In this document: positions 1 to 32,000 of the stretch, in pieces
Position numbering within the stretch: the first letter of the stretch is position 1
How the letters are laid out: every line of letters begins with the position of its first letter
Assembly: GCA_963782475.1 (NCBI GenBank)
Contig: CAWAJW010000008.1
Span: 32,671 to 64,670 of the forward strand
Direction: 5' to 3'
DNA: 32,000 nucleotides
Source of the DNA: an uncultured Bacteroidota bacterium
Lineage (GTDB): Bacteria > Bacteroidota > Ignavibacteria > Ignavibacteriales > Ignavibacteriaceae
The notes under the pieces: generated by a model
What the model was told of the DNA's origin: nothing
Databases searched by the model: none
The model's input: only the letters and a program-made list of their open reading frames with translations
Program-made: the position numbers and the translations under genes

Positions 1-699
1 GCCGGCCCGGGAAATCCTCCGGTTTTGATTGATGAAACTGCGGATCTGGCATTAGCTGCAGCAGAAATTACGACAAGTTCAAGTTATGATAATAATGTTC
101 TTTGCATAGCAGAAAAGGAAATTTTTGTTGTTGAAACTGTCTTCGAAACTTTTATGCAAGAAATGGAAAAGGCCGGCAATATAAGATTGTCATCAAGCCA
201 AATGGATCAACTTGCTAAAAAAGCACTGGAACTTTCCGGCAGGCATTGGCTTATCGGTCGTGATTATGTAGGCCGCAATGCAAATGTTTTAGCCAAAGCA
301 ATCGGATTGGAAATTTCCGAAAAAGTTCCGCTTTTATTCGGTGAAACAGTCAAGGAACATCCGTGGGTTGTAGCTGAACAAATGACCTCCTGCATACCTG
401 TAGTTAAAGTAAAGGATTTTGAAGATGGTCTTCAGGCTTCTCTTAAAGCTGAACATGGTTTTAAGCATACTGCAAGTATTTTTACCCGGGATATGGTTCG
501 TGCTACAAAATTTACAAGAATCCTTAATTGCGATGTGCATACAATAAACGGCGGTACTTTACGCGGTGATGGCGGGGATCTCGGTGAAGGTTATTTTTCT
601 CATACTATTGCTACTCCAACCGGAGAGGGAATCTGCACTCCGTTGGATTTTGTTCGGAAGCGCAGGATAATGACATACGGCGCTTATAGGTTTGTTTAA
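1..699 (+). CDS. CoA-acylating aldehyde dehydrogenase, BMC-associated (PduP/EutE family); 5' end cut by window edge
   Basis: Frame 1 is open from nt 1 (AGPGNPPVLIDETADLALAA...). It carries the GxGNPPxxVDETAD and SSYDNNVLCIAEKE motifs of acylating ALDHs. The C-terminus RKRRIMTYGAYRFV resembles PduP/EutE ends. It lies directly upstream of the shell genes. Confidence 0.85.
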   Translation, partial: AGPGNPPVLIDETADLALAAAEITTSSSYDNNVLCIAEKEIFVVETVFETFMQEMEKAGNIRLSSSQMDQLAKKALELSGRHWLIGRDYVGRNANVLAKAIGLEISEKVPLLFGETVKEHPWVVAEQMTSCIPVVKVKDFEDGLQASLKAEHGFKHTASIFTRDMVRATKFTRILNCDVHTINGGTLRGDGGDLGEGYFSHTIATPTGEGICTPLDFVRKRRIMTYGAYRFV

Positions 700-738
700 T
701 TAGATAGAATATAGAATGATATTTAATGATTAGGAAAG

Positions 739-779
739 CATCCAATAATGTTCTTACTTTTTACTGGATGATGTTTTTT
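739..779 (+). terminator. Hairpin plus T-run between aldehyde dehydrogenase and shell genes (possible attenuator or partial terminator)
   Basis: CATCCAATAA (739-748) pairs with TTACTGGATG (761-770) with 1 mismatch and a 12-nt loop, followed by TTTTTT (774-779). The stem is weak and AT-rich. Confidence 0.3.
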
Positions 780-835
780 CAAGGGATATAAAAAAATTTA
801 GAAACAAATAGAATAATAAAATAAGGAACAAAGTT

Positions 836-1111
836 ATGGCATTAAAAAACGCAATAGGGATTCTTGAAACAAAAGGATTTGCTCCTTTAGTTCAGGGTGC
901 TGACGCTGCACTGAAAGCTGCTAATGTAGATATGATAGAATGGAGACAGGTCGGCAGCGGTTATGTCTCATTTATTGTTGAAGGAGATGTTGCCGCGGTA
1001 AGGGCTGCAATTGAAGCCGGCGCAAGCTCTGCTTCTAAGGTCGGACAGGTAGTTTCGCAGTTAATTATTCCCCGTCCGGTTGAGGATCTTGACAAAACTT
1101 TTAACAAATAA
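836..1111 (+). CDS. BMC-H hexameric shell protein (PduA/EutM type)
   Basis: 91 aa. AIGILETKGFAPLVQGADAALKAANV...GSGYVSFIVEGDVAAVRAAIEAG...IIPRP matches the canonical single BMC-domain pattern of PduA. Confidence 0.92.
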   Translation: MALKNAIGILETKGFAPLVQGADAALKAANVDMIEWRQVGSGYVSFIVEGDVAAVRAAIEAGASSASKVGQVVSQLIIPRPVEDLDKTFNK

Positions 1112-1122
1112 ATTAAATAAAA

Positions 1123-1404
1123 ATGATTTTTGCAAAAGTGATTGGGACAGTTGTATCTACCCAAAAGGATAAAAATCTCAACGGTAAAAAGCTTCTTTTG
1201 TGTAAAGAAGTAGATCATAATGGTAATCCTTTAAATTCATACCACGTTGCTGTTGATGCAGTTCAGGCAGGTGAAGGAAATTTTGTTTTACTTTCATATG
1301 GTTCATCTGCAAGAATGACAGAGGCAACAAAGGATGCACCAATTGATGCGGTTATTTTAGCAATTATTGATGATGTTCAAATGACAGTTAAAACCAAGAG
1401 TTAA
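1123..1404 (+). CDS. BMC-P pentameric vertex protein (EutN/CcmL/PduN family), paralog 1
   Basis: 93 aa. MIFAKVIGTVVSTQKD...LLLCKEV...AVDAVQAGEGNFVLL...PIDAVILAIIDD is typical of the EutN/CcmL fold. Confidence 0.9.
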   Translation: MIFAKVIGTVVSTQKDKNLNGKKLLLCKEVDHNGNPLNSYHVAVDAVQAGEGNFVLLSYGSSARMTEATKDAPIDAVILAIIDDVQMTVKTKS

Positions 1405-1406
1405 TT

Positions 1407-1670
1407 ATGAAGCTCGGAAAAGTAATCGGTGTGGTCTGGTCTTCAAAAAAGGTTAATGAAATTTATGGATGCCGGATGTTTATTCTTCAGCCTGTTTCAA
1501 CTAAAGGGAAGAACATAGGTTATCCTTTAGTCGTTGCTGATCCTCAGGATATAGCTTCAGGCGGAGATAATGTAGTTTATGTAACAGGTACAGATGCTGT
1601 TCAGGCTTTTGATTCAGGCTTTGCGCCGATAAATGCAAGTATAGTAGCGTTAGTAGATGAAATCAGTTGA
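1407..1670 (+). CDS. BMC-P vertex protein, paralog 2
   Basis: 87 aa. MKLGKVIGVVWSSKK...MFILQPV...VVADPQDIASGGDNVVYVTG...INASIVALVDEI. There is a 2-nt gap from paralog 1. Confidence 0.85.
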   Translation: MKLGKVIGVVWSSKKVNEIYGCRMFILQPVSTKGKNIGYPLVVADPQDIASGGDNVVYVTGTDAVQAFDSGFAPINASIVALVDEIS

Positions 1671-1710
1671 TAACCTAAATGTCATATTGAATGAACGAAT
1701 GAGAGTATGT

Positions 1711-1773
1711 TTGAATGTTCCTGTAATGGACTTGTAAACCTGAACTTGAACCTGAACTTCATCATTGATCAAT
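1711..1773. repeat. TGAAC/GAACTT micro-repeat block, copy A (related to 27993-28057)
   Basis: AACCTGAACTTG and AACCTGAACTTC form a tandem 12-mer (1737-1760), with TGAAC at 6-nt phasing x3. The block ends in ...CATCATTGATCAAT. Copy B has a very similar core: TGAACTTGAAC[C/T]TGAACTT..ATT(G)GATCAAT. Confidence 0.5.
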
Positions 1774-1806
1774 GAGTTTTGTTTTCAATTAGAAATCATA
1801 GAGCAT

Positions 1807-2082
1807 ATGTTTTTAGCCCGGGTAGAGAAAAAAGTAATTTCAAGTATAAAACATAAGTCTTACTGCGGTAAAACAGTTTTTGTAGTACAGCCTGTATCTC
1901 CGGATGGGACTGCTAAAGGTGAAGAATGGATTGCAATGGATTATGTAGGAGCCGGTATAGGTGATATTGTGGTATGCGGGGGAGCCCCCGGAGTAGCTAA
2001 AACGGTTTTTAATCTGGAACTGGCTCCTATAAGAACATTAATTATGGCGATTGTCGATAAAATTGATTATCGCGATATCTAA
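1807..2082 (+). CDS. BMC-P vertex protein, paralog 3
   Basis: The ATG at 1807 gives MFLARVEKKVISSIKHKSY..KTVFVVQPV...AMDYVGAGIGDIVVCGG...IRTLIMAIVDKI, which aligns with the N-termini of the other two BMC-P proteins. The ORF-track start at 1765 would add a non-homologous extension. Confidence 0.8.
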   Translation: MFLARVEKKVISSIKHKSYCGKTVFVVQPVSPDGTAKGEEWIAMDYVGAGIGDIVVCGGAPGVAKTVFNLELAPIRTLIMAIVDKIDYRDI

Positions 2083-2092
2083 AAAAATTTTA

Positions 2093-3393
2093 ATGACATT
2101 AAACGATATTAAAGATTTAGGAATTATTGGTGCCGGCGGTGCCGGATTCCCGACACATATCAAACTGGATTCCAATCCCGATACAGTTATTATGAATGCC
2201 GCTGAATGTGAACCGCTGCTTCATAAAGATATGCAGTTATTGCTTAATTATCCGGATGAAATTTTAAATGGCTTTGAAATTGTCATATCCCTTACACGTG
2301 CAAAACAAGGTATAATCGGAATAAAAGAAAAACATAAAGAAGAAATTAAACTGCTTAAATCAAAAATAAGAAGTAATATTAAATTAATTGAAGTAGATGA
2401 TGTGTACCCTGCCGGGGATGAGATAACCCTGATATATTTAACAACCAAAAGACTTGTGCAGCCGGGAGCTTTACCGGTTTCAGCCGGCTGTATTGTTCAA
2501 AATGTTGAAACGCTTTATAACATCGGGATAAATAAATCAGTCACTGATAAATTTATTTCAGTTGCAGGTGCTGTTGAAAATCCATCAACCGTAAGAGTTC
2601 CTGTCGGGATTTCATACAAGGATATTCTATCTAAGTTTAAAATTACTGTTCCGGATTATGTTATAAGATCCGGCGGTCTTATGATGGGTATTTTAGAAGA
2701 TGATTTGAATAATGTAATTTCAAAACGTACAGGGGCAATAATAGTTTTACCTTCCGATCATTATTGTGTTACAATGTATAAGAGGTTTTCTACCGAACAT
2801 GCTACGGATATAATAGCAAAAGCCGGGTGCGATCAATGCTGCTTCTGCACTGAATTTTGCCCAAGATATTTATTAGGTCAGCCCGTTAGACCTGAAACCG
2901 CAATGCGGAACCGGATGTTCACAAGGGAAGATTTTCCCCTTTTAGATCCGGGTAATTTTTCCTGCTGCGAATGCAATCTTTGTACTATGTATGCCTGCCC
3001 TGAAGGTTTGGATCCAAAAGGAGCAGCCGTAATAGAAAAAAGACTGGCGAAAGAACAGCAATTAAAATGGAACGGCAGTGATATTGCGGTGCATCCAATG
3101 TTTGAATACAGAAAAGTACCTACTCAAAAATTAATGCAGAGATTAGACGTCATGATGTTCAGGGACGAAGGCCCGTTGGAAGAATATCAGCTTTAATCCT
3201 TCGATGGTTCGCATTCCGCTGGATCAACATATCGGTAACACCTGCGGAACCTATTGTAAAACCGGGTGATGTTGTAGATAAATATGATTTGATTGGTAAA
3301 TCCTCGGGAAAAATATCTTCCAATGTTCACGCTTCTATAGGTGGAAAAGTTGTATCAATAAATAAAAATGGAATTATTATCCAGAGGAATTAA
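2093..3393 (+). CDS. PduS-like / RnfC-like NAD(P)H-flavin Fe-S oxidoreductase. The main ORF is 2093-3196. The C-terminal barrel-sandwich domain (3204-3393) is reachable only through two +1 frame corrections.
   Basis: GIIGAGGAGFPTHIKL is the Complex1_51K/RnfC nucleotide-binding motif. It has an SLBB-like middle region and two ferredoxin motifs, CDQCCFCTEFCP and CCECNLCTMYACP. After the TAA at 3194-3196, the other two frames read NPSMVRIPLDQHIG and then TPAEPIVKPGDVVDKYDLIGK..SSNVHASIGGKVVSI, which is the RnfC barrel-sandwich hybrid pattern. This tail ends in a TAATG overlap with the next gene. Confidence 0.8.
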
Positions 3394-3962
3394 TGGAAAG
3401 AAATGCTATTGGAATAATTGAACTCGCCAGTATTTATAAAGGTTTTGAAGTTCAGGACCAGGTATTAAAATCAGCTAATGTGGAAAAATTAATTGCACGG
3501 ACGATTTGTTCAGGCAAATATTTTATGGTAGTAAGGGGTAATGTTGCCGATGTTGAAACTGCAATTAATGTTGCAAGAGAAGTGGGCGGATTCTCAGTTG
3601 TAAATTTAACAACTATTCCTAACTTGGATCCGCGGATATTTCCTGCAATCGCCGGAACAACAACAATACAAATTGATAATCTTAATACCAAAGTTAATGC
3701 AATGCTTATTATCGAAACTTTTTCTGTTGTCTCTGCAATAAAAGCCGCTGATTATGCTGCAAAGGAGGCAAACCTTAATATTTTAAGGATTCATGTTGCG
3801 ATGGCTGTGGGAGGGAAAGGATTTGTAGTAATTACCGGGGATATAGATGCACTTGAAGCCGCTGTTCAGCCGGCAATTGAATATATTAAGCAGGATGGAA
3901 TGCTGGCAGGTTATGTTATTATTAAAAATCCTCATAAAGAAGTTTTAAAAGAATTAATCTGA
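3393..3962 (+). CDS. BMC-T tandem-domain shell protein, PduT-like (candidate Fe-S pore)
   Basis: 189 aa with two BMC domains. AIGIIELASIYKGFEVQDQVLKSANVEKLIARTICSGKYF parallels PduT [39 protein letters not shown], including the Cys (here C39) that ligates the [4Fe-4S] cluster in PduT. Confidence 0.85.
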   Translation: MERNAIGIIELASIYKGFEVQDQVLKSANVEKLIARTICSGKYFMVVRGNVADVETAINVAREVGGFSVVNLTTIPNLDPRIFPAIAGTTTIQIDNLNTKVNAMLIIETFSVVSAIKAADYAAKEANLNILRIHVAMAVGGKGFVVITGDIDALEAAVQPAIEYIKQDGMLAGYVIIKNPHKEVLKELI

Positions 3963-4028
3963 TATATAATACTTCAATAATAATTAGACAGCTTTAATAG
4001 AATTTAAATAATCTAACGGAGAATAATT

Positions 4029-4832
4029 ATGAATAGTGAATGGGAAATTAAGCAGCTAATGGTTGAAATCGGGCGAAGAATATGGACACGCCAATATGTT
4101 GCTGCAAATGACGGAAATATTTCTGTAAGGCTCGACAGTGATGAAATTTTAACAACTCCTACCGGGGTAAGCAAAGGTTTTATGACTACCGATATGATAA
4201 TTAAAGTTGACGCAAAGGGGAAAGTTATTACCGGGAATGCAAATTATCGGCCATCCAGTGAACTTAAAATGCATATGGAAGTTTATAGAGAACGTCCGGA
4301 TATTAATTCAGTTGTCCATGCTCATCCTACTTATGCAACAAGTTTTGCCGTTGCCGGCATACCGTTAAACAAATGTGTATTGCCTGAAGCAATCCTTGTT
4401 ATTGGTTCTGTCCCGATTGCAAAATATGGTTTGCCTTCGACAATGGAAATTCCGGATTCAATAAGAGAATATATAAAAAATTCGGAAGCGATTTTATTGG
4501 AAAATCATGGCGCATTACTTTGGGCAGCGATTTGATTAAATGCATATCATAAAATGGAAACTCTTGAGCATACAGCCAGTATTGTTTGGAAAGCTATTCA
4601 GCTCGGCAATGTTAATGTACTGCCTGAATACGAAAGAGACCGGTTAATGGCTTTACGGGACAATTATGGTCTTAGGGGAAGGGTAACAACATGTGATGCT
4701 ACACCTATGCCTAGTAATGAGCATTCTATGGTTGAAGCAAGTGAAATAAAAAATTATTCTTCAGAAAATGTTTCAGAAAAAACTATCAAAGAAATTACCG
4801 AAAAAGTGCTTGCAAAACTTAAGCTGAGCTGA
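4029..4832 (+). CDS. Class II (FucA/RhaD-type) aldolase with a C-terminal extension. It is interrupted by an in-frame TGA at 4533-4535 (fragments 4029-4535 and 4554-4832).
   Basis: Motifs seen: NDGNISVRL, PTGVSKG, SSELKMHMEVY, VVHAHPTYATSFA, LLENHGA and ETLEHTA. Between about 4515 and 4540 an alternative frame reads (I/L)TLGSDLI, restoring the conserved HGxxTxGxxL motif. Confidence 0.85.
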
Positions 4833-4880
4833 AATTAACTATTTTGTCGAATATTATAAGAGGGCTTTAAATTAGACAAT

Positions 4881-6051
4881 ATGAAAATATTAATTGCAAA
4901 CCCGGGGAGCACTTCATATAAGTGCAAGTTATACGATGCATCAAATATGGATATTTTATTCCGGGCAGCAGTAGAAAGAATAGGGGATAGATGGGGGGAA
5001 TTATTCATACAATTTTCTTAATGAAACTGAAAAATTATCCCGGCAAAAAATTCCTGATAACCTGGCAGCAATCAAATTAACTTTGGATACTTTAAGTGAG
5101 CGATATTCAATTGAAGATTTGGCCGCAGTCGGATTTAAAACAGTACATGCGAGAGGGATTACAGGATGTGTTGAGCTTAAAGATGATGTGCTGCAAGCTA
5201 TGTTGGAATACCGCATGCTGGCACCTGTTCATACGGATGTATACCTGACAGCAATTTCCATTTTTAAAAAATTGTTACTTCCGATTCCATTAATCGGATT
5301 GTTTGAAACCTATTTTCATAAAAATATTCCGCCCGAAGCATATTATATATGGAATCCCTTATGAATATTATGAAAAATACGGGATTCGTAAATATGGATT
5401 TCATGGTGCATCACACCGGTATATCGGGGAAAGAGCAAAAGAATTATTTAATGCAAATAAAGTTATTTCATGCCACCTCGGCGGGAGCTCATCTGTTTGT
5501 GCAATAAAAGAGGCTGATCAATAGATACTTCAATGGGAATGAGCCCTCAAAGCGGGTTGTTAAATGCAAAAAGGGTTGGCGATTTTGATCCATTTGCACT
5601 ATTATATCTAATGGATAAGGAAAATATTTCCATTGAGAAAACTGCAGAAATTCTTATGTCTAACGGCGGTTTATTGGGAATTTCAGGAATAAGCGGAGAC
5701 TTTAGAGATATTGAAGAAAATATGTTAAAAGGCGATATAAGGGCAAAGCTTGCATTTAAGACTTTTGCTTATTATGTAAAGCGTTATATTGGTGAATATA
5801 TGGTGATACTTAATAGTGCCGATTCTATTGTATTTACTGCCGGTGCCGGCCAGAATTCACCGCTTCTTCGTAAAGAAATTATTTCAAATATGGAGAACCT
5901 GGGGATAATGATCGATGACAAACTAAATAATTCAAATCCTAAAGAGGGATTAATCTCTCATCAAAATTCGAAGATAAAAATTGCTGTAATTCCAACTAAT
6001 GAGGAATTGGTTGTTGCAAATGAAGTTAAAAAATTTCTGCACATTAAATAA
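4881..6051 (+). CDS. ackA: Acetate/propionate kinase family protein (BMC-associated acyl-phosphate kinase). It has three frame breaks (fragments 4881-5021, about 4984-5364, 5303-5524 and 5533-6051).
   Basis: Motifs seen: [25 protein letters not shown]..., [70 protein letters not shown]...[16 protein letters not shown] and [11 protein letters not shown]. The order and spacing match acetate kinase once the frames are joined. Confidence 0.85.
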
Positions 6052-6137
6052 AAATATTCTTTATTTTTATAAGGGAAAAAATTTCTTTTAGAAAATATAT
6101 AACTATTCAATTCAATAATTTAAAGAAAAATTCAATT

Positions 6138-7256
6138 ATGACTAATGAAATAAAAAAACAGTCAATTAATTTTTTAAGGGGTGTACCGGCCGAAGAATCT
6201 TTAGTTCAGCTTATTCCTCATGCATCCGAAGGATATAAAAAAGCAATTCAGCGGTATGGTACGGATGTACTTCAATATGGACATTTTTCAGGTTTTAAAC
6301 CTTTACGGAATTTGCTAGCTAAACAATATAATGTTAATCCTGAAAGAGTTGTCGCAGGGAATGGGGGATTAGAAGTTATTTCATTATTCTTTAAATCACT
6401 TCCATTACAGAGCAACATAATTGTTGAAGAAATTAGTTATGATCGGGTTCTTTTGGATGCAAAAAGATATGGTCATAATTTGATTGGTGTAACTCTGACA
6501 GAAGAGGGAATTGATCTGAAAAAATTTGAAAATATAATACGTAAAGGAAATATAAAAGCATTTTATGGAATTCCTTATCACCAGAATCCTTCCGGTATTA
6601 ATTATACCGTTGAAAACCGTAAAGCTGTTGAAAAGATTTGTGAAGAAAATGATATTTACTGTATATGGGATATATGCTATAAAGATCTCCGGTACGACGG
6701 AAAGTTGAATAATAATATAGAGATTTCCGAATGGGGACCCATCCTGACAAGCTCATTTACAAAAACCATCTCACCCGGTACTAAGTGCGGTTATATGATT
6801 GTACCTGAAAATTTTATTGCACATTTTACAAAGATAATATCTAATACGCGAATTAATCCAAATCTACCGACACAGGCATTTATAGCTGATTTTATAGAAT
6901 CAGGCGAATATGAAAAATTTCTTCTCTACCTGCGCGGGTTATATAAACCCAGAATGGATGCCCTGAATAATGCAATCCGGAATAACTTGCCGGAATCATC
7001 TAAAGTTGAAATAACCGGCGGATTTTTTGCTACCCTTACCTTTAAAAATATTTTTGAGGACCGGCAAAAAGCTTTTTTGGAAGATGCCGTAAAAGAAGGT
7101 GTTAACATTGCTCCTGCCTGGGATGCAGTTGCACCTAATTTTAAAGATGAAATTCAAAAAAAAGGCCTTTTTGTAAGATTAACATTTCCAGCCTATCAGC
7201 CTGGCGAAATTGAATGGGGTATAGCAAAACTGAAAAAGGTTGCCGATTTATATTAA
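6138..7256 (+). CDS. PLP-dependent aminotransferase, class I/II fold (specificity unknown)
   Basis: 372 aa. It has INFLRGVP, GNGGLEVISL, YGIPYHQNPSG and SSFTKTISPGTKCGYM, the last being the PLP-lysine motif SxxK...G.+.G. Confidence 0.7.
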   Translation: MTNEIKKQSINFLRGVPAEESLVQLIPHASEGYKKAIQRYGTDVLQYGHFSGFKPLRNLLAKQYNVNPERVVAGNGGLEVISLFFKSLPLQSNIIVEEISYDRVLLDAKRYGHNLIGVTLTEEGIDLKKFENIIRKGNIKAFYGIPYHQNPSGINYTVENRKAVEKICEENDIYCIWDICYKDLRYDGKLNNNIEISEWGPILTSSFTKTISPGTKCGYMIVPENFIAHFTKIISNTRINPNLPTQAFIADFIESGEYEKFLLYLRGLYKPRMDALNNAIRNNLPESSKVEITGGFFATLTFKNIFEDRQKAFLEDAVKEGVNIAPAWDAVAPNFKDEIQKKGLFVRLTFPAYQPGEIEWGIAKLKKVADLY

Positions 7257-7275
7257 GCTTAGTAAATAATAATAC

Positions 7276-7304
7276 TTGAATTTAATTTCAGAAAAACTTA
7301 AATA
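7276..7304 (+). promoter_or_regulatory. Sigma-70-type promoter candidate for the fucI operon
   Basis: TTGAAT (7276-7281), a 17-nt spacer, then TAAATA (7299-7304). Confidence 0.45.
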
Positions 7305-7312
7305 TAGCTTCA

Positions 7313-7332
7313 AATGATAAACGTTTATCATT
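7313..7332. promoter_or_regulatory. LacI-family operator candidate (perfect 20-bp palindrome)
   Basis: AATGATAAACGTTTATCATT is its own reverse complement. It has the central CG and TGnnAAnCGnTTnnCA-like architecture typical of LacI/GalR operators. It sits 9 nt downstream of the -10 box, and a LacI-family gene lies at the end of the same gene string. Confidence 0.6.
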
Positions 7333-7449
7333 ATCTAAATTTTTTACACTTTCATCAAATAAAGTTGAATTGATTTTAAAATATTATCACTTCCCTGAAT
7401 GAATATTTTTATTTAGAATGAATAACTTTTTATTAATAAGGAAGCTTAA

Positions 7450-9261
7450 ATGAAGAATGTAAACTCTATAACTAAAAACCCTTCCATTCGTTTGTATGGC
7501 AGTCTGCCTAAAATAGGGATTCGCCCTGTTATTGATGGAAGAAGAAAAGGGGTAAGAGAATCTCTTGAAGATCAAACTATGCGGATGGCAAAAACTGTTA
7601 AGAATTTTTTTGAAACGAATTTAAATCATTCTAACGGAACACCAGTCGAATGTATAATTGCCGATACATGCATAGGCGGTGTTGCAGAAGCAGCTCAAGC
7701 AGCGGAAAAATTTTCCAGAGAAGGTGCAGGAGTATCGTTAACAGTTACGCCATGCTGGTGTTATGGAACCGAAGTAATGGATTCCGATCCGTTTTTACCA
7801 AAAGCTGTCTGGGGATTTAATGGCACTGAACGCCCCGGTGCTGTTTATCTTGCAGCTGCGCTTGCAGGTTATAGTCAGAAGGGTCTGCCGGCTTTTGGAA
7901 TTTACGGAGAAAATGTCCAGGATAAAAATGATTTCTCAATTCCAGCAGATGTTCAGGAAAAGCTTTTAATATTTGCAAAAGCCGGTCTTGCTGTCGCAGA
8001 AATGAAAGGGAAATCTTATTTATCAATTGGTTCAGTTTCGATGGGGATCGCCGGCTCCGTTGTTGATCCGGATTTTTTTAATGATTATCTGGGAATGCGG
8101 AATGAATCGGTTGATATGAGTGAAATTATTCGAAGAATAGAGGAAAAAATTTATGATGAAGAAGAATATAAAAGAGCATTAAATTGGACTAAAAAATATT
8201 GTAAAGAAGGTGAGGATGTTAATAAAGCTAAATCTTCAAGGGAAAGAAAAAATTATGAATGGGAAACAGTTGTAAAAATGTCTCTAATTGTCCGTGATTT
8301 AATGATTGGAAATTCCAAGCTTAATGAATTAGGATTTGAGGAAGAAGCTTTAGGACATAACGCAATTGCCGCAGGTTTTCAGGGGCAGCGCCAATGGACA
8401 GATCACTTTCCTAATGGTGATTTTATGGAGGCAATACTTAATTCTTCATTTGACTGGAATGGAATCCGGGAGCCATTCATGGTAGCAACTGAAAATGACA
8501 GTTTAAATGGCGCTTCAATGCTGTTTGGTCATTTGTTATCAGATACAGCTCAAATTTTTTCTGATGTAAGAACATATTGGAGCCCTTTCTCCGTAAAAAG
8601 AGTGACAGGAAAAAATTTGAAAGGTAAAGCTGCCAATGGTATTATTCATTTAATTAATTCCGGTTCATCTGCACTTGATGGAACGGGTAAACAAAGAAGA
8701 AACGGCAAACCTGCTATGAAACCGTTTTGGGAAATTAAGGAAAATGAAGTCAATGCTTGTCTAAAAGCCACTGAATGGTGGCCGGCGGAATTGGAATATT
8801 TTAGAGGCGGCGGCTTCTCATCTCAATTTTTAACCGAAGGAGACATGCCGGTTACTATTTCCCGGCTTAATTTGGTTAAAGGATTAGGACCTGCTTTACA
8901 AATTGCTGAAGGTTATACTGTTGAACTTCCCGAAGATGTCCACGCAATATTAAATAGAAGGACAAGCCCCGGATGGCCGACAACATGGTTTGCTCCTATC
9001 CTAACAGGAAAAGATGCATTTACCAGCGTCTATTCGGTTATGGCTAACTGGGGCGCTAATCATTGTGCTGTGAGCTACGGACATATTGGTGATAAGCTAA
9101 TTACTCTTGCTTCTATGCTTAGGATCCCTGTTAATATGCATAATGTTTCCCGGGAAAGAATATATAGACCGAGTGCCTGGAATGGATTTGGAACCCAAGA
9201 TCTTGAAGGTGCAGATTTCAGAGCATGTAAAAATTTCGGACCAATTTATAACAGATCGTAA
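7450..9261 (+). CDS. fucI: L-fucose isomerase
   Basis: 603 aa, collinear with E. coli FucI as I recall it: [110 protein letters not shown] and YRPSAW. Confidence 0.95.
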
Positions 9262-9278
9262 ATAAAGGATTCAGCGGA

Positions 9279-11330
9279 ATGAAAAAACTATTCTTATTAT
9301 CCTGCATATTTATATTTGCTGCTGTAATTAATGCGCAAAATTTTACACGGGAAACAAAAGCAGAACATGATAAAAGAATGGAATGGTGGCGTAAAGCCCG
9401 TTTTGGTCTTTTCATTCATTGGGGATTATATTCTATCCCCGCAGGAGAATGGGACGGGAAAACAAATTATGCAGAATGGATACGCAATCAGGCTCAAATT
9501 CCGATCGATGTTTATGATAAGTTTGTTTCAAAGTTCAATCCTGTAAAATTCGATGCTGATAGATGGGTTCGTATGGCTAAGAATGCCGGAATGAAATATA
9601 TTGTCATTACTTCTAAGCATCATGACGGATTTTGTCTTTTTAATTCTAAGTATACTGATTTCGATATTATGTCTACACCTTTTCACCGGGATATTCTAAA
9701 GGAACTTTCACGGGCGTGCAAAAAGGAAGGAATAAAGTTGTGCTTCTACTATTCAATAATGGATTGGCATCACCCTGATTATCTTCCGAGACGCGGATGG
9801 GAAACTGACAGATCAGCCAAAGGTGCAGATTTCGACAGGTATGTTCAGTATATGAAGAACCAATTAAAAGAACTGTTAACCAATTACGGTAATATAGGAG
9901 TTCTCTGGTTTGATGGTGAATGGGAAAATACCTGGAATGATAAACGCGGTTTGGATCTTTATAATTATGTAAGGAGCATTCAGCCTGATATTATTATAAA
10001 TAATCGTGTAGGTACAGGCAGAAGCGGTTTAGAAGGCTTTACAGAGGGAGAAGGATTTGCGGGCGATTTCGGAACGCCCGAACAGCAAATCCCTTCTACC
10101 GGATTACCCGGCGTTGATTGGGAATCATGTATGACAATGAATGATCATTGGGGTTACAATAAGAATGATAAGAATTTTAAATCAACTAAAGAAATTTTAC
10201 AAATGCTCGCAGATATTGCATCAAAAGGAGGGAACTATTTATTGAATGTCGGTCCCACTTCTCAAGGTTTATTCCCTTCGGAAAGTGTTGAGCGTCTTCA
10301 AGAAATTGGTAAATGGATGGAGCTAAACGGAGAGTCAATATACGGGACCGGTGCAAGTCCATTTAAAAATTTGGATTGGGGAAGATGTACGCAAAAAATG
10401 ATCGATGGGAATACAAGGCTCTATCTTCACGTTTTTAACTGGCCTCAGGATGGTAAACTTGTGATCCCGGGAATTTATAATAAACCTATACGCTCATTCC
10501 TCCTTTCGGATAAAAACAAATCTCCTCTTAACTTTGAAAAAAATGAAGATGCAATAATTATAAATGTTCCTTCAGTTGCTCCCGACAGCATAAATTCTGT
10601 TGTTGTACTTGATATTTCAGGTAAAGCAGATATAAATAATCCTCCCGGATTTGAATTTGAGAATAAAATATTTATTGACAGTATGGAGGTTCAGCTGAAA
10701 TCAAGCCGTGATAATGTTGAAATACATTATACAACGAACGGCAGTACACCTGAATTAAATTCATTTTTGTATTCGAATCCAATCAAATTAAAGGAAACAA
10801 CTTTAATTTCTGCAAGATGTTTCAGTAACGGAAAACCCGTAAGCGGCATATCTAAAGAGATATTTACAAAAGTGAGACCTGAAGAAAGTGTAGAAATTAA
10901 TAATGCAGTTAATGGGATTAAGTATAAATATTTTGAGGGGAATTGGGATTCACTTCCGGATTTTAGCTCATTGAAACCTGCAGATCAAAATATTATTCCA
11001 AATTTTTCAATTGCTTCTGCAAAATCGGAAGATTATTATGGATTTGAGTATAATGGATATATTAAAATACTGGAAGACGGGATTTATACTTTTTATACAG
11101 CTTCGGACGACGGTAGCCGTTTATATTTGGGGGACAGCTTAATTGTCGACAATGATGGTGAGCATGGTATAGTTGAAAAAAGCGGCAAAACAGCACTGTC
11201 AAAAGGTTTCCATCCAATAAGAGTAACTTTTTTTGAAAAAACGGGGGATCGAAATTTAGATATAAAAATGAAAAGCTTAAGTATGGAAAAAGAATCTATA
11301 CCTGATTCATTGCTGTTTTATTCTAAATAG
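9279..11330 (+). CDS. Secreted alpha-L-fucosidase (GH29) with a C-terminal chitobiase/hexosaminidase-C-like domain and a PA14 domain
   Basis: N-terminal signal peptide MKKLFLLSCIFIFAAVINAQ. GH29 motifs are WWRKARFGLFIHWGLYS, KYIVITSKHHDGFCLFNS and GVLWFDGEW. VEIHYTTNGSTPELNS...ISARCF is the CHB_HEX_C-like module. YKYFEGNW...YTASDDGSRLYLGD..VDNDG is the PA14 signature. Confidence 0.88.
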   Translation: MKKLFLLSCIFIFAAVINAQNFTRETKAEHDKRMEWWRKARFGLFIHWGLYSIPAGEWDGKTNYAEWIRNQAQIPIDVYDKFVSKFNPVKFDADRWVRMAKNAGMKYIVITSKHHDGFCLFNSKYTDFDIMSTPFHRDILKELSRACKKEGIKLCFYYSIMDWHHPDYLPRRGWETDRSAKGADFDRYVQYMKNQLKELLTNYGNIGVLWFDGEWENTWNDKRGLDLYNYVRSIQPDIIINNRVGTGRSGLEGFTEGEGFAGDFGTPEQQIPSTGLPGVDWESCMTMNDHWGYNKNDKNFKSTKEILQMLADIASKGGNYLLNVGPTSQGLFPSESVERLQEIGKWMELNGESIYGTGASPFKNLDWGRCTQKMIDGNTRLYLHVFNWPQDGKLVIPGIYNKPIRSFLLSDKNKSPLNFEKNEDAIIINVPSVAPDSINSVVVLDISGKADINNPPGFEFENKIFIDSMEVQLKSSRDNVEIHYTTNGSTPELNSFLYSNPIKLKETTLISARCFSNGKPVSGISKEIFTKVRPEESVEINNAVNGIKYKYFEGNWDSLPDFSSLKPADQNIIPNFSIASAKSEDYYGFEYNGYIKILEDGIYTFYTASDDGSRLYLGDSLIVDNDGEHGIVEKSGKTALSKGFHPIRVTFFEKTGDRNLDIKMKSLSMEKESIPDSLLFYSK

Positions 11331-11421
11331 TAAATTGTAATTTAATAGAAAGCATTAAAACCTTAATCTAGAACAATATATTATAATTTTAAATATAAAC
11401 TATTAAATAACTTTTGTGTAA

Positions 11422-12888
11422 ATGTCTATCTCAAAATTTCTTGCTGTAGATTTAGGAGCTGAAAGCGGCCGTGTAATTGTAGGAATTCTTGAAAATAAAA
11501 AATTTTATTTTGAAGAAATCCATCGCTTTCCGAACAAACAAGTTAATAAAGAAGGGGGTCTATTCTGGGATGTTCCGAATTTATTCAGGGAAATAAAAAC
11601 AGGATTATCCCTTGCAGTAAAAAATGGGCATAAGGATATTGAATCGATTGGAATTGATACATGGGGCGTTGATTTCGGTTTACTTGGAAAAAATGATCAA
11701 TTAATAGAGATGCCTCATACTTATCGAGATAACAGGACTAATGGAATTCCCGACAAGGTGTTTGAGAAAATTTCTCCTGCTGATATCTATAACAAAACAG
11801 GGATCCAATTTATGGATATTAACTCCCTGTATCAATTATACAGCTTAAAAATTTCAAATGAATCGGTTTTAAAGGGATCCGCTAGACTTTTATTTATGCC
11901 TGATTTATTCAACTTTTTATTAACGGGAGAAAAGAACTCAGAATATACAATTGCTTCAACCTCTCAATTTTTAAATGCAAAAACAAAGGAATTTGATTTA
12001 GATATTTTCTCTGTTCTCGAATTACCCATTAATATTATGGCGCCGATAATAAAGCCCGGAACCGTAGTTGGTAAACTGCTCCCCGATGTTGCGGCGGAAA
12101 CAGGATTAGGGATTATCGATGTAATTGCAGTCGGCTGCCATGATACTGCCAGTGCAGTTGCTGCAATTCCCTGCCGGGGTGACGACTGGGCCTATCTAAG
12201 TTCCGGAACATGGTCATTGCTTGGTATAGAAATCAATAAACCCCTTACTGATTTTAAATATAAAGATTTTACTAATGAGGGGGGAGTTAATAGTACGATC
12301 AGGTTCCTGCAAAATATTTCCGGCTTATGGTTTCTTCAAGAGCTTAAAAAGAGCTGGGAAAAAAAAGGAGACCATTACAGTTATGACGAGATATCTAATT
12401 TAGCTGAAAAATCAAAATCTTTTGTCTCAATTATTGATCCTGAGGATAAGCTTTTTATTAATCCGCCGGATATGATTGAAGCTATTAACCAATATTGTTT
12501 TAAGACTAAACAAAGGATGCCCCAAACACATGGTGAATATTCGCGTTCCATATTGGAAAGTCTTGCTTTAAAATACAAAACTGTTTTGAAAAAGATAGAA
12601 AAAATCTCGAATAAAAAGATTAATAAGCTTCATATAGTTGGAGGCGGTTCACAAAATGAACTGCTAAATCAGCTGGCTGCAGATGCAACCGGCAAACAAG
12701 TGATTGCGGGACCTGTGGAAGCAACGGCTTTGGGGAATATCATTGTACAGGCAATTACAAGAGGTAAAATCGAATCATATGAGAAAGCAAGAGAAATTGT
12801 ATCGGAATCTTTTCCCCTGAAATTATATGAACCCAGGGATCAGGAAAGCTGGGACAATATTTCTATAGAATCATTTATAATTGATTAA
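11422..12888 (+). CDS. rhaB: Rhamnulokinase-family (FGGY) sugar kinase, a likely L-rhamnulose/L-fuculose kinase
   Basis: 488 aa, collinear with E. coli RhaB: AVDLGAESGRV, EIHRFPN, SIGIDTWGVDFGLL, YRD.RTNG, GIQFM..NSLYQL, LFMPDLFN, HDTASAV, YLSSGTWSL, TNEGG, GLW.LQE, HIVGGGSQN.LLNQL.ADA and VIAGPVEATALGN. Confidence 0.88.
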   Translation: MSISKFLAVDLGAESGRVIVGILENKKFYFEEIHRFPNKQVNKEGGLFWDVPNLFREIKTGLSLAVKNGHKDIESIGIDTWGVDFGLLGKNDQLIEMPHTYRDNRTNGIPDKVFEKISPADIYNKTGIQFMDINSLYQLYSLKISNESVLKGSARLLFMPDLFNFLLTGEKNSEYTIASTSQFLNAKTKEFDLDIFSVLELPINIMAPIIKPGTVVGKLLPDVAAETGLGIIDVIAVGCHDTASAVAAIPCRGDDWAYLSSGTWSLLGIEINKPLTDFKYKDFTNEGGVNSTIRFLQNISGLWFLQELKKSWEKKGDHYSYDEISNLAEKSKSFVSIIDPEDKLFINPPDMIEAINQYCFKTKQRMPQTHGEYSRSILESLALKYKTVLKKIEKISNKKINKLHIVGGGSQNELLNQLAADATGKQVIAGPVEATALGNIIVQAITRGKIESYEKAREIVSESFPLKLYEPRDQESWDNISIESFIID

Positions 12889-13004
12889 AAAAGTTCGGAA
12901 TCAATATAAAATAATATTCTGCATCCCTTTTTATATCAATTATATTTTTTTCTCTATGTAAACTGAAAAAAATCCTGGAACAGAATTAAAAAAAGGATAC
13001 TAAT

Positions 13005-14348
13005 ATGGCTGTAACAAAATTGTTCAAAGCAGAAAACGGGAAGAGTTATCTCTTTACATTTATGCTTGTAAGTACATTGTTTTTATTGTGGGGAGTTTGT
13101 AACGGAATGATAGACGTGATGGACAAGCATTTCCAGGATTTTTTACATTTATCAAAAGCACAATCAGCCTGGGTACAATTTGCACATTATCTGGGTTATC
13201 TTTTAATGGCTCTTCCTGCGAGCTGGCTGGCGCATAAGCTCGGATATAAAGGTGGTATTATTGCAGGATTGCTTCTAGTTTCTGTCGGTGGGTTTTGGTT
13301 TATTCCCGCCACACACATAGCTTCATTCTGGGCTTTTCTTCTGGGCGTTTGTGTAATAGCAATGGGATTAACGGTTTTGGAAACCGTTGCAAATCCTTAT
13401 ACGACAGTACTTGGTCCAAAAGAATATGCGGCTACCCGGATAAATTTTGCCCAGGCTTTTAACGGTGTAGGATGGATCTTCGGTCCAATAGTTGGCGGCA
13501 TATTTTTTTATTCAAATCAGGGAGCTGTAGTTGCTCAAAAACAATTATATATTCCATATCTAGCAATTGCTCTTATTGTTCTGGTAATGGCAACAGTTTT
13601 TTATTTCTCAAATCTTCCCGACCTTAATACCGAAGATGAATACAATATGAATAGTGCAGATACAAAGGGGATTAAACGTTCGATATGGTCGCACAAACAT
13701 TTTGTGGGAGGGGTAGCTTCGCAGTTTTTATATGTCGCGGCTCAGGCAGGTATTTTTAGTTTCTTTATTAATTATATTGTAGAAGAGCTCCCTTCAATCT
13801 CGAAAGGATTAGCAGACAGCTGGCTATTTGCAAACCGTACAATTCTGAAGAATGGTGCTTTTTTTGTAAATGAAAAAGGAGCGACATTTTTATTAGGCAC
13901 GATCGCATTTCCGCTGTTTTTAATTGGTCGTGCCAGCGGTGCTGCAATTCTTAGAAAATTAAAGGCTCACCGGGTACTCGGCACTTATGCATTGGTTAAT
14001 GTAATACTATGCGGGATCGTTGTGCTTAAGCTTGGCTGGATTTCGGTTAGTGCAGTGTTTCTCAGCTTTTTGTTTATGTCAATTATGTATCCTACTATAT
14101 TTACCTTAGGTATTTATGGATTAGGCGAACAGGCAAAAAAAGCATCGGGTTTTATAGTAATGGCAATAATAGGCGGAGCGATTATGCCGAAAATTATGGG
14201 TTACCTGGGAGATGTATACAATATGTCTGCCGGTTTCCTAATGCCTTTAGTCTGCTTTGCTATAATTGCTGTATATGGATTTAGCTGGACAAAATTGAGC
14301 AAATCAGAAGGTGTTGTCGGCCTTGCTGCAGTCAAGGCAGGTCATTAA
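13005..14348 (+). CDS. fucP: L-fucose:H+ symporter (MFS, FucP family)
   Basis: 447 aa, about 12 TM segments. FLLWGV.NG..DV, LETVANPYTTVLGP, NFAQAFNG.G, FLYVAAQ, YPTIFTLG and FIVMAIIGGAI.P parallel E. coli FucP. Confidence 0.88.
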   Translation: MAVTKLFKAENGKSYLFTFMLVSTLFLLWGVCNGMIDVMDKHFQDFLHLSKAQSAWVQFAHYLGYLLMALPASWLAHKLGYKGGIIAGLLLVSVGGFWFIPATHIASFWAFLLGVCVIAMGLTVLETVANPYTTVLGPKEYAATRINFAQAFNGVGWIFGPIVGGIFFYSNQGAVVAQKQLYIPYLAIALIVLVMATVFYFSNLPDLNTEDEYNMNSADTKGIKRSIWSHKHFVGGVASQFLYVAAQAGIFSFFINYIVEELPSISKGLADSWLFANRTILKNGAFFVNEKGATFLLGTIAFPLFLIGRASGAAILRKLKAHRVLGTYALVNVILCGIVVLKLGWISVSAVFLSFLFMSIMYPTIFTLGIYGLGEQAKKASGFIVMAIIGGAIMPKIMGYLGDVYNMSAGFLMPLVCFAIIAVYGFSWTKLSKSEGVVGLAAVKAGH

Positions 14349-14536
14349 TTGAGTTTTGAGTTCCCGGTAAAAGCTTTTGAATAAAAAATAATTATACCGG
14401 AAAAACCATTTTCGAATCCATATCTTTAAAACTGGGTTTGTTACTAATCTTATTTAATGGGATGAGATCATAATTTTAGCAACTATATTAAGCAATAGCA
14501 TAGATCAATATTTTTATCTCCTATAATTTTTAAGGT

Positions 14537-15541
14537 ATGTCAACAATATTTGATATTGCAAAAAAAGCAGAAGTATCAATTATAACTGTTTCAAGGCTGC
14601 TTAATAATCCTAAAATGGTCAGTGCACGCACTGCCGAAAAAATTTTCCGGGTAATGGAAGAATTAAATTACCAGCCAAGCCAAATTGCAAGATCATTAGT
14701 TAAAAAGCAGACCAATACTATCGGCGTTATTATGTCTGATATTAAAAATACTTTTTTTAACAGCTGGTTCCGTATTGTTGAAGATTATGCAAGCAAACAT
14801 GGATATAATTTACTCTTATGCAACACAGACGAAAGTCCCGCAAGAGAAATGAAGTATGTAAAGCTGCTCCAGTCTCAAAGGGTTGATGGCTTAATAATAA
14901 TTCCCTGTTCGGAAAAATCAGTAGACTACTTATTAAAAAGCGGCATAAATTTTATTCTGGTAGATAGAGTTTTAAGAGAGCAAAAAGCCAGCTTTGTTTC
15001 AACTGATCATTATCTTGGTGCTTATGAAGCTGCGGAATACTTAATTAAATTGGGTCATACAAAAATTGCAGTTCTAAAAGGGGGAGGGGCTCTTTTCCCT
15101 GATATTGAAAGATATTCAGGGTTTCAAGATGCTATGAAAAAATATAGTATTGATATAGAAGATAAATATATATTAGATTGTGAATTTGATGAAATGCAGG
15201 GTTATAGTGCAACATTGAAATTGATGGGAATGAATTCAAAACCAACTGCAATTTTTTCTTTCAACAGTAAAATGATGATTGGTTCCATAAGGGCAGTACA
15301 AAAATTGGGACTGACAATTCCCGATAATATTTCATTAATCTGCTTTGATCAAATTCCCGGCTACGAGATCTTTCAGCCGAGGATCACATGTATAACACAG
15401 CCGATAAAATCTTTGGGTGAAAATTCCATTGCAGCTCTAATAGATAAGATAAAAAACAAGGAGAAATCCAAGCGGACTAAAATAATTTTAAAACCCGAAT
15501 TAATTTCAGGGGATTCTTGTAAAAGCTTAATAAAACCATGA
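14537..15541 (+). CDS. LacI-family transcriptional regulator
   Basis: N-terminal HTH MSTIFDIAKKAEVSIITVSRLLNNP. It has a periplasmic-binding-protein-like sugar-binding core (GVIMSDIKNTFF, VDGLIIIP, VLVDR). Confidence 0.9.
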   Translation: MSTIFDIAKKAEVSIITVSRLLNNPKMVSARTAEKIFRVMEELNYQPSQIARSLVKKQTNTIGVIMSDIKNTFFNSWFRIVEDYASKHGYNLLLCNTDESPAREMKYVKLLQSQRVDGLIIIPCSEKSVDYLLKSGINFILVDRVLREQKASFVSTDHYLGAYEAAEYLIKLGHTKIAVLKGGGALFPDIERYSGFQDAMKKYSIDIEDKYILDCEFDEMQGYSATLKLMGMNSKPTAIFSFNSKMMIGSIRAVQKLGLTIPDNISLICFDQIPGYEIFQPRITCITQPIKSLGENSIAALIDKIKNKEKSKRTKIILKPELISGDSCKSLIKP

Positions 15542-15998
15542 AACTATGAGTATAATTATATTCATTATGTTATTTGTGATCCTGCTAAAGCCGATTGCTT
15601 ATTACTTTTATAGACAATCCCGAATTTTGTAAAAAAAATGATAATAGGATATTTTTAAGCTGTTTTTCAGAATATATATTGCTCAAATAGTTTTGTATTC
15701 TAAAATAAAATTACTTAGCTTTACAAAAAGTTTTTAAGGCTTTATGGAAAGTCATTTTTACGATATATCAAAAGAAGCGGCAAATTTTTCTGCTTTTTTT
15801 TATCGGAAATCATGATTAATTTATATTTTCTTTTACCATGATAAAATATACTACTTGAAAGTAGGGTTTAAAAGCCATCATTAAGAAGAGCAGCATTTCG
15901 AATTTTAGGATTCAATTTAAAATAACATTTCATTTTACTTCTTCGGTATATCCACTAAGTATTTTGAATTAATAAAAACAAAAAAAAGGAAAGGTATC

Positions 15999-16349
15999 AT
16001 GAATATTTTCATCGGAAATTTAGCCAAGGATGTTACTGAGGATGATCTGCAAAATTTATTTTCCGAATTTGGAGCCGTAAGGAATGTTAAAGTAATAAAA
16101 GATTTATTTTCAGGTGAATCAAAAGGATTTGGTTTCCTTGAGATGCCGGGATTAGCAGAAGCTCAAAAAGCAATAAGTGAATTAAACACAAGGGATCTAA
16201 AAGGAAAGAAAATAGCTGTAAACGAAGCCAGGCCTCGGAACGATAAAAGAAGACCGGGCGGCGGCGGCGGCGGGGGAAGAGGCGGAAATAGAGGCGGCAG
16301 CGGCGGCGGAAATCGCGGCGGCGGCAGCGGCGGAAGAAGAAGCTGGTAA
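15999..16349 (+). CDS. RRM-domain RNA-binding protein with a Gly/Arg-rich (RGG) tail
   Basis: MNIFIGNLAKDVTEDDL is RNP2 and KGFGFLEM is RNP1. The tail is RRPGGGGGGGRGGNRGGSGGGNRGGGSGGRRSW. There is a strong RBS (AAAGGAAAGG) upstream. Confidence 0.9.
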   Translation: MNIFIGNLAKDVTEDDLQNLFSEFGAVRNVKVIKDLFSGESKGFGFLEMPGLAEAQKAISELNTRDLKGKKIAVNEARPRNDKRRPGGGGGGGRGGNRGGSGGGNRGGGSGGRRSW

Positions 16350-16401
16350 AATTTCTCTTATCTTCTGTTAAAAACCTAAAACTGACTCTTTCTATTGTAA
16401 A

Positions 16402-16527
16402 AGGCTGACCAAAAATAGCACAAACTGCGGGAACAATTCCAGTTACGCTTAATGTATGCTATTAAGAGGAATAAATTGAATATAAAATAAAAGTTAATAT
16501 TTTATAATATTATTTTTTGGTCAGCCT
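16402..16527. other. 126-bp element bounded by a perfect 14-bp inverted repeat with nested hairpins (candidate structured RNA or MITE-like element)
   Basis: AGGCTGACCAAAAA (16402-16415) and TTTTTGGTCAGCCT (16514-16527) are exact reverse complements. Inside, TATAAAATA (16481-16489) pairs with TATTTTATA (16498-16506), and TAGCA (16416-16420) pairs with TGCTA (16457-16461). Confidence 0.4.
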
Positions 16528-16599
16528 CTTCTTTCACCTCTTTAAACTTTTCCCAATACTTTAGAGAAAATATTTTTAAAAATATTATTTATTAAACTC

Positions 16600-16628
16600 T
16601 TGACAAGTGCACATTCGTTCACTATATT
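16600..16628 (+). promoter_or_regulatory. Near-consensus sigma-70 promoter of the lexA operon
   Basis: TTGACA (16600-16605), a 17-nt spacer, then TATATT (16623-16628), about 25 nt upstream of the lexA ATG. Confidence 0.6.
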
Positions 16629-16638
16629 TGTAGTGAAC
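16617..16638. promoter_or_regulatory. Candidate LexA operator (SOS box) overlapping the -10 element
   Basis: GTTCACTA (16617-16624) and TAGTGAAC (16631-16638) are perfect 8-bp inverted arms with a 6-nt spacer, i.e. GTTCAC-N10-GTGAAC. Autoregulation of lexA is the norm. Confidence 0.45.
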
Positions 16639-16652
16639 AATTGAGCACTATA

Positions 16653-17297
16653 ATGAAAAATCAATTAACCGAACGACAGCAGGAAATCCTTTCCTTTATT
16701 TCACAATTCCGCGAAATTAGCGGCTATCCGCCTACTTTAAGAGAAATAGGTAAAAAGTTTGACATATCCTCAACATTTGGTGTAAAAAGACATCTTGATG
16801 CATTGGTAAAAAAAGGTTATTTGACTATAGAAAGTTATGCCAGCAGGGGTATTAGTTTCGTTCATAATATTGTTTCGGAAGGGACTATAAATTACAGCGG
16901 GGAAGATGAATTCAGAAAAATACCGATTGTCGGCAGGGTAGCTGCCGGTTCTCCTATTCTGGCCATTGAGAATATTGAAGGAAGCGTTGTTATAGATAAT
17001 TCTTTTATGAAAAGGTCGGATGACTGCTTTGCCCTGAAAGTTAAAGGTGATAGTATGATCAATGCAGGGATATTTGAAGGAGACCTTGTTATTGTTTCAC
17101 CAAGTAAGGAATCGGTTAATGGGGATACTATTGTAGCACGTCTAAATGATGAAGTTACAGTAAAAACTTTCGAGAAGAAAAAAAATAAAATCAGACTGAT
17201 TCCTGAGAATGATAACTACAAGCCGATTGAAGTAGATGATAAAAAAGAATTTTCAATAATCGGGAAAGTAGTTGGAGTAATCAGGTGGTTTAACTAG
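16653..17297 (+). CDS. lexA: LexA repressor (S24 peptidase family)
   Basis: The N-terminal winged HTH is LTERQQEILSFI...GYPPTLREIGKKF. It has the Ala-Gly cleavage site in GRVAAGSP, the Ser nucleophile in KGDSM and the Lys in EVTVKTF. The ATG at 16653 is preferred over the TTG at 16641. Confidence 0.92.
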   Translation: MKNQLTERQQEILSFISQFREISGYPPTLREIGKKFDISSTFGVKRHLDALVKKGYLTIESYASRGISFVHNIVSEGTINYSGEDEFRKIPIVGRVAAGSPILAIENIEGSVVIDNSFMKRSDDCFALKVKGDSMINAGIFEGDLVIVSPSKESVNGDTIVARLNDEVTVKTFEKKKNKIRLIPENDNYKPIEVDDKKEFSIIGKVVGVIRWFN

Positions 17298-17309
17298 AAA
17301 GAGGTTTAT

Positions 17310-17558
17310 ATGAAATCAGAAATTTTTTCAAGCGCAATTTACAACCGTAATACAATTAAGTTTTTGTATTTATTAAATGAGGTTACAATTGATCCCTATT
17401 TTATTTCTCAGGATAAATCGGGGAAAAAGATTATTTATGGAAAAACATATAACTCAAGTGAGATAAAAAAATTTGAATTTGATAAAATCGTAAATATAAG
17501 AGTGCTGAGAAAAAACAAATTTTCACCGATTATCCCCATCATTGCTCAAATGAACTAA
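17310..17558 (+). CDS. Small stand-alone WYL-like domain protein (82 aa), co-operonic with lexA
   Basis: There is a 12-nt gap after lexA, with the RBS AAGAGG. SSAIYNRNTIKFLYLLNEVTIDPYFISQDKSGKKIIYGKTYNSSEIKKFEFDKIVNIRVLRKNKF follows the WYL-domain pattern (l+F.Y....R.v.P..l....g.WYL.g......+.F+ld+I..v.vL...F), with IIY in place of WYL. Confidence 0.55.
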   Translation: MKSEIFSSAIYNRNTIKFLYLLNEVTIDPYFISQDKSGKKIIYGKTYNSSEIKKFEFDKIVNIRVLRKNKFSPIIPIIAQMN

Positions 17559-17574
17559 AGATGTGAGGTATATA

Positions 17575-18006
17575 ATGATGAACACAGTAAAAAGAAGAAA
17601 TATAGATTTGTTAATAGAAGAATTTTGGAAATTAGGTTATTTAACGGTCAGCCGTAAATTCGGAACTTATCTTCCGGAACCTTCAAAAGTAGGCAAATTT
17701 GAAGTTGATATAGTAGCACGGCAGAGAAAGAATTATGCGATAGGCATTACCTTAAATTTTTCTGATCTCAATGATCCTTCCTTGATAGATAAACTAAATT
17801 ATCTTGCTACAAGGCAAACCAGGTACACAAATAAAAGAGTGATATTATTTGTAGGTATATCTAAAGATTTGTTTAAAAATATGAGAGCTTTAATTGATAC
17901 GTTAAATCCTGAAGTTAAAAATAATATAAAATTATTTGAAATTATTGATAGATCAATTATTCCGAATAGGAGATCATTGAAAAAAGAAAAAGTTCTTTTC
18001 TCATAA
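17575..18006 (+). CDS. Hypothetical protein (143 aa) with a degenerate PD-(D/E)xK/YraN-like motif, third gene of the lexA operon
   Basis: The RBS GAGGT lies 5 nt upstream of the ATG at 17575. GKFEVDIVARQRKNYAIGITL resembles GEIDLIA....lvfVEVK of UPF0102/YraN-type nuclease folds, but the E-x-K is absent. I recognise no other motifs. Confidence 0.5.
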   Translation: MMNTVKRRNIDLLIEEFWKLGYLTVSRKFGTYLPEPSKVGKFEVDIVARQRKNYAIGITLNFSDLNDPSLIDKLNYLATRQTRYTNKRVILFVGISKDLFKNMRALIDTLNPEVKNNIKLFEIIDRSIIPNRRSLKKEKVLFS

Positions 18007-18228
18007 TTATAGGATTATTTAATGGAACAGATTCTCTTATTCAGAGCAGCATTTTTTGCAAATTACGATGATTTTTGATGATTTATTCTAATTTAGAGAT
18101 GAATATCCATCCTTATTAATAGAGTTGCATTTTCTCTATTATTTTTCCTAACTCCGTTTTTACCTTTTATTATAAAATTCCTTCTTGCTATTTTTACACC
18201 GGTATAATTTAAAGAGTATTAACAATTC

Positions 18229-18257
18229 TTGACATTAAATTTACATAAGGGTAATTT
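18229..18257 (+). promoter_or_regulatory. Sigma-70-type promoter candidate upstream of uppS
   Basis: TTGACA (18229-18234), a 17-nt spacer, then TAATTT (18252-18257). Confidence 0.4.
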
Positions 18258-18286
18258 TACATGTTTTATCAATTTTGGAATAGAAT

Positions 18287-19107
18287 TTGGTTAGAGTAGA
18301 AAAAGTATCTGATGAAAAACTTCAAAATGAGCTTAAAAAATCAGGGGAAATTCCTGTTCATATTGCAATAATTATGGATGGTAATGGAAGATGGGCAAGA
18401 AAAAGAGGATTTCCAAGGGTTGCTGGCCATAAAAGGGGGATCGACACAGTAAAAGATATTGTTAAAGCCTGTGTTCAAATCGGGGTGAAATATTTAACTC
18501 TTTATACATTTTCAACGGAGAATTGGAACCGTCCTAAAGATGAAGTTTCAACCCTTATGAGTTTACTTGTAAGAACACTTAGAAAAGAGGTAAATGAATT
18601 AAATGAAAATGATGTTAAATTAAATGCAATAGGAAATGTTGAAGCTCTTCCGTTAGAAGTTCAGAAAGAATTACATGATTCTATTCAAAAGACGAAAAAT
18701 AATAGAAAAATGACATTGAATTTGGCACTAAGCTACAGCGGAAGATGGGAACTTATTAAGGCAATTAAAGAAATTTCTAAGCAAATAGCCGATGGAAATT
18801 TAAAGGTAGATGAGATAAGTGAAGACTGTATTTCGAGTTATTTAGATACTAAAAATATTCCGGATCCGGATTTATTAATCAGAACCAGCGGAGAATTCCG
18901 GGTAAGTAATTTTTTACTTTGGCAGATTGCTTATACCGAATTTTTTATTTCAGATGTTTATTGGCCCGATTTTAAAGGAAAGATCTTTACCAGGCAATCA
19001 AAAATTTTCAGGGCAGAGAAAGAAGGTTTGGAAAGGTTAGTGAACAAATTCAAAAAAATAAAAAAGGTTTAAAGAATGTTTCAGACCTCTCTCAAGAGAC
19101 GATATAA
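18287..19107 (+). CDS. uppS: Undecaprenyl-diphosphate synthase. There is a frame break near 18971-18978 (the ORF as given is 18287-19072).
   Basis: Motifs seen: HIAIIMDGNGRWA, GH..G, LTLYTFSTENW.RP..EV, LIRTSGE.R.SNFLLWQ.AYTEF and WPDF. After WPDF another frame reads KDLYQAIKNFQGRERRFGKV, the conserved UppS C-terminus, and ends at 19105-19107. The start is an apparent TTG. Confidence 0.88.
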
Positions 19108-21587
19108 AATTTTTATCCCCCTTTTAGTCTTTATTTTTTATTCTGTTGTTTTTTCTCAGGTAAATACTCCTGTTACCTATAAAATACTCGGAATTTCTGT
19201 TGAGGGGAATAAAACTGCGGATGTTAATACAATAATTGTTAACAGCGGGTTAAAAATTGGAGATGAAATTCAAATCCCCGGTGATCAAACTTTAAATGCA
19301 ATTAAAAATCTATGGAACCTGAATATATTTTCGGATATCCAGATTTTAGAGGATAAAAAAGTTGGGGACGGTATCTTCCTGACAATAAAAGTTACAGAAT
19401 ACCCGCGTATCGAGAAAACAGTTATTGAGGGAAATGATGAGTTGAGTACAAGCGATATTGAAGAAAAAATCCATTTTGGCAGGGGACAAATTCTTACGCC
19501 TGAAGAAGTAAACAATTTGAAATTAAAAATAATAAAAATGTATGAGGATGACGGCTATTTAAATGCAGTCGTTACTCCTGAATATTTTGTTTACTTTACC
19601 GCCGATACTTCTGAAGATAAAGTAACAGTTACATGGAGAAATGAAAAAGATTTGGCGGATGAATACAAACTTGATTATGAAAAGGATGAAGTTTCTTCTT
19701 ATAATCTGATTCCTAAAATTAAAGACCGTATTCTCCTTAAAATAGAAATAAAGGAAAATGAGAGGGTTACAGTTAGGCATATTGAATTTGAAGGTAATAA
19801 GGCTTTTGATGATGGCGACCTTAAAGGGGCAATGGACGAGATTTCCGAAGCTAAATGGTGGAAATTCTGGAACAGCGCTAAATTTGATAGTAAGAAATTC
19901 GAAAAAGATAAAAAATCAATTAAGGATTTTTATCTTAAGAATGGATACAGGGATGCAGAAATTATTTCTGATTCTTTGATTTATTCCAATAATAAACAAG
20001 ATTTAACGATTTTGATTAAAGTTTATGAAGGTCCCCAGTATAAAGTTAGAAATATTGTTTGGGAAGGGAATACTATTTACCCGGATGCCTTTCTTACCGA
20101 AAGATTAGATTTTAAGAAGGGTGATATATTCAATTATGAAAAATTTGAACAAAATTTAAGAGGAAATGAAGATCAAACAGATGTTACTTCATTATATCTC
20201 GATAACGGATATTTAACTTTTAATTTAGATGAATCAGAATCAAAAGTAGGAAAAGATTCAATTGATATTGATATTAAAATTGATGAAAAAAATCAATTTA
20301 AAATTGGCCGGGTAGATATTTCAGGTAATGATAAAACAAAAGATAAAGTAATACGTCGTGAGCTTTACTCGATACCAGGAGATTATTTTAATCGTGCACT
20401 TTTAATTCGAAGTATTCAGCAATTGGCAAACCTGAAATATTTTAATGTTGAGAAGCTTTATGGCGCCGATGCTGTAAATTATAAATTATCAAATGACAGT
20501 ACAGTAAATGTTTCTTTTAGTGTTGAAGAAAAATCAAGTGATTACTTGAATGCTTCGGTCGGCTACAGCGGTTCTTTCGGTTTTAGCGGAGCTGTTGGTA
20601 TTACTCTTACTAATTTTGCGCTTGATAAGCCTTTCTCTCTTGGGGGAGGTCAGATATTAAGTTTTAACTGGCAGTTTGGTGTAGGGAGTATTTACAGAAC
20701 TTTTACTTTAGGTTTTACTGAACCATGGTTATTTGACACACCTACACTTTTAGGCTTCGAAGTATTCGATACCCGTGAACAATATATTTACGATTTACGC
20801 CAATCCGGCGGAACAGTAAGGCTTGGAAGAAGGTTAAAATGGCCTGATGATTTCTTTGATGTTCAGGGTTTTTTCAGGTATCAATATAATAATGTTTTAA
20901 ATGGTCAAGGTTATTATCCTGTAGGTATCAGTCATCAATATACAATTGGTGCAACAATTTCAAGAAAAGATATAGACAACCCTATTTTCCCTTCCAAAGG
21001 ATCTAACCTTACAATTAGCGGTGAATTGTCAGGCGGTCCGTTTCTGCCCGGCGATGTAGATTATTACAAATTAGGTTTAACAACCGAATGGTACAAGAGG
21101 CTTATTTAATTCAAATAGAATTGCTCTTTATACAATTGCAAATTTAGGATATCTGCAGGAATTGAATGAAGCTACTAAATTGAAAATAAATCCCTTTGAT
21201 AAATTTTATATGGGCGGCAACGGTCTTGTAATTGCAACAGAACCTCTGCGCGGCTACGATGATAGAACGATTGGACCGCAAAATAGTGCAGGGCAGGTTA
21301 TTGGCGGAAGGGTTATGGAAAGGTATACTGCGGAATTAAGATTTGCTGTTACATTAGAACCGATGCCTCTTTACCTTCTTGCTTTTGCCGAGGCAGGCAA
21401 TGTCTTTGAAAGCTTCGATAAAACTGATATTTTTAACCTTAGAAGATCTGCCGGTTTTGGCGCAAGGATTTTAATTAACCCGATTGGTCTTATTGGTTTC
21501 GATCTTGGGTATGGTTTTGATAGAAAAGCAGTTGACGGGCATGATCCTTCATGGCTTTTCCATTTTCAATTTGGTAAGGGATTTTAA
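19076..21587 (+). CDS. bamA: Outer-membrane protein assembly factor BamA (Omp85). There is a frame break near 21101-21107 (fragments 19076-21109 and 21162-21587).
   Basis: It has a signal peptide, POTRA-like repeats (I..I.VEGN, V..I.FEGN, V..I.WEGN, I..V.ISGN) and a C-terminal beta-barrel ending in HFQFGKGF. Frame 2 continues ...KRL|FNSNRIALYTIANLGYLQELNEATKL across the break. Confidence 0.88.
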
Positions 21588-21622
21588 TCAATTTTTTTCT
21601 AAATAAAATAGAGGTAGTAATA

Positions 21623-22159
21623 GTGAAAAAATATCTTTTATTCTTTTCATTCTTTTTATTAAGCTGTGGATTTGTTTTTGGACAGGAAGCTCCCCAAAAA
21701 ATAGGTTATGTAGATTCACAGGTTATCTTAACCCAATTACCTGAAGCTATAAAAGCTCAAGGGCAGCTCGATGCTTTAACAAATCAATGGACTGCACAAT
21801 TGGATAGCATGAATAAGGATTTACAGCAGTCATATGAGCAATATCAAAAACAAGCTAATACAATGACAGAAGCCAAAAAAACTGCTGCACAGCAGGATCT
21901 TGTTGAGAAACAACAGGCTATGGAGAATTTTCGAAAAGATAAATTTGCTCAGCAAACCGGCGAAATTTATAAAATGAATGATCAGGTATTTGCCCCGGTA
22001 AAGAAAAAAATTTTCAAGGCTATTGAAGAAATTGCAAAAAAAGAAGGAATGAAATTCGTCTTTGATAAAGCTGGGGATGTTGTTCTCCTTTATGCCGATC
22101 CTGCTTATGATCTGACTTACCAGGTGCTTGATTTTTTGAAAAGAGGAGTAGTTAAATAA
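21623..22159 (+). CDS. skp: OmpH/Skp periplasmic chaperone, paralog 1 (GTG start)
   Basis: It has a signal peptide, then KIGYVDSQVILTQLPE and a coiled-coil Q/K-rich middle. The RBS GAGGT lies upstream. Confidence 0.8.
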   Translation: MKKYLLFFSFFLLSCGFVFGQEAPQKIGYVDSQVILTQLPEAIKAQGQLDALTNQWTAQLDSMNKDLQQSYEQYQKQANTMTEAKKTAAQQDLVEKQQAMENFRKDKFAQQTGEIYKMNDQVFAPVKKKIFKAIEEIAKKEGMKFVFDKAGDVVLLYADPAYDLTYQVLDFLKRGVVK

Positions 22160-22361
22160 TTCAGAATTATTATTTTGATTCCTAAGGTTTTTTCCCTGAA
22201 ATCTTGTTCAATTTAGTAATCTTATATTTTCATCAAAACATTATTTAAGTAAATCGCAGCATGGATAATATTCTGTGTTGCGATTATATTAAAAAGGTAG
22301 TTAACTTAAACTCATAAAATTACTTTTTTAATTATATCTTAAATGCCATGAAAGATTTAGT

Positions 22362-22883
22362 ATGAAAAAATTTATCTTTCTCTTTTTAGGGGGACTATTT
22401 ATTTTTGCCGGCAATTCTCCTGCACAATTAAAAATAGGTTATGTGGATTCTAATTCAATTATGGATAACCTTCCCGATGCACAGGATGCAAGACAAAAAT
22501 TAGATGCTATAATACAGGACTGGCAGAAAGAGCTCAATGATTTGCAAAGCCAATGGCAGACAAAGTATGACGATTACCAAAAGCGTAAATTAATTATGAC
22601 TGATCAAACACGTTCTGATATGGAAGCAGAGCTTGTGAAGCTTGAACAGCAGGTAACTGATTACAGGGAAAAGAAATTCGGAACAAACGGTGAATTATTT
22701 CAAAAGCAGGATGAATTAATGAAACCCGTTCAAAATAAAGTTTTTAATGCCATACAGGATGTTGCAAAAGAAGAGGATCTAGATTTTGTTCTTGATAAAA
22801 GCGGTGCAGCTCCCCTGCTCCTTTATGCAAAAGATCAGTATGATGTTACTCCTAAAGTTATGGATAAATTAAAATTAAAGTAG
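22362..22883 (+). CDS. skp: OmpH/Skp periplasmic chaperone, paralog 2
   Basis: It has a signal peptide, KIGYVDSNSIMDNLPD, the same architecture, and the C-terminal ...YDVTPKVMDKLK, parallel to paralog 1. Confidence 0.8.
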   Translation: MKKFIFLFLGGLFIFAGNSPAQLKIGYVDSNSIMDNLPDAQDARQKLDAIIQDWQKELNDLQSQWQTKYDDYQKRKLIMTDQTRSDMEAELVKLEQQVTDYREKKFGTNGELFQKQDELMKPVQNKVFNAIQDVAKEEDLDFVLDKSGAAPLLLYAKDQYDVTPKVMDKLKLK

Positions 22884-22887
22884 TCTA

Positions 22888-23946
22888 ATGAATTTAACAA
22901 TTGAAGAAATTGCAGATTATATTAAGGCTGATGTAGTTGGCAATGAAAAAGAAAAAATAAATAATGTAGCAAAAATTGAAGAGGCACAGCCCGGCGATTT
23001 AACCTTTCTTTATCATCCTTCATATGAAAAATATTTCTCTTTAACAAAAGCTACGGCGATTGTAGTAAAACCTGATTTTAAAAAAACAAGAAATGATATT
23101 ATTTATATTGAAATATCTGAACCGGATAAAGCTTTTGCTAAAATAATTGTTAAATTTTTCTCCCCTGAGATAAAGCTTGCAGGAATAGATAATTCGGCTT
23201 CAATCGATTCTTCAGCTGAATTGGGAACAGGTACTTCTATAGGGAAGAATGTTGTAATTTCTGCCGGGTGCAAAATAGGTAAAAATGTAAAAATATTTCA
23301 TAACACCGTTATTCTTGAAAATGTGGATGTAGGTGACGATTCGATAATCTACCAGAATGTCAGCATCAGGGAAAATTGTAAATTGGGTAAAAGAGTTATT
23401 GTTCATGCCAATTCCGTTATCGGTTCTGATGGTTTTGGTTATTATAATGATGATAAAGGGGCTTTTCAAAAAATCCCCCAAATAGGAAATGTTGTTTTGG
23501 AAGATGATGTTGAAATCGGTTCAAATGTTTCGATTGACAGGGCAGCATTAGGATCAACTATATTAAAAAGAGGAGTTAAAGTTGATAATCTTGTTCAGAT
23601 TGCACACAATGTTTCAATTGGTGAAGATTCTGCCATAGCTTCTCAAACAGGTATTTCGGGAAGCACTAAAATTGGGAAGCATGTTCTGCTTGCCGGGCAG
23701 GTTGGGTTAGCCGGTCATATTGAAATTACTGATAATGTTATTCTTTATGCAAAGTCAGGTATTTCAACTAATATAACTAAACCTGGAACTTATTTTGGTT
23801 ACCCTGCAAAAGATGTAAAAACTGCGTTGAAGCTGGAAGCTCACTTTAGAAGACTTCCCCAGTATGCTGAAAAGATTAAAGAACTCGAAAATGAAATAAA
23901 AATATTAAAGGATTCCATTCAAAATCTTTCACAAAAAAATTCTTAA
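22888..23946 (+). CDS. lpxD: UDP-3-O-acylglucosamine N-acyltransferase
   Basis: It has the N-terminal LpxD domain (LTIEEIADYI...), extended hexapeptide repeats, GSDGFGY and VQIAHNV.IG. Its position is the canonical bamA-skp-lpxD one. Confidence 0.9.
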   Translation: MNLTIEEIADYIKADVVGNEKEKINNVAKIEEAQPGDLTFLYHPSYEKYFSLTKATAIVVKPDFKKTRNDIIYIEISEPDKAFAKIIVKFFSPEIKLAGIDNSASIDSSAELGTGTSIGKNVVISAGCKIGKNVKIFHNTVILENVDVGDDSIIYQNVSIRENCKLGKRVIVHANSVIGSDGFGYYNDDKGAFQKIPQIGNVVLEDDVEIGSNVSIDRAALGSTILKRGVKVDNLVQIAHNVSIGEDSAIASQTGISGSTKIGKHVLLAGQVGLAGHIEITDNVILYAKSGISTNITKPGTYFGYPAKDVKTALKLEAHFRRLPQYAEKIKELENEIKILKDSIQNLSQKNS

Positions 23947-24137
23947 ATTTATATTAAAAAAGATCAAAGCTTCCTTGTTTTAATTGAATTTCATACCTCA
24001 ACTTACTATTTTAATCCCGTCTTTATCCGGTAATTGCCGGTTTAAAATATCTATGCTTAAACATTCATTTAGAATTTTTTATCGGTAAAATCTGCATTAT
24101 AAGTATTGAACAATAATATCACAATTAGGAATAAAAT

Positions 24138-25547
24138 ATGTTAGAATTGCAAAGAACTATTTTAAATCCGGTTTCAATTTCCGGCGTTGGACTTCATACG
24201 GGAGAAAAATGCACAATGACATTTAAGACTGCTCCCGAGAATTATGGAATTAGATTTATAAGAATCGATTTAGGCGGTCGGCCGGAAATACCTGCAAATG
24301 CAGATAACGTAATCGATATGTCGAGAGGAACTACGCTGGGTATTGGAGAAGCTAAAGTCCATACCGTTGAACATGTACTTGCTGCTGTTGTCGGTTTGCA
24401 GATAGATAATATTATAATTGAATTAGACGGTATTGAACCGCCTGTTGGCGACGGCAGTGCAATGCCTTATGTAAATATTTTAAAAGAAGCAGGCTTTGTT
24501 CAGCAGGATGCACCGAAAGATTATTTAATTATTGATGAAACCGTGATCTATCATGAAGAAGATAAACAGGTAGATATAGTTGCTCTTCCTCTGGATGGTT
24601 ACCGTGCTACGGTTATGGTAGATTATCAGAATCCCGCTTTAGGCAGTCAGCATACCGGTTTGTTTGACCTGGAAAAAGAATTTGTTACGGAATTTGCTCC
24701 CTCCCGTACGTTTTGTTTTTTAAGCGAAGTTGAATCTCTTGCTAATAACGGACTGATAAAAGGGGGAGATATTGATAATGCAATTGTTATTATTGATAAA
24801 GAAGCATCCGATGAAGAGCTTGAACAAATAAGGAAAAAATTGGGTGTTAAGGAAAAAATTTCTTTGGGGGATAACGGTATTCTTAATAATAAAGAGCTTC
24901 GCTTTAAAAATGAACCTGTAAGACATAAGTTACTTGATTTAATAGGGGACTTGGCATTAATTGGAGCGCCTATTAAAGCACAAATCCTGGCTGCACGCCC
25001 CGGTCACAAATCAAATGTTGAATTTGCAAAACAGGTCAGAAAATTATACCAGCAGAAGAAATTGGTTAAGAAATTCCAGTTTGTTAAAAAAGCGGGGGTT
25101 GTTTTAGATGTGAATGCTATTCAAAGAATTTTACCTCACAGGTATCCTTTCTTAATGGTTGATAAAATAATAGAGCTTGAACTTGAGAAAAAGGTTATAG
25201 GAGTAAAATCTGTTACAATAAATGAACCCTTTTTTGTAGGCCATTTCCCCGGTCAGCCGATAATGCCAGGAGTTTTAATTATTGAAGCAATGGCGCAAAC
25301 CAGCGGGATCCTGATCTTAAATTCGCTTCCTAATTTTGAAGAGAAGCTGGTTTATTTTATGCAGATGAATAATGTAAAATTTAGGAAACCCGTGGTTCCG
25401 GGAGATCAGTTATTCCTTGAAGTTGAATTGGTGAATAAGAGAAGTAAAGTATTTATGATGAAGGGCAAAGCTTTTGTAAATGATATCCTCGTTGCCGAAG
25501 CGGATTTTATGGCAGGAGTTGTTGATCGAGATAACAGTAATATCTAA
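24138..25547 (+). CDS. lpxC/fabZ: Bifunctional UDP-3-O-acyl-GlcNAc deacetylase / 3-hydroxyacyl-ACP dehydratase (LpxC-FabZ fusion)
   Basis: The LpxC part has QRTI...SGVGLHTG, HTVEHVLAA, HKLLDLIGDL and PGHK.N. The FabZ part has ILPHRYPFLMVDKI, FFVGHFPG.PIMPGVLIIEAMAQ. Confidence 0.92.
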   Translation: MLELQRTILNPVSISGVGLHTGEKCTMTFKTAPENYGIRFIRIDLGGRPEIPANADNVIDMSRGTTLGIGEAKVHTVEHVLAAVVGLQIDNIIIELDGIEPPVGDGSAMPYVNILKEAGFVQQDAPKDYLIIDETVIYHEEDKQVDIVALPLDGYRATVMVDYQNPALGSQHTGLFDLEKEFVTEFAPSRTFCFLSEVESLANNGLIKGGDIDNAIVIIDKEASDEELEQIRKKLGVKEKISLGDNGILNNKELRFKNEPVRHKLLDLIGDLALIGAPIKAQILAARPGHKSNVEFAKQVRKLYQQKKLVKKFQFVKKAGVVLDVNAIQRILPHRYPFLMVDKIIELELEKKVIGVKSVTINEPFFVGHFPGQPIMPGVLIIEAMAQTSGILILNSLPNFEEKLVYFMQMNNVKFRKPVVPGDQLFLEVELVNKRSKVFMMKGKAFVNDILVAEADFMAGVVDRDNSNI

Positions 25548-25558
25548 TTTAAAACAAA

Positions 25559-26338
25559 ATGAGTAAAATCCATCCAACCGCAATTGTTAACAACAAAGCT
25601 GAGCTAGGTGACAATATCGAAATTGCCCCTTATGCAATTATTGAAGAGAATGTGGAAATTGGAAATGATTGTTATATTGGACCTCATGCTGTGATATATA
25701 ATGGTGCAAGAATTAAAAATCGGGTAAAAATTTTCCAGTCCTCATCAGTTGCCCATCTCCCTCAGGATTTTACATATAAAGGTGAAAGTACTAATTTTAT
25801 TATTGATGATGATACCATAATTCGTGAATTTGTTACTTTGCACAAAGGAACACAATCAACCGGTTTTTCTAGAGTCGGAAAGAATTGTTATCTTATGGCA
25901 TACTCACATGTTGCTCATGATTGTATTGTCGGTGACAATTGCATCTTATCTAACGGAGTTCAAATCGGAGGTCATGTAGTAATAGAAGATTATGTAATTA
26001 TCGGGGGATTAACACCTGTGCATCAATTCTGCAAAGTTGGTCAGCATTGCATGATTGGGGGAGGGTTTAGAATTACCCAGGATGTCCCGCCATATATACT
26101 TGGTGCCAGTGAACCATTGAAATATTCCGGGGTGAACTCAATTGGTTTAAGAAGGCGGGGCTTTTCAAATGAGGATATTTCCCTTATTAAAAAAGCTTAC
26201 AGCTTTATCTATAGCAAATCATTAAATGTTTCCCAGGCTAAAGAAAAAATTATTAACGAAATAGGAACAGATAATATTTACATCCGGAATATTCTAGAAT
26301 TTTTAAATCAAAGCAAAAGGGGTTTAATAGGGAAATGA
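25559..26338 (+). CDS. lpxA: Acyl-ACP--UDP-GlcNAc O-acyltransferase
   Basis: IHPTAIV followed by hexapeptide repeats, VAHDC.VG and GLRRRGFS matches LpxA. Confidence 0.9.
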   Translation: MSKIHPTAIVNNKAELGDNIEIAPYAIIEENVEIGNDCYIGPHAVIYNGARIKNRVKIFQSSSVAHLPQDFTYKGESTNFIIDDDTIIREFVTLHKGTQSTGFSRVGKNCYLMAYSHVAHDCIVGDNCILSNGVQIGGHVVIEDYVIIGGLTPVHQFCKVGQHCMIGGGFRITQDVPPYILGASEPLKYSGVNSIGLRRRGFSNEDISLIKKAYSFIYSKSLNVSQAKEKIINEIGTDNIYIRNILEFLNQSKRGLIGK

Positions 26339-27069
26339 ATTGGGTTTTTTTAAGCTCGGGAATAAATTCCGGAAAATTTAATATGGAAACCGATTTATTC
26401 CTGGCTATGAATTGCGAACCGGATGAAGCAATTTTCCGGTTATACAGGTGGGATCCTTACTGTATTTCTCTGGGAGCTAACCAGAATGAAAATATTATTA
26501 ATTATAATGAAGCAAAAAAAAATAATATCAGTGTTGTCCGCAGGCCGACCGGCGGGAGAGCAATCCTCCACGCGCAGGAAATTACTTATTCAGTTATTTA
26601 TCCTCTTAATAATAATATTTCTGCCAGGGAACTATATTCAAATATAAATTTTGCATTGAAAAATGGATTGGAAAAATATAGTAAAAAACTCAACAAAATT
26701 GAATTGGAAAATGAACAACCTGATTTCTCCATTTTATATAAAGAAAATTCAGGAGCAATTTGTTTTGCTGCCTCCGCTAAAAGCGAATTGAAATATGACG
26801 GGAAAAAACTTGCAGGCAGTGCTCAAAGAAAATTCAAAAATTCGATTCTGCAGCACGGCTCTATTTTATGCGGCAGTTATCATACAAAGATTGTGAAATA
26901 TTTGAATCTCCCTGAAGAAGAAAAAGAAATACTCAAATCGGAAATAATTGAGAAAACTATTGATCTGGAAAGTATTCTGAAAAAAGAAATAAAGTATGAA
27001 TTATTAGCTGAAGCATTGGCAGTCGGTTTCCATGAATATTTCAAGATCGATAGGATGCAGCATGTTTAA
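26335..27069 (+). CDS. Lipoate-protein ligase / octanoyltransferase family protein (BPL_LplA_LipB domain)
   Basis: Motifs seen: RLYRW.P.CISLG..Q, VVRRPTGGRAILH and GKKLAGSAQRK (catalytic Lys context). It overlaps the lpxA stop by 4 nt (ATGA). Confidence 0.7.
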   Translation: MNWVFLSSGINSGKFNMETDLFLAMNCEPDEAIFRLYRWDPYCISLGANQNENIINYNEAKKNNISVVRRPTGGRAILHAQEITYSVIYPLNNNISARELYSNINFALKNGLEKYSKKLNKIELENEQPDFSILYKENSGAICFAASAKSELKYDGKKLAGSAQRKFKNSILQHGSILCGSYHTKIVKYLNLPEEEKEILKSEIIEKTIDLESILKKEIKYELLAEALAVGFHEYFKIDRMQHV

Positions 27070-27170
27070 TTTTTTTCGAATCATATTCTCCCTTTGAAGA
27101 ATAAAATTGTCCAATATCTTTTCTCTATTAGATCAATTTTATATAAAATTTTTTATTCGAGATTAAAATT

Positions 27171-27986
27171 ATGAGCACTGAAAAACAGATCAAAAAGGTT
27201 ACTACAAAAACTCTATTTATTTTAAAGCAAAAAGGGATTAAAATCGCCGCTCTTACAGGCTACGATTTTATTACTGCTAAATTATTGGATGAAGCAGGGG
27301 TAGATATTATCCTTGTTGGCGATTCATTAAGCAATGTTTTCCAGGGGAATGAAACAACATTACCCGTTACTATGGATGAAATGATCTATCATACGAAAGC
27401 AGTTACAAAGGGCGTTGAACGGGCAATGGTTGTTGTTGATCTGCCGTTTATGTCTTACCAGCTCAGCATAGATGAAGGTTTTAGAAATGCCGGACGAATA
27501 ATGAAAGAAACTTCAGCAGGAGCCGTAAAGCTTGAAGGGGGGAAAAGAGTTGCGGAAATGGTTAGAAAAATTTCTGATGCGGGTATTCCTGTGATGGGAC
27601 ATCTGGGACTCACTCCGCAAAGCATACACCTCTTCGGAAGCTACCGTGAAAGAGGGCGGAATAAAGAGGAAGCGGAAGAGCTGCTGAATGATGCAAAAAT
27701 TCTTGAGGATGCCGGCGTTTTCGCAATTGTTCTTGAAAAAATACCTTCGATACTTGCTAAACAAATAACAGAGTCTATTAAGATTCCCACGATTGGAATA
27801 GGAGCGGGAGTTTTTTGCGACGGTCAAATACTTGTAACTCCCGATATGCTTGGTTTGAATGTTGATTTTCATCCGAGATTTGTAAGGCATTATTCCAATC
27901 AGGCCGAGGAAGTTTTAAAAGCTTTTAAAAATTATATTGATGATGTTAAAGCAAAAAATTTTCCTTCCGAAGAAGAAAGCTATTGA
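27171..27986 (+). CDS. panB: 3-methyl-2-oxobutanoate hydroxymethyltransferase
   Basis: Motifs seen: KIAALTGYD...[45 protein letters not shown] and IGIGAG..CDGQ.LV. Confidence 0.92.
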
Positions 27987-27992
27987 ACTATT

Positions 27993-28057
27993 ATTTGCTC
28001 TTGCCCTGAATTTGCTCTTGAACTGAACTTGAACTTGAACTTAAATATTGGATCAAT
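27993..28057. repeat. TGAAC/GAACTT micro-repeat block, copy B, with an internal 17-nt tandem duplication
   Basis: ATTTGCTCTTGCCCTGA (27993-28009) and ATTTGCTCTTGAACTGA (28010-28026) are a tandem pair, followed by ACTTGA ACTTGA ACTT. TGAAC occurs 4 times (28019, 28024, 28030, 28036). The block ends in ..AATATTGGATCAAT, like copy A. Confidence 0.5.
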
Positions 28058-28330
28058 ATTACAATTTATATTTCTACTCTTTATATATTTTTTCTTCCTA
28101 ATAAATTTTAATTTGCAGTTAGCGTTTCGGAATTTTTTTTGACTGTATACTATTCAACTTAATTCTTTTTTTTGTTAAGCATTTTAATATTTTAATTTTA
28201 GAATTTAGTAAAAAATAAATAGTTTGAATGATCAGATTATATCTTTGAAGTCTGGGAACCCGAAATGAATAAATTTTGCAGAATGAAATTAGCCAAAGAA
28301 TATTTGAAAGAGTCTTTGATCGGCTTACAT

Positions 28331-29468
28331 ATGGTTAAAGTATTGTTTTTAATATGTTTAGCTCTATTTATTTTCGGTTCAAGAAGTTATCCGCAAATCA
28401 ACTCCAAATTATATATTGAAGATGCTAATGTTACCGGTATAAAAAGATATGAAGATGAATTGTGGGTATCCACCTATGGTAATGGTATTTTCAAGTATTC
28501 GCTGAAGGATGATAAATGGACAAATTTTTCAACGAAAAGCGGCAGCCTGGATTTTGATTTCTTTTATACTATTGAAGTTAATAAAAATTATGTTTGGGCA
28601 GGTTCAAGTGAAGGTTTATTTATTTATGATAAAAAAAGAAATAATTGGAGGAAAAGAAGATTTGCACAAGGAGGTCAATGGGGAAACTGGATACGGTCTT
28701 TATTATATGATAAATCTGAAGATATTCTCTGGATAGGCAGATTTATTGATTTAACAAAATTGGATGTCCGCCGTAACCGGTATACTGATTATGATATTTC
28801 AATCAATAAAGATCCGAAGTCAAATAATATTAAATCTATAGCTTTTGATGGCGACAGTTTAATATGGTTCGGGACTGAATCGGGCGTGCATATATTTAAT
28901 AAGAAAAAAGATCCGGCGGATAAAAGTGCATGGAGGTATATAAATAACCGGGTAGATAATGGATTTAACGGAGATGGCGACGCTGTTTCAGTTTCCGATA
29001 TTCTTTTTGAAGGGGATCATGTCTGGTTTGCTACAGATGAATTTGTTACGCGTACTGAACCCGAATTTAATATCGGGGGCATATACCGCTATAACAGGAA
29101 ATTTAAATGGGATAGAATTTCAAGAACTAACGGTTTACCGGCTGACGGTGTTTATTGTCTTGAAAGAACAGGAAACCAGATTTGGGCAAGTCTCTATTCT
29201 TTTGACAGGGATGAAAAAACAGAATCGGGTAAAGGGCTTGTTATAATCAATCGTTCCGACGGAAAAGTGACGCCTAGTAGATCTTAACAAAATAAATATA
29301 GAGACTGCAAAAATTTCATGCATCTACTTTGACGGCAATTATTTATGGTTAGGAACCGATAAAGGTTTAAATAGGATATTAATAGCTAATCCTTTAGCTC
29401 AATGGCCGGGGACAAAAGAAAAAGTAGAAAAAAATGTGAAGGAAACGTCTATAAAAAAGATGAATTAA
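28331..29468 (+). CDS. Secreted beta-propeller protein with Reg_prop-like (two-component-regulator propeller) repeats. There is a frame break near 29268-29272 (the ORF as given ends at 29287).
   Basis: The ATG at 28331 gives the signal peptide MVKVLFLICLALFIFGS. Repeated W.(G/S)T..G(L/I/V)..(Y/F) blades are LWVSTYGNGIFKY, VWAGSSEGLFIYD, LWIGRF, IWFGTESGVHIFN, VWFATD and IWASLYSF. Another frame continues ..LVDLNKINIETAKISCIYFDGNYLWLGTDKGLNRIL and ends at 29466-29468. Confidence 0.65.
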
Positions 29469-29556
29469 ATGAATTATTTCAATTATCTGACATTTTTCCA
29501 CCTATATTCATAATATTGAAATGTTACCCCGGTCTAAATAATATCTGCCCGGAGGT

Positions 29557-29585
29557 TTGACTATAAAAGTAAGTATGTCTATATT
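29557..29585 (+). promoter_or_regulatory. Sigma-70-type promoter candidate for the yceD-rpmF-plsX-fabH operon
   Basis: TTGACT (29557-29562), a 17-nt spacer, then TATATT (29580-29585). Confidence 0.5.
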
Positions 29586-29621
29586 TTGGCTTGTTTTTGC
29601 TCTTTTTTTGTGAGATTTGAG

Positions 29622-30129
29622 ATGTTCATTAAAATAGCAAATTTAAGAGACGGTGAGTATTTTTATGAGTTTAATGAACCGGTTGAAGAAATTGAATTGG
29701 AAAATCCTTTTTGCAATAACTTTACGGCAGCATTAAAACTTTCCAAAATTCATAATCAATTGATCCTTGATGCAGAAATATCGGCAAATGCAAATTTTGA
29801 ATGTGATAGATGTGCAGCTTTATTTAATGAGGAAGTGAGAAGCAAAGTACAGGATGGTTTATTTGTTTAGTAATAATGGTGATGAACCTGATTCTCTAAA
29901 CATTACATATTTGCCGTTAAATTCAGATAAAATAATTCTTGATAAAGATTTTAGAGATTACTTAGTGCTTGCTGTTCCGATGAAAAAATTATGTAAAGAT
30001 GATTGTAAAGGATTATGCTATAAATGCGGCAAAAATTTAAATGAAGGCGATTGTGATTGCGAAAAAAATCAAGCTGATGTAAAATGGTTGCCTTTAACCG
30101 AATTGAAAAATAAATTGAATATAAACTAG
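29622..30129 (+). CDS. yceD: DUF177 / YceD-family protein. There is a frame break at about 29847 (fragments to 29870 and from 29854).
   Basis: It is in the canonical position upstream of rpmF-plsX. It has CDRC...[23 protein letters not shown] cysteine motifs. The frames join as ..EEVRSK|YRMVYLFS. The ATG at 29622 is preferred over the TTG at 29586. Confidence 0.75.
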
Positions 30130-30142
30130 TAATAGGAAAACA

Positions 30143-30322
30143 ATGCCAAACCCGAAACGAAGATGGTCAAAAAGCAGAAGAGATAAACGAAGAACACATT
30201 ATAAAGCCACAGTTCCTTCTTTGGGTACATGTTCAAATTGTGGTGAAATGAAACTAACCCATCGTGCATGCCCTGCCTGCGGTTACTATAATGAACGTTC
30301 TATGTTTTTACCAAAAAGCTAA
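30143..30322 (+). CDS. rpmF: 50S ribosomal protein L32
   Basis: 59 aa, below the ORF-track size cut-off. It reads [22 protein letters not shown]....[18 protein letters not shown]. Confidence 0.9.
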
Positions 30323-30340
30323 TATATAACAAATCATTTA

Positions 30341-31375
30341 ATGAACAGTTCTGTTCCTGAAAATTATAAATGCAGAATAGCTGTTGATGCAATGGGGGGT
30401 GATTTTGCCCCTCAAAATACAGTCATTGGTGCAATTCAAGCTCTTGAAGAAAATAAAAACTTTGAACTGTTATTGGTAGGAAAAGAAAAAGAAATCCTGG
30501 ATGTCATTTCAAATAACAACCTTTCTTTTGAAAAAAAAAATATTATTAATGCCGATGAAGTTATTGAAATGGGAGAATCTCCTACTCTTGCATTAAAAAA
30601 GAAATTAAATTCCTCAATAGTAATTGGCGCAAAATTAGTTAAAGATAAAAAAGCAGAAGCTTTTGTTAGTGCAGGCAATACCGGCGCTATGATGGCGGCT
30701 TCAACATTAATTATGGGGAGAATCCCGGGAGTAGGCAGGCCGACAATCGGTACAATATTTCCAAATGAAGCAGGTGTATCCACTGTCTTTGATGTTGGTG
30801 CAAGTGTCGATTCTAAACCTATACATCTTTTGGAATATGCGATTATGGGTACAATTTACACAAAGGAAATTTATGGTATCGAAAATCCCAAAGTAGGTAT
30901 TTTAAGTGTAGGGGAAGAAGAATCTAAAGGGAACGAAATATCAATAGCTGCAGCTTCATTAATAAGAAAAACTCATCTGAATTTTGTAGGAAATGTGGAA
31001 GGCAGGGATATTTTAAAGGGAACCGTTCATGTTGTCGTTTGCGATGGTTTTGTAGGTAATATTCTTTTGAAATTCGGTGAAGGCGTCTTAAATTATTTAA
31101 AATTTAAGCTGAAAGATTATGCAGAAAGAAATTTTTTTAATAAGTTAAAAGTCGGTTTGGTTAAAAGTACATTAAAAGATATACTTAAAGAATTTGATTA
31201 CCAGGAATATGGCGGTGTTCCTCTGCTTGGTGTTAATGGAATCAGCATTATCGGTCATGGATCAAGCACACCTAAGGCTATTAAAAATATGGTCTTAAGA
31301 GCAAATGAAATGCATTCTAAAAAATTGATAGAAAAGATTTCAAATTCAATAAATAAATACTCTAATTTATCTTAA
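30341..31375 (+). CDS. plsX: Phosphate acyltransferase
   Basis: Motifs seen: IAVDAMGGDFAP, AFVSAGNTGA, VGEEE.KGN, VVVCDGFVGNI.LK and G.S.IGHG.S. Confidence 0.92.
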   Translation: MNSSVPENYKCRIAVDAMGGDFAPQNTVIGAIQALEENKNFELLLVGKEKEILDVISNNNLSFEKKNIINADEVIEMGESPTLALKKKLNSSIVIGAKLVKDKKAEAFVSAGNTGAMMAASTLIMGRIPGVGRPTIGTIFPNEAGVSTVFDVGASVDSKPIHLLEYAIMGTIYTKEIYGIENPKVGILSVGEEESKGNEISIAAASLIRKTHLNFVGNVEGRDILKGTVHVVVCDGFVGNILLKFGEGVLNYLKFKLKDYAERNFFNKLKVGLVKSTLKDILKEFDYQEYGGVPLLGVNGISIIGHGSSTPKAIKNMVLRANEMHSKKLIEKISNSINKYSNLS

Positions 31376-31387
31376 ACGGAATTTATT

Positions 31388-32000
31388 ATGCCTTCTAATA
31401 ATAAGAAAAGATTTAGTGCTGTTATTACCGCTTTGGGAATGTATGTTCCCGAAAAAATTTTAGATAATGCATATTTTGAAAAAATAGTTGATACAAATGA
31501 TGAATGGATAAGAACAAGAACAGGAATTAAAGAAAGAAGAATGCTCGAGAATGGCGCTACCAGTGATCTTGCTACACGTGCTGCTCAAGATTTATTGAAA
31601 ACACATAATATATCACCGGATGAAATAGATGTAATTATCGTTGCTACCATCTCACCTGATATGTTTTTCCCTGCCACCGCCTGTTTGGTTCAAAATAATA
31701 TAGGTGCAAATAACGCATGGGGTTTTGATCTTTCAGCAGCTTGTTCAGGATTTCTGTTTGCTTATCAGACAGGAGCTAGTTTAATAGAATCAGGAGCTTA
31801 TAAAAAAGTTCTGGTTATAGGAGCAGATAAGATGAGTTCTATAACTGACTATACAGACAGAAACAATTGTATACTATTTGGAGATGCGGGAGCCGCAGTT
31901 TTATTAGAACCTTCGGAAGATCTCAATTATGGTTTACAGGATTCTTTATTAAAAATTGATGGATCCGGTAAAGAAGCTTTGTATTTAAAAGGAGGAGGAA
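31388..32000 (+). CDS. fabH: 3-oxoacyl-ACP synthase III; 3' end cut by window edge
   Basis: Motifs seen: ITALGMYVPEKILDN..FEK.VDTNDEWI..RTGIKERR, FDLSAACSGF (active-site Cys) and LVIGADK.S...D..DR....LFGDGAGA-like GDAGAAVLLE. Confidence 0.9.
   Translation, partial: MPSNNKKRFSAVITALGMYVPEKILDNAYFEKIVDTNDEWIRTRTGIKERRMLENGATSDLATRAAQDLLKTHNISPDEIDVIIVATISPDMFFPATACLVQNNIGANNAWGFDLSAACSGFLFAYQTGASLIESGAYKKVLVIGADKMSSITDYTDRNNCILFGDAGAAVLLEPSEDLNYGLQDSLLKIDGSGKEALYLKGGG

Follow-up and report, generated by a model that had tools for sequence, protein, structure and literature searches.

The window, i.e., the whole stretch of 32,000 nucleotides analysed, begins inside a microcompartment operon of an uncultured Ignavibacteriaceae bacterium and holds only its 3' two-thirds. 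The gene string described in the first-pass annotation is present: acylating aldehyde dehydrogenase (ALDH), BMC-H, three BMC-P, a PduS-like protein, a PduT-like BMC-T, a class II aldolase, an acetate kinase and then the fucose genes. The gene identities were borne out by Pfam, NCBIfam and tblastn, and so was the link to fucose (both fucI and fucP exceed their NCBIfam cut-offs, and a GH29 fucosidase gene accompanies them). The fucose genes do not, however, follow directly, as had been stated: a gene for a PLP-dependent aminotransferase-fold protein, which had been overlooked, lies between ackA and fucI, a position it occupies in the closest relatives only. The features are as follows.

1..699, + strand: CoA-acylating ALDH, C-terminal 232 aa (residues ~244-475); Pfam Aldedh; 94% identity to the 475-aa ALDH of a related locus (L001)
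836..1111, + strand: BMC-H shell hexamer protein, 91 aa; Pfam BMC, 95.5 bits; 96% identity to L001
1123..1404, + strand: BMC-P pentamer protein 1, 93 aa; Pfam EutN_CcmL, 104 bits
1407..1670, + strand: BMC-P pentamer protein 2, 87 aa; Pfam EutN_CcmL, 65 bits
1807..2082, + strand: BMC-P pentamer protein 3, 91 aa; Pfam EutN_CcmL, 70 bits; aligns over 1-91 with EutN3 of L001
2093..3393, + strand: PduS-like protein (MNdh NADH dehydrogenase) with Complex1_51K, SLBB, two 4Fe-4S motifs and C-terminal RnfC_N; Pfam and alignment to homologues
3393..3962, + strand: PduT-type tandem BMC-T (BMC-T^SE), intact, pore cysteine in TICSGK; Pfam BMC in two stretches
4029..4832, + strand: class II aldolase (fuculose/rhamnulose-1-P aldolase type); Pfam Aldolase_II, 149 bits, at 4029-4535
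4881..6051, + strand: acetate/propionate-family kinase, 389 aa after correction; tblastn match to the PF00871 protein of L001
6138..7256, + strand: PLP-dependent aminotransferase-fold protein, similar to the MocR C-terminal domain; profile match and synteny with relatives
7450..9261, + strand: L-fucose isomerase FucI; NCBIfam equivalogs above cut-off; 90% identity to L001
9279..11330, + strand: GH29 alpha-L-fucosidase; 83% identity to the L001 protein with PF01120 (Alpha_L_fucos)
11422..12888, + strand: FGGY sugar kinase, rhamnulokinase-like; NCBIfam TIGR02627, 519 bits against a cut-off of 528 bits
13005..14348, + strand: L-fucose:H+ symporter FucP; NCBIfam TIGR00885, 292 bits against a cut-off of 280 bits; Pfam MFS_1
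14537..15541, + strand: LacI-family regulator; Pfam LacI and Peripla_BP

Because only a fragment of ALDH is present, it scores below the cut-off of NCBIfam NF011927 (246 vs. 403 bits). The region of the catalytic cysteine (NNVLCIAEKE) is visible in the translation, while the N-terminus, with a presumed encapsulation peptide, is encoded upstream of the window. The third BMC-P starts at the ATG at 1807, not at the TTG at 1765. The ratio of BMC-H to BMC-P genes is 1:3 in the window and 3:4 in full relatives. A core of ALDH, PduS-like protein and AckA was found in 45 species-level genomes, and the close homologues all come from Ignavibacteria, Bacteroidota-labelled, Calditrichota or KSB1 MAGs. In the closest relatives, the gene order is DeoR-PTAC-BMC-P-hyp-BMC-H-BMC-H-ALDH-BMC-H-BMC-Px3-PduS-BMC-T-aldolase-AckA. 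The reported lack of a PduL phosphotransacylase is thus a window-edge artefact, since the window begins inside the operon: PTAC (PduL, PF06130) is encoded upstream of ALDH in L001, L003, L004, L017 and about 40 further relatives, the closest ones included. The claim that the locus lacks an alcohol dehydrogenase has held up. None is encoded in the 32-kb window, none within 10 kb on either side of the locus in three Pfam-annotated relatives, and a gene of the Zn-ADH family occurs in only 3 of the 45 loci, outside the core.

The translations contain every motif read in the PduS-like protein and in BMC-T: GGAGFPT, the two 4Fe-4S motifs CDQCCFCTEFCP and CCECNLCTMYACP, and RTICSGK. The PduS-like ORF (2093-3196) matches Complex1_51K (148 bits) and Fer4_17 (36 bits) and has a weak match to SLBB (17 bits, below the cut-off). 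Read from its ATG, it stops at 3196, 197 nt short of the BMC-T start. RnfC_N (40 bits) lies in another frame as written, the last 65 codons being shifted by two 1-nt insertions (at about 3186 and 3236-3238), and comes into frame only when these two bases are deleted. The stop/start coupling to BMC-T that had been proposed is therefore half right: the TAATG overlap at 3391-3395 is real, but it joins the end of the RnfC_N frame to the BMC-T start. The RnfC structure 7zc6_C aligns to the PduS-like protein in two stretches, a circular permutation. BMC-T aligns over its full length with the PduT structures 3pac and 3n79 (E~1e-35), and its cysteine falls on the cluster-ligating pore cysteine. Of the related loci, 63 have CSGK as their pore motif and 10 have CPGK; the published motif of the MNdh/BMC-T^SE pair, CP(G/S)K (Sutter et al. 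2024, PNAS; PMC11626177), is not literally matched by the CSGK found here.

The PduS-like gene is not the only one affected. Seven single-base indels between 3186 and 5517 frameshift the 3' end of this gene, the aldolase gene and ackA, so that the three genes, which had been taken as intact, are frame-disrupted. In the aldolase gene, the loss of one base at ~4515-4518 and the gain of one at ~4534-4540 place an in-frame TGA (4533-4535) in a shifted stretch of six codons. Three 1-nt indels (+G at ~4990, +A at ~5345, -G at ~5516) divide ackA among three frames. Once seven 1-nt edits are made, the three genes read as stop-free ORFs of 432, 266 and 389 aa, against 432, 265-266 and ~389 aa, respectively, in the relatives. 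All AckA homologues belong to PF00871, and the corrected kinase matches PF00871 proteins only. The aldolase has a C-terminal extension of ~50 aa ending in an amphipathic helix, which is probably an encapsulation peptide.

These indels are probably assembly or consensus errors of a long-read metagenome assembly, and the source assembly appears to be a long-read MAG. They are read in this way because the corrected proteins carry no change at highly conserved positions (0/150, 0/96 and 0/121, in total 0/367, at columns conserved at >=95% in 39-53 relatives) and because two further genes in the window are also frameshifted, the essential bamA (677+141 aa vs. 836 aa) and yceD (91 aa vs. 168 aa). 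The dN/dS values of the corrected genes (0.07-0.10) resemble those of intact neighbours. Among long-read MFD MAG loci, 3 of 13 have split core genes vs. 1 of 67 others, and the truncated products were found only on this single 362-kb contig.

A uniform error rate does not account for the pattern, because the indels are strongly clustered: seven fall within 2.3 kb, none in the adjoining 3.2 kb and 8.8 kb, and two or three in the other 18 kb. Several of the events insert a base within a dinucleotide, unlike classical homopolymer errors. No copy from the same species was found in the databases searched, the best AckA match being 84% identical. Only cargo and accessory genes are struck. All five shell genes (BMC-H, three BMC-P and BMC-T) are spared, even though BMC-T lies amid the indels. 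This would fit a decaying microcompartment that has very recently lost its aldolase, its acetate kinase and the RnfC_N domain of the PduS-like protein but keeps its shell. Enzyme loss has a precedent in the shell-only FRAG1 loci, some with PduS/T, which are common in Ignavibacteria according to the 2021 catalogue. Such decay is nevertheless unlikely. Neutral decay with seven indels should have left substitutions, which is at odds with the unaltered conserved residues and dN/dS; only 1-nt events are seen, with neither larger deletions nor an IS element; the lesion in bamA is of the same kind; and fucI, the kinase gene and fucP are intact, although fucose degradation without the aldolase would reach a dead end at fuculose-1-phosphate. 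It is slightly less likely still that the window captures a free-living Ignavibacteriaceae population just after the knockout of the cargo side (aldolase, kinase and the shell-docking end of MNdh) with five shell genes intact. If this were true, the window would catch in the making a shell-only locus of the FRAG1 type that is common in the phylum.

By type, the locus is an unremarkable MIC4 copy in an Ignavibacteria genome. The MIC4 entry of the 2021 microcompartment catalogue lists AldDh, PTAC, a pfam00596 aldolase, a pfam00871 kinase, a BMC-P triplet and PduS/PduT with a pore cysteine (Sutter et al. 2021, Nat Commun, Supplementary Data 2); its hosts include Ignavibacteria (such as Melioribacter roseus, MROS_0101-0104), candidate division KSB1 and Calditrichaeota. 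The composition and order of the genes in the window agree with this text. The acylating AldDh is recognisable from its C-terminal 232 aa, the class II aldolase is full-length after two 1-nt corrections, the kinase aligns with the L001 PF00871 protein over residues 1-389, and the PduS homologue lies beside a PduT-type BMC-T^S with the conserved pore cysteine. Three EutN_CcmL genes (1123-2082) form the triplet, as judged by Pfam family. The first-pass annotation had called the locus PVM-like and its architecture novel. Neither view can be kept, as exactly this gene set, Ignavibacteria included, is already catalogued as MIC4, and the BMC-P triplet, which had been taken together with the class II aldolase as a PVM hallmark, also occurs in SPU, FRAG and other types. 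The reading as a lactaldehyde-type organelle is upheld by the class II aldolase. Taken as a whole, the best explanation (probability about 0.75) is that the window starts in the middle of the operon of a MIC4-type metabolosome, followed by an L-fucose utilisation module, in which NADH is re-oxidised by the MNdh/BMC-T^SE pair, and that the indels are consensus errors.

The following pathway is predicted from gene content. The fucosidase, FucP, FucI and the FGGY kinase, presumably acting as fuculokinase, would supply L-fuculose-1-phosphate. This would be cleaved by the encapsulated class II aldolase into DHAP and L-lactaldehyde. The acylating ALDH would convert L-lactaldehyde to lactyl-CoA, generating NADH, and PTAC (PduL), encoded upstream of the window, would yield lactyl-phosphate, from which the acetate-kinase paralog may form lactate and ATP. 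We infer lactate as the product because genes for its metabolism flank related loci (LutB-like LUD/Fer4 genes beside 18 of 45, LarA beside 5) and a FAD-linked oxidase lies within the core in 3. As there is no alcohol dehydrogenase, NADH would be re-oxidised by the PduS-like flavo-Fe-S protein (MNdh), docked at the lumenal side of the PduT-type trimer (BMC-T^SE), and electrons may pass through the 4Fe-4S cluster in the trimer pore and reach an acceptor beyond the shell. The genome may also encode a cytosolic FucO-type reductase at another site, which would count against this mechanism.

NAD+ recycling by PduS/PduT had been put forward as a solution not demonstrated for lactaldehyde-type microcompartments. 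The direction of the proposed role was right, but its novelty is outdated. PduS was renamed MNdh and PduT BMC-T^SE when NAD+ regeneration by electron transfer across the shell was proposed in 2024 with in vitro support (PMC11626177); the proposal explicitly covers loci without an alcohol dehydrogenase, of which 361 were counted. NADH oxidation and electron transfer from FMN via two [4Fe-4S] clusters to the [4Fe-4S] cluster of the shell were shown for the GRM1 pair of Clostridium botulinum only. The PduS-like protein might instead have another redox task, such as reducing corrinoids, reductively activating or repairing a cargo enzyme, or delivering electrons into the lumen; that MNdh activity has been shown for a single GRM1 pair leaves room for this. 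The first characterisation of PduS reportedly described a cob(II)alamin reductase. We consider such a task improbable: neither a B12-dependent enzyme (such as the diol or ethanolamine lyase of the classical PduS context) nor a glycyl-radical enzyme is encoded in the window, within any of the 45 loci or close to them, ALDH is the sole NAD-linked enzyme of the core, alcohol dehydrogenase is absent, and across the catalogue the pair is found together with AldDh (PMC11626177).

An assignment to the PVM-like (GRM5-derived) or true PVM organelles is very improbable: the locus has a class II aldolase, an ALDH, an acetate kinase and a DeoR regulator in common with these, and the M. roseus locus was filed as "PVM-like" in the 2014 taxonomy (Axen et al. 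2014), but the host is neither a Planctomycete nor a Verrucomicrobium, the lactate/malate-dehydrogenase-type AlcDH of PVM was found neither in the window nor in annotated relatives, the 2021 catalogue moved M. roseus with other Ignavibacteria loci to MIC4 and has PVMlike shell clades that are GRM5-related and from Firmicutes, and the BMC-H/BMC-P numbers, compared here as counts, do not fit PVMlike either.

Among known systems, the PVM organelle (Erbilgin et al. 2014, as summarised in Axen et al. 2014) produces lactaldehyde by a class II aldolase and processes it by ALDH, PTAC and acetate kinase. The locus shares with it the working principle, the BMC-P triplet and the DeoR regulator but differs in phylum, gene order and shell/AldDh clades; PVM recycles NAD+ by its lactate/malate-dehydrogenase-type enzyme, and PduS/T is occasional there, mostly in satellite loci. 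The PduS-PduT pair of the Salmonella/Citrobacter Pdu system is homologous, with the PduT cysteine aligned, but is encoded there alongside a B12-dependent diol dehydratase and the alcohol dehydrogenase PduQ, neither of which is found here. The published MNdh/BMC-T^SE module is defined by four domains (pfam01512, pfam10531, a 4Fe-4S dicluster and a C-terminal pfam13375) and an adjacent BMC-T with a pore cysteine. It is matched here in these domains (SLBB weakly), including the circularly permuted RnfC_N, in the overlapping BMC-T gene, and in having AldDh but no alcohol dehydrogenase; the gene as written differs in that its RnfC_N domain is not in frame. Upstream, the closest MIC4 relatives have PTAC, one more BMC-P and two more BMC-H. 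Other MIC4 members mostly have a rhamnulokinase-like kinase, RhaA and Lut genes, whereas this sub-lineage has fucI, the GH29 fucosidase, the kinase and fucP.

ORF listing, translation and Pfam matches bear out the gene string proposed for the window (G+C ~35%) in the first-pass annotation, and the motifs quoted there (GGAGFPT, two CxxCxxC...CP and RTICSGK) were all found in the translations. The following genes are encoded:

1-699: acylating aldehyde dehydrogenase (ALDH), C-terminal 232 aa, with its 5' end beyond the window start (ORF and Pfam)
836-1111: BMC-H (ORF and Pfam)
1123-1404, 1407-1670 and 1807-2082: three BMC-P (ORF and Pfam)
from 2093: Complex1_51K and 4Fe-4S protein, PduS-like (ORF and Pfam)
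3393-3962: tandem-domain BMC-T (ORF and Pfam)
from 4029: class II aldolase (ORF listing, translation and Pfam)
4881-6051: acetate kinase paralog (ackA)
6138-7256: PLP aminotransferase-like gene, between ackA and fucI

Downstream of the PLP gene follow fucI, a GH29 fucosidase, a rhamnulokinase-like FGGY kinase, fucP and a LacI regulator. These fucose genes had been correctly recognized, but the PLP gene had been overlooked. In NCBIfam it comes closest to C-terminal domains of MocR-type regulators, every score being well short of the cut-off, and a gene of this kind occupies the position between ackA and fucI only in the window and in the two or three closest relatives. The spacer between BMC-P2 and BMC-P3 (1671-1806, 136 nt) is non-coding. 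Its equivalent has 155 nt in L001, a close relative with the complete operon, and the two genes abut or overlap in the related loci L083 and L084.

Homologs of the PduS-like protein number in the thousands. The closest, which belong to Ignavibacteriaceae, "Bacteroidota"-labelled and Calditrichota MAGs, all have a length of 432 aa and carry RnfC_N at the C-terminus. When species-representative genomes were scanned, 80 loci were obtained. ALDH, PduS-like and AckA genes are arranged in this order in 45 of them, whose hosts include Ignavibacteria, Kryptoniota, Calditrichota, KSB1/Zhuqueibacterota and a few other groups. In L001, where the PduS-like protein is 86% identical, the operon is complete: DeoR, PTAC (PduL), BMC-P, two small proteins, two BMC-H and ALDH (475 aa), followed by BMC-H, three BMC-P, PduS-like (432 aa), BMC-T (189 aa), aldolase (265 aa) and AckA (389 aa), and then by an aminotransferase, fucI, a fucosidase, an FGGY kinase and an MFS protein. 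PduL had been taken to be missing, but this premise is wrong, because the window begins inside the operon and relatives such as L001 encode PTAC in the part upstream of ALDH. In nearly all MIC4-type loci (see below), the interval from the extra BMC-P to the first BMC-H codes for a conserved protein of ~100 aa without Pfam match (30-85% identity; 6225-6527 in L001); this MIC4-associated gene would lie upstream of the window here. The statement that an alcohol dehydrogenase is lacking holds for the 32-kb window, and three relatives annotated with Pfam have none within ±10 kb. Among the clustered flanking ORFs, a Zn-ADH-family gene occurs in only 3 of the 45 loci, outside the core. Several loci (L009, L015, L038 and L055-L068) have the PduS-like and BMC-T pair without other core genes within ±10 kb. 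These satellite-type pairs include Planctomycetota MAGs, in agreement with a published remark that the PVM pair is found mostly in satellite loci.

Three of the core genes are disrupted. The PduS-like ORF stops, when read from its own ATG, at 3196, and RnfC_N is encoded beyond this position in two other frames. The two genes were reported to be coupled by TAATG; this overlap with the start of BMC-T is present, but only at the end of the downstream frame and not in that of the ORF ending at 3196. The aldolase gene has an in-frame TGA at 4533-4535, and ackA is distributed over three frames. The DNA was aligned to that of an intact relative and then scanned site by site, which resolved the disruptions into seven single-base indels; one aldolase site (site B) was instead placed by manual reading and DNA alignment:

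~3186: PduS-like, +1
~3236-3238: PduS-like, +1
~4515-4518: aldolase, -1
~4534-4540: aldolase, +1
~4990: ackA, +1
~5345: ackA, +1
~5516: ackA, -1

A TGA nonsense mutation in ackA (Trp to stop) need not be assumed, as one G insertion at ~5516 yields KEAGSID without a stop. When the seven indels are undone, stop-free ORFs of 432, 266 and 389 aa result for PduS-like, aldolase and AckA, with lengths as in the relatives.

We attribute the seven indels to assembly error, with a probability of about three in four. That the genes were genuinely inactivated very recently is considered unlikely. The frame-corrected PduS-like, aldolase and AckA sequences have no changes at columns that are at least 95% conserved among 39-53 relatives (0/150, 0/96 and 0/121), intact control lineages having 0-2 differences at the same columns, and their dN/dS against four relatives (0.07-0.10) is the same as that of intact neighbors. 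Both results argue for an artefact, as do the flat nucleotide identity across the region, the restriction to 1-nt indels and the fact that the truncated products are singletons from a single contig. The distribution of the lesions speaks against an artefact: seven events fall within 2.3 kb and none in the flanking 12 kb, which is far from uniform, and only cargo genes are struck. Also, several insertions break up a dinucleotide rather than lengthening a long homopolymer. A further point for an artefact is that a dead aldolase in the presence of intact FucI, kinase and permease would, we infer, harm the cell.

Two further genes in the same window are frameshifted, which again argues for an artefact. 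BamA is essential; nevertheless, bamA (19076-21587) has one frameshift at ~21100 (CTT[A]TTTAAT), resulting in 677 aa plus 141 aa versus 836 aa for the proteins that cluster with it at ≥90% identity; this is a sign of indel errors made when the contig was assembled. The yceD gene (29586-30129) is represented by ORFs of 94 aa and 91 aa in different frames, its cluster mates having 168 aa. A sensor-like ORF (28265-29287; 340 aa versus 407 aa in one cluster mate) may be truncated too. Split core genes are commoner in long-read Microflora Danica (MFD) MAG loci (3/13) than in other loci (1/67), and the nearest relatives and the pattern of database provenance suggest that the window, too, comes from a long-read MAG of this kind. 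In one such locus, L060 (MFD00032.bin.1.149), four core genes are split by frameshifts (PduS-like, aldolase, AckA and FGGY), and one core gene each is split in L004 (BMC-T) and L027 (AckA), so that apparent pseudogenes in this operon recur in long-read MAG data. A search with the corrected AckA protein for an intact gene from the same species found none, the closest match being 84% identical. The best match to the locus in a scan of the genome contigs of species representatives was 88% identical. No identical entry was found for the PduS-like, BMC-T, aldolase-fragment or FucI product, and a look-up of BMC-H returned only a 1.1-kb Logan contig with 95% identity, which is from a relative and not from the same strain.

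An alternative genetic code, selenocysteine and programmed frameshifting are rejected as causes because the aldolase TGA falls within six out-of-frame codons enclosed by two compensating indels, and because no motif is common to the seven sites, which are found in none of ~50 relatives. Recombination or mosaicism does not account for the indel cluster, nucleotide identity to four relatives being flat (~80-87%) across the region. With assembly error as the preferred reading, the three seemingly truncated proteins that this contig has contributed to the databases are probably artefacts, which is a caution for annotation.

PduS has been renamed MNdh, and its shell partner PduT BMC-T^SE (Sutter et al. 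2024, PMC11626177). According to that study, MNdh occurs in many non-B12 BMC types, including PVM and MIC, and 361 loci have PduS/T without an alcohol dehydrogenase. It was proposed that NADH is re-oxidized in the lumen and that electrons exit via the Fe-S cluster in the shell; for the Clostridium botulinum GRM1 pair, this is backed by assays, EPR, voltammetry and footprinting. NAD+ recycling through the shell, as suggested in the first-pass annotation, thus goes in the right direction but was already published in 2024. In the aldolase-type organelle analyzed here, it would now be the expected reading and no longer new. The BMC-T matches PduT crystal structures (3pac, 3n79) over its full length (E~1e-35), and its Cys aligns with the PduT pore Cys. 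Residues 372-422 and 3-303 of the corrected PduS-like protein match residues 33-83 and 124-415 of RnfC (7zc6_C), respectively, which corresponds to the circular permutation described for MNdh. The published BMC-T^SE motif is CP(G/S)K, from which this clade deviates slightly: among the BMC-T genes of L001-L067, C-P-G-K is found in only 10 loci, while 63 related loci, including the Planctomycetota satellite pairs, have C-S-G-K (TICSGK at 3495-3512 in the window).

From gene content and PVM precedent, the following pathway is proposed. Fucosidase, FucP, FucI and the kinase would generate fuculose-1-P, which the aldolase would cleave inside the shell into DHAP and lactaldehyde; its C-terminal tail of ~50 aa, ending in an amphipathic helix, is a probable encapsulation peptide. 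ALDH, PTAC and the acetate kinase paralog may then convert lactaldehyde to lactate with gain of one ATP, electrons being carried out of the shell by MNdh/BMC-T^SE. Gene context supports lactate as the product: the commonest flanking gene codes for a LutB-like LUD and Fer4 protein (18/45 loci), LarA lactate racemase is found in 5/45, and three KSB1-type loci have an FAD-linked oxidase (GlcD/D-LDH-like) within the core operon. RhaA is encoded in 8/45 loci, and a rhamnulokinase-like kinase is likewise among the flanking genes of lineages other than this one. Because RhaA takes the place of fucI in most members, accompanied by an FGGY kinase that is more distant, the core works on fucose in this sub-lineage and elsewhere probably on rhamnose. 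The flanking genes of MIC4-type cores point to lactate as product and to rhamnose as the commoner substrate (examples are L044 17469-19943, L045 2149-3483, L046 11920-13329, L060 2563-4308, L083 15754-21299 and L084 15385-18142), and L083 encodes an Aldolase_II+adh_short fusion. Together, the flanks point to conversion of a deoxyhexose via lactaldehyde to lactate and ATP, all reducing power being exported through the shell. MIC4 is thereby assigned a function that is concrete and can be tested, and the type has carriers in culture (Melioribacter roseus, Rosettibacter firmus).

The locus had been filed as PVM-like, with the BMC-P triplet and an encapsulated class II aldolase as hallmark. In the LoClass taxonomy of 2014, the M. 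roseus locus was indeed "PVM-like", but the 2021 catalog moved it to MIC4, a metabolosome with incomplete core, where M. roseus (MROS_0101/0104) is listed with KSB1 and Ignavibacteriae MAGs (Sutter et al. 2021). A BMC-P triplet is not diagnostic of PVM, since the same catalog has it in many types (SPU, FRAG, MIC, ACI). With the architecture on record since 2021 (MIC4) and the proposed recycling mechanism since 2024, the locus carries little weight as a discovery. It adds one more ordinary example to MIC4, on a MAG contig that probably contains errors. The catalog lists AldDh, PTAC, a pfam00596 aldolase and a pfam00871 acetate kinase as MIC4 enzymes, and its shell proteins include a BMC-P triplet, at times with an extra BMC-P. 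The first-pass annotation had named a catalog entry of this kind as what would remove the novelty. Comparison with the MIC4 entry does so, since it describes exactly this architecture, with the same AldDh, aldolase, acetate kinase and BMC-P triplet as the locus in the window.

Follow-up and report, generated by a model that had tools for sequence, protein, structure and literature searches.

The window analyzed here, a 32,000-nt stretch of DNA from an uncultured member of the Ignavibacteriaceae, contains a lexA operon that is specific to Ignavibacteria and predicted, from operator-like boxes at its promoter, to be autoregulated. Downstream of lexA, the operon encodes two small proteins, one that is apparently a WYL domain standing alone (gene 2) and one with a nuclease-like fold whose active site appears to have been lost (gene 3). 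Our leading reading, to which we give a little less than an even chance, is that the two proteins form a LexA-controlled, non-catalytic accessory pair that binds ssDNA or another nucleic acid without cutting it. The features of the locus are as follows.

16600..16628, forward strand: sigma-70-type operon promoter, with -35 TTGACA at 16600-16605, a 17-nt spacer, and -10 TATATT at 16623-16628
16607..16622, no strand assigned: putative LexA box 1, GTGCACATTCGTTCAC, filling the promoter spacer
16633..16648, no strand assigned: putative LexA box 2, GTGAACAATTGAGCAC, just 3' of the -10 and covering the expected transcription start
16653..17297, forward strand: lexA, 214 aa, with ATG at 16653 and stop at 17295-17297
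17300-17304: gene 2 ribosome-binding site, AGAGG, 5 nt 5' of the gene 2 ATG
17310..17558, forward strand: gene 2, 82 aa, pI 9.8, a predicted stand-alone WYL (Sm-like beta-barrel) domain with a conserved FSPIIPI tail
17565-17568: gene 3 ribosome-binding site, GAGG, 6 nt 5' of the gene 3 ATG
17575..18006, forward strand: gene 3, 143 aa, pI 10.1, from an unannotated family with a predicted restriction-endonuclease-like (PD-(D/E)xK) core without E-x-K

The gaps between the genes are 12 nt (lexA to gene 2) and 16 nt (gene 2 to gene 3). These spacings were reproduced from an earlier note on this DNA, as were its coordinates, gene lengths, and Shine-Dalgarno sequences; the gene 2 peptide that it quoted is identical in the 82-aa translation, and the GKFEVDIVARQ that it singled out in gene 3 lies at residues 40-50. 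Alternative upstream starts appear in the list of open reading frames, a TTG at 16641 and a GTG at 17563; we prefer the ATG starts at 16653 and 17575 because of the homologues and the positions of the ribosome-binding sites. An Rfam scan of 15400-18500 returned only a sub-threshold chance match.

The promoter is near-consensus (a score of 11/12), is the sole strong match within 16300-18400, and keeps the same -35 and -10 hexamers in nearly every related locus; the region scanned around the operon has no internal promoter or terminator scoring above chance. Both boxes are palindromes of the GTGAAC-N4-GTTCAC type that overlap the promoter, and together they form an inverted repeat with 19-nt arms. 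Box 1, with two mismatches to GTGAACANNTGTTCAC, is kept in related loci, and two boxes are present in 67 of the 76 related upstream regions, 26 bp apart in 61 of those. We infer that the boxes are LexA sites, with LexA predicted to bind them. The lexA product matches TIGR00498 (E 3.4e-64, 216 bits against a cut-off of 111) and contains the domains PF01726 (LexA_DNA_bind, E 9e-20) and PF00717 (Peptidase_S24, E 1.5e-38). It is a LexA of the canonical, self-cleaving type, for which cleavage is predicted: the translation has an intact cleavage site (VAAG, with A98-G99) and an intact catalytic dyad, Ser134 (GDSM) and Lys171 (TVK).

Gene 2 consists, as far as sequence and a structural model can tell, solely of a WYL domain. 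Its AlphaFold2 (AF2) model (pLDDT 88) consists of a helix (H2-12) followed by five strands, and the top 24 Foldseek matches in the PDB are the WYL domains of PafBC, BrxR, DriD, and CapW (TMq 0.65-0.77, rmsd 1.2-4.1 Å), clearly ahead of the Hfq and Sm proteins found among the lower matches at TMq of about 0.6. At the level of sequence the window copy has no WYL match above threshold in Pfam; weak matches to PF13280 occur in 18 of 39 relatives (best E 2.6e-4), PF13280 is also among the precomputed assignments of a few cluster representatives, and the window copy itself matches the PADLOC WYL model at E 1.1e-3, with an equally weak match to AbiEii (E 1.1e-3) over the same residues. The fold, its best matches, and these weak Pfam and PADLOC matches bear out the earlier description of gene 2 as a naked WYL-type domain. 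The chain is composed of the barrel and a 12-residue tail, lacking both an HTH and a WCX domain, and its family, 814 clusters in all, stays at about 80-90 aa (78-97 aa among the 120 relatives listed). In the family alignment A1, Y43, R13, and K40 are invariant, as is the FSPIIPI of the tail, conservation of K53 reaches at least 90%, and position 59 holds either K or R. As we read the alignment, Y43 would sit at the position of the WYL-motif tyrosine on beta3, and K53-x-F55-x-x-D58-K/R59-I60 would parallel the RxFRxDRI stretch, a mapping made by comparing A1 with descriptions of PafBC and DriD and not by structural superposition.

For gene 3, there is moderate evidence of a restriction-endonuclease-like fold. 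The AF2 model (pLDDT 73) has the element order alpha-beta-beta-beta-alpha-beta, which, along with an Asp starting beta2, gene 3 would share with XisH (2okf), MmcB-like repair proteins, the Mrr catalytic domain, and Holliday-junction resolvases. Fold searches returned weak and consistent matches to XisH, Bax1, R2-RLE, Can2, NucS, MmcB-like proteins, and Mrr, with TM scores of 0.3-0.56 overall (in the PDB, E of at least 0.026 and TM up to 0.46; in BFVD, E of at least 1.4e-3 and TM up to 0.56). The most distant relative (P0331) keeps PD...EAK and aligns with gene 3 at an hhalign probability of 94.6%, whereas gene 3 has I58-T59-L60 in place of E-x-K; gene 3 would therefore be an inactivated PD-(D/E)xK protein. 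D45 is kept in close relatives and is Ala in the divergent P0292 and P0296. Unlike other small PD-(D/E)xK proteins, gene 3 lacks E-x-K, with even the Asp missing from divergent members, and has no match to a Pfam or PDB nuclease profile. The conserved features of gene 3 are an RKxGxYLPxP loop and a basic, LFS-terminated tail; the most conserved loop (residues 25-35) is modeled at a pLDDT below 50, and the C-terminal motif, which follows a basic linker modeled at a pLDDT of about 53, is lost in divergent members.

The family of gene 3 is small, with 52 clusters among 1.84 billion representatives, and searches with gene 3 and its divergent relatives against Pfam, NCBIfam, and PHROGs matched no family. 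Sequence-profile searches of the gene 2 and gene 3 families against PDB chains likewise gave nothing meaningful, and the Pfam and NCBIfam searches placed neither small protein in a well-characterized family, in keeping with the proposal of the earlier note. That note had also likened the core of gene 3 to PD-(D/E)xK nucleases and YraN. The first likeness is supported, since the AF2 model, the fold matches, and P0331 all point to a nuclease-like fold without E-x-K. The second is not: YraN/UPF0102 proteins share with gene 3 a G-x-(E/D)-(I/V)-D-(L/I)-(I/V)-A layout after an N-terminal helix, but they keep E-x-K, no gene 3 family member matches PF02021, and hhalign of gene 3 (A2) against E. coli YraN gives 0.3%.

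The three genes have stayed together across the class. The order lexA-gene 2-gene 3 is found in all 80 species genomes and in further divergent loci, and the same order with tight spacing holds at 85 of 85 related loci examined, including lineages in which gene 3 is only 27% identical (synteny persists down to 27-30% gene 3 identity). Across these 85 loci, the gaps are 9-22 nt between lexA and gene 2 and 6-20 nt between gene 2 and gene 3, with GGAG-type ribosome-binding sites. Counted over chromosomal loci, gene 3 is tied to lexA and gene 2 in 85 of 85 examined, with gaps mostly of 6-22 nt and up to 45 nt; the exceptions among the loci seen are one contig with an orphan gene (L086-L088) and one 631-bp fragment. 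The proposal of one operon controlled by LexA boxes, in an arrangement conserved across Ignavibacteria, is thus upheld, with LexA control predicted, and the two genes are not missing beside lexA in close relatives. The downstream uppS-bamA is likewise syntenic, so part of the conserved gene order reflects general colinearity. That the chromosomal context stays fixed throughout the class is consistent with vertical inheritance, and scans for relatives of gene 2 and of gene 3 found none in viral contigs. The contig of one outlier homologue (P0311) has neighbors without a PHROG match.

Gene 2 and gene 3 are both under purifying selection. Differences from close relatives pile up at third codon positions (8/3/31 for gene 2 and 13/12/51 for gene 3), and the evolutionary rates of the two genes are about as low as that of lexA. 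Each protein has a basic pI of about 10, a character that holds across their families. In a mirror-tree analysis, gene 2 and gene 3 show no co-variation in excess of the uppS controls (partial r 0.15 against 0.13-0.43 for the controls). An apparent natural fusion of the two (P0285, 237 aa) arose because the gene caller ignored an in-frame stop between its parts; the locus is an ordinary lexA-gene 2-gene 3 arrangement and provides no Rosetta-stone evidence.

Several known systems resemble parts of this operon. Operons of lexA with accessory genes include lexA-sulA in Pseudomonas and lexA-dinF in E. coli. Another is the co-transcribed lexA-imuA-imuB-dnaE2 (PMC3765255). As in all three, an autoregulated lexA comes first in the window operon and is followed by further SOS genes, the regulation here being predicted; in contrast, neither a WYL-only protein nor a dead nuclease is known as a passenger in those operons. 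PafBC of Actinobacteria and DriD of Caulobacter share with gene 2 the Sm-like barrel of the WYL domain, with the putative motif tyrosine and basic residues conserved, and a link to DNA damage, which for gene 2 comes from its place in a lexA operon; ssDNA is an established WYL ligand in these proteins, and that of the DriD WYL domain (PMC9186387). Whereas PafBC and DriD are LexA-independent transcription activators with an HTH-WYL-WCX architecture and a length of at least about 320 aa, gene 2 is 82 aa long, has no HTH or WCX, and is encoded within the lexA operon. A further comparison is the YolD family (PF08863; YqjX, YolD, and YozL of Bacillus), small stand-alone WYL/SH3-barrel proteins in LexA-regulated operons, as the window operon is predicted to be. 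YolD proteins are paired with Y-family polymerases and have been proposed as UmuD' analogues, whereas gene 2 comes from a different phylum, has lexA and a dead nuclease fold as its partners, and belongs to a family in which 39 members gave no PF08863 match, even at E <= 10. YolD and DUF2693 are both stand-alone WYL-superfamily members encoded in SOS operons, and WYL domains fused to Mrr-like restriction-endonuclease domains have been described (PMC4012209, PMC6511836), so the earlier view that the arrangement is without precedent was too strong. In the fusions, both domains lie in one protein (PMC4012209), whereas here the WYL and nuclease-like parts are separate genes. Our literature search found no report of a lexA-WYL-nuclease-like three-gene arrangement and no paper linking lexA with operon content in Ignavibacteria.

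How might the pair act? In the reading we favor, RecA-stimulated cleavage of LexA would lift repression, and LexA and the gene 2 and gene 3 proteins would rise together. The WYL protein would bind a negatively charged nucleic acid, most likely ssDNA as in DriD, PafBC, and CapW, and the dead-nuclease protein would bind DNA or a partner without cleavage. The pair would then be a non-enzymatic SOS accessory at damaged or single-stranded DNA that marks or shields it or tunes the RecA/LexA signal, and would be neither a repair enzyme nor a toxin nor a transcription factor of the HTH-WYL type. This reading draws on the shared promoter with its boxes, the synteny over 85 loci, the WYL and dead-nuclease folds, the basic charge, the purifying selection, the lack of relatives in the viral contigs scanned, and the precedent of YolD for small WYL-superfamily proteins in SOS operons. 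Because DriD holds ssDNA between its WYL domain, linker, and WCX domain (PMC9186387), a bare WYL domain may bind ssDNA only weakly, or may have another ligand such as RNA or, on the model put forward for YolD, a peptide tail.

Among the other readings, an unlikely one has the pair regulate LexA itself: the WYL protein would sense ssDNA or another damage signal and, with the dead nuclease, alter autocleavage, operator binding, or re-repression. The operon would then amount to a split version of an HTH / WYL / C-terminal-domain regulator, with LexA supplying the DNA-binding domain. More than 90% of WYL proteins have an HTH ahead of the domain within one polypeptide (PMC6789036), and the only HTH in this operon is that of LexA; moreover, the three genes are predicted to be co-transcribed, so similar protein amounts are probable, and the gene 3-LexA partial correlation in the mirror-tree analysis (0.37) is above that of gene 2 with gene 3, though within the control range. 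However, a canonical LexA with intact cleavage site and dyad by precedent needs no extra factor, gene 3 is unlike WCX, and no PafBC, DriD, or BrxR chain is among its fold matches. We consider quite unlikely the specific form in which the WYL-only protein and its dead-nuclease partner would be an ssDNA sensor acting directly on LexA, promoting or restraining its self-cleavage or its binding to the operator, either in addition to RecA or as a substitute for it.

Similarly slim is the chance that gene 2 is an adaptor like YolD or UmuD', its barrel docking a translesion polymerase or a peptide tail such as the basic, LFS-ending tail of gene 3, and assembling a damage-tolerance complex rather than sensing ssDNA. 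A conserved C-terminal motif after a low-confidence basic linker in gene 3 and the invariant FSPIIPI tail that gene 2 itself carries would suit such docking, but the gene 3 motif is not kept in divergent members, the best fold matches of gene 2 are canonical WYL domains, no A1 member matches Pfam YolD at E <= 10, and neither the window nor the checked loci showed a Y-family polymerase gene close to the operon.

Genes beside or co-transcribed with lexA are often division inhibitors (sulA in Pseudomonas, yneA in Bacillus), and gene 2 and gene 3 are small and adjoining, which would suit a pair that arrests the cell during damage, as an SOS-induced checkpoint on growth or division or in the manner of a toxin/antitoxin system. 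We find this improbable. Neither protein resembles SulA or has a hydrophobic segment of membrane-spanning length, and the nuclease active site is lost, so the obvious toxic activity is missing. Among the PADLOC toxin, antitoxin, and defense models, the only matches were the weak ones of gene 2 to WYL and AbiEii and of gene 3 to the candidate defense model PDC-S11 (E 4.9e-3), the last of which lends this reading some support. Co-expression with an autoregulated LexA implies basal expression, and the fixed class-wide context, slow, LexA-like evolution, and lack of viral-contig relatives are unlike the patchy, mobile distribution of toxin/antitoxin or defense genes; together the evidence argues mildly against a toxin/antitoxin pair. 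Very unlikely, finally, is a general nucleoid- or RNA-associated housekeeping role, as an Hfq/Sm-like barrel and partner merely sharing the lexA transcript: Hfq and Sm proteins do appear lower in the gene 2 fold search, WYL domains can bind RNA (WYL1, PMC6547453; DriD more weakly, PMC9186387), and the operon sits in the housekeeping region uppS-bamA-skp-lpxD, but WYL domains outrank Hfq, and every chromosomal locus examined has gene 3 together with lexA and gene 2.

WYL domains have so far been known as the ssDNA-sensing part of the LexA-independent PafBC and DriD and of regulators of phage defense. Here, the lexA operon of an entire bacterial class appears to have a bare WYL domain built into it, alongside a partner whose family is annotated nowhere. 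Whatever the role of the pair, gene 3 would define a new family of inactivated PD-(D/E)xK proteins, and the GTGAAC-N4-GTTCAC boxes offer a motif from which mapping of the Ignavibacteria SOS regulon could start. If the pair binds nothing relevant, it is merely a lineage-specific pair of small proteins. If the WYL protein and its partner were an ssDNA sensor acting on LexA, Ignavibacteria would merge two paradigms of damage sensing, RecA/LexA and the WYL activators, that have so far been regarded as separate. More generally, a pair that binds ssDNA or LexA would add a new accessory layer to the SOS response and offer a minimal, tractable system for studying how WYL domains act without an HTH.

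A single strong promoter precedes three co-directional genes, lexA and two small genes that we call g2 and g3, which are packed with gaps of 12 and 16 nt, as the earlier note had described. The features of the operon, in window coordinates, are:

16600-16628, forward strand: promoter, TTGACA-17-TATATT, scoring 11 of 12
16607-16622: box 1, a palindrome that fills the promoter spacer
16633-16648: box 2, a palindrome just 3' of the -10 hexamer
16653-17297, forward strand: lexA, open reading frame with TIGR00498, LexA DNA-binding, and S24 peptidase domains
17310-17558, forward strand: g2, open reading frame of 82 aa with AGAGG before the start codon
17575-18006, forward strand: g3, open reading frame of 143 aa with GAGG before the start codon

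By all sequence criteria the first gene is lexA: its product exceeds the cut-off of TIGR00498 in the profile search (E 3e-64), and its translation contains A98-G99, Ser134, and Lys171. TTGACA-17-TATATT is the sole strong promoter match of the lexA region, and in the operon neither terminators nor internal promoters rose above shuffled background. A pair of 16-bp palindromes, both imperfect and of the GTGAAC-N4-GTTCAC type, lie either side of the -10 hexamer and jointly form an inverted repeat with 19-nt arms; the GAAC-N4-GTTC core of both resembles the Gram-positive LexA box. Given a -10 hexamer at 16623-16628, the lexA leader would be only ~17 nt long and filled by box 2 (window 16635-16655); it lacks a Shine-Dalgarno sequence, unlike g2 and g3, each of which has its own. 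Some relatives have a longer lexA leader (e.g., loci L009 and L017-L020).

Upstream, a perfect 14-nt inverted repeat (AGGCTGACCAAAAA / TTTTTGGTCAGCCT, window 16402-16415 and 16514-16527) encloses an AT-rich stretch of ~98 nt and sits between the gene of an RRM-type RNA-binding protein (15999-16349) and the lexA promoter. Downstream, the 280-nt gap before uppS and a promoter-like site in it (TTGACA-17-TAATTT, 18229-18260, ~30 nt 5' of uppS) suggest that uppS-bamA has a transcript of its own, apart from that of the lexA operon. A search for intrinsic terminators 3' of g3 detected none. bamA, a single open reading frame of ~827 aa in relatives, is split here into two (window 19076-21109 and 21162-21587), with its Omp85 domain interrupted (profile positions 3-168 in the first and 191-325 in the second), probably through a frameshift by assembly error near 21100-21110 or because it is a pseudogene.

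The three-gene arrangement is conserved across Ignavibacteria, a check that the earlier note had proposed, and judged from these sequences its conservation exceeds chance. With one genome scanned per species, 190 species encode a g3 relative, and all 80 loci kept have lexA, g2, and g3 in this order on the same strand (tblastn). Among 85 loci, lexA and g2 are mostly separated by 9-22 nt, and g2 and g3 mostly by 6-20 nt, with GGAG-type ribosome-binding sites ahead of both small genes. In relatives the promoter hexamers are conserved, as are both boxes, whereas DNA farther upstream is not; two boxes occur in 67 of 76 upstream regions and are 26 bp apart in 61 of these 67. The arrangement is kept even where g3 has diverged to 27-30% identity with the window copy, and one lineage at that distance (L083-L085) retains the same promoter, boxes, and downstream uppS-bamA-skp-skp-lpxD. 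Substitutions relative to close relatives fall mostly in third codon positions (8/3/31 by position in g2, 13/12/51 in g3), and mean pairwise protein divergence (0.36 for g2 and 0.43 for g3) is close to that of LexA (0.32); g2 and g3 are therefore real genes under purifying selection. A mirror-tree analysis of g2/g3 co-evolution gave no signal.

The assignment of g2 to the WYL domain, as an essentially naked copy, is strongly supported by its predicted fold and by weak but consistent profile matches. The g2 family is large, with 814 clusters when grouped at 90% identity, and each of the 120 members listed is 78-97 aa long. The AlphaFold model (39 sequences, pLDDT 88) predicts an N-terminal helix and, after it, a barrel of five strands, and its best 24 matches in the PDB are all WYL domains of PafBC, BrxR, DriD, and CapW (TMq 0.65-0.77, rmsd 1.2-4.1 Å), with Hfq and Sm proteins ranking below. 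The window copy has no match in Pfam or NCBIfam; Pfam WYL is matched weakly by 18 of 39 family members (best E 2.6e-4), the window protein weakly matches the PADLOC WYL model (E 1.1e-3), and one relative carries the NCBI name WYL domain-containing protein. Tyr43, invariant in the family, lies in beta3, as does the WYL motif tyrosine of PafBC (PMC6789036), and in DriD that tyrosine touches an ssDNA phosphate (PMC9186387). The stretch K53-K-F55-E-F-D58-K/R59-I60 appears to parallel the basic/aromatic stretch after the motif tyrosine, a mapping read from the alignment and not from superposition. Apart from the domain, g2 has only a 12-residue tail with an invariant F-S-P-I-I-P motif, and the protein is basic (pI 9.8).

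The evidence that g3 is a dead nuclease fold is of moderate strength. Its family is small and compact: when 1.84 billion cluster representatives were searched exhaustively by profile, only 52 clusters came up. Pfam gave no match for the window copy and 10 divergent relatives, NCBIfam none for the window copy, g3 profiles nothing among PDB sequences, and PHROGs only insignificant matches for three members tested (E ≥ 0.2). The AlphaFold model is moderate (pLDDT 73) and runs alpha1, weak beta1, beta2, beta3, alpha2, beta4 and on, the order of the restriction-endonuclease core. Fold searches returned no strong match, although that superfamily dominated the lists: XisH, Bax1, the R2 endonuclease domain, Can2, NucS, McrC, and SfsA in the PDB (E ≥ 0.026, TM up to 0.46), and MmcB-like repair proteins, Mrr, Holliday-junction resolvases, and endonuclease-like proteins among viral models (E ≥ 1.4e-3, TM up to 0.56). 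The strongest argument is internal to the family: P0331, its farthest member, can be aligned to the g3 profile (hhalign probability 94.6%, E 6.5e-8) and reads EPDIIA ... LLIGEAKT, a textbook PD...ExK, where g3 has EVDIVA ... YAIGITLN; because Ile58 and Leu60 replace the catalytic Glu and Lys, the most fitting description of g3 is an inactivated PD-(D/E)xK protein, which bears out the nuclease-like core without E-x-K seen at first. The proposed resemblance to YraN does not amount to membership (hhalign probability 0.3%). In some divergent members the Asp of the PD motif is also replaced, by Ala. The most conserved feature family-wide is the loop R27-K-x-G-x-Y32-L33-P-x-P36, modeled at low confidence, as expected of a segment that may order on a partner. 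g3 is basic (pI 10.1), and in lexA-linked Ignavibacteriaceae members its C-terminus is a basic linker followed by a near-invariant L-F-S.

P0331 (L082:112-492, 126 aa, on a 631-bp contig), with its intact PD...EAK, may be an active, ancestor-like form of the family. P0285 (L081:161-874, 237 aa) was rejected as a g2-g3 fusion since an in-frame stop between the parts was translated as Trp by the gene caller, a caution for Rosetta-stone arguments from metagenome gene calls. P0311 (L086:5001-5396; also L087 and L088), 25% identical to g3, is accompanied by neither lexA nor g2 and belongs to an 83-kb contig whose genes are small orphans on the same strand. Within the 10 kb inspected around P0311 there are ~28 such genes, none with a Pfam match and 0 of 10 tested with a PHROG match, and this stretch ends beside rtcB. 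This contig may be a phage or other mobile element.

The conserved unit thus encodes LexA of the canonical type, a WYL domain on its own, and a catalytically disabled nuclease-fold protein, with operator-like palindromes on its promoter. We tentatively favor, at somewhat less than even confidence, a LexA-controlled, non-enzymatic accessory pair that binds ssDNA or other nucleic acid in the SOS response. LexA would repress lexA-g2-g3 through the two boxes, and upon DNA damage RecA-stimulated LexA cleavage would lead to LexA, g2, and g3 being made together. g2 would bind ssDNA, the ligand of the DriD WYL domain (PMC9186387) and likewise given for PafBC and CapW, while g3 would bind, but not cut, DNA or would bind a partner; the pair would act where DNA is damaged or on RecA/LexA signaling. 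It is unlikely that they instead modulate LexA directly as a split HTH/WYL/C-domain regulator. Less likely again is a YolD/UmuD'-like adaptor docking a peptide tail: YolD homologues, small stand-alone WYL-superfamily proteins of Bacillus SOS operons, are LexA-regulated, as g2 putatively is, and are proposed UmuD' analogues that bind their polymerase at its C-terminal tail (PMC6511836), but g2 does not match the YolD profile. A checkpoint or toxin/antitoxin pair is improbable, being disfavored by the chromosomal context fixed across the class, the absence of g2/g3 relatives from viral contigs, and the lost active site of g3. Least probable of all, we would put housekeeping nucleic-acid-binding passengers.

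Profile and structure searches placed neither small protein in an unrelated well-characterized family. An HTH precedes the WYL domain in >90% of WYL proteins (PMC6789036), making the 82-aa g2 a minority architecture. Since g2, as domain plus tail, shares neither the YolD profile nor the HTH-WYL-WCX layout and g3 lacks the catalytic residues of PD-(D/E)xK nucleases, the module is not placed in any described system. The claim that such an operon is undescribed stands insofar as the literature searched yielded neither a lexA operon with such a make-up nor any account of LexA in Ignavibacteria; it is tempered by YolD and DUF2693, stand-alone WYL-superfamily members of SOS operons, and by catalogued proteins in which WYL is fused to an Mrr-like restriction-endonuclease domain (PMC4012209), which join in one chain the partners that are separate here. 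We file lexA-g2-g3 as a putative SOS operon whose small accessory proteins pair a WYL sensor with a nuclease-fold partner. Although lineage-restricted, partly foreshadowed by YolD, and with a mechanism that is proposed only, the module is class-wide, cleanly defined, and experimentally approachable, and it embeds a WYL domain in the circuit of LexA.
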